This document shows, in pieces, positions 1-64,000 of a DNA stretch of 64,000 nucleotides. Every line of letters starts with the position of its first letter. Position 1 is the first letter of the stretch. The translations under genes and the position numbers were made by a program. The stretch is from Basidiobolus meristosporus CBS 931.73 (lineage: Eukaryota > Fungi > Basidiobolomycota), in assembly GCA_002104905.1 (NCBI GenBank), contig MCFE01000016.1, positions 124,001-188,000 on the forward strand, in the 5' to 3' direction. The notes under the pieces are model-generated. The model did not search any database. It worked only from the letters and a program-made list of their open reading frames with translations, and was not told the origin of the DNA.

Positions 1-1541
1 GACCGTTCTAAAATATATTTTGAGGTGCATTCATATTCGCCCTTTTTTAGATTTAATTTCCACACATTTAGCCATGGATCAAGCCCACCAATAGCAGCTC
101 GATAGCCAAGCAACCAGTGTGTAGCCACAAAATGGAGGTTATAACATCAAAGACTATATTTCAAAACGACCATTAATACAAATAAGGTTTTCCATATTAG
201 ATTTGGACCACCGTTTATAAACTCAGTCCGATCCGATTGGCTGTAGTGTGGTACGAGAAGAGTTGTTTCCTGAACTCTAGGACCCAAGAATTTCTTGGTC
301 ATACGAAAAAATGCTTATTTTGTTTATCCATATTCGCTAACCCGAGCAATTACCCAGAAGTTTATTCCTATTGAAGCGATGCTAATCCACCGAACAATCT
401 TCAAGGCGCTTCTATCCCACGAGCTTCCACAATTTGTGCATTACGTACAAGACCAATCGTGAAAATCCCACATTTTCGGCATGCCTGCGCGTTTTTTTCC
501 CAGACAGCTGGTGGAGCCTGAGGGTAGATAAAAGTATGGTGGTATTATTTTTTTGAAGTATTACTACCGTAAGCTGTGCAGAGATGTGCTATTCCTAATT
601 GAATGCCACCTGGTCGTTCGTTTTACTGGTGTATTGCCCAACTGCGATCGCATAACTTCTTGTAAGGCACGGTAGATACCTTGCCACTTTTCCATTCTTT
701 CATGTTTGAGCTGGATAATGATACTGATAATCTCGATATTATGAATTGGGCTAGAGTGAATGACACTATTATGTATTGAATAAGTTGTGAAAATACATTT
801 TGGAATTTTACCACATCTATTTCATTAAAACCGTGTGTTCTGAGAATGTTGTATACCCAGGCTTTCTTAAACGATTTAAACTATTTAGTAGTCACGTTTC
901 TAAAATTCAATCCATGGGTCATCAATTAATAGCCAATTCATCCCCCAAATCTACAATAATCAAATATGGGATATCTGATTCATCATTACAGCATAGCTCT
1001 CTACTCGACCGGATGCCTCTACATTCCATGAATGTATCAAGTTCAGAAGTTTTCAGTTATATAGTCTTGACGGATACGAAAGCGAGAGCAGGGTTCAGTT
1101 GCTGTACTTTTTAGAGCACATGAATTGATTCCCATATGGCGATAATAAAACCTCACAAAATGACTGAAATATTAAAAGTGACAACTTCTGGTCTCATGTT
1201 TAATTGGAGTATATTTGTGGATTTGGGATTGGGCATTTGGCCACATTGCGCGTTTGTTTGAGTCGAGGGAGAGAGTGCAAAAAGAGGAGTAGGAATAGAG
1301 CCTATTCAAGTCAAGGAAACAGAGGGTGGGTTACAAAATTTAGATCTCATTATGGGGGGGGGGGCTGCATTTCCATGCCAAAAAGTCCCAACAGTACCCG
1401 GCAGATGAGGAAATGTTGGCAATCAAAAGGTTTACGGTGAGGGCGGGTGAAGGGACTATGTCCATAGTTACTGACAGTTAGGAGAGAGCGCTGCGAGCAC
1501 GGGTAGATAGAGGAGCAGCAAGTCAAGATGAGGGGGGGGAA

Positions 1542-2717
1542 TCATAAGTGCTTGACCTTGTTGGTGACGTGCTCATACTCCATCAGGTTGGAGTTGATCT
1601 CCTCATATTTGCTGTTCACCAGGATTAGCGTGTGCACCTCCTCCACCTCCACCTCCACCTCCTTCGACACACACTGGGGCCCGAGGATGAAGCGCTCGGT
1701 GCACCAGAGGGCTAGCCTACGTGTGAATGTGGAGGTGAAGGTGAGGGAGGATGTGGACTCGGAGATGGATGCAGAGGGACCGCTCTGAGATTTCTCGTCG
1801 TAGTAGAAGGCGAGGAGATCACGCTTGACAGACTTGACCGCGGTGTGGAGCGCGGGGTCAAGTAGGAAGCACACAAAGTTGACGACCCCTTGGAGTGCGT
1901 TCGAGTACTCCTCCAAGTCGAGGCTGATCTCGATGCCCAGAGTGGGGGCGCACAGGTAAAGAATACGGACGACCATGGTGGGAAAGCCGACGATGAACAT
2001 CGCCACAGGATACATCAGTATATGTATGATGGCCTGACGGACTGCCTTCCGGGCCAGAAACTCGGAGCTCGAGACGATACCAACCTTCTTGCCGCCCAGC
2101 ACGGCATCGGTCTCGTTCTTCTCGGGCCCTGGAATGCCAAAGGGATGGAACTGAACGACGGCACGGGTGGTCCGCACGAGCTTCACCACAATCATGATGC
2201 AGATGACCAGTGTGTAGCAGAGGATGAGTGTGAACAGGACAAAGATGGTGAGGGTCAGTAGGTAAATTCTCACATCGCCAAAGAAGATCCCCCCGATACA
2301 CTCTGAGAGGATGGCAATGGCGAGCACAAAGATCGGTGGCGCGGCAAAGTAGATAGCTTGATGGTTGATCATCACTCGGACCTGGTGGACCAGCACGAGT
2401 TGCAGGTTGAGGACGATTTCAAAGGTGTACAGGATGAAGGTGAGCAAGGCCATCTCACCAATAACCGAGCTGATCTGGAATAGATTTGCACGATCGTGGA
2501 TGTTTTGGTCAAGGCTTCCGTCGTTTGCATATATCTGGACAAGCCTGAAGGCATGCCGCATTACATCGCAGATCGCACATAGCCCTACCAATCGGAACGA
2601 GATTCGCTCAACCAATTTCCTTTGATATAGCCAGAAGCCCAACATGGTAGTAACCATGACTACCGAGCAGAGGATCGAGAGAATATTGAAGACGGTGAAT
2701 ATAGTCCAGTTAAGCAT
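1542..2717 (-). CDS. 7-TM GPCR-like protein (cAMP-receptor-like/Git3-like family), left copy, 391 aa, intronless
   Basis: Seven hydrophobic segments, with the motifs ERISFRL..CD (TM2), ILMYP (TM6) and QGVVNFVCFLLDPAL (TM7) typical of fungal CAR/Git3-like receptors. Start taken at ATG 2717 because similarity to the right copy begins there; the 37-aa upstream extension in the ORF track is not conserved. Confidence 0.8.
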   Translation of the reverse strand: MLNWTIFTVFNILSILCSVVMVTTMLGFWLYQRKLVERISFRLVGLCAICDVMRHAFRLVQIYANDGSLDQNIHDRANLFQISSVIGEMALLTFILYTFEIVLNLQLVLVHQVRVMINHQAIYFAAPPIFVLAIAILSECIGGIFFGDVRIYLLTLTIFVLFTLILCYTLVICIMIVVKLVRTTRAVVQFHPFGIPGPEKNETDAVLGGKKVGIVSSSEFLARKAVRQAIIHILMYPVAMFIVGFPTMVVRILYLCAPTLGIEISLDLEEYSNALQGVVNFVCFLLDPALHTAVKSVKRDLLAFYYDEKSQSGPSASISESTSSLTFTSTFTRRLALWCTERFILGPQCVSKEVEVEVEEVHTLILVNSKYEEINSNLMEYEHVTNKVKHL

Positions 2718-3176
2718 TTTTCTCGTTAGTGATGCAGAGATGCTTGTCGTTGTATGTGTGCCGTATCCATGAACCTTTATATGCCACTCCACTCCATTCC
2801 ATCTCAAACCAACACACACAACTATCACTAACCATATTCCAAGAACCCAAATTCCTGTATCACAGTCCTACTTGAAATTCGCTAAATGACTAGCAGTGTA
2901 GTTTGATTTGCAGTTCATCTGGGCTGATTTCGGGAAATATATGATAGATTTACTGCTTTTGATATGGTTAGACGTTTCACCTGAAAAATTCACACATATG
3001 ATTCCAAGAATTTATGATTGAAACATGGCATGGGTCAGATTGATTCCGAGAAATATTTCGCCCAAACAAGTCAAAAGTCTGAATATATATATCCCACACT
3101 TGTCAAAGCATTTCGAATTAAACATACACTTGCAAGTTGAATTTGAACCTCTGCCTCTACATCACTAGCGAAGAGA
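2718..3176. promoter_or_regulatory. Shared bidirectional promoter of the GPCR pair
   Basis: Lies between two divergent ATGs. TATA-like ATATAAA on the minus strand at 2776-2782 and TATATATA at ~3084-3091 on plus. Repeated TTCC(A/G)AGAA at 2837, 3002 and 3044, plus a variant at 2928. Confidence 0.6.
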
Positions 3177-4352
3177 ATGCTTAACTGGACTATATTCACC
3201 GTCTTCAATATTCTCTCGATCCTCTGCTCGGTAGTCATGGTTACTACCATGTTGGGCTTCTGGCTATATCAAAGGAAATTGGTTGAGCGAATCTCGTTCC
3301 GATTGGTAGGGCTATGTGCGATCTGCGATGTAATGCGGCATGCCTTCAGGCTTGTCCAGATATATGCAAACGACGGAAGCCTTGACCAAAACATCCACGA
3401 TCGTGCAAATCTATTCCAGATCAGCTCGGTTATTGGTGAGATGGCCTTGCTCACCTTCATCCTGTACACCTTTGAAATCGTCCTCAACCTGCAACTCGTG
3501 CTGGTCCACCAGGTCCGAGTGATGATCAACCATCAAGCTATCTACTTTGCCGCGCCACCGATCTTTGTGCTCGCCATTGCCATCCTCTCAGAGTGTATCG
3601 GGGGGATCTTCTTTGGCGATGTGAGAATTTACCTACTGACCCTCACCATCTTTGTCCTGTTCACACTCATCCTCTGCTACACATTGGTCATCTGCATCAT
3701 GATTGTGGTGAAGCTCGTGCGGACCACCCGTGCCGTCGTTCAGTTCCATCCCTTTGGCATTCCAGGGCCCGAGAAGAACGAGACCGATGCCGTGCTGGGC
3801 GGCAAGAAGGTTGGTATCGTCTCGAGCTCCGAGTTTCTGGCCCGGAAGGCAGTCCGTCAGGCCATCATACATATACTGATGTATCCTGTGGCGATGTTCA
3901 TCGTCGGCTTTCCCACCATGGTCGTCCGTATTCTTTACCTGTGCGCCCCCACTCTGGGCATCGAGATCAGCCTCGACTTGGAGGAGTACTCGAACGCACT
4001 CCAAGGGGTCGTCAACTTTGTGTGCTTCCTACTTGACCCCGCGCTCCACACCGCGGTCAAGTCTGTCAAGCGTGACCTCCTCGCCTTCTACTACGACGAG
4101 AAATCTCAGAGCGGTCCCTCTGCATCCATCTCCGAGTCCACATCCTCCCTCACCTTCACCTCCACATTCACACGTAGGCTAGCCCTCTGGTGCACCGAGC
4201 GCTTCATCCTCGGGCCCCAGTGTGTGTCGAAGGAGGTGGAGGTGGAGGTGGAGGAGGTGCACACGCTAATCCTGGTGAATAGCAAATATGAGGAGATCAA
4301 CTCCAACCTGATGGAGTATGAGCACGTCACCAACAAGGTCAAGCACTTATGA
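3177..4352 (+). CDS. 7-TM GPCR-like protein, right copy, 391 aa, protein identical to the left copy
   Basis: Base-by-base comparison with the reverse complement of 1542-2717 shows 3 differences, all synonymous C/T (3684/2210, 4076/1818, 4280/1614). Confidence 0.8.
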   Translation: MLNWTIFTVFNILSILCSVVMVTTMLGFWLYQRKLVERISFRLVGLCAICDVMRHAFRLVQIYANDGSLDQNIHDRANLFQISSVIGEMALLTFILYTFEIVLNLQLVLVHQVRVMINHQAIYFAAPPIFVLAIAILSECIGGIFFGDVRIYLLTLTIFVLFTLILCYTLVICIMIVVKLVRTTRAVVQFHPFGIPGPEKNETDAVLGGKKVGIVSSSEFLARKAVRQAIIHILMYPVAMFIVGFPTMVVRILYLCAPTLGIEISLDLEEYSNALQGVVNFVCFLLDPALHTAVKSVKRDLLAFYYDEKSQSGPSASISESTSSLTFTSTFTRRLALWCTERFILGPQCVSKEVEVEVEEVHTLILVNSKYEEINSNLMEYEHVTNKVKHL

Positions 4353-5252
4353 TTCCCCCCCCTCAACTTGACTTGCTGCTCCTCTACCTACCCGTGCTCG
4401 CAGCGCTCTCTCCTAACTGTCAGTAACTATGGACATAGTCCCTTCACCCGCCCTCACCGTAAACCTTTTGATTGCCAACATTTCCTCATCTGCCGGGTAC
4501 TGTTGGGACTTTTTGGCATGGAAATGCAGCCCCCCCCCATAATGAGATCTAAATTTTGTAACCCACCCTCTGTTTCCTTGACTTGAATAGGCTCTATTCC
4601 TACTCCTCTTTTTGCACTCTCTCCCTCGACCCAAACGAACGCGCAATGTGGCCAATGCCATATCTCAATAACACTAAAGCTCACTAAGTAAATATCCTAC
4701 AATCTCATTCATTGTAAGGTGCGATCGTAATCACAAACGGCTATTTGTGTATGCACGTGGTATTAATCTATTTATTATGATTTACTTCCAAGACAAAATC
4801 TTATAACGCGTTATGTATATTGCAGTGTTTAGTTAAAGTGATGTTAGCGTACCGTTGGTAAATGCCCCTTCGTCCATTATGCCATAGTAATAATTCTAAT
4901 CGAAAGCATGTTCGTGAGTATGAGTAATAATGTATAGTAACTGGTTGTATCTGATATCATCTCAGTGCTTTCCATTTTAGGTAGCCAACCAAGATGGGTT
5001 CCAACTTGAATATACAAAGATTCTATGAGCATAATTATTCGAATGGGAAAAGATGGGAAAACACCCAAAACGGATGGGCTCATTCTGGTAAAATGATGCA
5101 ATCACGCGAGGGGCATAATATAGCCATTCCGCTTTTGGAGCAAAATTGATGAGCTAATGCCAAATGAATTTTTTATTGTATAGAAAGTCAATTGCAAGAA
5201 CAGGCTAGGTAAAATTAGCGTAAACCTCTGTCCAACGATAAGTTTATTTTCA

Positions 5253-6621
5253 ATGAACAAACAAGATACTGCCACTAGCACACCTTCCCCCACTGACGCT
5301 ATGCGTAACCTGTTAGTTTTCTCTGGCTCTTCGCACCCCGATCTTACCGAAGCAATCTGTGCTCGTTTGGGGGTTGAGATTGCGCCCTCCAATTTAGGGA
5401 AGTTCTCTAACGCGGAGACCAATGTTGAAATTAGGAAATCCGTTCGTGACCAGCAAGTTTACATAGTGCAGTCTGGCTCTGGCAAAGTAAACGACAACTT
5501 TATGGAACTTCTGATTATGATATCTGCTTGCAAAACTGCTAGTGCAAAGAAGGTGACTGTGGTTCTTCCTTACTTTCCTTATTCCAGACAGCCAGATATC
5601 CCGTACGCCAAAAGCGGGATTCCCGTCCGGAAAAGTGCTTACGTAGGCCTTCGGGACTCCCCCAACCTTTCCAATGTCGTTCTTTCACCCGCTGTCGATC
5701 CAACAAATAAGGATAAAGATTCTGATGTTCCAACCGAATTACTCCTTCCCTCTGTTGCTCCAATGAGCTCTATTTCTTCCATTTTGAACAGTAACATTTC
5801 GGAAAAGCCCTTGCCTACAGCGTCCCCAAGAATTGCGGCTATTAGTCAACAAAAGAATTCTACCGTCCACGATCCGGTTGACAACCGCTGGGTTAAACCT
5901 GACGGTGCTTACAAACACTGGGTGGCCAGATCTGGTGAGCTTGTGGCTAATCTACTCATCGCAGCTGGTAAGGCCGATAGTACTCCTCACCGCAGACTCG
6001 CCTACTAACATATCTTTCACAGGAGCTGACCACATCATTACCATGGACCTGCACGATCCTCAGTTCCAAGGATATTTTGATATTCCAGTAGACATGATTA
6101 GCGCTGAATCATCTATTCTTGATTACATCAGATCAAAAATACCCAACTACAAGGACGCAGTGATTGTTTCCCCTGATGCTGGTGGTGCTAAAAGAGCCAC
6201 CTCAGTAGCTAACCAACTAAACCTTGACCTCGCACTCATCCATAAAGAGGGAAAGACCAACGAAGTGTCGCGTATGTCCCTCGTAGGGGATGTCAGCGGA
6301 AAACCTGTGATCATCATCGACGACATTGCGGATACTTGTGGCACACTAGGACTTGCCACTGAGCTACTCCATCAAAGAGGCGCTACAGAAATCTATGCAG
6401 TGGTTACCCACGGAATTCTCTCCGGCAAAGCCGTCGAGATCATCAACAAATCACCATTGAGCCAAGTGGTGATCACCAACACCGTTCCTCACGAAGAGAA
6501 AAAAACCACATGCAGCAAACTACGTACGATTGATGTATCTGGGCCGTTCGCCGAGGCCATTCGAAGAATTCACAACGGGGAAACCCTTGCGCCTCTATTC
6601 AAAAAGAAAGCCTATAATTAA
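5253..6621 (+). CDS. PRS5: Ribose-phosphate pyrophosphokinase, Prs5-type; exons 5253-5967 and 6023-6621 (437 aa; alternative start at 5301)
   Basis: [23 protein letters not shown] followed by a ~100-aa Ser/Pro-rich insert (NHR5-1-like), AAG|[20 protein letters not shown] and [11 protein letters not shown]. Intron 5968-6022 (GTAAGG..TACTAAC..CAG) joins the two ORF-track frames in phase. Confidence 0.93.
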
Positions 6622-7140
6622 TGTCGGATGCTTTGTATTGAGACCGGACCATAGTGGAACTTCTAACCACAAATTTTCCCAACCTTCCCTATAACCTCAT
6701 CCTGTCAACCTAACCCGAACCGGAGTCACGTTTGGGATTCTTCCAATGTCTACCATCATAACAGGAATTAAACACACCATCTGGGCTATTGTCGAGAATC
6801 TCATCGAGTCCTAGTCTATTTTCTGCCACATGGGTGGATTGCTGCCATCACTATGCTGGAGCGAGCTTGATCGATCCCACTCTATCTCAATCAAGCAGAG
6901 CCATATATATCGATCAATAAACCGTAAAGATACATTTTGTTTGAAGTGCTTCGGCGAGGAGGGGGCATTATTTATTATCAGATTTACATTCAAGAATGCG
7001 GCTTGGCGCACGAAGCGGCCACAGAGCAACATGGGAAAACTGGATGGCATCAAAAAGCAACAATGTACATTGGTTTGGTTGATGGGTCGGTTAACATTTT
7101 AGATTACTTATATGTACAGGTGGTTTACTCTCAAATCTCT

Positions 7141-7365
7141 CTACGCCTCCTCAGAATTTATCTCTGATTCTAGATAGTTGCGGGCCTCCATCTCTTGCTT
7201 GGCATAATAGTAGATGTATTCAAAGTCAAGATTGGGCAGGCTTTCTAGATTTAGGGTCAACTGAGGATCATCATGATGCGTGAAACGGCCGGAGTCTATG
7301 GGGGCGGGCTGGGTAAGCGTAATCAAGGCAGAGAAAATAATGAGGCAGGGGGCGAGAGCGCGCAT
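7141..7365 (-). CDS. Small putative secreted protein, 74 aa (MRALAPCLIIFSALITLTQP-APIDSG...)
   Basis: ATG at 7365 followed by a classical signal peptide shape (basic residue, hydrophobic core, cleavage before AP). CpG retained as in neighbouring genes. No recognisable domain; a further exon cannot be excluded. Confidence 0.55.
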   Translation of the reverse strand: MRALAPCLIIFSALITLTQPAPIDSGRFTHHDDPQLTLNLESLPNLDFEYIYYYAKQEMEARNYLESEINSEEA

Positions 7366-9199
7366 TGTCGGGAGATTCGGTAATCCACTGAACACCTTAA
7401 TGGATCTTTATATACAACCAAATTGAGTTTGAAATTTGGCGTTCATGGTTGAATTTTGAGTGACGTTGGGAGATAGGTACGATTCCACCGATTGCGCCCT
7501 AGGTTTCACCACTGACATCAAGGGTGTGCTACAATCATAACTTCCGCCTCAACAGTTGGACTCCATTGAAAACATTCCATATATTTCCACTTAATATGCC
7601 GCCGGATATGCGATTGGCTCATCGACTAATTTTGTCTTCCGATATGCCAAGTTTCTTCTGAATTTGTCACCCAAGTCGAACAAAAATCAGGATTCGTACG
7701 ACATTCCGTATGATCTATAGCGCCTTTCTAGTTCATACTGGCTGGCATATAAGCCCATTCATGAGTCAACCTTCGGGCTGGTGAGATTTATCGCTCATCC
7801 CAAATCGTTCATCTGATGTTGTTTTGGATTAGTGATGCTATGACCCTCCACAAGCCCCACTTACGCATCGGCGTAGTTTACTGTGGTTTAAATAGGGTTT
7901 GTGCTTGATGGTGAATGCGATAGGAGCCCAAAGTGGAAGGCATGATCACGTAGTATTACCACGTTGCAGATGTCCATTACTGGTGTTGAAGTGTAGGCTT
8001 GTGCTCATGCTCCTGTTGGGATATGGCATGCCATACTAATGAGTGCCGAAGAGCATACGTTTTACTATAGGCATACATAGATTGCATTGTCTATGAACTA
8101 AGAGTACCAGCCACCTTATGGGCTCAGAAAAGCCTACGGGATAGGCTATTGAGTAAGTACACACACATATGAAGGGCGCCATGGCGCTGTTTTCCCTGCC
8201 CCTTGGCTCCTGGATGCATGATATATTGCTGGTTACTATTGGATGTTGATACATTCTCCAGCTGCAACCTGCCATGGTGATTTCTACTCTATCAATCACT
8301 ATTCTTCAGATCATTTGCGCACGCGTTCACGGCGGATATTCCGTGGTTACATGGCACGGGTTATTAACGCCTTGCAGGTATCTGTCTGGCTAGATCTTGA
8401 TGTGTGTGGTACACAGACTGTACAACTGTGGGTAAGAGGTCGACCACCATTCTGTCGCTTTATGTGTCGAGTGAGTCAATTCACAGGGTACAGACGGGTA
8501 CAATGCCCTCACACGAGTGAGAAACCTCGGAGTATTAACAATTTATGCCCCCACAGATCCAAATACCCGAATGACTTGGCCACAAACCATTGAGATCCTG
8601 AGGAATACTTGGATTTCCTCCCCAAGTACAATGGACTCCAATAGTCACAGTCATTAAACTTTAAAGAATGTAAGCTTCGCCACATCATTGTTCTACTTGA
8701 GATCTGATGCGAAACAAGGTCTTTGGAAAAGTTATGTGACAACTTCCAGTACACAAGGAGCCAGACAAGAAATACGTTGCCTTTGAGGTTGTTGTTGGCC
8801 TAAACAGATCTCCTAAAATACTCCATCACGGCAGTACCAGTGCATTTGTACTTGAGAATCATTGATTTCTCTCAGGTATCTGAAACCTTACATGGTACTT
8901 TTAGTCAAGCATGGAATGGTGTGTATTGCTAGCTTTGCCTGTTTCAGTTTGTAGAAAATGTGCAGTACGCTTATTCAGCATGATAGTGAGATAGATCAAT
9001 GACAGTGAAGGAGGTGGTGAACAATCGAATGCTTAACGTTTCACAATGTGTTGTGGTGATCAAATTGTCAAAGGATACGGGGTTTGCAAGGTTGACAGTT
9101 GTTGAGGAGCACTTCACATCTTTCATTCCAAGATCAACAAACTAATTGGCGAAAAAGACATATGGAAAAGCGAGCAATATCCTTTTGGCAGCCAGCAGC

Positions 9200-9980
9200 C
9201 TTTGCATGCCCTCTAAACCTGCTATCTGCACACAAGCTGTTTGCCAAGCATTCAAGTGGTTTCTCAAGTGATCTTTTCTAATCAGCAACAGCATGCTACT
9301 AAATCAATTACCTGATCCTCTCCGATCCATATAGCCCCTTCCATGCACCCTAGTTGGGCCAGCGAAAGTGATGGATTTTAGTAACTCCACTAAATAAATT
9401 CCTATTGTTTCTGAATTTGGATTCTACAAGCTGTTTGCTTGAAAATACAATCACTGAATGGTATTGATCATAGGTTTTGACTTGGTATACTGCTAAATGT
9501 TGAACTGCTGACCTCAGATCCCGTTTGTGAAGTATCAGCTTCCTCATTGAATTGGAAAAATACTTGAAGCCATCAGAACTATCAATATTGTCAAACTGAT
9601 CTCAAACCATGCCCACCTCCAAGCACGCATCTAAAACCAGTCTACCGGTCAGTTTAACAAAGCTATCCTAACACTATTCATGCAATTTGAAAAGTTGATA
9701 GCTCACAAGCGAATATTATACTAATATTGCTGGGTCTTTGAAACAAAGCAATGTATAATCCCATTGTAGCATCAGAATCCACTACTCTCCTACGTTTTTA
9801 GGAAGGCATTGTTCTTCCATAACAATATCCCAAAGACCTCTTTCCTGTAGCAGCATCTTCATCTTCATCTTCACCTTCCAGACTTGGTAGTTAGATCCAT
9901 TCAACTATTCAACAGAGGGAGAAGTTCCAGTTACAGCAGTAGTAGACATTGCTGAGAGTGACAGCTTGGGGCTCATAACC
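9200..9980 (-). mobile_element. Ty1/copia family A 5' internal remnant (PBS plus degraded gag)
   Basis: PBS GGTTATGAGCCCC at 9980-9968. Gag start DGSNYQVWKVKMKM..LLQERGLWDIV matches the copy at ~49900-50060. Left boundary approximate. Confidence 0.8.
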
Positions 9981-10330
9981 TGTTGTAAGAGTCTTGGAGA
10001 TATTGGAAGTGATTGGGAGAACAAGTAAACTTTGTGGCTCTCACTTAATGATTCATTGAATGTAGAAGTGGTATTTATACTTTTACATGGTCTTAGCATC
10101 AAAGACACCTAGAATAGATTCAAAAGGTCCCAAGAGCATGTGTGTAAAGTTTGGGGCTGTTTGAACAGCTTTGAGAATTTTCATGTTCAGGCTACCTGAT
10201 TTTTTGATGAAAAATATTTCAAGTAAATTGCAAAAAAGAATTTGGTCAGGTATTCTATGTGATTTGTAGGTCATGATCTAAGTGAATAAATTTGGTCAAT
10301 AATTAGGTGGAACTACAAGCTTTTTCAACA
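9981..10330 (-). mobile_element. Copia family A LTR flanked by an RNase H 3' end on one side and a PBS/gag on the other
   Basis: TGTTG..CAACA termini, homologous to the LTRs at 19402, 46451, 50077 and 60943. Confidence 0.9.
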
Positions 10331-10720
10331 CTCCTACACAACTAAATATGCACAATAACTAATCCTTATTGTGATCTAAGATATTCAAATTTGTCTCTAG
10401 CTAATGGTCTGATAAGTATGTCTGTAATTTTTCAACCTGTAGGACAATGAGCTAAATCAACCAAGTTATTCACTATATCTTCACCTATGAAATGATACCT
10501 AATATCTACGTGCTTAGTTTATGCATGAAAGGTTGGATTTTTACCTAATTGTTTACATCCTTGATTATATTGAAATGATATACTAGCGGCTTTTTGACAT
10601 AGGCCTAAGTCTACAAAAAGCTTTCTGAGCCACATTGCCTCCTTTGTAGCTTCACAGGCTGCCATATACTCTGCCTCTGTGGCTGAAAGTGCTACAATTA
10701 GTTGCTTTCTTGAATTCCAT
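10331..10720 (-). mobile_element. Copia family A 3' internal remnant (RNase H and PPT)
   Basis: Minus strand encodes VALSATEAEYMAACEATKEAMW and ..TDILIRPLARDKFEYLR, ending in a purine tract next to the LTR. Confidence 0.85.
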
Positions 10721-11627
10721 GAAGTTGCTCCTTCATGGTAATGAAAGGGGTATCCTGTGGTGGATCTTCTGCATTCTGTATTTTGTCCTAAATCAACATC
10801 AGAGTAACCAACAAGATCCTGTTCTCAATCATTATAGGAGTATCTTGAGCAGATACCAGAGGGTCCATTTAAGTATCTAGATATCTGCCTAACTGCTACA
10901 ATATGATCAGGTCCATAGTTCTGATTACGCTGGCTGACAACCCCCACTGAATATGAGATATCTGGACATTTTCCAAGCATGATGTACATAAGACTGCCAA
11001 CCAAAGCCCTGCAAAAGATAATTGTGATGATCCTGTCAAAAGGCTGTCACCAATATTAAATCCCATGACTAAGAAGTATGGATGTATTGGGACCACTCAA
11101 TAAGTATTTCTACCATAACACCCTTTTTCCATGATTTTGCCCTATAAAGGTTATTGAGATAATCCCATCAAAAGGCCATCACAAAGTCAAAGTCCTGTGG
11201 CTAAGAGGTACTGATCCCTTTGGGACACCATCCAGAGACTGTTGAAAAATAATTGCACCCCAGAATTCACAAAAACTTGGTCAAAATTTTTCATCACAAC
11301 AATGTATAAGTGGCTTTTGATTGGTTCCCTGCCAATTTGCTCACTTTCTGATCCTGGACACTCTATTGCCTCCTACATTTGTGTGAATTGATTGCCTATT
11401 GCCTCTTTTTCACACTCCTTACTTCCTGACTCACCCAATTCTCTTACTTTTCATGCGTACAAATTGATTTATTTCCATTGAAACTTCAGTTGTACCTCAA
11501 TTACCAATTGTATTGACCTATGCAAGTCCCTATACCCTGCACTAACATTAAACCCAACCCCACACTTAACAAGTAACTCCATTAAAATCCCCCACCCAAT
11601 AAGTATTTCTGCTGTAATGCTCTGGTT

Positions 11628-13747
11628 CTACAACTTTGGTGGGAACCCAACAGCTTTATGCCACTGTTCATTCACCGGTTCCCACACATCCTGGTCTTCA
11701 GCTGGCACTGCAAGGTCTAGCTCCTCATTTGCCAGTCTTTGCAATAAATACTTGCTATATTCCAGTGTGTTTTCTTGAGCATTGCTCTTGAAGAAGTGCT
11801 GCAACCTCTTGGTGTGCCTATTAATGTTCCAAAACTCCACCAAAGGCATTGTGATAGTCCTTCAAGCTCTTGATGTTGTAGCCTTGTCTGTTAGTGGGAT
11901 CTCCACTCTGTCAACAATGGAGGATGTGGGGGCTGTGGTAGACAAATTGCCTTTTTCAGCAAACTCATCTACCTTGCTGGAGTGTAGCTTAACTGGCAGC
12001 ACTTCCAACTCTTGTGAAAACAGCTGTTTTCTTGTTGGGAACTCTACTTGGCTATGATGGGATTCAGTCTGTTCCTGGCTTGAGGTGTTAATTGGCAAGA
12101 ACTGCAGTTTTTTTTGCATACCTTCCTGTCTCAGGCCTGAGTAGACATTTTTCCATTTACCTTTTGCATTATCACTGCCAGGTCTTTCTCTGCCACTTTG
12201 AGTGTTTCTTGTCAAGAACTATGTTTTCTCCTAGATAAATTCTGCTCTGACGCATCTGTTTTGGCCTGCTTGTCCCTTGCTGGCACTCTTCTGGCAACCT
12301 GATGTTTCTTTTCTGCTTGTTTTGAGCTCTCAGCTGTAGTTGTGATGGGCTCCTGTAAAAGCAGCTGGTGTTTATCACTGCTAGGTCCTTCACTGCTACT
12401 TTGACTGGGTGCTTCTTGAGTGGTACTACACTTTTTCCTTGATAAATGTTGTCCTGGTGCATATGTGTCTGCCTGTTTGTCCCTTATTGGCACTCTTCCA
12501 GCTACCTGATGTCTCCTTGACGCTTGTCTGGAGCTTTTGGCCCTGCTTGTAATGGGCTCTTGAGGAAGCCACTGATTTTTAGCCATGGCACCCTTGTTCT
12601 TCTGCCTTTGATAGTTTCTGCTATTCTTAAGATACTTTCTTAGCATACCAATGCTGGCCCAAAATCCATTTGCCTGTTTGAATCCAGGATAATGCTCATA
12701 GAACAAGTCAAGTGCATTCTGCTTAGCCTTGAGTGCCTGATGATCCTATGGTATGCTGGCCTTAAGGTGATGGCATGCTAGACTTCTGACGGCCTCTTGT
12801 ATATTAGCCAACTCTTCATTATTGCACTCAATGGCTTCACAGATCTTCAATGTCTTTTGATTTTTAGGCTTTGGTATAAACACCACATTGTCTCCCTCCC
12901 ATGCTGTGATAGGTTTTCTGTGGGCTTTATCTTTGGGCACTGTTGTTATGCTTCAAAGACTGTACAGTGTTCCTCTGCTGTTACATTGCAATATAGCTCA
13001 ATTCTTGGCTGTGACATTGAGCTACTGGAGTTCCTTCTTTGCAGCAAAGATACTGCTTTCTCTACCTGGGATAATAGACTTGTTCCATCATTCCAGCTGA
13101 TCATAGTGCCCAATAGTGCCCTAGCATGCCAGATGGTGCCTGATCATGCCACAGAGTGCCAGATGGTGCCATACAGTGCCAATTTGGGATCAAAATTGAC
13201 ATGCATATGACCCTAAAATATCAAATTAATAACAAAATATACAGCACTTTCTGGCACTATGATCAATGGCACAATGGAACAAGTCTATTAATTGCTCCAC
13301 ACATATTATCTGCTCATTCTGTTTCTGGACTGTTTCCTGATTTCTCTGGGCCATTGCATCTATCCTATCAGCCACTGCACCTAATTGCTTCATTAATGCT
13401 TTGGTATAAGCTGACAACATACTTGCTAATATGGGTGGTGGTGTTGTTATCATGGCCACTTGCTGATGTTCAACTGAGGTTACTGCGTTTGCTACATTCT
13501 TATCTGCCTGAGTATAACAGTCAGCTTGTGGCTCTGCAGAGGTTCTTAGTTGCCTACATGACTGAGAGCCTGAAGAGTCCGCATTATTACCTTCAATGGG
13601 CACACTGTCCACAGGGCCTTTTTTGGATGTAGCCTTGCTTGTTGCACCTAATGTCAAAGCAAGCTGTGGTCCAACCATTCTTCTGTTGCTGTCAGTGGCA
13701 GGGTTTGGTTGAGAACCAGACAACTTTGCTTTATTTTTTGGTGGCAT
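11628..13747 (-). pseudogene. CACTA second ORF (ORF A, MPPKNKAK...), divergent from the transposase and interrupted by a MITE
   Basis: Homologous ORF fragments recur in every copy (37877-39788, 45.3-46.4 kb, 18.3-20 kb). They include a conserved block IQEAVRSLACHHLKA.IPWDHQ..FKQANGFWASIGMLRKYLKN and ~200-bp internal repeats. Confidence 0.65.
13077..13285. mobile_element. MITE, 209 bp, GACTTGTTCC terminal inverted repeats, TA-flanked
   Basis: TA|GACTTGTTCCA..TGGAACAAGTC|TA with ~33-bp imperfect TIRs. Absent at the equivalent position of CACTA copy 2 (~39325). Confidence 0.85.
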
Positions 13748-13875
13748 ATATATGGAAGTGAGTCAAACCAAAGGGGAAATGGTGTTACATATACATGTAT
13801 ATGTGTTGACATAACTTTATTTATAATGCTTACTATGGCAGGTCATCATTGAATCTTACATTCATGTAGGTGCAA

Positions 13876-16800
13876 TGTCTCAAATACAAGACTGTCTTAA
13901 GTTCACATGATTATTGACTAAAAAGTGATATAATAGCGTTGCGTTGTTGAAGGTCAAATTGTTTGCCCAATAGACAAGACTACTTTGACTCAATGCTGTA
14001 AGAGAAGAGAAAAAAGACCATGTGGCTATTGTGGCAAGCCTCTCAGCCATGAAGCACTCAGACTGCATAGGAAGTATTACAAGGCTCACGGCCAGTGTTT
14101 TGCCACCCAAGTCATATTTGACCATTCATTGGTCACCACTGTACCAACATTTTCTTGCCAGCCAGTTGATACTTCTATATTGGCACCTGGCCATCTTTGT
14201 CACCTTGCGTTAACTGAGTCAGGTGAGTTTGTGATGCCTTTAGGCTCACCTCAGCCTTCTGAACATAGCATGCAGAGTGATAGCTCTCACAAAGAAGGTT
14301 CACTGATGGATTTTGAGCCTATCTCCCCTAACAGCAGTACCAACATGAGCCCAGTCAAATCCCTATATGCAATGAGACAACAGCCATTGAAACAAATGCC
14401 AAGGATACTTCATGGAGCCAAGTGAGCCTAGTAATTCATCTACTGGTGAATGATGTAATGATGTGGCTAGAGAAGTAGCACATTTCCACTAATATCAGTA
14501 ATGGGGGCTTTGAGGATTTATTACTACTTATTGCCAAAATCATACCAGTGTGGTGGTGTATAGGTCCAAGGGAATGATACATCCAACACTTCTCAAGTGT
14601 TTTGTGTGTTGGGTGTTCACTGGGTGCAATAACCACTGGCAAAAGCTTGCTAGGAATACTTGGGTTCTGTCTCTAATCTAATGTGATGGGGAATAAAGCA
14701 ACAAGCTTGTCAAGGGAAAACTATTGAGCTACAATCCCCAACTTAGTTGGCATTGTAACAAAAGTATGTGCTGGGTCCAGCATCCTTTGAGATGACAATG
14801 TACTAAAGCTTCCAAAGTCAAAACAATTGTAAACTCCACCAGCAGGGACTTGATAAGAATGCAGTTGTGATCAATAGTTACAAAGACAGAAAAGTATCTT
14901 TGCCTGTACAAGAACAAACTTGGGAAAGAATCATATATAATAAAAGATACCTACTCTGAGTATTCCTCACAAGTAGTGCCTCCAAGGTCAGTTGGCTATC
15001 AGCGTGGTGTCCTGGGAGTGTCCTGTGGTCTGGGGTTGGAAGTTTAGGTAGCAGCAGGTAGCAGTGGTCACACTAATCAACTAGTTGGTATATTGATAAA
15101 AGGGATGATGATTTATTGTTGAGGAATAGCCTCCCTTATATTCTTTTCTTACTGGCTAAGTGATTACTAATCATGGTGTTCCAGAAGGCTCCAGATGTCA
15201 ATAGATATCTTAATGACATCAGAATGACCTAAGAATGTTCTAAGTAGGTGCCAGAAGGTTCTAAGAGGCACAGCACATCCAACCAATCAGGAATCAGTAC
15301 CCTGAAACCTGTGAAACATAGGGATACCATATATGGTATGATAATGGTAGGGATGGTGACATGGGTTGATCATGTGTCATGGGTACTGGCACAGGTACTT
15401 GCCTAATATAGAAGCACTTACAGCTAGTAATCTTACATTAAGTGAGGGATAACTTATGCAATAAGGTAAGCAGGTCTGATAGTCAACCAGCTTATGGGAT
15501 AGTACTGATCAGGTAAGACAAATGTGATAAAACTAAAATAAGTGTAGTAGAGATATAGGGAAGTAGAAAATATGGGAATGAGCACATCTGTCAGTGGGTG
15601 TCACTGTCACCCCACTACACCAGGATGCAGCTTACCATGTACATGGTACAAGTGGACAACCGTCATGCAGCTGGCAACAAATGATCCAGAGACTGTACTG
15701 ATTCCAGCATGTGTTAACAATTGCATGGCATTCACATCCAAAAATGCTATCATTGCAACATGTCCAAATAGTCAGGAATCCACCACCATTGAGGGAAAAC
15801 ATTGTTCACACTCTGGATAAATTCCAGTCATACCCCATCTGAGGAAGCTGATACAGTCCAACAAATATTGCAAAGCTATATAGTACTGCACTCAGTATCA
15901 ATCAAGCGCAAACATATCCAATATATTCAATGGCAAACATTACAAACAGCTAAGATGCAAGGGCTACTTTGAAGGTATGTATGACCATGCCTTTGCTTTA
16001 GCACTTGATGGATTCTCATTAAACAAGTACTCTACCAGCAAATCTGGCTGGCCACTGATTCTCATTAATCTGAAACTGCCACCCATCTTATGATATCAGA
16101 GCAATAATCTGATGGTAGTCTCACTGGTATCTGGGCCTAAATCACCATCCAACTTGGATAGCTACCTGTATCCATTGCTTGATGAATTTTGTATGCTTTC
16201 CAGCAGGATAACAGTAAATGGCCGTCATGTAAAAGTGCATATTATTATCTGCATTGGAGATACCCAAGCCATCAGCAAGATAGCAGGTTTTTCCGGGCAC
16301 AATGGATGGTATTGCTGTCAAATGTGTGAGATCCAGGGGATTTACTCCATTACTCACACACATTATTATTACCCAAACACCAGCACTAAGAACACCATCT
16401 TTCCACAGAGAGAATGTACAAAAATAAGCATGCAATTGCAGCAAAGTTGGCAAGCTATAAGCCATTGGCCAGAATATGGAATCAATCAGATACCAGAGAT
16501 ACTTAAGAGAGAGGGTATCTGTTGGAGCAAAAGCTTTCCACTGGGAGTAATGCATTTGCTTTTCAACAATATCCCTATACAAATGACCAAGTTGTACCTG
16601 GGGCATTTCAAGCTAAATGAGCCCTTTGAGATACCAGAGAGATTTGAAAGAATTGGCAAGATATTATAGAGTATCTGCTTCCCTAAGTACTTCTCATGGG
16701 CTCCAATTAATATTCATATACATATGCAACAATACAAATGCATAGACTGCATGAGCTGGATATATATTTATTCAAGTGGCATTCTGAAGCCATTCCTACC

Positions 16801-17769
16801 AAATGTACATTGGAAGCATTGGGAGTCATATGTGGACATTGTAGGAATATTTATCCAGAAGTGGATCACCAATGCCAACTTGACGCTCCTACAGCTGTTG
16901 TGTGAGGAGTTTGTGACAGGACTTGAGCAGCTATACTACCAACTTAATGCTGAATGTGTAGATCTCTGCTGCTACTGTATCCATTCTCTACTGCATCTTG
17001 CATGGTGTGTGGAGAATATTGGGCCTTGCTTCACCTTTTGGGAGTTTCCTATGGAGCAGATGCGCAGGGAGATAGGAAGACAAATTAAGTCACAGGTACT
17101 ACCATATCCCAATCTCATCAAGAATATTACCTTGAAGTCCATCATGGATGTGATGAGTTGGCACATGGAGGACAGCCAGAAAGAGTTGGAAAATACTGAG
17201 GACAAATGCGCACATGGAGACACCTATGCCTCTGGCATTAAGAAGCTAAGCAGCCCCATTGTGTGGGTAATCAGTTAAGTAATGCAAAGTTAGGTTGAGT
17301 GCAACAAGCAACAAATTTCTATCAGGCAAACTCTACCAAGATATGCTGGATTTCTCATGGTCACAAGCCAGCTTATACGCCATTCAATACGGAATTCACA
17401 AACATAAGCCAGAGTGCACCTATAAGGGGGAATAGAATCCAGCAGGGAGAAGGAATATATTGGCTAAATACCAAGAAGTTCTTTGCGGATATTCAGGAGG
17501 TATTCATGGCAGAAGTGGCAACAACCAAGCATATGATTGCAAGATGTATATGTTACCAGCAGTACAAGGTATATTGCAACTTTGCAAGTATCCTGCTAAA
17601 TAGCCGTAAAGTTGAGGTGATATACGTATGTCAATTGCGGCAGGTGTGCACGTTTGTAGAGGTTAGTAAGCAGGAGGTCATAGTTTTTATGATTCAAACT
17701 ATATGTGGAATACCCAAGGTAGTAGTGGGTAAGCAAATAAAGAGGGGTGATTTACAGTGGAATATATGA
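13876..17769 (+). pseudogene. CACTA transposase pseudogene (split by a solo LTR, stops and frameshifts)
   Basis: N-terminal CGYCGKPLSHEALRLH zinc-finger-like motif, PACVNNCMAF..CP, GDTQAISKIAGFSGHNGWYCCQMC, LGVMHLLFNNI and a DUF4218-like C-terminus. Confidence 0.85.
14549..15619 (-). mobile_element. Ty3/gypsy solo LTR, subfamily G1 (1071 bp)
   Basis: TG..CA ends, 4-bp TSD CCAG (14545-48 and 15620-23), empty site ATACCAGGATG in CACTA copy 2 (~40580). Homologous to the LTR at 51866-52935. Confidence 0.93.
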
Positions 17770-18209
17770 ATAGCACAAGGGGAGGTGGAAAAAGAAAATA
17801 CCATTTGGTAAACTGGTATGGTAGCATTGTACAGAAGCAGCTGTAGGCTGTCATACTGCCAATTTAATGCCATCAGAGTCTTGCTGTGAGGCTGCCAAAA
17901 TACTGTCAAGTTTCTTGCTATACAAGGCAATTGCATTTTGTGGCCAACTGGATCCACTTAAAATAGTTATATAGTGCTAAACAACTGCAATAATACCATG
18001 CAAATATTGTCACTGCACCAATAGAATATTGTCAAGTTTTATCCCTTTATTTGGTTGTAAAATTAGCAAAACACTATCATGATCCCATCAGAAGATTATT
18101 AGGAGGGTCACTAATTCTAAGCTGCTGGTATTATGACAGTCTCAAAATGGGATCTTGACAGCTGATCTGGATCAGATTCACCTGTGGGACCAAATTATTA
18201 TTCATAGGG

Positions 18210-20205
18210 TTGGTTGGAACCCTGTGGCTTAGTACCATTGTTCATTCTCTGGTTCCCATACATCCTGGTCTTCAGCCAGCACTGCAAGGTCTAGCACCTT
18301 GCATGCCAGCCTTTGCAATATATCCTTGCTATATTCAAGTGCATTTTCTTGAGCACTGCTCTTGAAGAAATGCTGCAGCCTTATGGTATGCCTAATTGTG
18401 TTCTAAAATTGCACTGTAGGGATTGCAACAGTCTTCTGATTTCCTGATATTGTTACTTTGTCTGTCAGTGGGATCTCCACTCTGTCTAAAATGGGGGATG
18501 TGGAGCTGTGGTAGACAAGTTGCCTTTCTCTGCAAACTAATCTACCTCACTGAAGTGTAGCTCAACCTGCTATGCTTCCAACCCTTGGGAAAATAGCTGT
18601 TGCCTTCTTAATAATTCTTCTTGGCAACTATGGGTTCAGCCATCTCTACATTGATGGCATCATTTGGTGGGAACTGCAGCTTTTTTCTTATGCTTCCCTG
18701 GTGCTATTTGGGTAGACTTTTTCCCTTTACCATTATCACTGCTAGGTCTTTAACTGCTACTTTAACTGAGTGCTTCTTGTCTTGAACCATAGGTTCTCCT
18801 TGATAAATATTGCACTAGTGTATCTGTTGCTGCCTGCTTATCTCTCACTGGAACTCTTCAGACTACCTGACATTTCATTACCACTTGTTTTGAGCTTTTG
18901 GCCCTGCTTGTGACAGGCTCCTGAGGAAGCTACTAGACTTTATCACTGCCAGGCCCCTCACTATTACTTTATTGCAATATCTTAGGGCCCTGTTGTTGTA
19001 CTTCAATGACTGCGCAGTATTCCTCTAATGATACATTGGGAAGCAGCTAAATTCTGGTCTGTGAGATTGAGCTACTTGAGTTCATTCTTTGCAGCAAAGA
19101 TACTGCACTCTCTACCTAGGATATTGATTACTCTACATATATTATTCACTTGTCCTGTATCAGGACTATTGCTCAATTTCTCTGGACCATTGCATCTATC
19201 ATATTAGGCACTTCACCTGATTGCTGCATCAATGCTTTGGTATGAGCTGATAACAAACTTGCTATTACTGGTGTTGGTGATGTTATGACAGTCACTTGCT
19301 AATCTTTCACCAGTGATACTGCTTTTGCTACATTCTCATCTGCCTAAACATTACACTCAGCTTGCAGCTCCACCAAGATTCTCAGTTGCCTACTTGACTG
19401 ATTTTGTAAAAGTCTTGGATATATTGGAAGTCATTGGGAGTACAGGTAAATTAGGTGGTTTTCTCTTGAGCATCAATTGAATGTAAAAGTAGTATTTATA
19501 CTTTTGCATGGTCTTGGCATAAAAGCGCATAGAATATGCTTAGGAAAGTCCCAAGAGCATGTGTATAAAGTTTGGGGCTGTTTGGATAACTTATCCAATC
19601 ATCATGTTCTGGGTAACTGATGTTTTGGTGAAAATATAGCAAGTCCCAACAAGGAATTTGGTCAGTATTCACTAAGATTTGTGGGCAAAACTCCAAGTGA
19701 CTAAGTTAGGTGAATATTTTGGTGGAACTACCAATTTTTACAACAACTGAGAGCCTGAGGGGTTTGCATTATAACCTTCAGTGGGAACACTGTCAACAAG
19801 GCCTTTTTTGGAAGTAGCCCCTATTTTACACTGAATGTCAAAGTAAGCTGCTTTTCAATTGTCTTTCTCCTGCTGATTGCAGAGGGGTTTGATTAGGAAC
19901 CAGTCAACTTTGCATTATTTTTAAGTGCTATATATATGGAAGTGAGTTAAGCCAAAGGGGAAATAGTGTTACATACACATGTGCATATGGTGCCACAGCT
20001 ATATTAATAATGCTTACTTTGCTGGGTTATCATTAAAACCTACAGTCATGTTGATGTGATGCCTCAAATACAAGATTGTCTTTAACTCACATGAGTGTTG
20101 ACAAAAAGTGATATAATAGCATCACATTGTTGAGTGTCAAGCTGTTCACCCCACAGAGAAGACTACTTTGATTCAACACTGTAAAAGAAGAGAGAAAAGT
20201 ACATG
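18210..20205 (+). mobile_element. Older CACTA copy (right part) that was the target of the 11140-18209 insertion; its left part ends at 11139
   Basis: The sequences on either side of the TTG TSD join to give the element-internal sequence seen at ~11590-11700. Confidence 0.8.
19402..19745 (-). mobile_element. Copia family A solo LTR (344 bp)
   Basis: 5-bp TSD ACTGA (19397-19401 and 19746-50). The host CACTA sequence is continuous across it. Confidence 0.92.
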
Positions 20206-21170
20206 TGAATGTTGTATTGCTTACTAACTTCAACATTTGTGTAAACCCACTGCAATTGACACATTTCTTTCACCTCCACTTTACAGCTTTAAGGTGTGAT
20301 ACTTGCAAAGTTGCCATATACCTTGTATCACTGGTAACTTATACATCTTGCAAACATATGCTTGGTTGTTGCCAGCCTTGCTATGAATACCTCCTGACTA
20401 TCTGCCAAGAACTTTCTGGTATTAAGCAAGTATATTCCTTCTTTCAGCTGGATTCTAGTCACCCTTATTGGTGAGCTCTGGCTCTTGTTTGTGTGAATTC
20501 TGTGCTGAAAGGTGTACAAACAGGCTTATTACCAGGGGAAACTTGGCATGCTTTTGTAAAGCTGCTCTAATAAAAATTAGTTGCTTGTTGTGTCCAGCCC
20601 AACCTTGCATTACTTAACTAATTACCCATGTATTGGGGCTGCTTAGCTTCTTAATGCTAAAAGCATAGTTGTCTCCATGTGGACATCTGTCCTCAGTACT
20701 TACCAACTCTTTCTGGTTGTCCTCCATGTGCCAGCACACCACATCTATGCTTGACTTGAAGGTTATAATCTTAATTAGATTAGGTTATGGTAGCACCAGC
20801 AACTTGACTCATCTTCCTATCTCCACATATATCTGCTGCATAGTAAACTCCCAAAAGGTAAAGCAAGGCCCAATATTTTGCATACACCAAGCAAGATGGA
20901 ATGGAGACTTGATACAGTAGCAGCAGAGATCTATATCTTCAGCTTTTTGTGTAAAATATAGCTGCTCAAAACCCATCATAAGCTCCATGAATAAAAGCTC
21001 TAGATGTGCCAATTTGGCAACGGTGGTCTGCTTCTGGATAAATATTCCTACAATGTCAACATATAACTCTCAAAGCTGCCAATGTACTCTGGGTAGAAAT
21101 TGCTTCAGAATACTATTAGAATAAATACATATCCAGTTGATCCAGTAATTGCATCTATATTGTTATATAT
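20206..21170 (-). mobile_element. Inverted CACTA transposase 3' fragment
   Basis: Minus-strand ORF HLAWCMQNIGPCFTFWEF matches 16970-17060. Confidence 0.85.
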
Positions 21171-22157
21171 GGAAATGAATATTGATTGGATATAGCTCAA
21201 CTGGTAGTGCCTCCAGCTCTTGAGAAAACAGCTGTTGCCTTCTTGGTACTCCTTCTTATCTATTATGGGATTTGGCCTGTTCTGGGCTCATGGTGCCAAT
21301 TAGTGAGTAGTGCAACATTTTTTCAACGCTGCACTATTCCTGGCATTGTTAGACTGTTTCCCCTTTACCTTTATCCCTGCCAGGTCTTTGGCTACAACAT
21401 TGACTGTGCACCTCTTATAGTAGACTTCCTTAATATCTGCTGCACAACTGCATCTGTGTCTGTATGCCTGGCCCTTACCCTCACTCTTCTGGCTACCCAA
21501 AGTTACTTTACCACTTGTTTTGAGCTTTACACCCTGGCTGTGAAGTGCTCCTGAGGATGCTGCTGGTCCTTTTTGATCTAAAACAGGTTCAGCCAAAAGT
21601 TGTTCCAAGATAATTAAGCTAAGATCAACTACTTAAGATGTTAGCAAAGTTTTTTAAAAAGATTTAAGATTGGGGAAAATATGTTTGTATATAATCTTCT
21701 TGGACTGAGTGCTTCTGGGATGGATCTATTTTCTTCCTTCAAAAATGTTGCACTGGTGCATCCATTTCTGCCTATTTGTCTATTGTCACTGCTATTCCAG
21801 CTACCTGAAATTTCTTTGCTGCTTGTTTGGAGCTTTTGGCACTGCTTTTAAGGGGCACTTGATGAAGTTGCTAGTTCTTGGCCATGGCACCATTGCTCTT
21901 CTGCATTTGGTAGTCACTACTATTCTTATGATAATATCTTGGCATATCAATGTGAGCATAAAATCTGTTTGCTCATTTGAGTACAGAATATTGCTCATGG
22001 AACAGGTCCAGCATATTGTGCTTTGTCTTGAGTTCCTGCTGGTTCAAGGTATGCAAGCCTTAATTTGATTGAATGCTTGAATTTGTATAGCATTCTCTAT
22101 TAGCCCACTCTTCATCAATGCACTTGATGGCTCCAAAAACCTACCATGTTCTTTACT

Positions 22158-22721
22158 TGTCAGGCTCTGGCTCAAAGATCACAGTCAATCCTGTTAATAC
22201 TGTTATGAATAGACACAAGGCAGGAGGAAAAGCTAGGCATGGCAGGAAAGGACTTAGGTGTGGACCATCAAGGCAAGGCAGGATTCAAGGCAAGGCTGTT
22301 TATTCAAGACCTGTGTTTATCAGACTGAGGAATACTTAAAGGGGGATAGGACTATATATACTTTTTGGCTATACTGATGCCAAGAGATATTAGCTAATGC
22401 TAATGGGGTTGTGGGGTGAGGCACAGCAATGGTGCTGGGGATAATGACATAGATGACATGGCACTGAGACAGGATGGGGAAATGGATTGAGTCACCTGAT
22501 CATATGACTAAGTCATGTGACCTGGTATTTCCATATATGGTACTGGACTGTGAAAAATACAATGGAAAGCTTCCATGGAATGTTCCATTGTGTAACAATG
22601 GTTTGGAATGGTCAGGAACTTTCTGGAAGGTGGTAGAAGGTTCCAGAAGGAATCTCTTAGAAATTGAGCTAGGAAGCTGAAACTTGGCATGGGTGTTCAT
22701 GGTTGTCATGTGATCATGACA
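22158..22721. mobile_element. LTR-like insert (564 bp, third family) in CACTA ORF A remnant
   Basis: TGTCA..TGACA ends and a CCATATATGG box shared with the G1/G2 LTRs. No TSD; ~45 bp of host sequence is missing at the junction. Confidence 0.6.
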
Positions 22722-22999
22722 AATACCGCAATAGATATCTCTATGGGCTTTATCTTTGTGCACTGTTATAATGTTTCAAGGACTTTACAGTGCTCCACTG
22801 CTGTTTATTGGGACATAGGTCAACTCTTTGCTGTAACATTGAACTACTTGAGTTCCTTCTTTGTAGCCTAGACACTGCATTTGCAGCTTGAGATACTGAT
22901 TGCTTTAGATATACTATCCACTCATCCTGTTGCTGGACTATTTGCTAATTTATGTGTGCAACTGAATCTAACCTATTAGTTACTGCACCTGATTGCCAC

Positions 23000-23769
23000 T
23001 GTGGTGGTGTAGAGGTACTCCTGGGAGAAACTACACAACTCAAGGTGTGTGAGGTGTCTGATGGGTGCAATAACCTCTGTGTCTAAACTGCTGGTGTCTT
23101 TGTCAATATGTCACTATGGTAAAAGCTCCTGCTTCTCTAGCTTCCTAGGTGCTCCAAGTGTCTCCAAAGGCCTCTGTGTGTCTTGTGCACTACCCTGAAA
23201 GGCTCCTTGATGGCAGGTCTGAGATGTACTGTTGAAGGCAGGTGCAGTGATTGACTGCTAATCAATAAGGTAGAAATGTTACTGATAGAAGGGATCATTT
23301 ATTGATGAGAGATTGCTTTCCCTGAAATACTTTGCCTGATTGCCAAGTGATTACTAATGAGAAGGTTCTAGAAGATTCTAGGCATCAGTGGAGTTCTTGA
23401 TGACATCACTATGAGCTAAAAATATGCCAAGAATGTCCTGCAAGGTTCTAAAAGGCACAGCACATCCTATCAATCAGGTATCAGTAGTCTGAAACCTGTG
23501 CAACATAGAAATACCATATATGGTATTGAAATGGTAGGGATGGTAACACAGACCTAGGTCATGTGTCATGGGTACTGATGCGGGTACTTGCCTTATGTAG
23601 ATACATATACTGATCATAAGGCTGAAAGACTTCTGGTATAACTAATGCTAATAACTAATCAGGGTAAACATCATATGGGGATAATACTGATAAGATAAAG
23701 TATGGATAATTACATCATAATGGCTATATGAATAAACTTGTCTGTGGGAGGTATGTTTACCCTACCACA
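23000..23769 (-). mobile_element. Ty3/gypsy solo LTR, subfamily G2 (770 bp)
   Basis: TG..CA ends, TSD CCAC on both sides, near-identical to 48529-49332. Confidence 0.92.
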
Positions 23770-23929
23770 CCACATAAATACAATGGTGTGAACTGATAGC
23801 ATACTTGCTAATACTGGTGGTGTTGATGTTATGGTCATCCCCTGAGGGTATTGAACTTGCTGCATTCTCATCTGCCAAAGCATTGTGGACTGCTAGCAGC
23901 TCTGCAGATATTCTCAATTTCCTAGTTTA

Positions 23930-24160
23930 TTGAGAGCCCAAGGATCCTATTGGGTGATAATGATGCAATCAAATGAGTCATCAGCCACAGCCTACATAAG
24001 GAATTACAATTAGTAAGCAATTGCTCTGGCAAAATGTGCATACAGAGTTGCTTGAGCCTCAATAAAAATCAGTTCAAGTTTCAGTAAATACAATGCTAGC
24101 TAAACTCTCTATTCCTTTAAAACTCTGATATCAGCACTTGCAACATCTTTAAGTGTATAT
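23930..24160. repeat. Dispersed LTR-like repeat family 4 (other copies ~24740-24955, ~27840-28255, ~33340-33850)
   Basis: Shared GATGCAATCAAATGAGTCATCAGC..CCTACAT and ACTGA..GTAGATCA blocks in both orientations. Boundaries not resolved. Confidence 0.6.
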
Positions 24161-25981
24161 TATAGCAGAGTCATTTGTGGTTATATCCAATACAAGGCAT
24201 GGTATGGATATACCCAGAATGCTGGGGACCTGAGAATACCTTGGTGCACAGCATTTGTCAGGGAGTTATCCTGAAATTTGTGAAGGATGTAATGCAGTTA
24301 GACTTTAAGGTAGCAAAGAAGCTGAAGAAGGTCATATATACTGTATTTCATGGAACTCAAAGTCATGAGTATGAGTGACATCAAATACCTACAAATAACC
24401 CATTACAAGTCCACTATATTTTCAAACAAAGCTAGTGTAAGATGATAAGGTTTTGTTCACTCTAGTGAGCACAAAAACTCTATATAAGCCTTAGGGGTAG
24501 GTTTGATCAGTGCCAAAGCCAACCCTGATATTATCATTGCAGCATCCCAAGATACCAGATTCAAAAATAGCTCAGGCCACCACAACTATGGGGGTACTAT
24601 AAGTCTGAGCACTTAGGGGTTGCTGACAAATAGGGAGTTTGGCCTTGAATGTATTCACAGGACTTGCACTGATTTATATTAGGGTTACAGCAGCTTCTAA
24701 TATGCAACTAACAGATTAAGTGCTAACCAAGTAGTGCCCAATGTAGGCTGTGGCAGCTGACTCATTTGATTGTACATCATCATCTAATGATATGTTGCAT
24801 TATATAACTGTACTTGTCTGTTAGAATCTGCTGATGCATATACAGATCAACATTACTGACTTGGAAAATAACACTGACACACTGTTATGCTTGACACCGT
24901 ACTGAATAAACTGACTAAATCTAAGCAAATTTAAGCATGGAATCTGTAGATCACAATGATGGCACAAATTGAATTAATGCATATGCTGTCAATATTGGTA
25001 TGTCTAAGAATGTAACAAAAGTCCTCAATAGACCTCATAGAATATTGCAGGTCTGCAATGAATGAAAAATAACAGGCACATACTAAAATTGAACTTGAGG
25101 TTAAGCCAAATACTTTGCTATGAGTTAAGCACATGCAGGTGGAAATATAAGGATAAATAAAACACTGATGCTTCAGCTTAAAATGCAAAGTGGGACTTAA
25201 AGCTATCAAATAATTTCAGGGATGGGACTAGACTGATTTGAAACCTTTGCACTGTTATTAAGGTCTTGCTCAAATAAATTGATACAAGTTGCTGTAGTCT
25301 ACTATAGGTTTTTTATTCTTCAAGTGGATGTCAAAGCTTCAATGGTGTGGCTTCTGAGGGCATGCATAAATGGTAGCCCGATAGGTTGATCAACCAGAAT
25401 GTTGCTGAAATTTTGGACTATTTGATAGTTGTCAGCAGCTGAAGTGTACTAGCAACCCTGTACTAGTTCTAGCCATTTTTGGACTCATTTCAAACTCTTA
25501 ACTTGTCACTTTCTTCAGATCAGTGAGTCCATTACTATTCCCCTGCAATCATTTTGAGCTAGCCATTTTACCAAAGGTGATGTATCAGCCCTAAAAATAC
25601 TGCAGCATGCCACATAGTATTACTGCTGAGACATGGCCCTAACTTGGTGTCACAGCTGTATATCAACTACAAGGTAGCAATACTCAGTTTTATTATATAC
25701 ACCTACCACTTAACCTTTAACACCACTTTGGTTAGATCCTTGCATCAAAACACTGCTAAACTTGCAACAAGTTACAAGCATTAGTTGCCTAAGTCTATAG
25801 TAAAGATGGCCTTCACCTGCAGATATCACTACACAAACACTTTCCCTACTAACACAAAGCTGCTAAAATAATGGACTATTTGGCACAATTAAGCAGCTAT
25901 AGATATGTTCTACAACTCTAAGCTGTGCTGATCATTTGCAGGCCTCATCAACAGGCCTACCTTTGCCACTTTCTTCAGATC

Positions 25982-28900
25982 TGCTAGAGTCAAGTTCAAA
26001 TTAGGACTCTTGCCAAACACATTGCAGTAATCCTGTAGCTGTCACAGAATGCTCCTGAACATTGAGCTACACCCCTCACTTAGTGTCACCAGTGTATCAC
26101 CTCTATAATGGTATAAATACTCCGCTTCTTTGTGAATATACAACTGTTGAATTGTTATGACTCTTAATCATTGAATTCCTTATATCTCAAACACCTCTTG
26201 AAACGCAGCAGGTTATGAGCCTCAATTGCTTTAGTCTATTGTAAGGATAACTTTGACTAGCTAATAGAACACCACAAGCTTGTACCTTATAGAGGAGAGA
26301 CTTGTTAGGAAGAACTTTTGACCTGACAAATCAATATGCAGATCCATCTTGCAAAAAGGAAGCTTTAAAACATACCAATAGGAGAAGAACTTGAACCCAA
26401 AGGAGCAGCAGAAAAAGCTGAGAAGTTTTAAGTGAAGGGGGGAATAGACTTGTTCCGTTGGATAGTGCCACATTGAGCCATGAGTGCCAAATGATGCCAT
26501 AGTGTGCCAGAGGGGCCAAATGAGCCTCTATCTGGCCACAGAGTGTGAAACATAGCTCCGCATCTTCATGCAAAGCAGCCCCTGTGTTTCACCCATTGTG
26601 TTGGAGAAAATCCATTTTTTGACCTTTTTTTTTGGATCAATGTTGTGCAGGATGTGCTAAAGCACAAGCAGATTGAAGATATGCATCTGGTACTCAATAC
26701 CCATGGCACTCTGAATCTAGCTCCTGTAGCTTGTATCATGTCACAAAAATGAATGGCACTATCTTGGTCCACTGGTACTATCTGACACTATAAGTGCTTT
26801 TTATAGATCTTACTTTAGGGCTAATATTTAAATATAGTGCCAGATAGTACCAGTGGACCAAGATAGTGCCATTCCTTTTTGTGACATAATGCAAGCTACA
26901 GGAGCTAGATTCAGAGTGCCATGGGTATTGAGTACCAGATGCATATCTTCACTTCTCCTGTGCTCTTACACATCCTCATCTACATTGATCCACAAAAAAA
27001 GGTCAAAAAATGGATTTTCTTCTGTGCAATGGGTGAAACACAGGGGCTGCTTTGCATGAAAATGCGGAGCTACATTTCACACTCTGTGGCCAAGTATAGG
27101 CTCACTTGACCTCTCTGGCACACTATGGCATCATTTGGCACTCATGGCTCAATGTGGCACTATCCAACGGAACAAGTCTAATGCCCTCAAAGCCATATAT
27201 ATCAAGATGCAATATTCCACTATTGAATAAGTTCATGATTCTAATACTGCCAAAGCAACATAGGAGTCCTTAGAGACAGCTTTTAGAGCAAAGTCTGTAT
27301 CAAGCAAGCTTTGTTTAAGAAGAAAGTTCTTCCGCATGAGTATGACATGCAGTCTGACCTTGTGCAGTGTGAATGGATGATTTTTTTATAAAGAACCCAG
27401 AAGGAGTGACCTAGCAGAAATAATCATTCAGAATGCTTCATTCATCTTGGAAAAGCATACAGAAAAGAAGGGAACGCAACAGAACCAAAGATTACCTGGT
27501 TGGTGTAACTACAGTTAGAGCTAGGACACTGCACCAGAAACTGCAAGAAGAAACATGCTGACAAAAAATACAAGCTAAAGGAGGTAAATCACCTAGCTTC
27601 AGAAGAGCAGTTTCTTATTACAGTAAAAGAAAGTGCAAGTAGCCATAGTAATGAATGGTATACTGACTCTCTAGCACCAACATTTTGTTTGCAGAAGCTA
27701 TAATGAATATAATATAAGTATATTGGTGGTACAAAGGAGTGCTTAGGCAATATGAAGACTATTCCTGCAAGAAAGGCTTACCTGGAAGAACACTCTGCAT
27801 GGGAAGCTACCATCAGTGGGTCTGGACAGCTCAGTCTGAGCTACTACTTGGGGGCTTAGAGATAAAAACTGACTGAAACACTCTGTTACAAGTCTTGATA
27901 TCAGAGTTTTAGTGGAGTAGGGAGTTGAGTTAGTATTGTATACAGTAAAACTTGAACTGATTTTTATTGCGCTTGCAGCAGCTGCTAATATATAATTTGC
28001 CAGATCAATTGGGGACTAATTGGATTTCCTAATGTAGGTTGCAGCTGATGACTCATTTGATTGCTTTGCCATCACCCAATGAGATCCTACTTAATGACTG
28101 TATTTATGTCTGATAAGGATCTGCTGATTCATTTGCTAACTAATACTACTGGTTTGATAGATAACACTGATATACTGATAGGCTAAATATATAACTAATT
28201 GATTTGACAAAAAAATGTTCTAACTAAAACATTCAAGCAGTAGATCAAAACAGCTCTATGTGCTTGTACAGCTAAAAACCCATGCTCAGCAAGTGATCAA
28301 CAACCAGGGACTGAGGCTTGTTCTTACTAAGCTCAGCTGCGCAATTATGTGTGAGAAAAGAAAAGAAACTGGCTTTGGGAATCAGAGTTCACAATATTTG
28401 CAAGTTAAGAATTAAGATAGCTGTATTTGGGTATGCTAACACTGTTAAAAGTGCCTGAGAGACATTGTAAAGGAGGCTAGGACATATTGGTTAGTAAAAA
28501 GGAGCCAACAAGTGTAAAACCAACATGTTCTTGGCCGCCATTACTTTACTCTAATCAAATCTAGTGTTTGCAAGGGATGTTGACTTGGCAAACAAGCTAG
28601 AGAGCATTTCAGAAGCTCAGGAGGCATAATACTATCAAAATACTAGCTACTATGTGCTCACACATTTGTGAGCCTATGAGGATGTTATTCCTTAGAACCA
28701 AGAGGTATCTCATGAGGTTAATTGATCACAAGACAAGATATGTATGAATGTACTTTCCACAGACAAAGGTTGAGGCTCTGCAAATATTTAAGCACTTTAA
28801 GTACAAGGCACAAACCCAAACTGGGGAGGATTAATGGCTTTGAGGTAATAATGCAGCAGAGTACTGCTCTAAATGGTGTGCAAAGTGCTATGCAACTACC

Positions 28901-30710
28901 AGTACACTTCAGCAGACCACTGTTCCACACACTCAACAGCAAAATGAAGTAGCACAATGTGCAAGTAGGAGAATAGTGGGGTTGGGAAGATTTGTGCTAC
29001 CAGAAAAGGGAACAAACTATAAATGCTTAGCTGAATCTGCTACTACAAAAGTATACTTCAGAAAAAGTTACCAACAATAACATGACATGACATGACTCCA
29101 TTATCACTGAAGCATACACAAGTAAAAAACCAGGCCCTTAGCACTTCATAATCCTTGGCAGTGAATGTTGCCAGCAAATTCTGAACAAAATATGCTCAAA
29201 GTTAAAATCAATGAGGAGAAATGGGATCTTTGTTGGGTGTTGTGAAGATATGGGCAGGTATCAAGTGCTTGATGGCAAAATTGCAAAGCTAATCACCAGC
29301 AGGGATGTTGTATGTGAGAATACTATAGATCAGAGAGCTACTGGGATCATTGGCCAATGGCCTGATAGTGCAGTCACCACCAATGAGGGAGATACATACT
29401 AAAATAGCCAGATACAAAAGAAGATTCTACAAGTCACAGATTAGATCAGAACATTTCAGTTAGCAGATCTACCAGAATAAGAGGTGCCTCTGGATCTTGG
29501 AGGCAGACATACAGTGAAGATATTGGAGTTTATTTTGTGTTATGTGCCAAACCTCCAAATTTGGGACAAGTAATGCAAAAGGCCAGGTATTGGTATGTGC
29601 GGCAAGTCATTCAGGGGGAGTACCATTTGTGGATCAAGGCAAAATTATTGGCACTCAAGATTCCCCAAATGGGAGAAAATCAATAGAATGCTGATGGGAC
29701 TACAAGATCCAGTTCCAAGAATCTGACTTCATGAAGCATTTGTCACAGTGTCCAAGCTTAACTCCATTAGAACAGTTCAAGCCCTGGTAAATGTATTGAA
29801 TCTAGATCTTCACCCAATGGATATCAAACAGCCTTTCAAGAAGTGAATCTGAAAGAAATATATATATGGAGCAGCCAAAAGTTCTTGCTGATCCAAAAAA
29901 CCTCTATAAGGCATAAGGACTCAATAGTTCTTATGTGGGCTTCTGCAGACACCTAGAGCACTGCATAATTAGACTAACACATATCCAGAGGAGATTGCAT
30001 TGATTAGTGGCACTGCAGAGCAAGGTGTTTTAGTGATCAGCTCAAAAAGATATGCATTTTGTTGGTTCACTATGTGAACCACCTAACAACCATTGCATCT
30101 GATTAACAGACACTTAAGCAGGCAAAATTAGATCTTTTTTGCAAGTTGGGCATGAAAGATGTTGCAAATTGACATACTTTGTTTAAATGAAGGTCAAACT
30201 GGACATATCTACATAGAGCATGTTGCAAAATCAGTCCAAGTATGTCATGGGAATTCTTAGATGCTTCAAAACAAAATACTTCAAGCCTGTGGCAGCCTCT
30301 ACGGACATTATCACAAAAAGAGCAAATCTCAGCCAGTTTGTGGTCAAAGCTGCTCAACTTTAGACCAAAACTTTCCCTATTAATTGATGATTGCAAGAGC
30401 AATTTACTTGATGACTTCTACATGCTTCATGACTACTGTTGCAGTGTTAATATGCAGTAATTAATGCAGATCTTGAATCTGATCAGATTGCAGCAGTTGA
30501 GCAAATTTTTAGATATCATCAAGTCACCATTAATGTGGCACTGGAGTATTCCAGAGCAGCTAATGGGCAGAGACCTGATGGTTATGGAGATTAATAATGG
30601 GATAGGGATCATATTAACACATGCCCCACCACTAGCTATGTATTTCAATATGCTGGTGCTGCTATCACTTGTATCATTCTTGCTATACCATGCACTTGGT
30701 GTCTGCTGAA
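25982..30710 (+). mobile_element. Degraded Ty1/copia family B element (gag, integrase, RT, RNase H) with nested MITE and repeat
   Basis: PBS GGTTATGAGCC at 26211, gag SKLCLRRKFF, CKGC.LGKQAREHF, and RT/RNase H remnants at 29.5-30.7 kb. 5' LTR start (25982) is tentative. Confidence 0.7.
26447..27178. mobile_element. Foldback MITE, 732 bp, almost fully palindromic (arms ~345 bp, ~90% identical, ~45-bp loop)
   Basis: TA|GACTTGTTCCGTTGG..CCAACGGAACAAGTC|TA, inserted in copia gag. Confidence 0.93.
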
Positions 30711-32329
30711 GCACATTAAACAATTTACAGACATTGTAAACCTTAAAGGGGCCTTACTTCCCCTACATGGACTGTGGCCACATATTAGCATCTGGAGTTG
30801 ACATTGCTTGTTCCAGATCTTGTGGCTTGCCACATTTGGGAAGATATCCCTCTTTGTAAGCATTGGATGGCTGTTGTCAAGATCTATGCAAATATCTTAT
30901 TTTGGTTGATCTCCCAACTAGGCTAATCTGCTCTGATGCCAAACCCTAGTGTTTCCTTTAGTATAAGGCTGTGTTGGCTATGTATTTTCTTTGTTAGTGG
31001 CGATTGCATCATCATGCAGCTGGCAAGTGATTTCAGTGGCTTTTGATTAGAGTTTTTCTCAAATCCAGCATCAATGCTCTTGTTCAGTTCCTGAATAAAA
31101 CCATTATACACCTGATATCCTTTAGTGTTTTAGCAATTACCACAAAAGATCCCTTTGTTACTCTCTGGTGTGTCCTATGAGTGCTGCTTGTCAGGGGTGT
31201 GATGGAAAACATCATTGCCAGATATCCAGGAGTGCTGGAGGTGCAATTTTTTGCCTGTTTATGCTTCAAAGGGTGCAAAGTTGTGTGGTGCCTGTTTCAG
31301 CATCTTTTTTTGTCTGCTTATTTCATCTTGCATTCCCTTGCCAGTGTCCTAACTTTTTATTGTAGCCATAGGAACCAGGTTTTCTTTTACTCTGCTGCAT
31401 TCCCTTCTTGGCTGAATGCTGCTTGGAGCAGATTCCAGCACTATCTTTAAATCTTTTTGCTTGATGAATATGCCTGGGTTCTTCATGAGAGAGTCCCCCT
31501 TTGACAGAATCTGAGGTCACATTGTCCTTGCTGCCCTTCACAGTAAGTATTAGTGGGTTGAATTTGTCTGGTAAGCTGCAAAGTGGACAAAATATCTCCT
31601 CTGTGCTATCTACACCAGCATTGATGCTGTTAAGTTCTTCTGCAAGCGTTTCAATTGTGTCAATGGGTTGTGACATGCCATTCTCTCATTGAAGAACTTT
31701 CTTTTTGAACCAAGCTTGCCTGAAAGAGACTTTACTTTAAAGAGGGCCTTGTTTAAAGTCTTAGGCTAACTTGGTATTAACTATATCATAGTCCCAGTGA
31801 TCGTAATTGTGTATGGTTTTGGCCAAGCCAATTTATAACAATTCAACACACTTAAATAATAGTGTCATAGTGTATATTCTGACTAGGAACACTATTGAAG
31901 CATTAAATTGTGATCTGCTGTGCACACCTAAATTACTCCCTGATTAGTTATTACCTTTGCTACTTGGTAACTGTTAGTCAGTGTACCTGCCTTACTTTAC
32001 AGTGCTATATAGGACCAGTATGCTAGCTATGTAGTTGGGTTTCAGAGAGGCATAACAGCTCTGTACTTTACCACAGAGTGTGAAATGTGTGTAGTATGAA
32101 AAGCAGTCCTTGTTTTTCACCTACTCTCTATAAGATAACTGCTTTCTTAGCTCGTGGTTGAAAATCAATGTTGCAAATGCTGCAATAATGGTTGGATAGA
32201 GTGGATACTCAAGTCTAATACTCCTTGTTCTAATAGACCAAGATATTGCCCTGAGTATCAGTGACATGCTGCAGACCTCTGCAGCAGTATACAGAATGCC
32301 TGATGCTGTGTTCAAAACTCATGAGTACA

Positions 32330-33330
32330 GCCTTTCCATATCTGGCACATTGATGGTCAAACATGGTTCAAGAATAGGTTTTCTCTAGCACAGGTAGTGA
32401 AGCACAGCAGCCACCATTGAGAAGCTGTAGATCCATGTATACCACTCTAGGTCCAGGTGTATATGTGCTATCCCTTCTCCAAGTACATCAAGGATGTTTT
32501 TAATGCTGCAATATCAGGCATTGCAAGCCTGCAATATACCCAAAGTGGCCCCTTTAACCAATATCCACAGAAAAGATAACATCTTGAAGTGGAATATAGC
32601 CTGCAAGACTGCCTTTCAGGCACTCAATAGTGGAGTTGCTAAGCTGCCATGATGAAAAGAACCAGGCTACAGAAACAAGTTATCCTTTTACCAAAGTACC
32701 TGGCAAACCAAGCCATTCCTAGTGAGGGGAATGAAGATGTCAAGAAGATAATCTATGATGAAGCCAGCACATTGCTAGTTCAGAATGAAATGCTCTACCA
32801 AGTTGCTGATGGAAGCTATATTGCCTATGGCCCTTATGTTGCTTGCTTAGATTTGTCACATTAGCTAAAAAATGGATAATGACATCTTGGAATTGAAGGA
32901 ATCTATAGCTGTGTCAAAACCAGAGCTGGGTGACTCAGAATTAAACAAGATATTGAGAAGTTAGTGAAAACATGCTCAAGGTGCAAATCAACCAAGGACA
33001 GCTATAGGGAATTCCCAAGCACTTTCCCTTAGAGCCTGTACAGCCATTTCAGAAATGGGATATTGGCCTCATTGGAAGACTGCCCACTACCAGAAAAGGC
33101 AACCAGTGATTCCTGGCAGCAATGGATTAAGCCACTAAATAGCCAGCTGTTAAAGCTGTACCAGTGACCAGTGCACATGAAGTTGTAAGTTTAATCTACC
33201 ATGAGATCCTGATGAAGTTCAGATGCCATTTAGAGATCTTCACTAATAACAGAATAATTTTGTGGCCAAGATATTGGATGTTTATCTGGAAATTCAGCAG
33301 ATTAGATACTTGAAGACTTTAGCAAATCAC
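32330..33330 (+). mobile_element. Ty3/gypsy pol fragment (RNase H to integrase)
   Basis: HLGIEG..TCSRC zinc-binding region and PVQPFQKWDIGLIGRLP core with many stops. Inverted homolog of 33.9-34.7 kb. Confidence 0.75.
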
Positions 33331-33859
33331 CCTACTCTGTAAATAATAATTTGATCCCCTGGGTGGAATCAGTCCAGTTGATCTGTCAAGATCCCACCAT
33401 CAGGCCTACATAATGCCTGCCGCTTTGAATTATTTATCCTTCTCTCAGTTTTGTGGAGAGATTGACATAATGTTTTGCTGAATACAGTGCTCCATTGGTT
33501 AATATACTTAACAGTGTTTTGTTACAAGTCCCAGTAAATGAGTAGTAGAGGAATAGGGTGTTTAGCTAGTATTTTATTTACCAAAACTTGACCTGATCTT
33601 TTTTGAGGCTCCATTAGTTCCTTGAATGCATAGTGTAGGTTGTGGCAAATGATGTATGATTGCATCATCATCACCCAATTGGATCTTACTTAATATTCCT
33701 ACACCTGCCTGATGTGAATCTGCTGATTCATCTGCTGACTAATACTACTGATTTGATAGACAATATAAATATAGTAATAGGCTAAACATAAACTAATTAA
33801 CTTGCCAAAGAACTAATCTAACATGAATATGCAAGCAGTAGATCATAGCATTTGTCCTG

Positions 33860-36540
33860 ATTAAAGCTGAGAGGGTTCTCCTGGTTCTCTTTTCTTGTGA
33901 TACTAATATTAAGATGGCTCACCATTGTCAGTAGGTCTCACAAGCTCTGGGATGTTCCCATTCTCTGACTGCTCCATTAAATACTTGATCAGCATTTCCC
34001 CAAAAAGTCCTTTGAATCACTCAATAACTCCATCAGTTCTAGGGTGAAATCCCAAGGGGTTCAAATGTTTGATCTGTGGCATATCCAGGTAAGCTTCCAA
34101 TGTCTTGGCCACAAAGTTTGCTCCTCTAATGGAGAATAATTCCACAGGGCATCCAAACCTCATCAGTAACTCATGGAAGATGAAGCTTGCAGCTACTTAA
34201 TCACTGGCTATTGGTACAACTCTGGTCACTGGCCATTTTGTGGCATAGTCAATTGGTATCAGGATCCACCAATTGCATTTCCAAGTTAAGGGCAGTCCTC
34301 CAATAAAGTCAATTTCCAATCTCTCAAATGGTCTTACAGGCTCAAAGGGAAAGTGTTTGGCAACTCTCTGTGGTTGACCTTGATTATGTGGCAACTTGGG
34401 CAGGTTTTTGCTATTATCTTAATATCTTGTTTCATTCAGGGCCACCATGCTCAAGCTTGTACAAGGCTGTAGGTTCCTTCAATTCCAAGATGTCTATATC
34501 CATTGTGTAGCTTGTATCTTAAATCCTGATATGCAACATAGGGGTAATAGGCAAAAGGATTTCCATCAACAATTCAGTAAAGTGTTTCATCCTGTGCCAC
34601 AAATTTGCTGGCTTCACCTGGATAATATTATTGACACCCTCCTCCACCTCACAAGGAATGGCTTGGTCCTCCAGGAACTTTGACAATAATCTGGGCTAAT
34701 CTGACTCAACATGCTGAGTAGTGAAACTTGTTCTAGTCTTTTTAGGCATCAGCAAACGTGTTGTTTTTCCTAGGCAGTAGACAATCTCCAGGTCCAATTG
34801 CTTAATGTATTCATTCCATCTTGTGATTCCACTGATTAGTACTTTCTGAGTAAATATAAACCTGATTTTGACATGTTCAGTCCTCACAGTGCACCTAACC
34901 AATTGAATGTAGCATCTCCAAGTTTTTAAGCTTTATGTTATGACCAGCATCTCTTCCTCTTGCACTGGGTAGGTTTGTTCTGCCAAGTTCAGTTTCTTAG
35001 TTTCAAAAGCCACAAGGTATGCCTTTCGCTCATGTTCTTGACTCAGTACTCCACCAATTGCATAATCCAAAGAATATGTGCAGTGAGCAAACACTTCTCT
35101 GAAGTCAGGTACACCTAGGGTTGGCATCTTGGCAAGTACATTTTGAACATCTCAAAGGCAGTCTAACAGGCTATGTCCCACTTCAAGATCTTGTCTTTCT
35201 TAAGGATATCAGTCAAAAGAGCTGCATTACTTGCAATGTGATTTACAAATCTCCAATAATTGGAAACTATTCCAGAAAACAATCTGAGCTCTGCAATGCT
35301 ATGAGGTAGCTTCTGATTCTTAATAGCTTCTACTTATTTAGGGTCTGAATTCACCCCAATACTAGTCACTCTGTGTCCCAGATATTCATTGTGCTCCTTG
35401 AAGAACAAACACTTTGCTAGCTTGGCAAATAGCATGTTCTCTCTTAGCTACTTCAAGACCTTCTCAATAAGCACTAACTGGTTATCTTCTGTCTTGCTGT
35501 ATCTGAATATGACATCTATGTATGTTACCACAAATCTGGCAAAGTACTGCTGGAAGATGGTTTGCATCAATATCATGACTGTTGCAGGGGCATAAGTGAT
35601 GCCCAAACTTGTGACTAAGTACTTGCAATGCCAATATCAGGTCCTGACTCTGATTTAGGATATCTTTTGGATTCACCCTCATCTGCTTGTATCCTGACAT
35701 GAGGGTAAGTTTGCAGAATATTGTGACCCTGTAAAGTTTGTCTAAGATCTCATCAATCTGCAGTATAGGGTACTTATTCTTCACAGTAACTGAATTTAGG
35801 GCTCTGTAGTCAATGCTCATCCTTGGTGATCCATCTTTCTTCTTTGCAACAAGCACTGGTGCCCCAGAGGGTGACTTCCTGGGCCTGATGTTGCCTTGTT
35901 CCAATAATGATCAATATGACTCTTCATCTCTTCCAAAACCAACAGATTTATTTTGTACAGTGTTCTTCTAATGGGGGACTCTCTCCTGTATCAACAATAT
36001 TATCCACATCTCTCACTCATGGCTGGTGTCCATTTTGTCTCAGAGGGCAGTACTCTGCAATATGTCCTGGCTGGTAACAATTCAAGCAAGGTTTGTTCTT
36101 TGTACATTCCTCTGAGGTAGGATTCTTCTGCAAAGCATCTGTTTCCATTAGCACTGCTTCTGATTGTATTCTTTCATAGTGACTGCAGCTTTTCTAACTA
36201 GTCACTGTAGGCTGTCCAACCCGAATTAGAGCTGAATCATAGGCAACGGCAATCTTGATGAAGTCTTCAATAGTCTGAGGTCCTCAAAAATTCACTTCCT
36301 TGCAAGTTCTCATGTTCAACCCATCTGTAAGGTATTTAAGTTGACCAAGGGGGTCCATTCTTTCACGTTGTCAGGTAGACATATTTACTTCAAGAGGTAT
36401 TCTTGAACCATTCCTTTCTTTCTAAGTGCCTTTGGCTTCCTCCTTTTTAGAGTCTGCAGGTGATGAGGCTCAAAAGCATTGGAAATTAGCTGCCAGTTAC
36501 TTCTATTAAAATGCATTTGATGTTTTAACCAAAAACACTA
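33860..36540 (-). mobile_element. Degraded Ty3/gypsy internal region (gag, RT, RNase H, integrase)
   Basis: RT SPSGAPVLVAKKKDGSPRMSIDYRALN (35482-35904), integrase PVRPFERLEIDFIGGLP..IDYATKWP (34197-34394) and a gag remnant at ~36.2-36.4 kb. Confidence 0.85.
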
Positions 36541-36559
36541 TTAGAATACCAGCTGAATA

Positions 36560-37395
36560 TCAGCTGAAAATTAGATGAATTACAAACTTGAGATTTTTCA
36601 CAGGGAAGTATTTCTCACAGCCTCCAATCAACATCCAAACACATATGCAACAATACAAGTGCAAGGATTGGATCAGCCGGATATATATTGATTCAAGTGG
36701 CATTCTGAAGCCATTTCTACCAAGTGTACATTGGAAACATTGGGAGTCATATATGGCCATTGTAGGAGTATTTATCCAGAAGCAGACCACCAATGGCACC
36801 TTGATGCATTTACAGCTCTTGCGCAAGAAGTTTGCAATGGAGTTTGAGTGGCTATACTACAAGCATAAAGCTGAGCATGTAGACGTATGCTGCTACTGTA
36901 TCCATTTGCTATTCCATCTTGCTTTGTGTGTGGGGAATATTGGGCCTTGCTTCACCTTTAGGAGTTTCTTATGGAGCAGATGTTTAGGGAGATAGGAAGA
37001 TAAGTCAAGGTGCAGGCGTTACTATACCCTCATCTCATTAAGAATATTGCCTCCAAGTCTGTCATGTATCTGATGAGTTGGCACATGGAGGACAGCCAGG
37101 AAGAATTGGAAAGTACAGAGGACAGATGTGCACATGGACACACCTATGCCTATGGCATTAAGCAGCTAAACAGCCCCAATGCATGAGTAATCAGTTGCGT
37201 AATGCAAAGTTGGGTTGGGTGCAACAAGCAACTAACTGCTATCAGGAAAGCTCTACCAAAGTATGCTGGGTTTCTCTTAGTCTCAAGCAAGTTTCTGCAA
37301 CATTCAATATGGAACTTACACAAACAACAGCCAGAGTGCACCTACAAGGGGGACTAGAATCCAGCAGGGAGTGGGAATGTACCGGCTAAATACAA
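36560..37395 (+). mobile_element. CACTA transposase 3' fragment
   Basis: MQQYKCKDWISRIYI..HLALCVGNIGPCFTF, homologous to 16724-17278. Confidence 0.85.
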
Positions 37396-37399
37396 AAAA

Positions 37400-40300
37400 G
37401 ATGAACCCACCAAAATGCTATCATAAAGTTAAAGTCCAGTGACTAATAGATACTGATCTTGTTGGGACAGTGTCCAGAGACCGCAGAAAAATAATTGCAC
37501 CCCAGATTTCACAAAGAACTTGGTCAAAATTTTTAACCACAACATTGTATAAGTGGCTTTTGATTGGTTCCCTGCCAATTTGCTCACTTTCTGATCCTGG
37601 ACACTCCATTGCCTCCTATGTTTGTGTGAATTGACTGGCTATTGACTCTTTTTCACACTCCTTACTACCTGACCCAACTGTTTCTCTTATTTTAGATGCA
37701 ACCAAATTGATTTATTTACGTTGAAACTTCAGTTGTACCTCAATTGCCAATTGTATTGACCTATATAAGTCTCTATACCCTACACTAACATTAAGCCCAA
37801 CCTTACACTCAACAAGTAACTCTATTAAAATCCACCACTCAATAAGTATTTCTGCTGTAATGCCCTGGTTCCACAACTATGGTGGGCACCCAACAGCTTT
37901 ATGCCACTGTTCATTCACAGGTTCCCACATGTCTTGGTCTTCAGCTGGCACTGCAAGGTCTAGCTCCTCATCTGTCAGTCTTTGCAATAAATCCTTGCAA
38001 TATTCCAATGTGTTTTCTTGTGCACTGCTCTTGAAGAAGTGCTGCAACCTCTTGGTGTGCCTATTAATGTTCCAAAACCACACTGAAGGCATTGCAATAG
38101 TCTTTTGAGCTCTTGACATTGTAGCCTTGTCTGTCAGTGGGATCTCCACTGGGTCAACAATGGAGGATGTGGAGGCTGTGGAGGCTGTTGTAGATGAACT
38201 GCCTTTTTCAGCCAACTCATCTACCTTGCTGGAGTGCAGCTCAGCTGGCTGCACTTATGACTCTTGTGAAAATAGCTGCTTTCTTTTTTGTAATTACTCT
38301 TGGCTATGATGAGTTTCAGTCTGTACCTGGCTTGTGGCATTAATTGGCAAGAACTGCAGTTTTTTTGCATGCCTCCCTGTCTCACACTTGGGTAGACATT
38401 TGTCCCTTTACCTTTTCCATTATCACTGCCAGGTCTTTCACTGTTACTTTGTCTGTGTGCTTCTTGTAAAGAACTGTGCATTCTCCTGAATAAATTCTGC
38501 ACTGACTCATTTGTTTTGTCCTGCTTGCCCCTTGCTAGCACTCCTCTAGCAACCTGACGTTCCTTTTCTGCTTGTTTTGAGCTCTCAACTGTAGTTTTGA
38601 CAGGCTCCTGTCAAAGCAGCTGGTTTTTATCACTGCCAGGTCTTTCAATGCTACTTTGGCTGTGTGCTTCTTGAGTAGTACTACACTTTTTTGTTGATAA
38701 ATGTTGTGCTGGTACATCTGTGTCTGCCTGTTTGTCCTTAATTGACACTTTTCTAGCTGTCTGATGTCTCTTTGATGCTTGTCTGGAGATTTTGGCCCTG
38801 CTTGTAACAGGCTCTTGAGGAAGCCGCTGGTTTTTAGCCATAGTACCCTTGCTCTTCTGTCTTTGATAGTTTCTGCAATTCTTAAGATACTTTCTTAGCC
38901 TACCAATGCTGGCACAAAATGTATTTTCCTGTTTGAATCCAGGATAATGCTCATGGAACCAGTCAAGTGCATTCTGCTTGACCTTGAGTTCCTGATGGTC
39001 CCATGGTATATCAGCCTTAAGGTAATGGCATGCCAGACTTCTGACGGCCTCTTGTATATTAGTCCACTCTTCATTATTGCACTCAACAGCTTCAAAGATT
39101 TTCAATGTCTTTTGATTTTTAGGCTTTGGTATAAACACCACATTGTCTCCCTCCTATGCTGTGATAGATTTTTCTGTGGACTTTATCTTTGGGCATTGTT
39201 ATAGTGCCTCAAAGATTGTATGGTGTTCCTCTGCTGTTACTTTGGGAAGTGGCTCAATTCTTTGCTGTGACATTGAGCTACTTAGGTTCCTTCTTTGCAG
39301 TAAAAAGACTGCTTTCTCTACCTATGATATTAATTGCTCCACACATATTATCCGCTCTTCCTGTTTCTGCGCTATTTCCTGATTTCTCTGGGCCATTGCA
39401 CCTATCTTATCAGCCACTGCACCTAATTGCTTCATTAATGCTTTGGTATGAGCTGACAACATACTTGCTAATATTGGTGGTGGTGATGTTATCATGGCCA
39501 CTTGCTGATCTTCAACTGAGGGTACTGCATATGCTACATTCTCATCTGCCTGAGCATAATGATCAGCTTGTGGCTCCACAGAGGTTCTCAATTGACTACT
39601 TGACTGAGAGCCTGAGGAGTCCACATTATTACCTTCAATGGGCACACTGTCCACAGGGCCTTTTTTGGATGTGGCCCTGCTTGTTGAACTGAATGCCAAA
39701 GCAAGCTGTTGTCCTACCATTCTTCTGTTGCCATCAGCTGTGGGGTTTGGTTGAGAACCAGACAACTTTGCTTTATTTTTTGGCAGTATATATATGGGAG
39801 TGAGTCAAACCAAAGGGGAAATAGTGTTACATATACGTGAGTATGTGGTGCCACAACTTTATTTATAATGCTTACTATGGCAGGTCATCATTGAATCTTA
39901 CATTCATGTAGGTGCAATGTCTCAAATACAAGACTGTCTTAAGTTCACATGAGTATTGACCAAAAAGTGGTAAAATAGCATTACGTTGTTGAAGGTCAAA
40001 CTGTTTGCCCTATAAACAAGACTACTTTGACTCAACGCTGTAAGAGAAGAGAAAAAAGACCATGTGGCTATTATGGCAAGCCTCTCAGCTATGAAGCACA
40101 CAGAGAGTATAGAAAGTATTACAAGGATCATGGCCAATGTTTTGACACCCAAGTCATATTAGACCATTCATTGGTCACTACTGTACCAACATTATCTTGC
40201 CAGCTAATTAATACTTCTATATAGGCACCTGGCCATCTTTGTCACCTTGCACAAACTGAGTCAGGTGAGTTTGTGACACCCTTAGGCTCACCTCAGCCTT

Positions 40301-43181
40301 CTGAATATTGCATGCAGAGTGATAGCTCTGACAAAGAAGGTACACTGATAGATTTTGAGCCTATCTTTGCCAACAACAGTACCAACTATGAGCCCAGTCA
40401 ATCCCCTATATGTAATGAGGCAACACCCATTGAAACAAATGCCAAGGATACTTTATAGAGCCAAGTGAGCCCAGTAATCCATCTACTGGTGAATGATGTA
40501 ATGTTCTGGCTAGAGAAGTGGTGTGTTTCTACTAATATCAGTAATGGGTGCTTTGAGGATTTATTACTACTTCTTGCCAAAATCATACCAGGATGCAAGT
40601 TACCATATACATGGTACAAGTGGACAACTGTCATGCAGCTTGCGACAAATGATCCAGAGACTGACCTGATTCCAGCATGTGTTAACAATTGCATGGCAAT
40701 CACATCCAAAAATGCTACCATTGCAACATGTCCAAATTTTCAGGAATCCACAAACATTTAGGGAAAACATTGTTCACAAACCAGATATTCTCTGGTCATA
40801 CCCTGTCTGAGGAAGCTAATGCAGTCTGACAAATGTTGCAAAGCTATACAATACCACACTCCGTATCTATCCAGTGCAAACATATCCAATATATTTGATG
40901 GCAAATATTACAAATAGCTGAGATCCAAGGGCTATTTTAAAGGTATGTATGACCATGCCTTTGCTTTAGCACTTGACGGATTCTCATTAAACAAGTACTC
41001 TACCAGCAAATCCTACTGGCTACTGATTCTCATCAATCTGAATTTGCCGCTCATTTTACGGTATCAGAGCAATAATCTGATGGTGGTCTCAGTGGTAGCT
41101 GGGCCTAAATCACTGTCCAACCTGGATAGCTACTGGCATCCATTGCTGGATGAATTTTGTATGCTTTCCAGCAGGATAATGGTAAATGGCTGACATGTAG
41201 AAGCATGTAATATCATCTGCATTAGGAATACCCCAACCATCAGCATGATAGCAGGTTTTTTCCAAGCACAATGGACGGTATTGCTGTTAAATGTGTGAGA
41301 TTCAGGGGATTTGCTCCATAACTCACACGCATTATTATTAACCAAACACCAGCACTATGAACATCATATTTCCACAGAGAGAATGTGCAGAAGTAAGCAT
41401 GCAATTGCAACAAAGTAGGCAAGCTATAAGCCATTGGCCAGAATATGGAATTTATTGAAAACTGGAGATACTTAAGATAGAGAGTATGTGTTGGAGCAAA
41501 AGCTTTCCACTGAGGGCAATGCATTTGCTTTTCAACAATATCCCTATACTGATGACTAAGTTGTACATGGGCATTTGAAGCTAAATGAGCCCTTCAAGAT
41601 ACCGGAGAAGCTTGAAAGAATTGGCATGAAATTACAGAGTATCTGCTACCCTAGTACTTCTCATAGGCTCCAATTAATATTCATATGCATATGCAACAAT
41701 ACAAATGCAAAGACTAGATGAACTGGATATGAATTTATTTCAAGTTGTGTCCTGAAGCCATTCCTACCAAGAGTACATTGGAAGCATTGGGAGTCATATG
41801 TGGACATTGTAGGAATATTTATCCAGAAGCAGATCACCAATGCAAACTTGACACATCTACAGCTTTTGTGTGAGGAGTTTGTGTTGGAATTTGAGCGGCT
41901 ATACTACAAACATAAAGCTGAACATATAGATCTCTGTTGCTAATGTATCCATACTCTACTCCATCTTGCATGGTGTGTGGAGAATATTGGGCCTTGCTTC
42001 ACCTTTTGGGAGTTTCCTATGGAGCAGATGGGTGGGGAGATAGGACATCAAGTCAAGCTGCAGGTGCTACCATATCCCAATCTCATCAAGAATATTACCT
42101 TCAAGTCTGTCATGGATGTGATAAGTTGGCACATGGAGGACAGCCAGAAAGAGTTGGAAAATACTGAGGACAAATGTGCACATGGAGACACCTATGCATA
42201 TGGCATTATTAAGCTAATCAGCCCCAATGCATGGGTAATCAGTTAAGTAATGCAAAGTTGGGCTGGGTGCCACAAGCAACAAATTTTTATCAGGCAAACT
42301 CTACCAAGGTATGCTGAATTTCTCATGGTAACAAGCCAACTTATACACCATTCAATATGGAATTCACACAAACATAAGCCAGAGTGCACCTATAAAGGGG
42401 ACTAGAATCCAGCAGGGAGAAGGAATATATGGACTAAATACCAAGAAGTTCTTTGCAGATATTCAGGAGGTATTGCTGGGAGAAGTAGCAACAACCAAGC
42501 ATATATTTGCAAGATGTATGTGTTACCAGCAGTACAAGGTATATGGCAACTTTGCAAGTATCACACTAAAAAGCTGTAAAGTTGAGGTGACAGAAGTATG
42601 TTGATTGCGGCAGGTGTGTGCGTTTGTTGAGGTTAGTAAGCAGGTGGCCATAGTTTTTTTTGACCTGAACTATATGTGAAATACCCAAGGTAGTAGTGGG
42701 TAAGCAAATAAAGAGGGGTGATTTTACAGTGGAATATATGAGCTGCTCAAGAGGAGGTAGAAAAAGGAAGTACCATTTGGTAAATTGGTACAGTAGCATT
42801 ATACAGAACCGGCAGTAGGCCTTCATACTGTCAATATAATGCCATCAGAGTCTTGCTGTGAGGTCATTAAAATACTGTCAAATTTCTTGCCATATAAGGC
42901 AATTGGATGTCCTGGCCAACTGGATCCACCTAAAATAGTTACAGAGTGCTGAAAGACCACAACAATACCATGCAAATATTGTCACAGCACCAATAAAATA
43001 TCATCAAGTTTTATCCCTTTATTTGGTTGTAAAAGTAGCAAAACACCATCATGATCTTGTCATAAGATTGTTAGGAAGGTCACTAATTCCAAGCTGCTGT
43101 TATTGTGATGGTCTCCAAACAGGATCTTGTTGGTGGATCTGAATTGGATCCACCTACAGGACCAAATTATTTTTCATAGGG
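37400..43181 (+). mobile_element. CACTA copy 2 (near full length, left TIR missing, no nested inserts)
   Basis: Colinear with 11160-18209 minus the MITE and LTR. Right end ..AATTATTTTTCATAGGG at 43181. Confidence 0.88.
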
Positions 43182-44676
43182 TACAAAGATCACAGACAGT
43201 ATTTGCCACACAATATATACTTCATCATTCTTCAGTCACTACAGTACCAACAATATCTTGCTGGCCACTTGATGCTCCTATAGTGGCACTGAGCCTTACT
43301 TGTCACCTTGCATAAATGGAGTCAGGTGTGTTAGTGGTGCCTTTAGGCTTACCTCAGCCTTCTGAATATGGTACACAGACACAACTTACAAGGCTACTTT
43401 AATAAATACTTATTCAGCTCATCTAGTCCTTGTATTTGTATTGTTGCATATGCCTATGAATAAATATATTGAAGTCTGTGAGAGGTACCTTGGGTAGCAG
43501 ATACTCTGTAATATCTTTTTATTTCTTTCAAGTTTCTCCAATATCTCAAAGGGCCTGTTCAGCCTGAAATGTTGTATCTACAACTTGGTTATCAGTATAG
43601 GGATAATATTGAAAAGCAAATGCATTGATCCCAATTGAAAGCTTTTGTTCTAACAGATTCCCTCTATCTTAAGTATCACCAGTTTTTGATTAATTACATA
43701 TTCTGGCCAATTGCATAAAGCTTGCCAGATTTGGTGGAAATGCATGTTGACTTCTGTGTGATCTTTCTGTGGGAAGATGATGTTTTTAGTATTGGTGTTT
43801 GTGTGGGTTATGAAGTAAATCCTTTGGGTTTCACACATTTGACAGCAATACCATCCATTACCAAAGTATGCTGTGTTTCTCCTGGGTACAAGCTAATATC
43901 CACACCATTCAATACAGTTTTCATACAAACTAGTACCAGAGCATACATATAAGGTGGATTAGATTTCATCATGGAGAGGAATATATTTGCCCAGTGCCAA
44001 AATTCTTTGGAATATATTCAAGAGGTTTAATGGCAAGAGTGGTGGCAACCTAGCAGATATTTGCAAGATGTATATGTTGCCAGCAATACAAGGTGTATGG
44101 CAACTTTGCAAGTATTGCATTGAGAACTTCTAAAGTTGAGGTGATAGAAATGTGTCAACTGCAATTGGTGTGCACATTTGTAGAGGTTAATATGTAGGAG
44201 GCCATAGTTTTTCTTAGATTTGAACTAAATGTGGAATAACCACAGTAGTAGTGGGTAAGCAAACAGATTAGAGTGATTCTACAATGGAATATATCAATGG
44301 TGCAAGGGGAGGTAGCAAAAAGAAATACCATTTGGTCAATTGCTATGGTAGCATCATACAGTCCCAGCTATAGGCCACTGTACTACTACTATTATGCCAC
44401 AGAAGTCTTTATCAAGGCTGTTGAAATATTATCATGTTTTTTTCCATGTATGCCATTTGCATGTACTGGCTGGTTGGGTCCACTCAAATAAGTGTAGGCT
44501 AAGATAAGACTGTCAAATTGCCATTCAAGTGCTGTTAAAGGATCACCTAAGCACTGTCAAGTTCACTTACCTACTTAGTGGTAAAACTGGCAAAATAGCA
44601 TCACAAACCCATCATACAATTGTAAAGAGAGTCAATAATTCCAAGCTGCTAGCATCATGCTGGCCTCATTGTGACA
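43182..44676. mobile_element. Rearranged CACTA fragments (partly inverted)
   Basis: Segments match the transposase 5' region, an inverted middle part (~43430-43900) and the 3' subterminal region. Confidence 0.65.
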
Positions 44677-46450
44677 CCTTATGAAAATTATTGTCATGAT
44701 CCCATCAAAAGGCTGTTGGAGATTCTAAGTCTTGTGACTAAGAGGTATTGATTCCATCAGGACACCATGTAAAGACCGTCAAAAAAAATTGCACCCTAGA
44801 TATCATAAAAAGCTTGGTCTAAATTTTTCATCACAGCAATACAAAAGTGGCTTTGAATTGGTTCTCTGCCAATTTTCTAACATTCTGATGCCAGACACTC
44901 TATCACCTCCTACATTTGTGTGCATTGATTGGCTATTGCCACTTTTTCACACTTGTTACTACCTGACTTGACCATTTCACTTATTTTTGATGCATACAAA
45001 TTGATTTATTCCAATTGAAACTTCAGTTGTACCTCAATTGCCAATTGTATTGACCTATACAAGTCCCTATACTCTACACTAACATTAAGCCCAACCCCAC
45101 ACTCAACAAGTAGCTCCATTAAAATCCACCACTCAATAAGTGTTTCTGCTTTAATGATCTGTTTTCACAACTTTGGCAGGAACCCTATGACTCTATGCCA
45201 TTGTTCATTCACTGGTTCCTATATGTCCCAGTCTCAAGTCAGCACTGCAAGGTATAGCTCCTCATCTTGACATTGCTACTTTGTCTGTCAGTGAGATCTC
45301 CACTCTGTCAGCAGTGGAAGATGCCGAGGCTGTGGAAGACAAATTGCCTTTCTCTGCAAACCCATCTACCTCACTGGGGTGTAGCTCAACTGGCTGTGCT
45401 TCCAACTTTTGTGAAAACCGCTCTTTTCTTGTTGGTAATTCTTCTTGGCTATGATTGGATTTAGTCTATTCCAGGCTTAAGATGCTAATTGGCTAGAACT
45501 GCAGCTTTTTTCTCATGCTTCCCTGTCTCTGGCTTGGGTAGACTTTCTTCCCTTTACCATTTCCTTTATCACTGCCAGGTATTTCACTGCTACTTTGTCT
45601 GTGTGCTTCTTGTATTGAGCTGTGTTTTCTCCTTAATAAATGCTGCTCTAATGCATCTGCATTGGCCTGCTTATCCCTTGCTGGCACTCTGCCAACAAGC
45701 TGATGCTTCTTTCCTGCTTGTTTCAGGCTCCTGAGGTAGCTGCTTGTTTTTATCACTGCCAGGTCCTTCACTGCTACTTTAACTGAATGCTTCTTGAGTA
45801 AAAGTATGCTTTTTCCTTGGCCAATGTTACGCTGGTGCATCTGCGCCTGCCTGCTTTTCCCTTACTGGAACTCTACCAGCTACATGATGCCTCTATGATG
45901 CTTGTTTAGAGCTTTTGACCCTGCTTGTAACAGGATCTTGAGAAAGCCACCAGTTTTTAGTCATTGCACCCTTGTTCTTCTGCCTTTGATAGTTTCAGGT
46001 ATTCTTGAGATACTTTCTTGGCATACCAACACTGGTTTAAAAGCCATTTGCTTGTTTGAGTCAGGATAATGCTTATGGAGCAAGACAAGAGTACTCTGAT
46101 TGGCCTTGACTTCCTGATGGTCCCATGGTATGATGGCCTTAAGGTGCCGGCTTGCTACACTATGAATGGCCTCCTAAATATAAGCCTACTCTTCATCATT
46201 GACTGAACAGCTTTATGGATCTTCAATGTATTTTGATTTTTGGGCTTTGATACAAGCACTATGTTTTCTCCCCCCAATGCAGTGATAGGCCTTTCTGTGG
46301 GCTTTATCTTTGGGCACTGTTGTTGTTCTTCAAAGACTGTATGGTGTTCCTCTGCTATTACATCAGGAAATGGCTCAATTCTAGGCTTTGATATTGAGGA
46401 GCTTGAGTTCCTTCTTTGCAGCAAAGTCACTGCTTTCTTTATACCTTTTA
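44677..46450 (+). mobile_element. CACTA copy 3, left end plus ORF A remnant, cut by a copia LTR
   Basis: Begins CCTTATGAAAATTATTG (left TIR variant) and is colinear with 11140-13060. Confidence 0.8.
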
Positions 46451-46939
46451 TGTTGTAAGAGTCTTGGAGATATTGGAAGTGATTGGGAGAGCAAGTAGAT
46501 TAGGTGGTTTTCACTAAATGATTTATTGAATGTAACAGTAGTATCTATACTTTTACATGGTCTTGGCTTTACAAACACATGGAATAGGTTAAGGGAGGTC
46601 CCAAGTACATGTGTGCAAGGGTTGGGGCTGCTTGGACAACTTTGAGAATTTTTATGTTGTGAGTACCTGGTATTTTGGTGAAAATATTCTTAGTAAATCC
46701 CAACAAGAATTTGGTCAGTATTCTCTAGGATTTGGGGGTAATGATCTAAGGGACTAAGTTGGGTGAGGATTTAGGTGGAATTACAAATTTTTACAACACT
46801 CCCACTCAGCCAAATGCTCATACTGACAAGTCCTAATTTTGACTTAAGATATTCAAACTTGTTTCTAGCTAATGGTTTTGTAAATGCGTCTGCAATCATG
46901 TCATCTGTAGGACAGTAAGCTAAGCTAACTTGGCTATTA

Positions 46940-47387
46940 GACTTGTTCCATTGGATAGTGCCATATTGAGCCATGAGTGCCAAATGATGCCATAGTGTGC
47001 CAGGGAGGCCAAGTGAGCCTAAACCTGGCCACAGAGTGTGAAATATAGCTCTGCATCTTTGTGCAAAGCCGCCCCTGTGTTTCACCCACTGTGTTGCAGA
47101 AAATTCATTTTTTGACCTTTTTTTTAAGTCAATGTTGTGTAGGATGTGTCAGAGTGCAAAAGGATTGAAGATATACATCTGGTACTCAATACCCATGGCA
47201 CTCTGAATCTAGCTCCTGTGACATGTTACAAGCCACAGGAGCTAGATTCAGAGTGCCATGGGTATTGAGCACCTGATGCATGCCTTCAGTTCTTCTGTGC
47301 TCTTACACATCCTGCACAACATTGACCTAAAAAAAAGGTCAAAAAATGGATTTTCTCATACATCATTGGTAAAACACCGGGGCTGCT
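46940..47387. mobile_element. Truncated foldback MITE (same family as 26447-27178)
   Basis: TA|GACTTGTTCC left end, 36-bp perfect inner palindrome, collapsed centre, right end lost at a junction with integrase. Confidence 0.9.
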
Positions 47388-48528
47388 AACTCCTATTTTT
47401 AAGATATACAGCAGTAGCAACTGATTCCGCCCAGAAATCATAGGATAATTTTTGATCATGGGTCATAGATCTTGCCATATCAATTATTGATCTGTTAGCT
47501 CATTCTGCTACTCTGTTTTGCTGTGGGGAGTATGGTACAGTAGTCTCTTGCTCTATCCCATGAATTTTGCAGAAGTGGATGAAGAGTTTTGAGGTATATT
47601 CTCCACCATTGTTAGAGCGTATTTTCTTAATTTTTTCACCAGTTTCTCTCTCCACCAGGGCTTTAAACTCCCTGAGCTTAGACAGAGCTTCTTCCTTTCT
47701 CTTCAATAAGTAGACCCATGTGTATCTTGTATAATCATCAATAAAAGTGATTAAATACTTCATCCTGCCTAAGGATAAATTTTGCATAGGTCCACACAGA
47801 TCTGAGTGAATTAGATCTAATTTTTTCTTAGTTTTGACTAACCCAGAGCTCTTGAACGGTTGTCTGGCTTGTTTCCATATATTCAGGCTTCACAGTGCTC
47901 CAAATTAGCTGCGGGATCAATTTTCACTCCAGAAATTAGCTGATCTTTGATCATTTTACGCAAATAATCAAAGTTGATGTGTCCAAATATCCTGTGCCAA
48001 AGCATTGGTGTTTCTTCATTTAAGTTACTTATATTTGCTTCCAAGTATGATGGAATATAAGTCAACTTATATAGATTCTGATCTCTGATGCCCAAAGCAA
48101 TATGGGCACCATTTTGATCAGTGATACTGCATCCAGAATTGTCAAAACTGAAACTGAGTCCTTCTGCTGTGGCCTTGCTTACAGAGAGTAGGTTCTTGGC
48201 TATTTCTGGTACATAGAGTACTTCTTTAAAGGTCAGTGTATAGCCTCCTTCACTGCTTCTTAGGTTTACTTGGATAGTTCCTTCTCCCACTGCATCAAGT
48301 GTTCTATCATCACCCATGAAAACCTTCTTAATTGGAATTTCTTGATATTGGGTAAAAAGTTCTTTTTGGTGTGTAAAGTGTTGAGAAGCTCCAGAGTCAG
48401 TATACCACGTCTGAGAATCCTTGTTTGTGGTCATATTTAGTGCATGTATGAATAGTCTATCTTCAGTTGTTGCAGCATTTCAATATTCAGGCTTCTTTTG
48501 CTGATAATCTCTCTTTTTGAGACACCGG

Positions 48529-49332
48529 TGTGGTGGTGTAGAGGTACTCCTGGGAGAAGCTACACAACTCAAGGTGTGTGAGGTGTCTGATGGGTGCAAT
48601 AACCTCTGTGTCTAAACTGCTGGTGTCTTTGTCAATATGTCACTATGGTAAAAGCTCCTGCTTCTCTAGCTTCCTAGGTGCTCCAAGTGTCTCCAAAGGC
48701 CTCTGTGTGTCTTGTGCACTACCCTGAAAAGCTCCTTGATGGCAGGTCTTAGATGTACTGTTGAAGGCAGGTGCAGTGATCAACTGCTAATCAATAAGGT
48801 AGAAGTGTTACTGATAGAAGGGATGATTTATTGATGAGGGATTGCTTTCCCTTAAATACTTTTCCTGATTGCCAAGTGATTACTAATGACAAGGTTCTAG
48901 AAGATTCTAGGTATCAGTGGAATTCTTGATGACATCACTATGAGCTAAAAATATGCCAAGAATGTCCTGGAAGGTTCTAAAAGGCACAGCACTCTCAACC
49001 AATCAGGAATCAGTAGTCTGAAACCTGTGCAACATAGAAATACCATATATGGTATTGAAATGGTAGAGATGGTAACACAGACCTAGGTCATGTGTCACAG
49101 GTGCTGACGCGGGTACTTGCCTTATATAGATACATCTACTGATCACAAAGCTGAATAACATCTGGGATAACTAATGCTAATAACTAATCAGGGTAAACAT
49201 CATATGGGGATAATACTGATAATATGGGCAAAAGAAGAATGGGATAATACTGATAAGATAAAATATGGATAAGTACATCATAATGACTATATGAATAAAC
49301 TTGTCTGTGGGAGGTATGTTTACCCTACCACA
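48529..49332 (-). mobile_element. Ty3/gypsy solo LTR G2 (804 bp) inserted in the copia zinc knuckle
   Basis: TSD CCGG at 48525-28 and 49333-36. Confidence 0.93.
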
Positions 49333-50424
49333 CCGGTCTGATGTGTGTCCTTTCCTTTTGCAGTAGTTGCAAAATAGGTTGCTGTTGCCTTTGTAGGGTC
49401 TTGGGTACCTCCTTTGTTGGTTATCATTGCTTATCAAAGCACTTTCTTCTTCCTTCTTATTGGCGCTTGATTTTCTTAATTCTTCATCCAGGAGCCTTCC
49501 ATATACATAATTTAAGGTCAAATCTTCAGTTCTGGACTTTAGGGCTGATACAAGGCCCTGAAACGTGTTTGTCAGGCTATTCAGGATGGTAACTATCACA
49601 TCCTCATCAGTAGTTGGTACGCCCACAGATTCCATCTCATCTACCAGCAGGGTAATTCTGTTAATTAGATTTTTCATTTCTTCTCCTGGCAGCATCTTTG
49701 TAGTAAAGAATTTTTGTCTCAGATACATTTTCTTGGCAGCTGAACATGACTGGTTGGTGTCTTCTAATGCCTTCCAGGCATTCATTGCTGTTTTTGCTCT
49801 TGAGCATTGAATTAGCAATTTGTCTATAACATCAAGGCAAATGCAGTTAAAGGCACTTTGTTCTTTCTTCTGGTACTTTAAGGCTTCCTCTCCCATGTTA
49901 TTAGGAGGGCATTCTTCTCACATGACAATATCCCAAAGGCCTCTTTCTTGTAGCTGCATCTTCATCTTCACCTTCCACACTTGGTAGTTAGATCCGTCAA
50001 CTTTTCAGCAGAGGGAAAAATTCCAGTAATAGCAGTAGTAGACATTGCAGAGAGTGACAGCTTGGGGCTCATAACCTGTTGTAAGAGTCTTGGAGATATT
50101 GGAAGTGATTGGGAGGACAAGTAGATTATGTGGTTTTCACTTAATGATTTATTGAATGTAAAAGTAGTATTTATACTTTTACCTGGTCTTGGCATTACAA
50201 GCATGTAGAATAGATTAAGGAAGGTCCCAAGAATATGTGTGCAAAGTTTGGGGCTGTTTGGACAACTTTGAGAATTTTCATGTTCTGGGTACCTGGTATT
50301 TTGGTGAAAATATTCTAAGTAAATCCCAACAAGGAATTTGGTCAGTATTTGCTAGGATTTGAAGGTAATGATCTAAGTGACTAAGTTAGGTGAATATTTA
50401 GGTGGAAATACAAATTTTACAACA

Positions 50425-51086
50425 TGAGTATTCCTCACAAGTAGTGCCTCCAAGGTCAGTGGGCTGTCAGCACGGTTTCCTGGGAGTGTCATGTGGTCTG
50501 GGGTTGGAAGGTCAAGTAGCAGCAGGTAGCAGTGATCACACTAATCAACAAGTTGGTATATTGATCAAAGGGATGATGATTTATTGTTGCTGGATAGCCA
50601 CCCTTATATACTTATCTCACTGGCTAAGTGATTACTAATCATGGTGTTCCAGAAGGTTCTGGAGATCAATAGAAATCTTAATGACATCAGAATGAGCTAA
50701 GAGTATTCTAAGTAGGTGCCGGAAGGTTCTAAGAGGCACAGCACATCAAACCAATCAGGAATCAATACTCTGAAACCTGTGTAACATAGGAATACCATAT
50801 ATGGTATGAAAATGGTAGGGATGGTGACACAGGTTGATCATGTGTTGTGGGTACTGGCATGGGTACTTGCCTAATATAGAAGCACTTGCAGCTAGTAATC
50901 TTACATAAAGTGAGGGATAACCTATGCAATAAGGTAAGCAGGTGTGATAGTCAACTAGCTTATGGGATCAAACTGATCAGGTAAGACAAATGGGATAAAA
51001 CTAAAAAAGTGTAGTAGAGATATAGGGAAGTAGAAAATATGGGAATGAGCACATTTGTCAGTGGGTGTCACTGTCACCCCTCTACA
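50425..51086 (-). mobile_element. Partial G1 LTR (cut by the copia LTR)
   Basis: Matches 14957-15619 and ends ..CCCCTCTACA. Confidence 0.9.
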
Positions 51087-51865
51087 GCATTATTGCTAGC
51101 ATGCAACCAATTGTATAAGTGCAAATCAGATTGAATAGCTGCACTGGTACAACAGATGATGTATATATATGCACGGTGTTTATTTATAGGGGTCCTGTCT
51201 CAAATGTGAGACAACCTTGATATTGCTTATATCAAAAATTCAGTGATCACTGGTTTTCAATGGCTTGATATGGATTGCATAAAAAAATGTGTTGTTTAGA
51301 TCATGACAAATGATAGCAATTCTAGGCAATTGCATCATCTTCTCCTAGGTTTTTTTCTCACAGGGATTACTACTCAAGCATTTGGTAGTGATTCACTTTG
51401 CACACCTAAACTACTTTCTTGATGACTATCCTCTTGGCTACTTGTATATTTGTAGTCAGTATTTTGCCTCCTAGTTGGTGAGTGCAATGCTGCAGCTTGG
51501 CTGCGCTGAATTGCTCTGGATGATGCAACTGAGCCGGCCCACAGTGCTATATGCTGACACATTCTTTTACTTGCCAAAGGCTCTACTGGTGGAAGCACTT
51601 CATGTGGGTCATCATCAGTCAGTTCACCAGAAGAAACTCGCTGATGGTCAGGTGTAATGGCATGCCTAGACGCAACTTGATGCGCTGGCATGGCCCTTGG
51701 CTGTGTTTGATGTGATGCTGCTTGTTGATGCAACTCAGCCTGCTCCAATTAACTTGTGTCTTTTTGAGTAGTTTGGCAAGTTCTGGTGATTTTGCTCTGA
51801 AGCACATATGTTGACCCAACATGTGTTGACTCTATGTGGGGTGCTCTTGCAAAGCATGTTGGCAT

Positions 51866-54800
51866 TGTAGTGGGGTCACAGTGGCACCCAGTGACAGATG
51901 TGCTCATTCCTATGTTTTCTACTTCCCTATATCTCTACTACACTAATATTACTTTTATCCTATTTGTCTTACCCAATCAGTACTATCCCTTAAGCCAGTT
52001 GACTATCACACCTGCTTACCTTATTACATAAGTTATCCCTCACTTTATTTAAGATTACTAGCTGTAAGTGCCTCTATGTTAGGCAAGTGCCCACGCCAGT
52101 ACCCATGACACATGATCAACCCATGTCACCATCCCTACCATTTTCATACTATATATGGTATCCCTATGTGACACAAGTTTCATAATACTGATTCCTGATT
52201 GGTTGGATGTGCTGTGGCTCTTAGAACCTTCCGGCACCTACTTAGAATACTCTTAGCTCATTCTGATATCATTAAGATTTCTATTGATCTCCAGAACCTT
52301 CTGGAACACCATGATTAGTAATCACTTAGCCAGTGAGATAAGTATATAAGGGAGGCTATCCCTCAACAATAAATCATCATCCCTTTTATCAATATACCAA
52401 CTTGTTGATTAGTGTGATCACTGCTACCTGCTGCTACCTGAAATTCCAACCCCAAACCACAGGACACTCCCTGGAAACCATGCTGACAGCCAACTGACCT
52501 TGGAGGCACTACTTGTGAGGAATACTCAGAGTAGGTAACTTTTATTATATTTGATTCCTTCCCAAGTTTGTACTTGTACAGGCAAAGATAGTTTTCTGTC
52601 TTTGTAACTATGGACCACAGCTGCATTCTTATTAAGTCCCTGCTGGTGGAGTTTACAGTTGTATTGACTTTGGAAGCTTTAGTACATTGTCATCTCAAAG
52701 GACACTGAACCCAGCACATACTTCTGTTAAGACACCAACTAAGTTGGGGATTGTAGCTCAATAGTTTTCCCTTGACAAGCTTGTGGCTTTATTCCTCATC
52801 ACATTAGATTAGAGACAGAACTCAAGTATTTCTAGCAAGCTTTGCCAGAGGTTATTGCACCCAGTGAACACCTCACACACAAAACACTTGAGGAGTGTTG
52901 AATGTATCTCTCCCTTGGACTTATTCACCACCACATATTTGGCACCCAACATGGGGGGTTCATACAAGCTCCTTAGGACAAACAAGATTTGCCTGAAGAT
53001 TTGAGCCATTAGCCACTTAATGTAAAGAGGCTACCAATATTTTCAAGATTACAACACCAACCTACCTACCCAAAATGAACTCTATGCCATTATCACTTGC
53101 ACATGGAGCCCCATAGCGTGATGGAAAGAATGTGGAAAGCTTCATATTCAATAGGGAGAAGCTCTGCAAGATGTGCAGTCTATCTGAACAAGAAATAGTT
53201 GAAGACTTCCCCTACTACTACACTGACTATATTACCACTAAGTTTCTCAGACAACAAGACATTCTCACTGACTGGCCCTTAATGAAGACCTACCTACAGA
53301 CTAAGTATGGTAGACCCCAGAAATACTATGGAATTGAAGACCTCAGACACTTTGGAAGGACTGGACTTTCCAAGCTACCACTTGAAGAGTTCATTCAACA
53401 ATATGAAAGTATGGCCAAGCCATTCCTAGAGTCCCAGGCCATAACTGAGTTTACCATGACACTTTACCTTGCACAAGGGCTTCCCCAGCACTTGGCAAGG
53501 AAAGTTGACTTACAGGCAGCCAAGGATGACAAGCCTGGCATTCCTTGCTTTGCAGAGATGAAACATGTTCTCCTAGAGGCAAAGCAAACTTTAACCTTTA
53601 TGAGACTCCTGACATCCAATCTACCAGATCAGTCAACCAAGGAGCCAAGGATTGCTGTTGCTGACAATCAGACTTACACTACCAACAGAATTGACCAACC
53701 TGCTGAACTGCTACAAAAACTAGCCCTCAAGATTAATGGCTCAGCTGAGGTAGCTGTGGAGAGCCCAAGACCTTTGCCCAGACACTGCATCTGGTGTGAC
53801 TCTTCTCAGCATGCAAGAAGAGAATGCTCAGAGCTTAGTCAGCTACTTAGAGAAGGAGTGGTGCTGTTTGATGCTGATGGAATGCTTGCTGACAAGGAAG
53901 GAAGAAGGATTCCCACTAATTTCCAAAGAGGAGGGATAAGAGCCCTTTTCCAGAAATCTGTCTCAGCAACCAGAAAGATTACTGTTTATGCCCCAATTGG
54001 GACTCATACAGTGAATCCAAGCAGCCCTGACAACAGACAATACAAAGTTGATGCCCTTGCTACCAAAAGACACCTCCCTGAAGAACCTGGCAAACCCATC
54101 CTTAGAAGACCACAATTTGAAGAACCTGAAGTTGTCATTGACAAGAGGCCTAGCATGCTGCTCATCCAAGATCCATTACCTCACTTTTGGATGACCTCAA
54201 AGATAGCAAGCTACTCAAGCCCTCAGCTGATTACTGAAAAGCTGCTGAAACAGAACCTCACATTGTCAGTTGGAGAAATCATGAGTGCATCACCATCTGT
54301 TAGGAAGACCTTTGATGAGCAGCTTTGAACAAGAAAACAAGCTGTTGAACATATGTACACCCATATAATTCAGACAAACCATGAAGACCACCAGATGGAT
54401 GACAACACTACTGAGTATAAGACCTTTTACTCAGTTGCAACTGCTGTGGCAAAAGGTTATATATATGATGACCCTGTTCACTTTCATATTGATAGTGGTT
54501 CAGAGATTTGTGTTATGCTGCTAGACTTCTGGAAGACACTTAGAAGCAAGGAGCTACTGCCTATTGATAGAGATATTGGATGGAACATGACTGATGCAAA
54601 CTCAGGATCTAGTCCACTCTATGGTGTAGTGCACAAGTTCCCTATTGAGGTACAAGGAATCAAGGTCTGGCTTCCCCTCTTCATCTGCTAGAAGGCAAAC
54701 TTTGACCTTCTGCTAGGTAGACCATGGAAGCCAGTACTAAGGCTACAGCTACCAACTATTCCTATGGGTCAGTATGGTACACCATACAAGGATCCAACCC

Positions 54801-57800
54801 AGGACTGCAGTCAACCTTCTGTGGTGTTACACCTAACAATAAGTGGACACATACTGCTTGTCAGAAGACACATCTTGTTATAGAAGAAGATGAGGAGCCT
54901 GGCAATATACACCCCAACATTTGGTGCGGCTCATTATGCATACAGGAGCAGATGGCTATGGTTCAAACAAAATACAAGACAGTAGAGCAGAAGATTAGAC
55001 CATCACTTACACCTTTGACTGATGGATCTTGACCTGCTGATTACATCAGACCACCAGAAGAAACACCAGAAGATATACAACTTACACCTGAGAGACTCAA
55101 GCAACTTATCATTGGTCATGGAAACCTAACACCAGAGGAGATCTTATTATTTGAAGAAACTATGAAAAGGCATGATAAGGTTTTCTCATATAATGACAAG
55201 GAGTTGGGGCACTTAAACACATTGGTTGAAAAACCCATCAAGATTCTTACAGTGCCGCACACACCCTGGTCATTTAAGCCTTACCCACTGCCCCAAGGAC
55301 TCCAAGCTGATGTGCTTGACCTACTTAAGTAGATGATTGAAGCTGGTATCCTAGAACCTTGCCATGGACCTTATGCTTACAAATGGTTTGTGACCAAAAA
55401 GAAGAATGGAAAGCTCGGATTCATTCAGGACATGCAACCTGAAAAAGCAGTCACTATCAGAGATGCTGCTATACCTCCATCTATTGATGACTTTGCAGAA
55501 AGCTTTAGTGGCCACTCTATCTACTCAACATACAACCTCTGCTCAGGATATGACCAGAGCCCCCTTGATGAGACATCAAGAGATATGATTGCACTCCAGA
55601 CACCATTTGGGCTGCTAAGGATGACAAGACTCAGCCAAGGGGCTACAAACTCCATGGCTCAGTTCCAGAGATGCATTGTGAATGTGCTGTACCAGTTTAT
55701 ACCTGAGAAATGTTCTGTCTTTGGTGATGACATAGGCATCAAAGGGCCAAAATTCCAGGACACCACTGAAGTTATACCTGGAGTAAGAAAGTTTGTCTAT
55801 GACCATATTTCAGACAATGATGCCATATTACAAGTCATTGAAGAAGCTGGACACACCATCAGTGGTGAGAAAAGCAGCTTTGATGTATCAGAGATATCCA
55901 TTGTTGGACAAAAATGCAACACCTTTGGTTGTTCACCTGGAGACTCCAAGACACAAAAGATATGCAACTGGCCTACTACCACAAATCTAACACAAGCTTG
56001 TGGCTTTGTGGCAGTTTGTGGGTTCTTTAGGATCTGGATCCCAAGATTTTCTGAGATAACAGAACCAATCTACTGACTACAGAAAAAGAATGCCCCATTT
56101 ATCTGGGGAGAAGAGCAAAAAGAAGCCATACAATTATTAAAAGAGGCCTTAGTATCTCCACAGGTTCTAAGACCTCTTGACTATCAGAACACTCAGTGCC
56201 CACCTAACTTGACAGTGGATGCAAGCCCTATAGGGGCTGGAGCACTACTTGGCCAAGATAATGAAGATGGCAACTGCTATGCCTGCAGATATGAGAGCTG
56301 CCTATTCTCTCCCAGAGAACAAAGATACTCACAGATTAAGAGAGAGCTACTAGAAGTTGTGAAGATGCTGAGGAAGCTGAAGTCACAACTCTACATGACA
56401 CATTTGATCCTGAAGACAGATGCCAAGCCACTTATAGGAATGATCAACAAGCCTGACCTACCTGATGATGCTACAAAGCAATGGATGGCATGGCTGAAAA
56501 TGTTTGACTTTGAGGTCAGACATATCCCTGGCAAGACAAATGTTGTGGCTGGTGCACTCTCCAGGAAGGGACCACAATCATTTGAAGATTTGAATCCTGA
56601 CTTTGATGATATGATTGATGCAGAGATCCAACAGATTGCCATCAAAGACCAAGAGGGAACTACCTGGAGCCTGATCAAGGAATATCTAAGGACACTCAAG
56701 AAACCTAGTTGAATGGAAATTCAGGAGTTTAGGAAACTCTGAAAGAAGGCACATCACTACTATCTCAAAGATGATCTTCTCTTTAATCGAGTGAAGCCTT
56801 GACTTATGCCAAGAAGAGTAGTCACTACTCCAGAACAGCAATTGAACATCATGACAAGTATCCACCAAGGAGAACCAGGAGGACATAGAGGACAAGCAGC
56901 CACCTACAATACTACAGCTCAGAGGTACTGCTGGGAAAACATGTACTGTGATATCTGACACTTTGTTGAGTCATGTAGAGCCTGCCAGAAGAGATCCTCT
57001 AAGCATTATGAAGAACCACTGCATCCTACTTACACAATCTGTCTATGGCAAAAAGTTGGTATTGACCTTGTCCACATTCCAACAGCTGGATTAAAAAAGT
57101 ACCTGATTGTTGCTAGATATGACCTTAGTGGATGGGCAGAGGCTTGAGCCTTGCCCAACAACAAGAGCCGTACCATATGGAGATTTATACTAGAAGACAT
57201 TATCTGCAGATTTGGCTGCATCCAGCAGTTTGTTGCTGACAGAGGAGAGATGACATCCTAAATGACTTAGGAGTTATGCTCAAGGTACAAAATACACATT
57301 GCTTTTACTACAGCATACCACCCTCAAGCCAATGGAATGATAGAGAGAGGACATGGACCATTGGTGAACTCTCTTGTCAAGACCTGTGAGAATAACACAA
57401 CACTGTGGCCACAGCAATTACATCTTGCACTCTGGGCAGATAGAATTACTACCAAGAGAACAACTGGATTATTGTCATTCAAGCTACTCTATGGACATGA
57501 CTGCATACTACCGGTTGAGTTAAACACAGTCACTTGGAACTCATTGAACTGGAGATCCAATATGCAGACTGAAGACCTCCTTGCAACTTGCATACAGCAA
57601 CTTGATCACCATGACTTGAATATCAACAGAGCTACTGTACAACTTAAGGATACACAACTGAAGAACAAAGTGCCCTTTCACAAGTCACACTGAACAAGAC
57701 CAAACCACTATCACTAGGAGACCCAGTATTACTCTATGACTCCACCTTGGATAAACAATGGAGTTGGAAGTTTGACCACAAATGGATGGGCCCCTACCTC

Positions 57801-58749
57801 ATTTCCAAGGTGATTGGAAATGCAAGCTACTACATATCTGAGCTTGATAACACCCAGTTGAGAGCACCAGTTGCAGGAAACCAACTCAAGTTATTCAAGC
57901 ATAGGAACTTTGCACATGAAGATTAGTTTGCTTTGACCCAAGCTCAAAGCTGAGAGGGGGGTGGATGTAGTGGGGTCACAGTGACACCCACTGACAGATG
58001 TGCTCATTCCTATATTTTCTACTTCCCTATATCTCTACTACACTTATATTACTTTTATCCTATTTGTCTTACCCAATCAGTACTATCCCTTAAGCCAGTT
58101 GACTATCACACCTGCTTACCTTATTGCATAAGTTATCCCTCACTTTATGTAAGATTACTAGCTGTAAGTGCTTCTATGTTAGGCAAGTACCTGTGCCAGT
58201 ACCCATGACACATGATCAACCCATGTCACCATCCCTACCATTTTCATACTATATATGGTATCCCTATGTGACCCAAGTTTCATAATACTGATTCCTGATT
58301 GGTTGGATGTGCTGTGGCTCTTAGAACCTTCCGGCACCTACTTAGAATACTCTTAGCTCATTCTGATGTCATTAAGATTTCTATTGATCTCCAGAACCTT
58401 CTGGAACACCATGATTAGTAATCACTTGGCCAGTGAGAAAAGTATATAAGGGAGGCTATCCCTCAACAATAAATCATCATCCCTTTGATCAGTATACCAA
58501 CTTGTTGATTAGTGTGATCACTGCTACCTGCTGCAACCTGAACTTCCAACCCCAGACCACAGGACACTCCCAGGAAACCACACTGACTGCCAACTGACCT
58601 TGGAGGCACTACTTGTGAGCAATACTCAGAATAGGTATCTTTTATAATGTTCGATTCTTTCCCAAGTTTGTACTTGTAAAGGCAAAGATAGTTTTCTGTC
58701 TTTGTAACTATGGACCACAGCTGCATTCTTATCAAGTCCCTGCTGGTGG
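51866..58749 (+). mobile_element. Ty3/gypsy element G1 (fungal DUF4100-like type): 5' LTR 51866-52935, gag-pol ~53132-57920, truncated 3' LTR 57966-58749
   Basis: PBS TGGCACCCAACATGGGG (~52940-52956), CIWCDSSQHARREC knuckle, protease IDSGSE, RT QGATNS..FGDD, RNase H DAS..TDAKPL, integrase HRG..SCRAC, GIDLV..YHPQANG, and PPT GAGAGGGGGTGGA. LTRs ~96% identical. One frameshift near 54720. Confidence 0.95.
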
Positions 58750-60404
58750 AGCTTCTCAACAATATCCCTACACTGATGACCAAGTTAGACATGAGGCATT
58801 TCAAACTTAATGAGCCCTTTGAGATACCAGAGAAATTTGAAAGAATTGGCAAGATATCTGAGAGTATCCGCTATCCTCAGTACTTCTCATGGGCTCCAAT
58901 CAATATTTGTACACATATGCAACAATACAAGTGCAAGGACTGGATGAGCTGGATATATATTTATTCAAGTGGCCTTCTGAGGCCATTTCTACCAAGAGTG
59001 CATTGGAAGAATTGGGAGTCATATGTGGACATTGTAGGAATATTTATCCAGAAGCAGATCACCAATGCCAACTTGACACATTTACAGCTTTTGTGCAAAG
59101 AGTGTGTGATGGGATTTGAGCAGCTATACTACAAACATAAAGATGAACACATAGATCTCTGCTGCTACTGTATCCATTCTTCACTCCATCTTGCTTGGTG
59201 TGTGGAGAATATTAGGCCTTGCTTCACCTTTGTGGAGTTTCCTATGGAGCAGATGTGTGGGGAGATAGGACAACAAGTCAAGCTGCAGGTACTACCATAT
59301 ACCAACCTCATCAAGAATATTACCTTCAGGTCTGTCATGGATGTGATGAGTTGGCACATGAAGGACAGCCAGAAAGAGATGGAAAATACTGAGGACAGAT
59401 GTGCACTTGGAGACACCTATGCCTATGGCATTAAGAAGCTAAGCAGCCCCAATGCATGGGTAACCAGTAAAGTAATGCAGAGTTGGGTTGCATGTAACAG
59501 GCAATTAATTTTTATTAGGAAAACTTTACCAAGGTATGCCAGATTTCTCTTGGTCACAAGCCAATTTTACACCATTCACTACAATATTCACACAAACAAG
59601 AGCCAGAATGCACCTGTAAGGGGGACTAGAATCCAGCAGGGATAAGAAATATATTGGCTGAATACCAAAAAGTTCTTTGCAGATATTCAGGAGGTATTCA
59701 TGGCAGAAGTGGTGGCAACCAAGCATATGTTTGCAAGATGTATATGTTGCCAGCAATAAAAGTATATGGCAGCTTTGCAAGCATCACACCAAAAAGCTGT
59801 AAAGTTGAGGTGATAGAAGTATGTCAATTGCCGCAGGTGTGCATGTTTGTAGAGGTTACTAAGCAGGAGGCCACAGTAATTTTTTGATTCAAACTATACA
59901 TGTAATACTCAAGGTAGTAGTGGGTAAGCAAGTAAAGAGGGGTGATTCTATGGTGGAATATATGAATTGTGCAAGGGGAGGTAGAAAAAGCTAATACCAT
60001 TTGGTGAATTGGTACAGTAGTATTATACAGAACCAGCTATAGGCCACCATACTGCTGTTATAATGCAAACAGATGCATGCAAAGAGGCTGGTAAAGCACT
60101 GTCAAGTTTTTTGTTGTATAAGGCAATTGGATTTACTGGCCAGTTAGTTCCACTCAAGTAGTTGTAGAGCGCATTAAGACTGTAACAATGCCATGCCACC
60201 CTTTGTAAAACACTGTACAAACACTGTTATATCTTATCAACTTTGTTTGGCTATATAATTAGCAAAACATTGTTGTGATCCCATTGCAAGATTGTGTAGA
60301 TGGTCATTAATTCCAAGCTGCTGGTATTATAGTGGTCTGCTGATGGGATCTTGACAGCTGATCTACATTAGATCCACCTGTGAGACCAAATATTTTTTGT
60401 TGGG
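58750..60404 (+). mobile_element. CACTA 3' half with right end, fused to the truncated gypsy 3' LTR
   Basis: ORF 58710-59645 carries the DUF4218-like region. End ..CCAAATATTTTTTGTTGGG at 60404. Confidence 0.85.
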
Positions 60405-61291
60405 AAAGGAACTGCTAATATCTAATTAAGGTATATCTATAAGGATTTGGAACCAGATCTTTTGGGATACTCTGATGCTCATTGGGAACAAAATTTAGCA
60501 GACAGAAGATCCACAGCAGGATACACCATTCTCTACTGTACAGGAGCAATTTCATGGACTTCAAGAATACAACCAAATGTAGCACTTTCCACCACAGACG
60601 CAGAATGTATGGCAGCCTGTGATGCTACAAAAGAAGCAATGTGGTGAAGAAGGCTCTTTAATGACTTAGTCTTATGTCAAAAGCACCTATTACTTTATAT
60701 CAAGATAATCAAGGATGTATACAATTAGGTAGAAATCTAACTTTTCAGGCTAGAACTAAGCACATAGATATTGGATACCATTTCATACATAAAGCTATAG
60801 CAAATAATTTAGTTAACTTTGCTTAGTGTCCAACAGATGAAATGATTGCAGACATATTTACCATACCATTAGCTAGAGACAAATTTGAGTACCATAGGTC
60901 ACAATTAGGACTAGTCAGTAAGAACATTTATTTGAGTGGGAGTGTTGTACAAGTTTGCAAATCTACTTAAATACTCACCTGACTTAGTCACTTAGATCAT
61001 TACCTACAAGTCTTAAAGAATACTGGCCAAATTCCTTATTGGGATTTACTTGGAATATTTTCACCAAGACATCAGGTACCTAGAACATGAAAATTAGATG
61101 GGTTGTCCAAACAGCCACATACTTTGCATGCACATTGTCAGGACCTTCCTAAGCATATTAGAAGTGTTTGCTTTGCCAAGGCCATGTTAATGTCTAAAAA
61201 CTACTCTTACGTTTGACAAGGCATTAAGTGAAAGCCACATAATCAACTTGCTGTCCCAATCACTTCCAATATCTCAAAGACTCTTACAACA
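60405..61291 (+). mobile_element. Copia family A RNase H remnant, PPT and 3' LTR (60943-61291)
   Basis: LLGYSDAHW..RRSTAGY..ISWTS..VALST..ATKEAMW, then GAGTGGGAG followed by TGTTGTAC..TTACAACA. Confidence 0.92.
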
Positions 61292-61389
61292 CAGACTTGG
61301 TAGCCAGCTTCATCCAGCTTTTCAGTGGGGAATATAGTCCATTAGTAGCTGTAGCAAACATTTCAGAGAATGAGAACTTGGGGCACACA

Positions 61390-62120
61390 ACCTCTTGTAA
61401 GAGTATTCTACATGTTGTTAATGATTAGTAGAACAAGCAGATTTTATGGTAGGCACTTGATAAAATCTTGAATGTAAAGTAGCATATATACTTTTGAATA
61501 ATCTTGGCAAAATAAGTGTGTGAAAGAGCTAAGGAAGGTCTCCAGAGTATGTGTGCAGAGGTTGGGGCTGCTTCAGTTGCTTTGAGATTATTCATGTACT
61601 AAGTGCTTGATGTTTGGGTGAAGTATTACAAATGAATCCTAACAGGGAAGTTGGGCAGCATTCTATAATGCTTGTAGACTATCAACTAGGATACTGAGTT
61701 AGATGAACATCTAGGTGCAATTACAGAACTCACAACAGTTGGATCCATCCAGCTTTTCAGCAGAGGGAAATACCAGGTATGGTAGTAGTCAGCACTAGAG
61801 GGCATAACAGCCATGGGCTGATTACATGTTATAATAGTTTTGCAGAAACTAGAATTATGTGGGGGAGTAAGTAGATTGTACAAATTAGTAAGAACAAACA
61901 CCTAAAGTGTTTTGAGTAAGGTCTTGACAGTATGTGTGCAGATTTTGGGACTGTTTGAACAGCTTTGGGATTCTTCATGTCTTGGGTACCTGATATTTTG
62001 GTGGAATATTCTAATGAAGTCCTGAGTGGGAATGAAACCAGAGTTTTCTAAGATCTATGGACTATAATTTAGGTGGCCAAGTCAAGTCAGTACTGAGGTG
62101 AAATACTCAAATTCACAACC
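61390..62120 (-). mobile_element. Two older, diverged copia family A-like LTR remnants
   Basis: TTGTAAGAGT.. start and GTATGTGTGCAG..TTGGGGCTG and ..CACAAC blocks shared with family A LTRs. Confidence 0.55.
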
Positions 62121-63699
62121 AGCCATAAATACCTGCTCTCCCTGTCACTTCCAGTATCTCCAGACTGCAAATGCAAAGATGTCCAAGTAATATTATATAT
62201 CATCGATCACTATTTATCTTGGCAGATATAATTGCTCAATTGGGTGAAAGTAGCACAGATGCCAAGTTATATCAGCTTGGACACTTGGAACTCTGTTTTT
62301 TAGATTTGTTTATTTCCTGTCCTAGGCCTTGGCTGGACACATGAGCTTTTTCACCCAAATACCAGGTGTCCAGATCATCAAAAATCACAAAGCTGCCAAA
62401 ATATTCCAAGCTTTCTGCATATGCATTTGAAATGATGCTGAGCATACTCTACATATTCCTACAGTATTGTAGAAGTATGAATACTGCTCTGATGTTTGAT
62501 AGATTGTCAAGTAAAGATCACTTATGTGATTGTGGAACCTGCTAAAGATTATCTTGCATTACTTTGCCAGGACCTTTTGGAACATTTATCAGGTAGTATT
62601 AATGTAGGTATATATCAATATGATTGAAAACCTACCATTGTCTTGAAGTATTACTCAAGCCTGGCCCATAGAATCCGGTATTGATTCAGAGTCATTGAGC
62701 TAGTACATCCTTTCCCAGCTGTGACAATTTACAGAATCCACATTTGGTGGCCTCATCGATGTAGCCAAACCATTTTGGAGGTTTGTTTCCCTCTTACAAC
62801 AAACAGGCCATGTAGTATCTGGATCAATTCCAAGCACCCAAATCAAATCACTAGGCACATCCTGTGCGCACATGTAATGATGCCATCCGCGGAGTTTGTT
62901 ACTCGGCATCCACCGCAGCTGCATCTGAATGCTCTGCATCTCAGTAGGAGAGGTGAGCACGCCACACAGAACTTGCGTACCGAATCGAAGCGAAACGGCG
63001 CGGTGAGCTAAATACCACCAGATTACAGCATTCCTACCTCAAGAAATACTTCCTCCCGAATTAATGTAAACTTCCCGAGTCATCATTATCCCAACCGATG
63101 TGTAGATCCCAGGAGACCAAGTGGGTTCGGAGCATCAACCCAACAAATACTCCTGCGCATCAGACCTTCATGATCTTACACCGAAAGCTGCATGTGACGC
63201 TCCGTTGGAACAGCACAGCAAATAGTGACGAGGAACCATGAGTCCCCGAGGATAAAAATAGCCACCCCAGAAATACACCGGTGCCCATAACAAGTACATT
63301 GTTCAAATGATTGTGTAGGACGAGTTCCCGAATGGAAGCGAGAGTGTCAACAAAAGGGCTCATTGGTGGAGGTCTGGGGATTGAAAAAAGTGGGATTCCA
63401 TCCAGTTGTTTGTCGTCGTACAACACACCTCGACCAACATCGTAAATTTACGCGTCCGATGAAACGGATGGGACACCGCCCATCCGAACGAGAATCAGTC
63501 CAAGAGGGAATCTATTATTATCGGGTCCCATATATGGACGAATCATCGTACAATCATCCGTGTTGGAGATACGACGTCACACGAACGGAGAGGCTTGTAG
63601 CTGGTTCGCTACCAGATCGTCCTTGCCCATATTTAAGGTGGCCACAGGTTGGGGTCTGGAAGCAGCAGCATCTCCATCCCTGTGTACGTCTTTGCTAAC

Positions 63700-64000
63700 A
63701 TGGTGAATACGAAAACCCCGCGTCGAATGAGAAACATCATTATTGGCTTGGTGGTAGTGATTGTACTTGCAGTGGTAGGCGGAGTGATAGGGTACCTGGT
63801 GACCAGGAATAAGAAAACCTCTCATAATGGCATCACTATTGACCCTAACCTACACCAATCGTTTTGGGGGATCAACTATACCCCTTTGAAGTCCCAATAC
63901 CCAGGCTGTGGTAGCAAGCAGCAGGATATCACCGACGACATCAAGGTTCTATCCCAGCTTACTTCCAGACTACGGCTGTATGGAATGGACTGCAACCAGG
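63700..64000 (+). CDS. Glycoside hydrolase family 17 beta-1,3-glucanase/glucanosyltransferase, BtgC-like with type II membrane anchor (5' partial, runs off window; not in the ORF track)
   Basis: MVNTKTPRRMRNIIIGLVVVIVLAVVGGVIGYLVT..DPNLHQSFWGINYTP..QYPGC..DIKVLSQLTSRLRLYGMDCNQ matches the GH17 start motif. TATA-like ATATTTAA at ~63629. Confidence 0.88.
   Translation, partial: MVNTKTPRRMRNIIIGLVVVIVLAVVGGVIGYLVTRNKKTSHNGITIDPNLHQSFWGINYTPLKSQYPGCGSKQQDITDDIKVLSQLTSRLRLYGMDCNQ

Follow-up and report, generated by a model that had tools for sequence, protein, structure and literature searches.

Two receptor genes with identical proteins stand head to head in the genome of Basidiobolus meristosporus CBS 931.73, and such a pair raises the question of whether it arose by one recent duplication or is an old palindrome whose arms are kept alike by gene conversion. 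The first-pass annotation had favored the latter, an old inverted duplication homogenized by conversion between its arms. We have analyzed the window (the whole stretch of 64,000 nucleotides, to which all positions below refer unless a contig is named) and compared the locus in two species, B. meristosporus CBS 931.73 and B. ranarum, the latter as a short-read assembly (GCA_040143965.1). The B. meristosporus genome is a PacBio assembly (PMC7466969), and the host contig in GCA_002104905.1 measures 251 kb. The pair lies mid-contig, with the gene for V-ATPase subunit F on the side of the left copy and the PRPP synthetase gene on the side of the right copy.

Structure of the B. meristosporus palindrome

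The inverted-repeat search returned two matches, 1356-2739/3155-4538 (1384 nt, 99% identical) and 1237-1362/4530-4655 (126 nt, 98% identical), which are a single pair of arms broken by a 2-nt difference in a G run. The two arms, each about 1.5 kb long and inverted relative to the other, occupy positions 1237-2739 and 3155-4655, with outer boundaries at about 1237 on the left and about 4655 on the right. Each arm contains one intronless gene of 391 aa plus stop, the left one at 1542..2717 (minus strand) and the right one at 3177..4352 (plus strand), as given by the open reading frames and their translations, and both are present in the public annotation, where the left gene is L002 8366-9541. 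The two proteins are identical, and the genes diverge with an ATG-to-ATG distance of 459 nt, just as the first-pass annotation had described. The outer part of the left arm (1237..1541, minus strand) is the 3' flank of the left copy, probably its 3' UTR, and its counterpart on the right, located by the inverted-repeat search and the arm alignment, is the 3' flank at 4353..4655 (plus strand). At the inner ends, each gene is preceded by a leader of 22 nt (2718..2739, minus strand, and 3155..3176, plus strand); the right leader is the diverged counterpart of the left one and aligns with it at 17 of 22 positions. Between them lies a unique, AT-rich and non-palindromic spacer of 415 nt (2740..3154, 37% GC) without homology to the arms, which, as read from the sequence, holds both promoters, with TATA-like elements at about 2775-2783 (minus strand) and 3084-3092 (plus strand). 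The PRPP synthetase gene (5301..6621, plus strand, one intron), in which Pribosyltran_N, Pribosyltran, and Pribosyl_synth domains are recognized, marks the right flank in establishing that the locus is orthologous; it was used in searches as a single unspliced ORF. A search of the whole window against Rfam gave no match.

The arms are about 99.5% identical overall. Between the two coding sequences there are 3 differences in 1176 nt (CDS positions 508, 900, and 1104), all of them synonymous C/T changes (dS of 0.0108, dN of 0), the same count as in the first reading. That reading had also put the near-identical 3' flank at about 310 bp; we measured about 305 nt, with four substitutions (1255, 1261, 1507, and 1528) and one indel in the G run, a divergence of about 1.3%. 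The 22 nt preceding each ATG, on the other hand, differ at five positions, all purine transitions, again as first described, and their 17 matches would have a probability of 6e-6 at a background of 30%. The jump at the ATG (5/22 versus 7/1481) is highly significant (Fisher p = 3e-7). The first-pass annotation had seen here a step from about 23% to about 0.3% divergence. At the ATG this step is real, but neutral divergence is roughly even through the arm, from the CDS (dS of 0.0108) to the 3' flank, so the sole real step is the one at the ATG, with none between CDS and 3' flank. A general homogenization of all repeats was ruled out, as the other repeats of the window (transposon fragments) are merely 60-93% identical.

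As to the protein, the AF2 model (pLDDT of 77, pTM of 0.75) contains seven long helices plus helix 8, and the best 50 Foldseek matches in the PDB are all GPCRs with a probability of 1.00. The receptor is thus predicted to have seven transmembrane helices and the GPCR fold, which bears out the earlier 7-TM label; its N-terminus is essentially absent. The more specific label of a CAR/Git3-like GPCR holds for the fold and for remote relatives that match Dicty_CAR, but not for the protein itself, in which Pfam recognizes no family even at E values up to 1. The Basidiobolus paralogues likewise match no Pfam family. Among the remote relatives, P0111 from Bifiguratus (22% identical) passes the Dicty_CAR (PF05462) cutoff of 21 bits with a score of 31.5, while P0112 scores below it. 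The gathering cutoffs of Git3 (PF11710) and GPR_Gpa2_C (PF11970) were not reached, the best result being subthreshold GPR_Gpa2_C matches in three remote relatives (13.5-15.6 bits versus a cutoff of 21). Neighbors of the receptor in the Atlas belong to clusters partly labeled Dicty_CAR, and when PDB sequences were searched with a profile built from 21 relatives, the only matches were weak ones to GPCRs (E of 0.07 and above). The receptor appears to work like the Dicty_CAR/cAMP receptors and to be distantly related to them, yet it is not a demonstrable member of their family. A literature search combining Basidiobolus and G protein-coupled receptor found no papers.

The orthologous locus in B. 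ranarum

In B. ranarum, too, the receptor pair stands head to head and is flanked by the V-ATPase subunit F and PRPP synthetase genes, and conserved blocks are colinear with B. meristosporus on both outer flanks; position and orientation are shared by the two species. On contig L001, the receptor orthologue is followed by ATP-synt_F, as at the left copy of B. meristosporus. Positions 1-134 of this contig are the inverted complement of its positions 718-851, so that the contig opens with the first 34 CDS nt of a second copy, head to head with the first. The other end of this copy is found on contig L004, whose positions 1-123 equal L001 2168-2290 (the receptor 3' flank) save for 1 nt and are followed by PRPP synthetase, as at the right copy. 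The second copy is visible at these two ends only (114 + 123 nt), and the assembly lacks everything from CDS nt 35 to about 222 nt beyond the stop; this middle part was presumably collapsed onto the first copy during assembly, and it could also contain an internal deletion. In the visible parts, the arm ends differ at 2 of 237 nt (235/237 match, about 99%). The second copy has CTG in place of the start codon, near the contig end.

The B. ranarum arm, of about 1.55 kb, is close in length to that of B. meristosporus (1.50 kb), and the spacers measure 0.4 to 0.6 kb. Homogenization in B. ranarum extends some 80-97 nt upstream of the ATG, up to the TATA element, where the arm edge is likewise sharp and is followed by a short degraded zone. 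The leader motif is recognizable by alignment in both B. ranarum copies. To see whether genes of this receptor family generally come in such pairs, we also searched two paralogue loci of B. ranarum (P0108 and P0109) and found no inverted repeats at either.

The two species have diverged deeply. For the receptor, dS is 1.67 and dN 0.235, with 65% amino acid identity over aligned residues and 67-70% identity of the coding sequences, and for PRPP synthetase dS is 1.3-1.9. The receptor protein is under purifying selection. A BLAST comparison of the receptor 3' flanks of the two species gave no match. Neutral sites are thus homogenized: within a species, both the synonymous positions and the 3' flank show about 99% identity, but a comparison of the species finds them saturated or impossible to align. 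Purifying selection alone was ruled out as the cause of arm identity, because the noncoding 3' flank is near-identical within a species as well, yet has no BLAST match between species. The check proposed at first pass, a comparison of left and right copies at the locus of a sister species, was possible in part, given the unassembled center of the second copy in B. ranarum. By pairwise identity over the visible B. ranarum parts, the copies group within species and not by position.

B. ranarum has a further locus, L003, where 784 nt separate the same pair of flanking genes and no receptor lies between them, and tblastn found no receptor remnant in it. The three loci (B. meristosporus, the palindrome locus of B. 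ranarum, and L003) are about equally distant from each other, with a dN of about 0.074 each. These near-equal distances fit more than one order of duplication, speciation, and gain or loss at the site and, together with L003 itself, count against the reading of an old palindrome.

The spacers share a block of 28 nt (2835..2862, 25/28 identical), with a local alignment score of 41 compared to a mean of 21 and a maximum of 35 for shuffled sequences. No further spacer block was significant, and shared 8- to 10-mers stayed within the range of the shuffles in both orientations. The block adjoins the copy on the ATPase side in B. meristosporus and the copy on the PRPP side in B. ranarum; this single 28-nt block suggests that the spacer was inverted once, through a crossover between the arms. 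The arms are also richer in GC than their surroundings, with 50% in the left outer arm versus 37% just outside and 51% in the right outer arm versus 35% outside. GC3 shows the same tendency, at 73% in the receptor versus 46% in the neighboring gene and, in B. ranarum, 52% versus 38%. GC-biased conversion may have raised these values, an argument of moderate weight because other nearby 3' regions reach about 44% GC.

Age of the palindrome and competing explanations

We consider it likely that this gene palindrome is older than the split between B. meristosporus and B. ranarum and that its arms have been kept alike by arm-to-arm gene conversion, which agrees with the origin proposed at first pass; the B. 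ranarum pair at the same site, with visible arm parts about 99% identical, supports it. The whole transcription unit of a 7-TM cAMP-receptor-like receptor would have been duplicated in inverted orientation between the genes for V-ATPase subunit F and PRPP synthetase before the two lineages separated. The arms, of about 1.5 kb, would then have been repeatedly copied onto each other by intrachromosomal conversion, so that the two copies of a species change in step even as the species themselves diverge. It is the resemblance of copies within species, rather than by position, that points to this kind of concerted evolution, and conversion as the homogenizing mechanism is what we infer from it. 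Arm edges would escape conversion and then erode. The part nearest the promoter appears to have dropped out in B. meristosporus, leaving about 77% identity over 22 nt and nothing recognizable beyond. Judged by dS (0.0108 between the arms versus 1.67 between the species), the apparent age of the arms is less than a hundredth of that of the palindrome structure.

A pair of this kind could also have been formed twice, by independent recent inverted duplications of a single ancestral receptor gene, one per species and each head to head. The within-species dS of 0.011 is what would be expected of a young duplication, the arm boundaries are unlike (about -22 nt in B. meristosporus versus about -97 nt in B. 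ranarum), and the receptor can be absent from the site, as at L003. However, the same gene, site, and orientation would have to recur, with a similar spacer and a near-equal arm length (1.50 versus about 1.55 kb). One extra inversion would also be needed, as the conserved spacer block adjoins opposite copies in the two species, and the model does not account for the far older homology over 22-60 nt beside the ATG. We regard this double origin as unlikely. Even less credit can be given to a model in which B. meristosporus duplicated the gene once and recently, and an error-prone or template-switching event formed the inner junction; the 5/22 step would then be a scar instead of a sign of age. 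Such a duplication would account for the even neutral divergence over CDS and 3' flank (about 1.1-1.3%), and within the B. meristosporus genome the case for age comes down to some 22-60 nt. But the five differences are all transitions and come without filler sequence, the leader motif is kept in both B. ranarum copies, and the B. ranarum pair shows an old structure, all of which makes a scar improbable.

Palindromic artifacts can occur in PacBio assemblies, and a chimeric long read or a fold-back could in principle turn a single gene into a mirrored pair. Here the arms differ by seven substitutions plus indels, the 415-nt spacer is non-palindromic, and the left and right flanks are unlike, each matching B. 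ranarum, so the pair is not a fold-back artifact. Its place in the middle of a contig and the presence of both arm ends in the independent short-read assembly of B. ranarum also speak against it, and we see hardly any chance that the palindrome was created by assembly.

Significance and comparison with known systems

Conversion between the arms of inverted duplicates is a well-known and ordinary process, of which the receptor palindrome is a clean example. Its value is that of a compact and well-bounded case of concerted evolution from an early-diverging fungus, with 1.5-kb arms about 99.5% alike in species that are past silent-site saturation, and with the erosion of arm edges visible at two different stages, one per species. 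For annotation, it means that these receptor genes should not be taken as a recent duplication and that dating paralogues by dS will mislead in the B. meristosporus genome. The locus also adds to the signs of frequent conversion of inverted duplicates in Basidiobolus. Little is learned about receptor biology, as none of the results points to a need for two copies. For a dosage-doubling or self-repairing purpose, which the first-pass annotation had suggested, we found no evidence, and the second B. ranarum copy, with CTG at its start, is a mild sign that two functional copies are not required. As a tentative extension, which we hold to be possible but not the likelier outcome, Basidiobolus may contain many small one-gene palindromes maintained by conversion past synonymous saturation, with occasional spacer flips. 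If so, these flips would swap which copy adjoins which promoter element, and small palindromes throughout the genome would represent a way of maintaining duplicates that is not known to have been described in fungi.

The receptor resembles the cAMP-receptor-like/Git3-type GPCRs of fungi in its GPCR fold of seven transmembrane helices plus helix 8, but differs in that neither it nor its Basidiobolus paralogues match any Pfam model and in its nearly missing N-terminus. At the level of gene maintenance, duplicated ribosomal protein genes of fungi show parallel concerted evolution, with gene conversion recurring over a long time; these pairs are dispersed and are said to convert under dosage constraints (PMC6993855). 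The two receptor copies would similarly be kept alike by repeated conversion over long periods, but they form a local palindrome, and selection on dosage is without support here.

The arms of mammalian sex-chromosome palindromes measure from 9 kb to 1.45 Mb. Like those of the human Y (P1-P8) and the primate X chromosomes, the Basidiobolus locus has inverted arms around a unique spacer, an arm identity above 99%, a structure kept across species while the arms evolve together, and a raised GC content. In the human Y and primate X palindromes, gene conversion maintains the arm identity, the raised GC is put down to GC-biased conversion, and occasional spacer inversions have been reported (PMC3723533, PMC8981503). 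The Basidiobolus locus is, however, a thousandfold smaller, with arms of 1.5 kb and one gene per arm, is not on a known non-recombining chromosome, and spans a deeper divergence (dS above 1.5). Closely linked inverted gene duplicates evolve in concert also in Drosophila, in hsp70 at 87A7 and in amylase. The same has been described for the linked inverted paralogues of Caenorhabditis (PMC3966223). With all of these the receptor pair shares an inverted protein-coding arrangement, a homogenized coding region, and homogenization that ends near the gene ends, while it differs in belonging to an early-diverging fungus and to another gene family and in that here the 3' flank, but not the 5' flank, is homogenized.

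Structure and setting of the receptor palindrome

The receptor pair lies about 125 kb into the 251-kb contig MCFE01000016.1 (GCA_002104905.1), where both copies are annotated. It is flanked on one side by the gene for V-ATPase subunit F (ATP-synt_F), on the minus strand, and on the other by that for PRPP synthetase, on the plus strand. The repeat search placed the arms at 1237-2739 (left) and 3155-4655 (right), reporting the pair in two pieces with the break at a difference in G-run length. In a global alignment the arms showed 49 to 50 matches per 50-nt block, with matching at random level outside them. The ORFs and their translations bear out the first-pass annotation of two intronless, divergent genes of 391 aa (left copy, 1542-2717, minus strand; right copy, 3177-4352, plus strand), with identical proteins and 459 nt from start codon to start codon. 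Three synonymous C/T differences (positions 508, 900, and 1104) separate the coding sequences, and the ~305 nt of 3' flank within the arms show 4 substitutions plus an indel of 2 nt in a G-run. In the 22 nt upstream of each ATG, 5 positions differ, all by transitions, compared with 7/1481 in the arms (Fisher p = 3e-7), so the leader difference previously proposed holds; the 17/22 leader matches would be expected by chance with a probability of 6e-6. Since neutral divergence is about equal in the coding sequence (dS 0.0108, dN 0) and the 3' flank (~1.3%), the divergence step claimed for the arms is found at the ATG and there is none between gene and 3' flank.

Mirrored copies could also be produced by a fold-back of the assembly, but the locus is mid-contig, the spacer is nonpalindromic, the arms differ from each other, and the two flanks are distinct, all of which argues against this explanation. 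PacBio sequencing was used for the CBS 931.73 genome (PMC7466969). The palindrome lies where a gene-dense stretch meets a transposon graveyard. From ~10 to 62 kb the window contains dispersed, decayed transposon copies (3 to 8 copies each, 60 to 93% identity), and ORF fragments at 10000-62000 match copia-type gag/Pol, reverse transcriptase, and tnp2 (CACTA-type) transposase. With identities of only 60 to 93%, these copies indicate that there is no general homogenizing of repeats in the window. A hairpin-like inverted repeat (26439-27186; 354-nt arms, 91% identical and 40 nt apart) was also seen within the transposon-rich block.

The Pfam search of the receptor protein returned no family, and an exhaustive HMMER search gave 33 relatives (Basidiobolus paralogues and proteins of Bifiguratus, Endogone, Neoconidiobolus, and Calcarisporiella), one above the Dicty_CAR cutoff and three with subthreshold GPR_Gpa2_C matches. 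The AlphaFold model, obtained from 21 sequences (pLDDT 77, pTM 0.75), has seven long helices, in agreement with the 7-TM assignment made earlier, plus helix 8, with the third intracellular loop and the tail disordered. The best 50 Foldseek matches in the PDB were all GPCRs, and the atlas neighbors are clusters labeled in part Dicty_CAR or Git3. By its predicted structure, the receptor is a GPCR-fold protein; it is distantly cAMP-receptor-like. The previous CAR/Git3-like label is thus backed by the fold and by the relative passing Dicty_CAR, but not by a Pfam match of the receptor itself. No inverted repeats were found at two B. ranarum paralogue loci, so the palindrome is not a family-wide trait.

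The orthologous locus in B. ranarum

The sole close relative found is a 375-aa protein of B. ranarum (63% identity by BLASTP, 65% on aligned residues). Its gene (818-1945 of contig L001) is followed by ATP-synt_F and is the counterpart of the left copy. Nucleotides 1-134 of L001 are the complement of 718-851, an inverted repeat at the contig start, and in gene orientation the contig begins 34 nt inside a second head-to-head receptor copy. Between about -80 and +34 this copy and the first differ by one base, and upstream of the homogenized stretch ~25 degraded nt lead to a common TATATATAG, where similarity ends. The single difference in the 114 nt is at L001:32-34, that is, 32 to 34 nt from the contig end, where the second copy reads CTG and the first ATG; if real, it would leave one B. 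ranarum copy without a start codon though still homogenized.

A search via the flanking gene showed that PRPP synthetase of this type is encoded twice in B. ranarum. The first 123 nt of one short contig, L004, equal L001 2168-2290 (receptor 3' flank) except for one base; past this point L004 diverges from L001 and then carries PRPP synthetase, as beside the right copy in B. meristosporus. The two contig ends, together with conserved blocks colinear with the window in both outer flanks, give the order ATP-synt_F(-), copy(-), spacer, copy'(+), PRPP synthetase(+), with arms of ~1.55 kb. Copy' is absent from the assembly between CDS nt 35 and ~222 nt beyond the stop, probably by collapse of near-identical arms in short-read assembly.

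At the other B. ranarum locus, L003 (8570-11346 of JASJQH010007158.1), ATP-synt_F and PRPP synthetase lie back to back, and in the 784 nt between them neither a receptor nor a remnant of one was found; an Arm-repeat gene is also common to L003 and the B. meristosporus contig. Distances among the three PRPP synthetase genes are about equal (dS 1.3-1.9, dN ~0.074), with L003 as far from L004 (dS 1.31) as from B. meristosporus. Therefore, B. ranarum has two old paralogous versions of the neighborhood, which could reflect an ancient duplication (of a segment or of the whole genome), a hybrid, or a mixed assembly. Either L003 lost the palindrome or it branched off before the palindrome arose, and on both histories the palindrome is older than the split of the B. 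meristosporus locus from the L001/L004 locus.

Divergence within and between species

Between the two species the receptor has a dS of 1.67 and a dN of 0.235, a dN/dS of ~0.14 that shows a protein under purifying selection. Constraint was rejected as the cause of the within-species identity, since the 3' flanks within the arms are ~99% identical inside each species (in B. ranarum, at the assembled ends) and give no BLAST match between B. meristosporus and B. ranarum. The receptor copies are alike by species, and grouping by position was not seen between the two, as anticipated by the initial proposal of an old duplication kept alike by gene conversion. The CBS 931.73 pair and the sister-species comparison together confirm the observation and support the conversion interpretation, and we consider an ancient palindrome maintained by conversion likely.

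Arm edges, spacer, and GC content

The homogenized arm of B. meristosporus ends at the ATG, followed by 22 to 60 nt of older homology rich in indels, and that of B. ranarum extends to the TATA element and takes in the core promoter. The leader motif is recognizable in all four copies of the two species. This pattern fits arm edges that would first escape conversion and later decay. The spacers have one significant block in common, TATTCCAAGAACCCAAATTCCTGTATCA (window 2835-2862; L001:184-211), with 25/28 nt identical and a score of 41 (shuffled sequences reached at most 35), which may be a regulatory site common to both divergent promoters. It adjoins the ATPase-side copy in B. meristosporus and the PRPP-side copy in B. 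ranarum. A single arm-to-arm crossover inverting the spacer would account for this, but the inversion is tentative, as the rest of the spacers neither supports nor contradicts it. A partial inverted second copy of the block (L001:301-314; 13/14 nt, ~90 nt off) is not significant alone.

Noncoding arm DNA has a GC content of 50% in B. meristosporus and 39% in B. ranarum, compared with 35-37% and 35% just outside the arms and 37% in both spacers. Receptor GC3 is 73% and 52%, respectively, versus 46% and 38% in the neighboring PRPP synthetase. Because other 3' regions nearby reach ~44% GC, the raised arm GC is consistent with GC-biased conversion without proving it. GC-biased conversion has been described in Y and X palindromes, where arm GC is likewise raised (PMC3723533, PMC8981503). 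It is already well known that inverted duplicates and palindromes undergo concerted evolution, of which the Basidiobolus palindrome is a new, clean instance.
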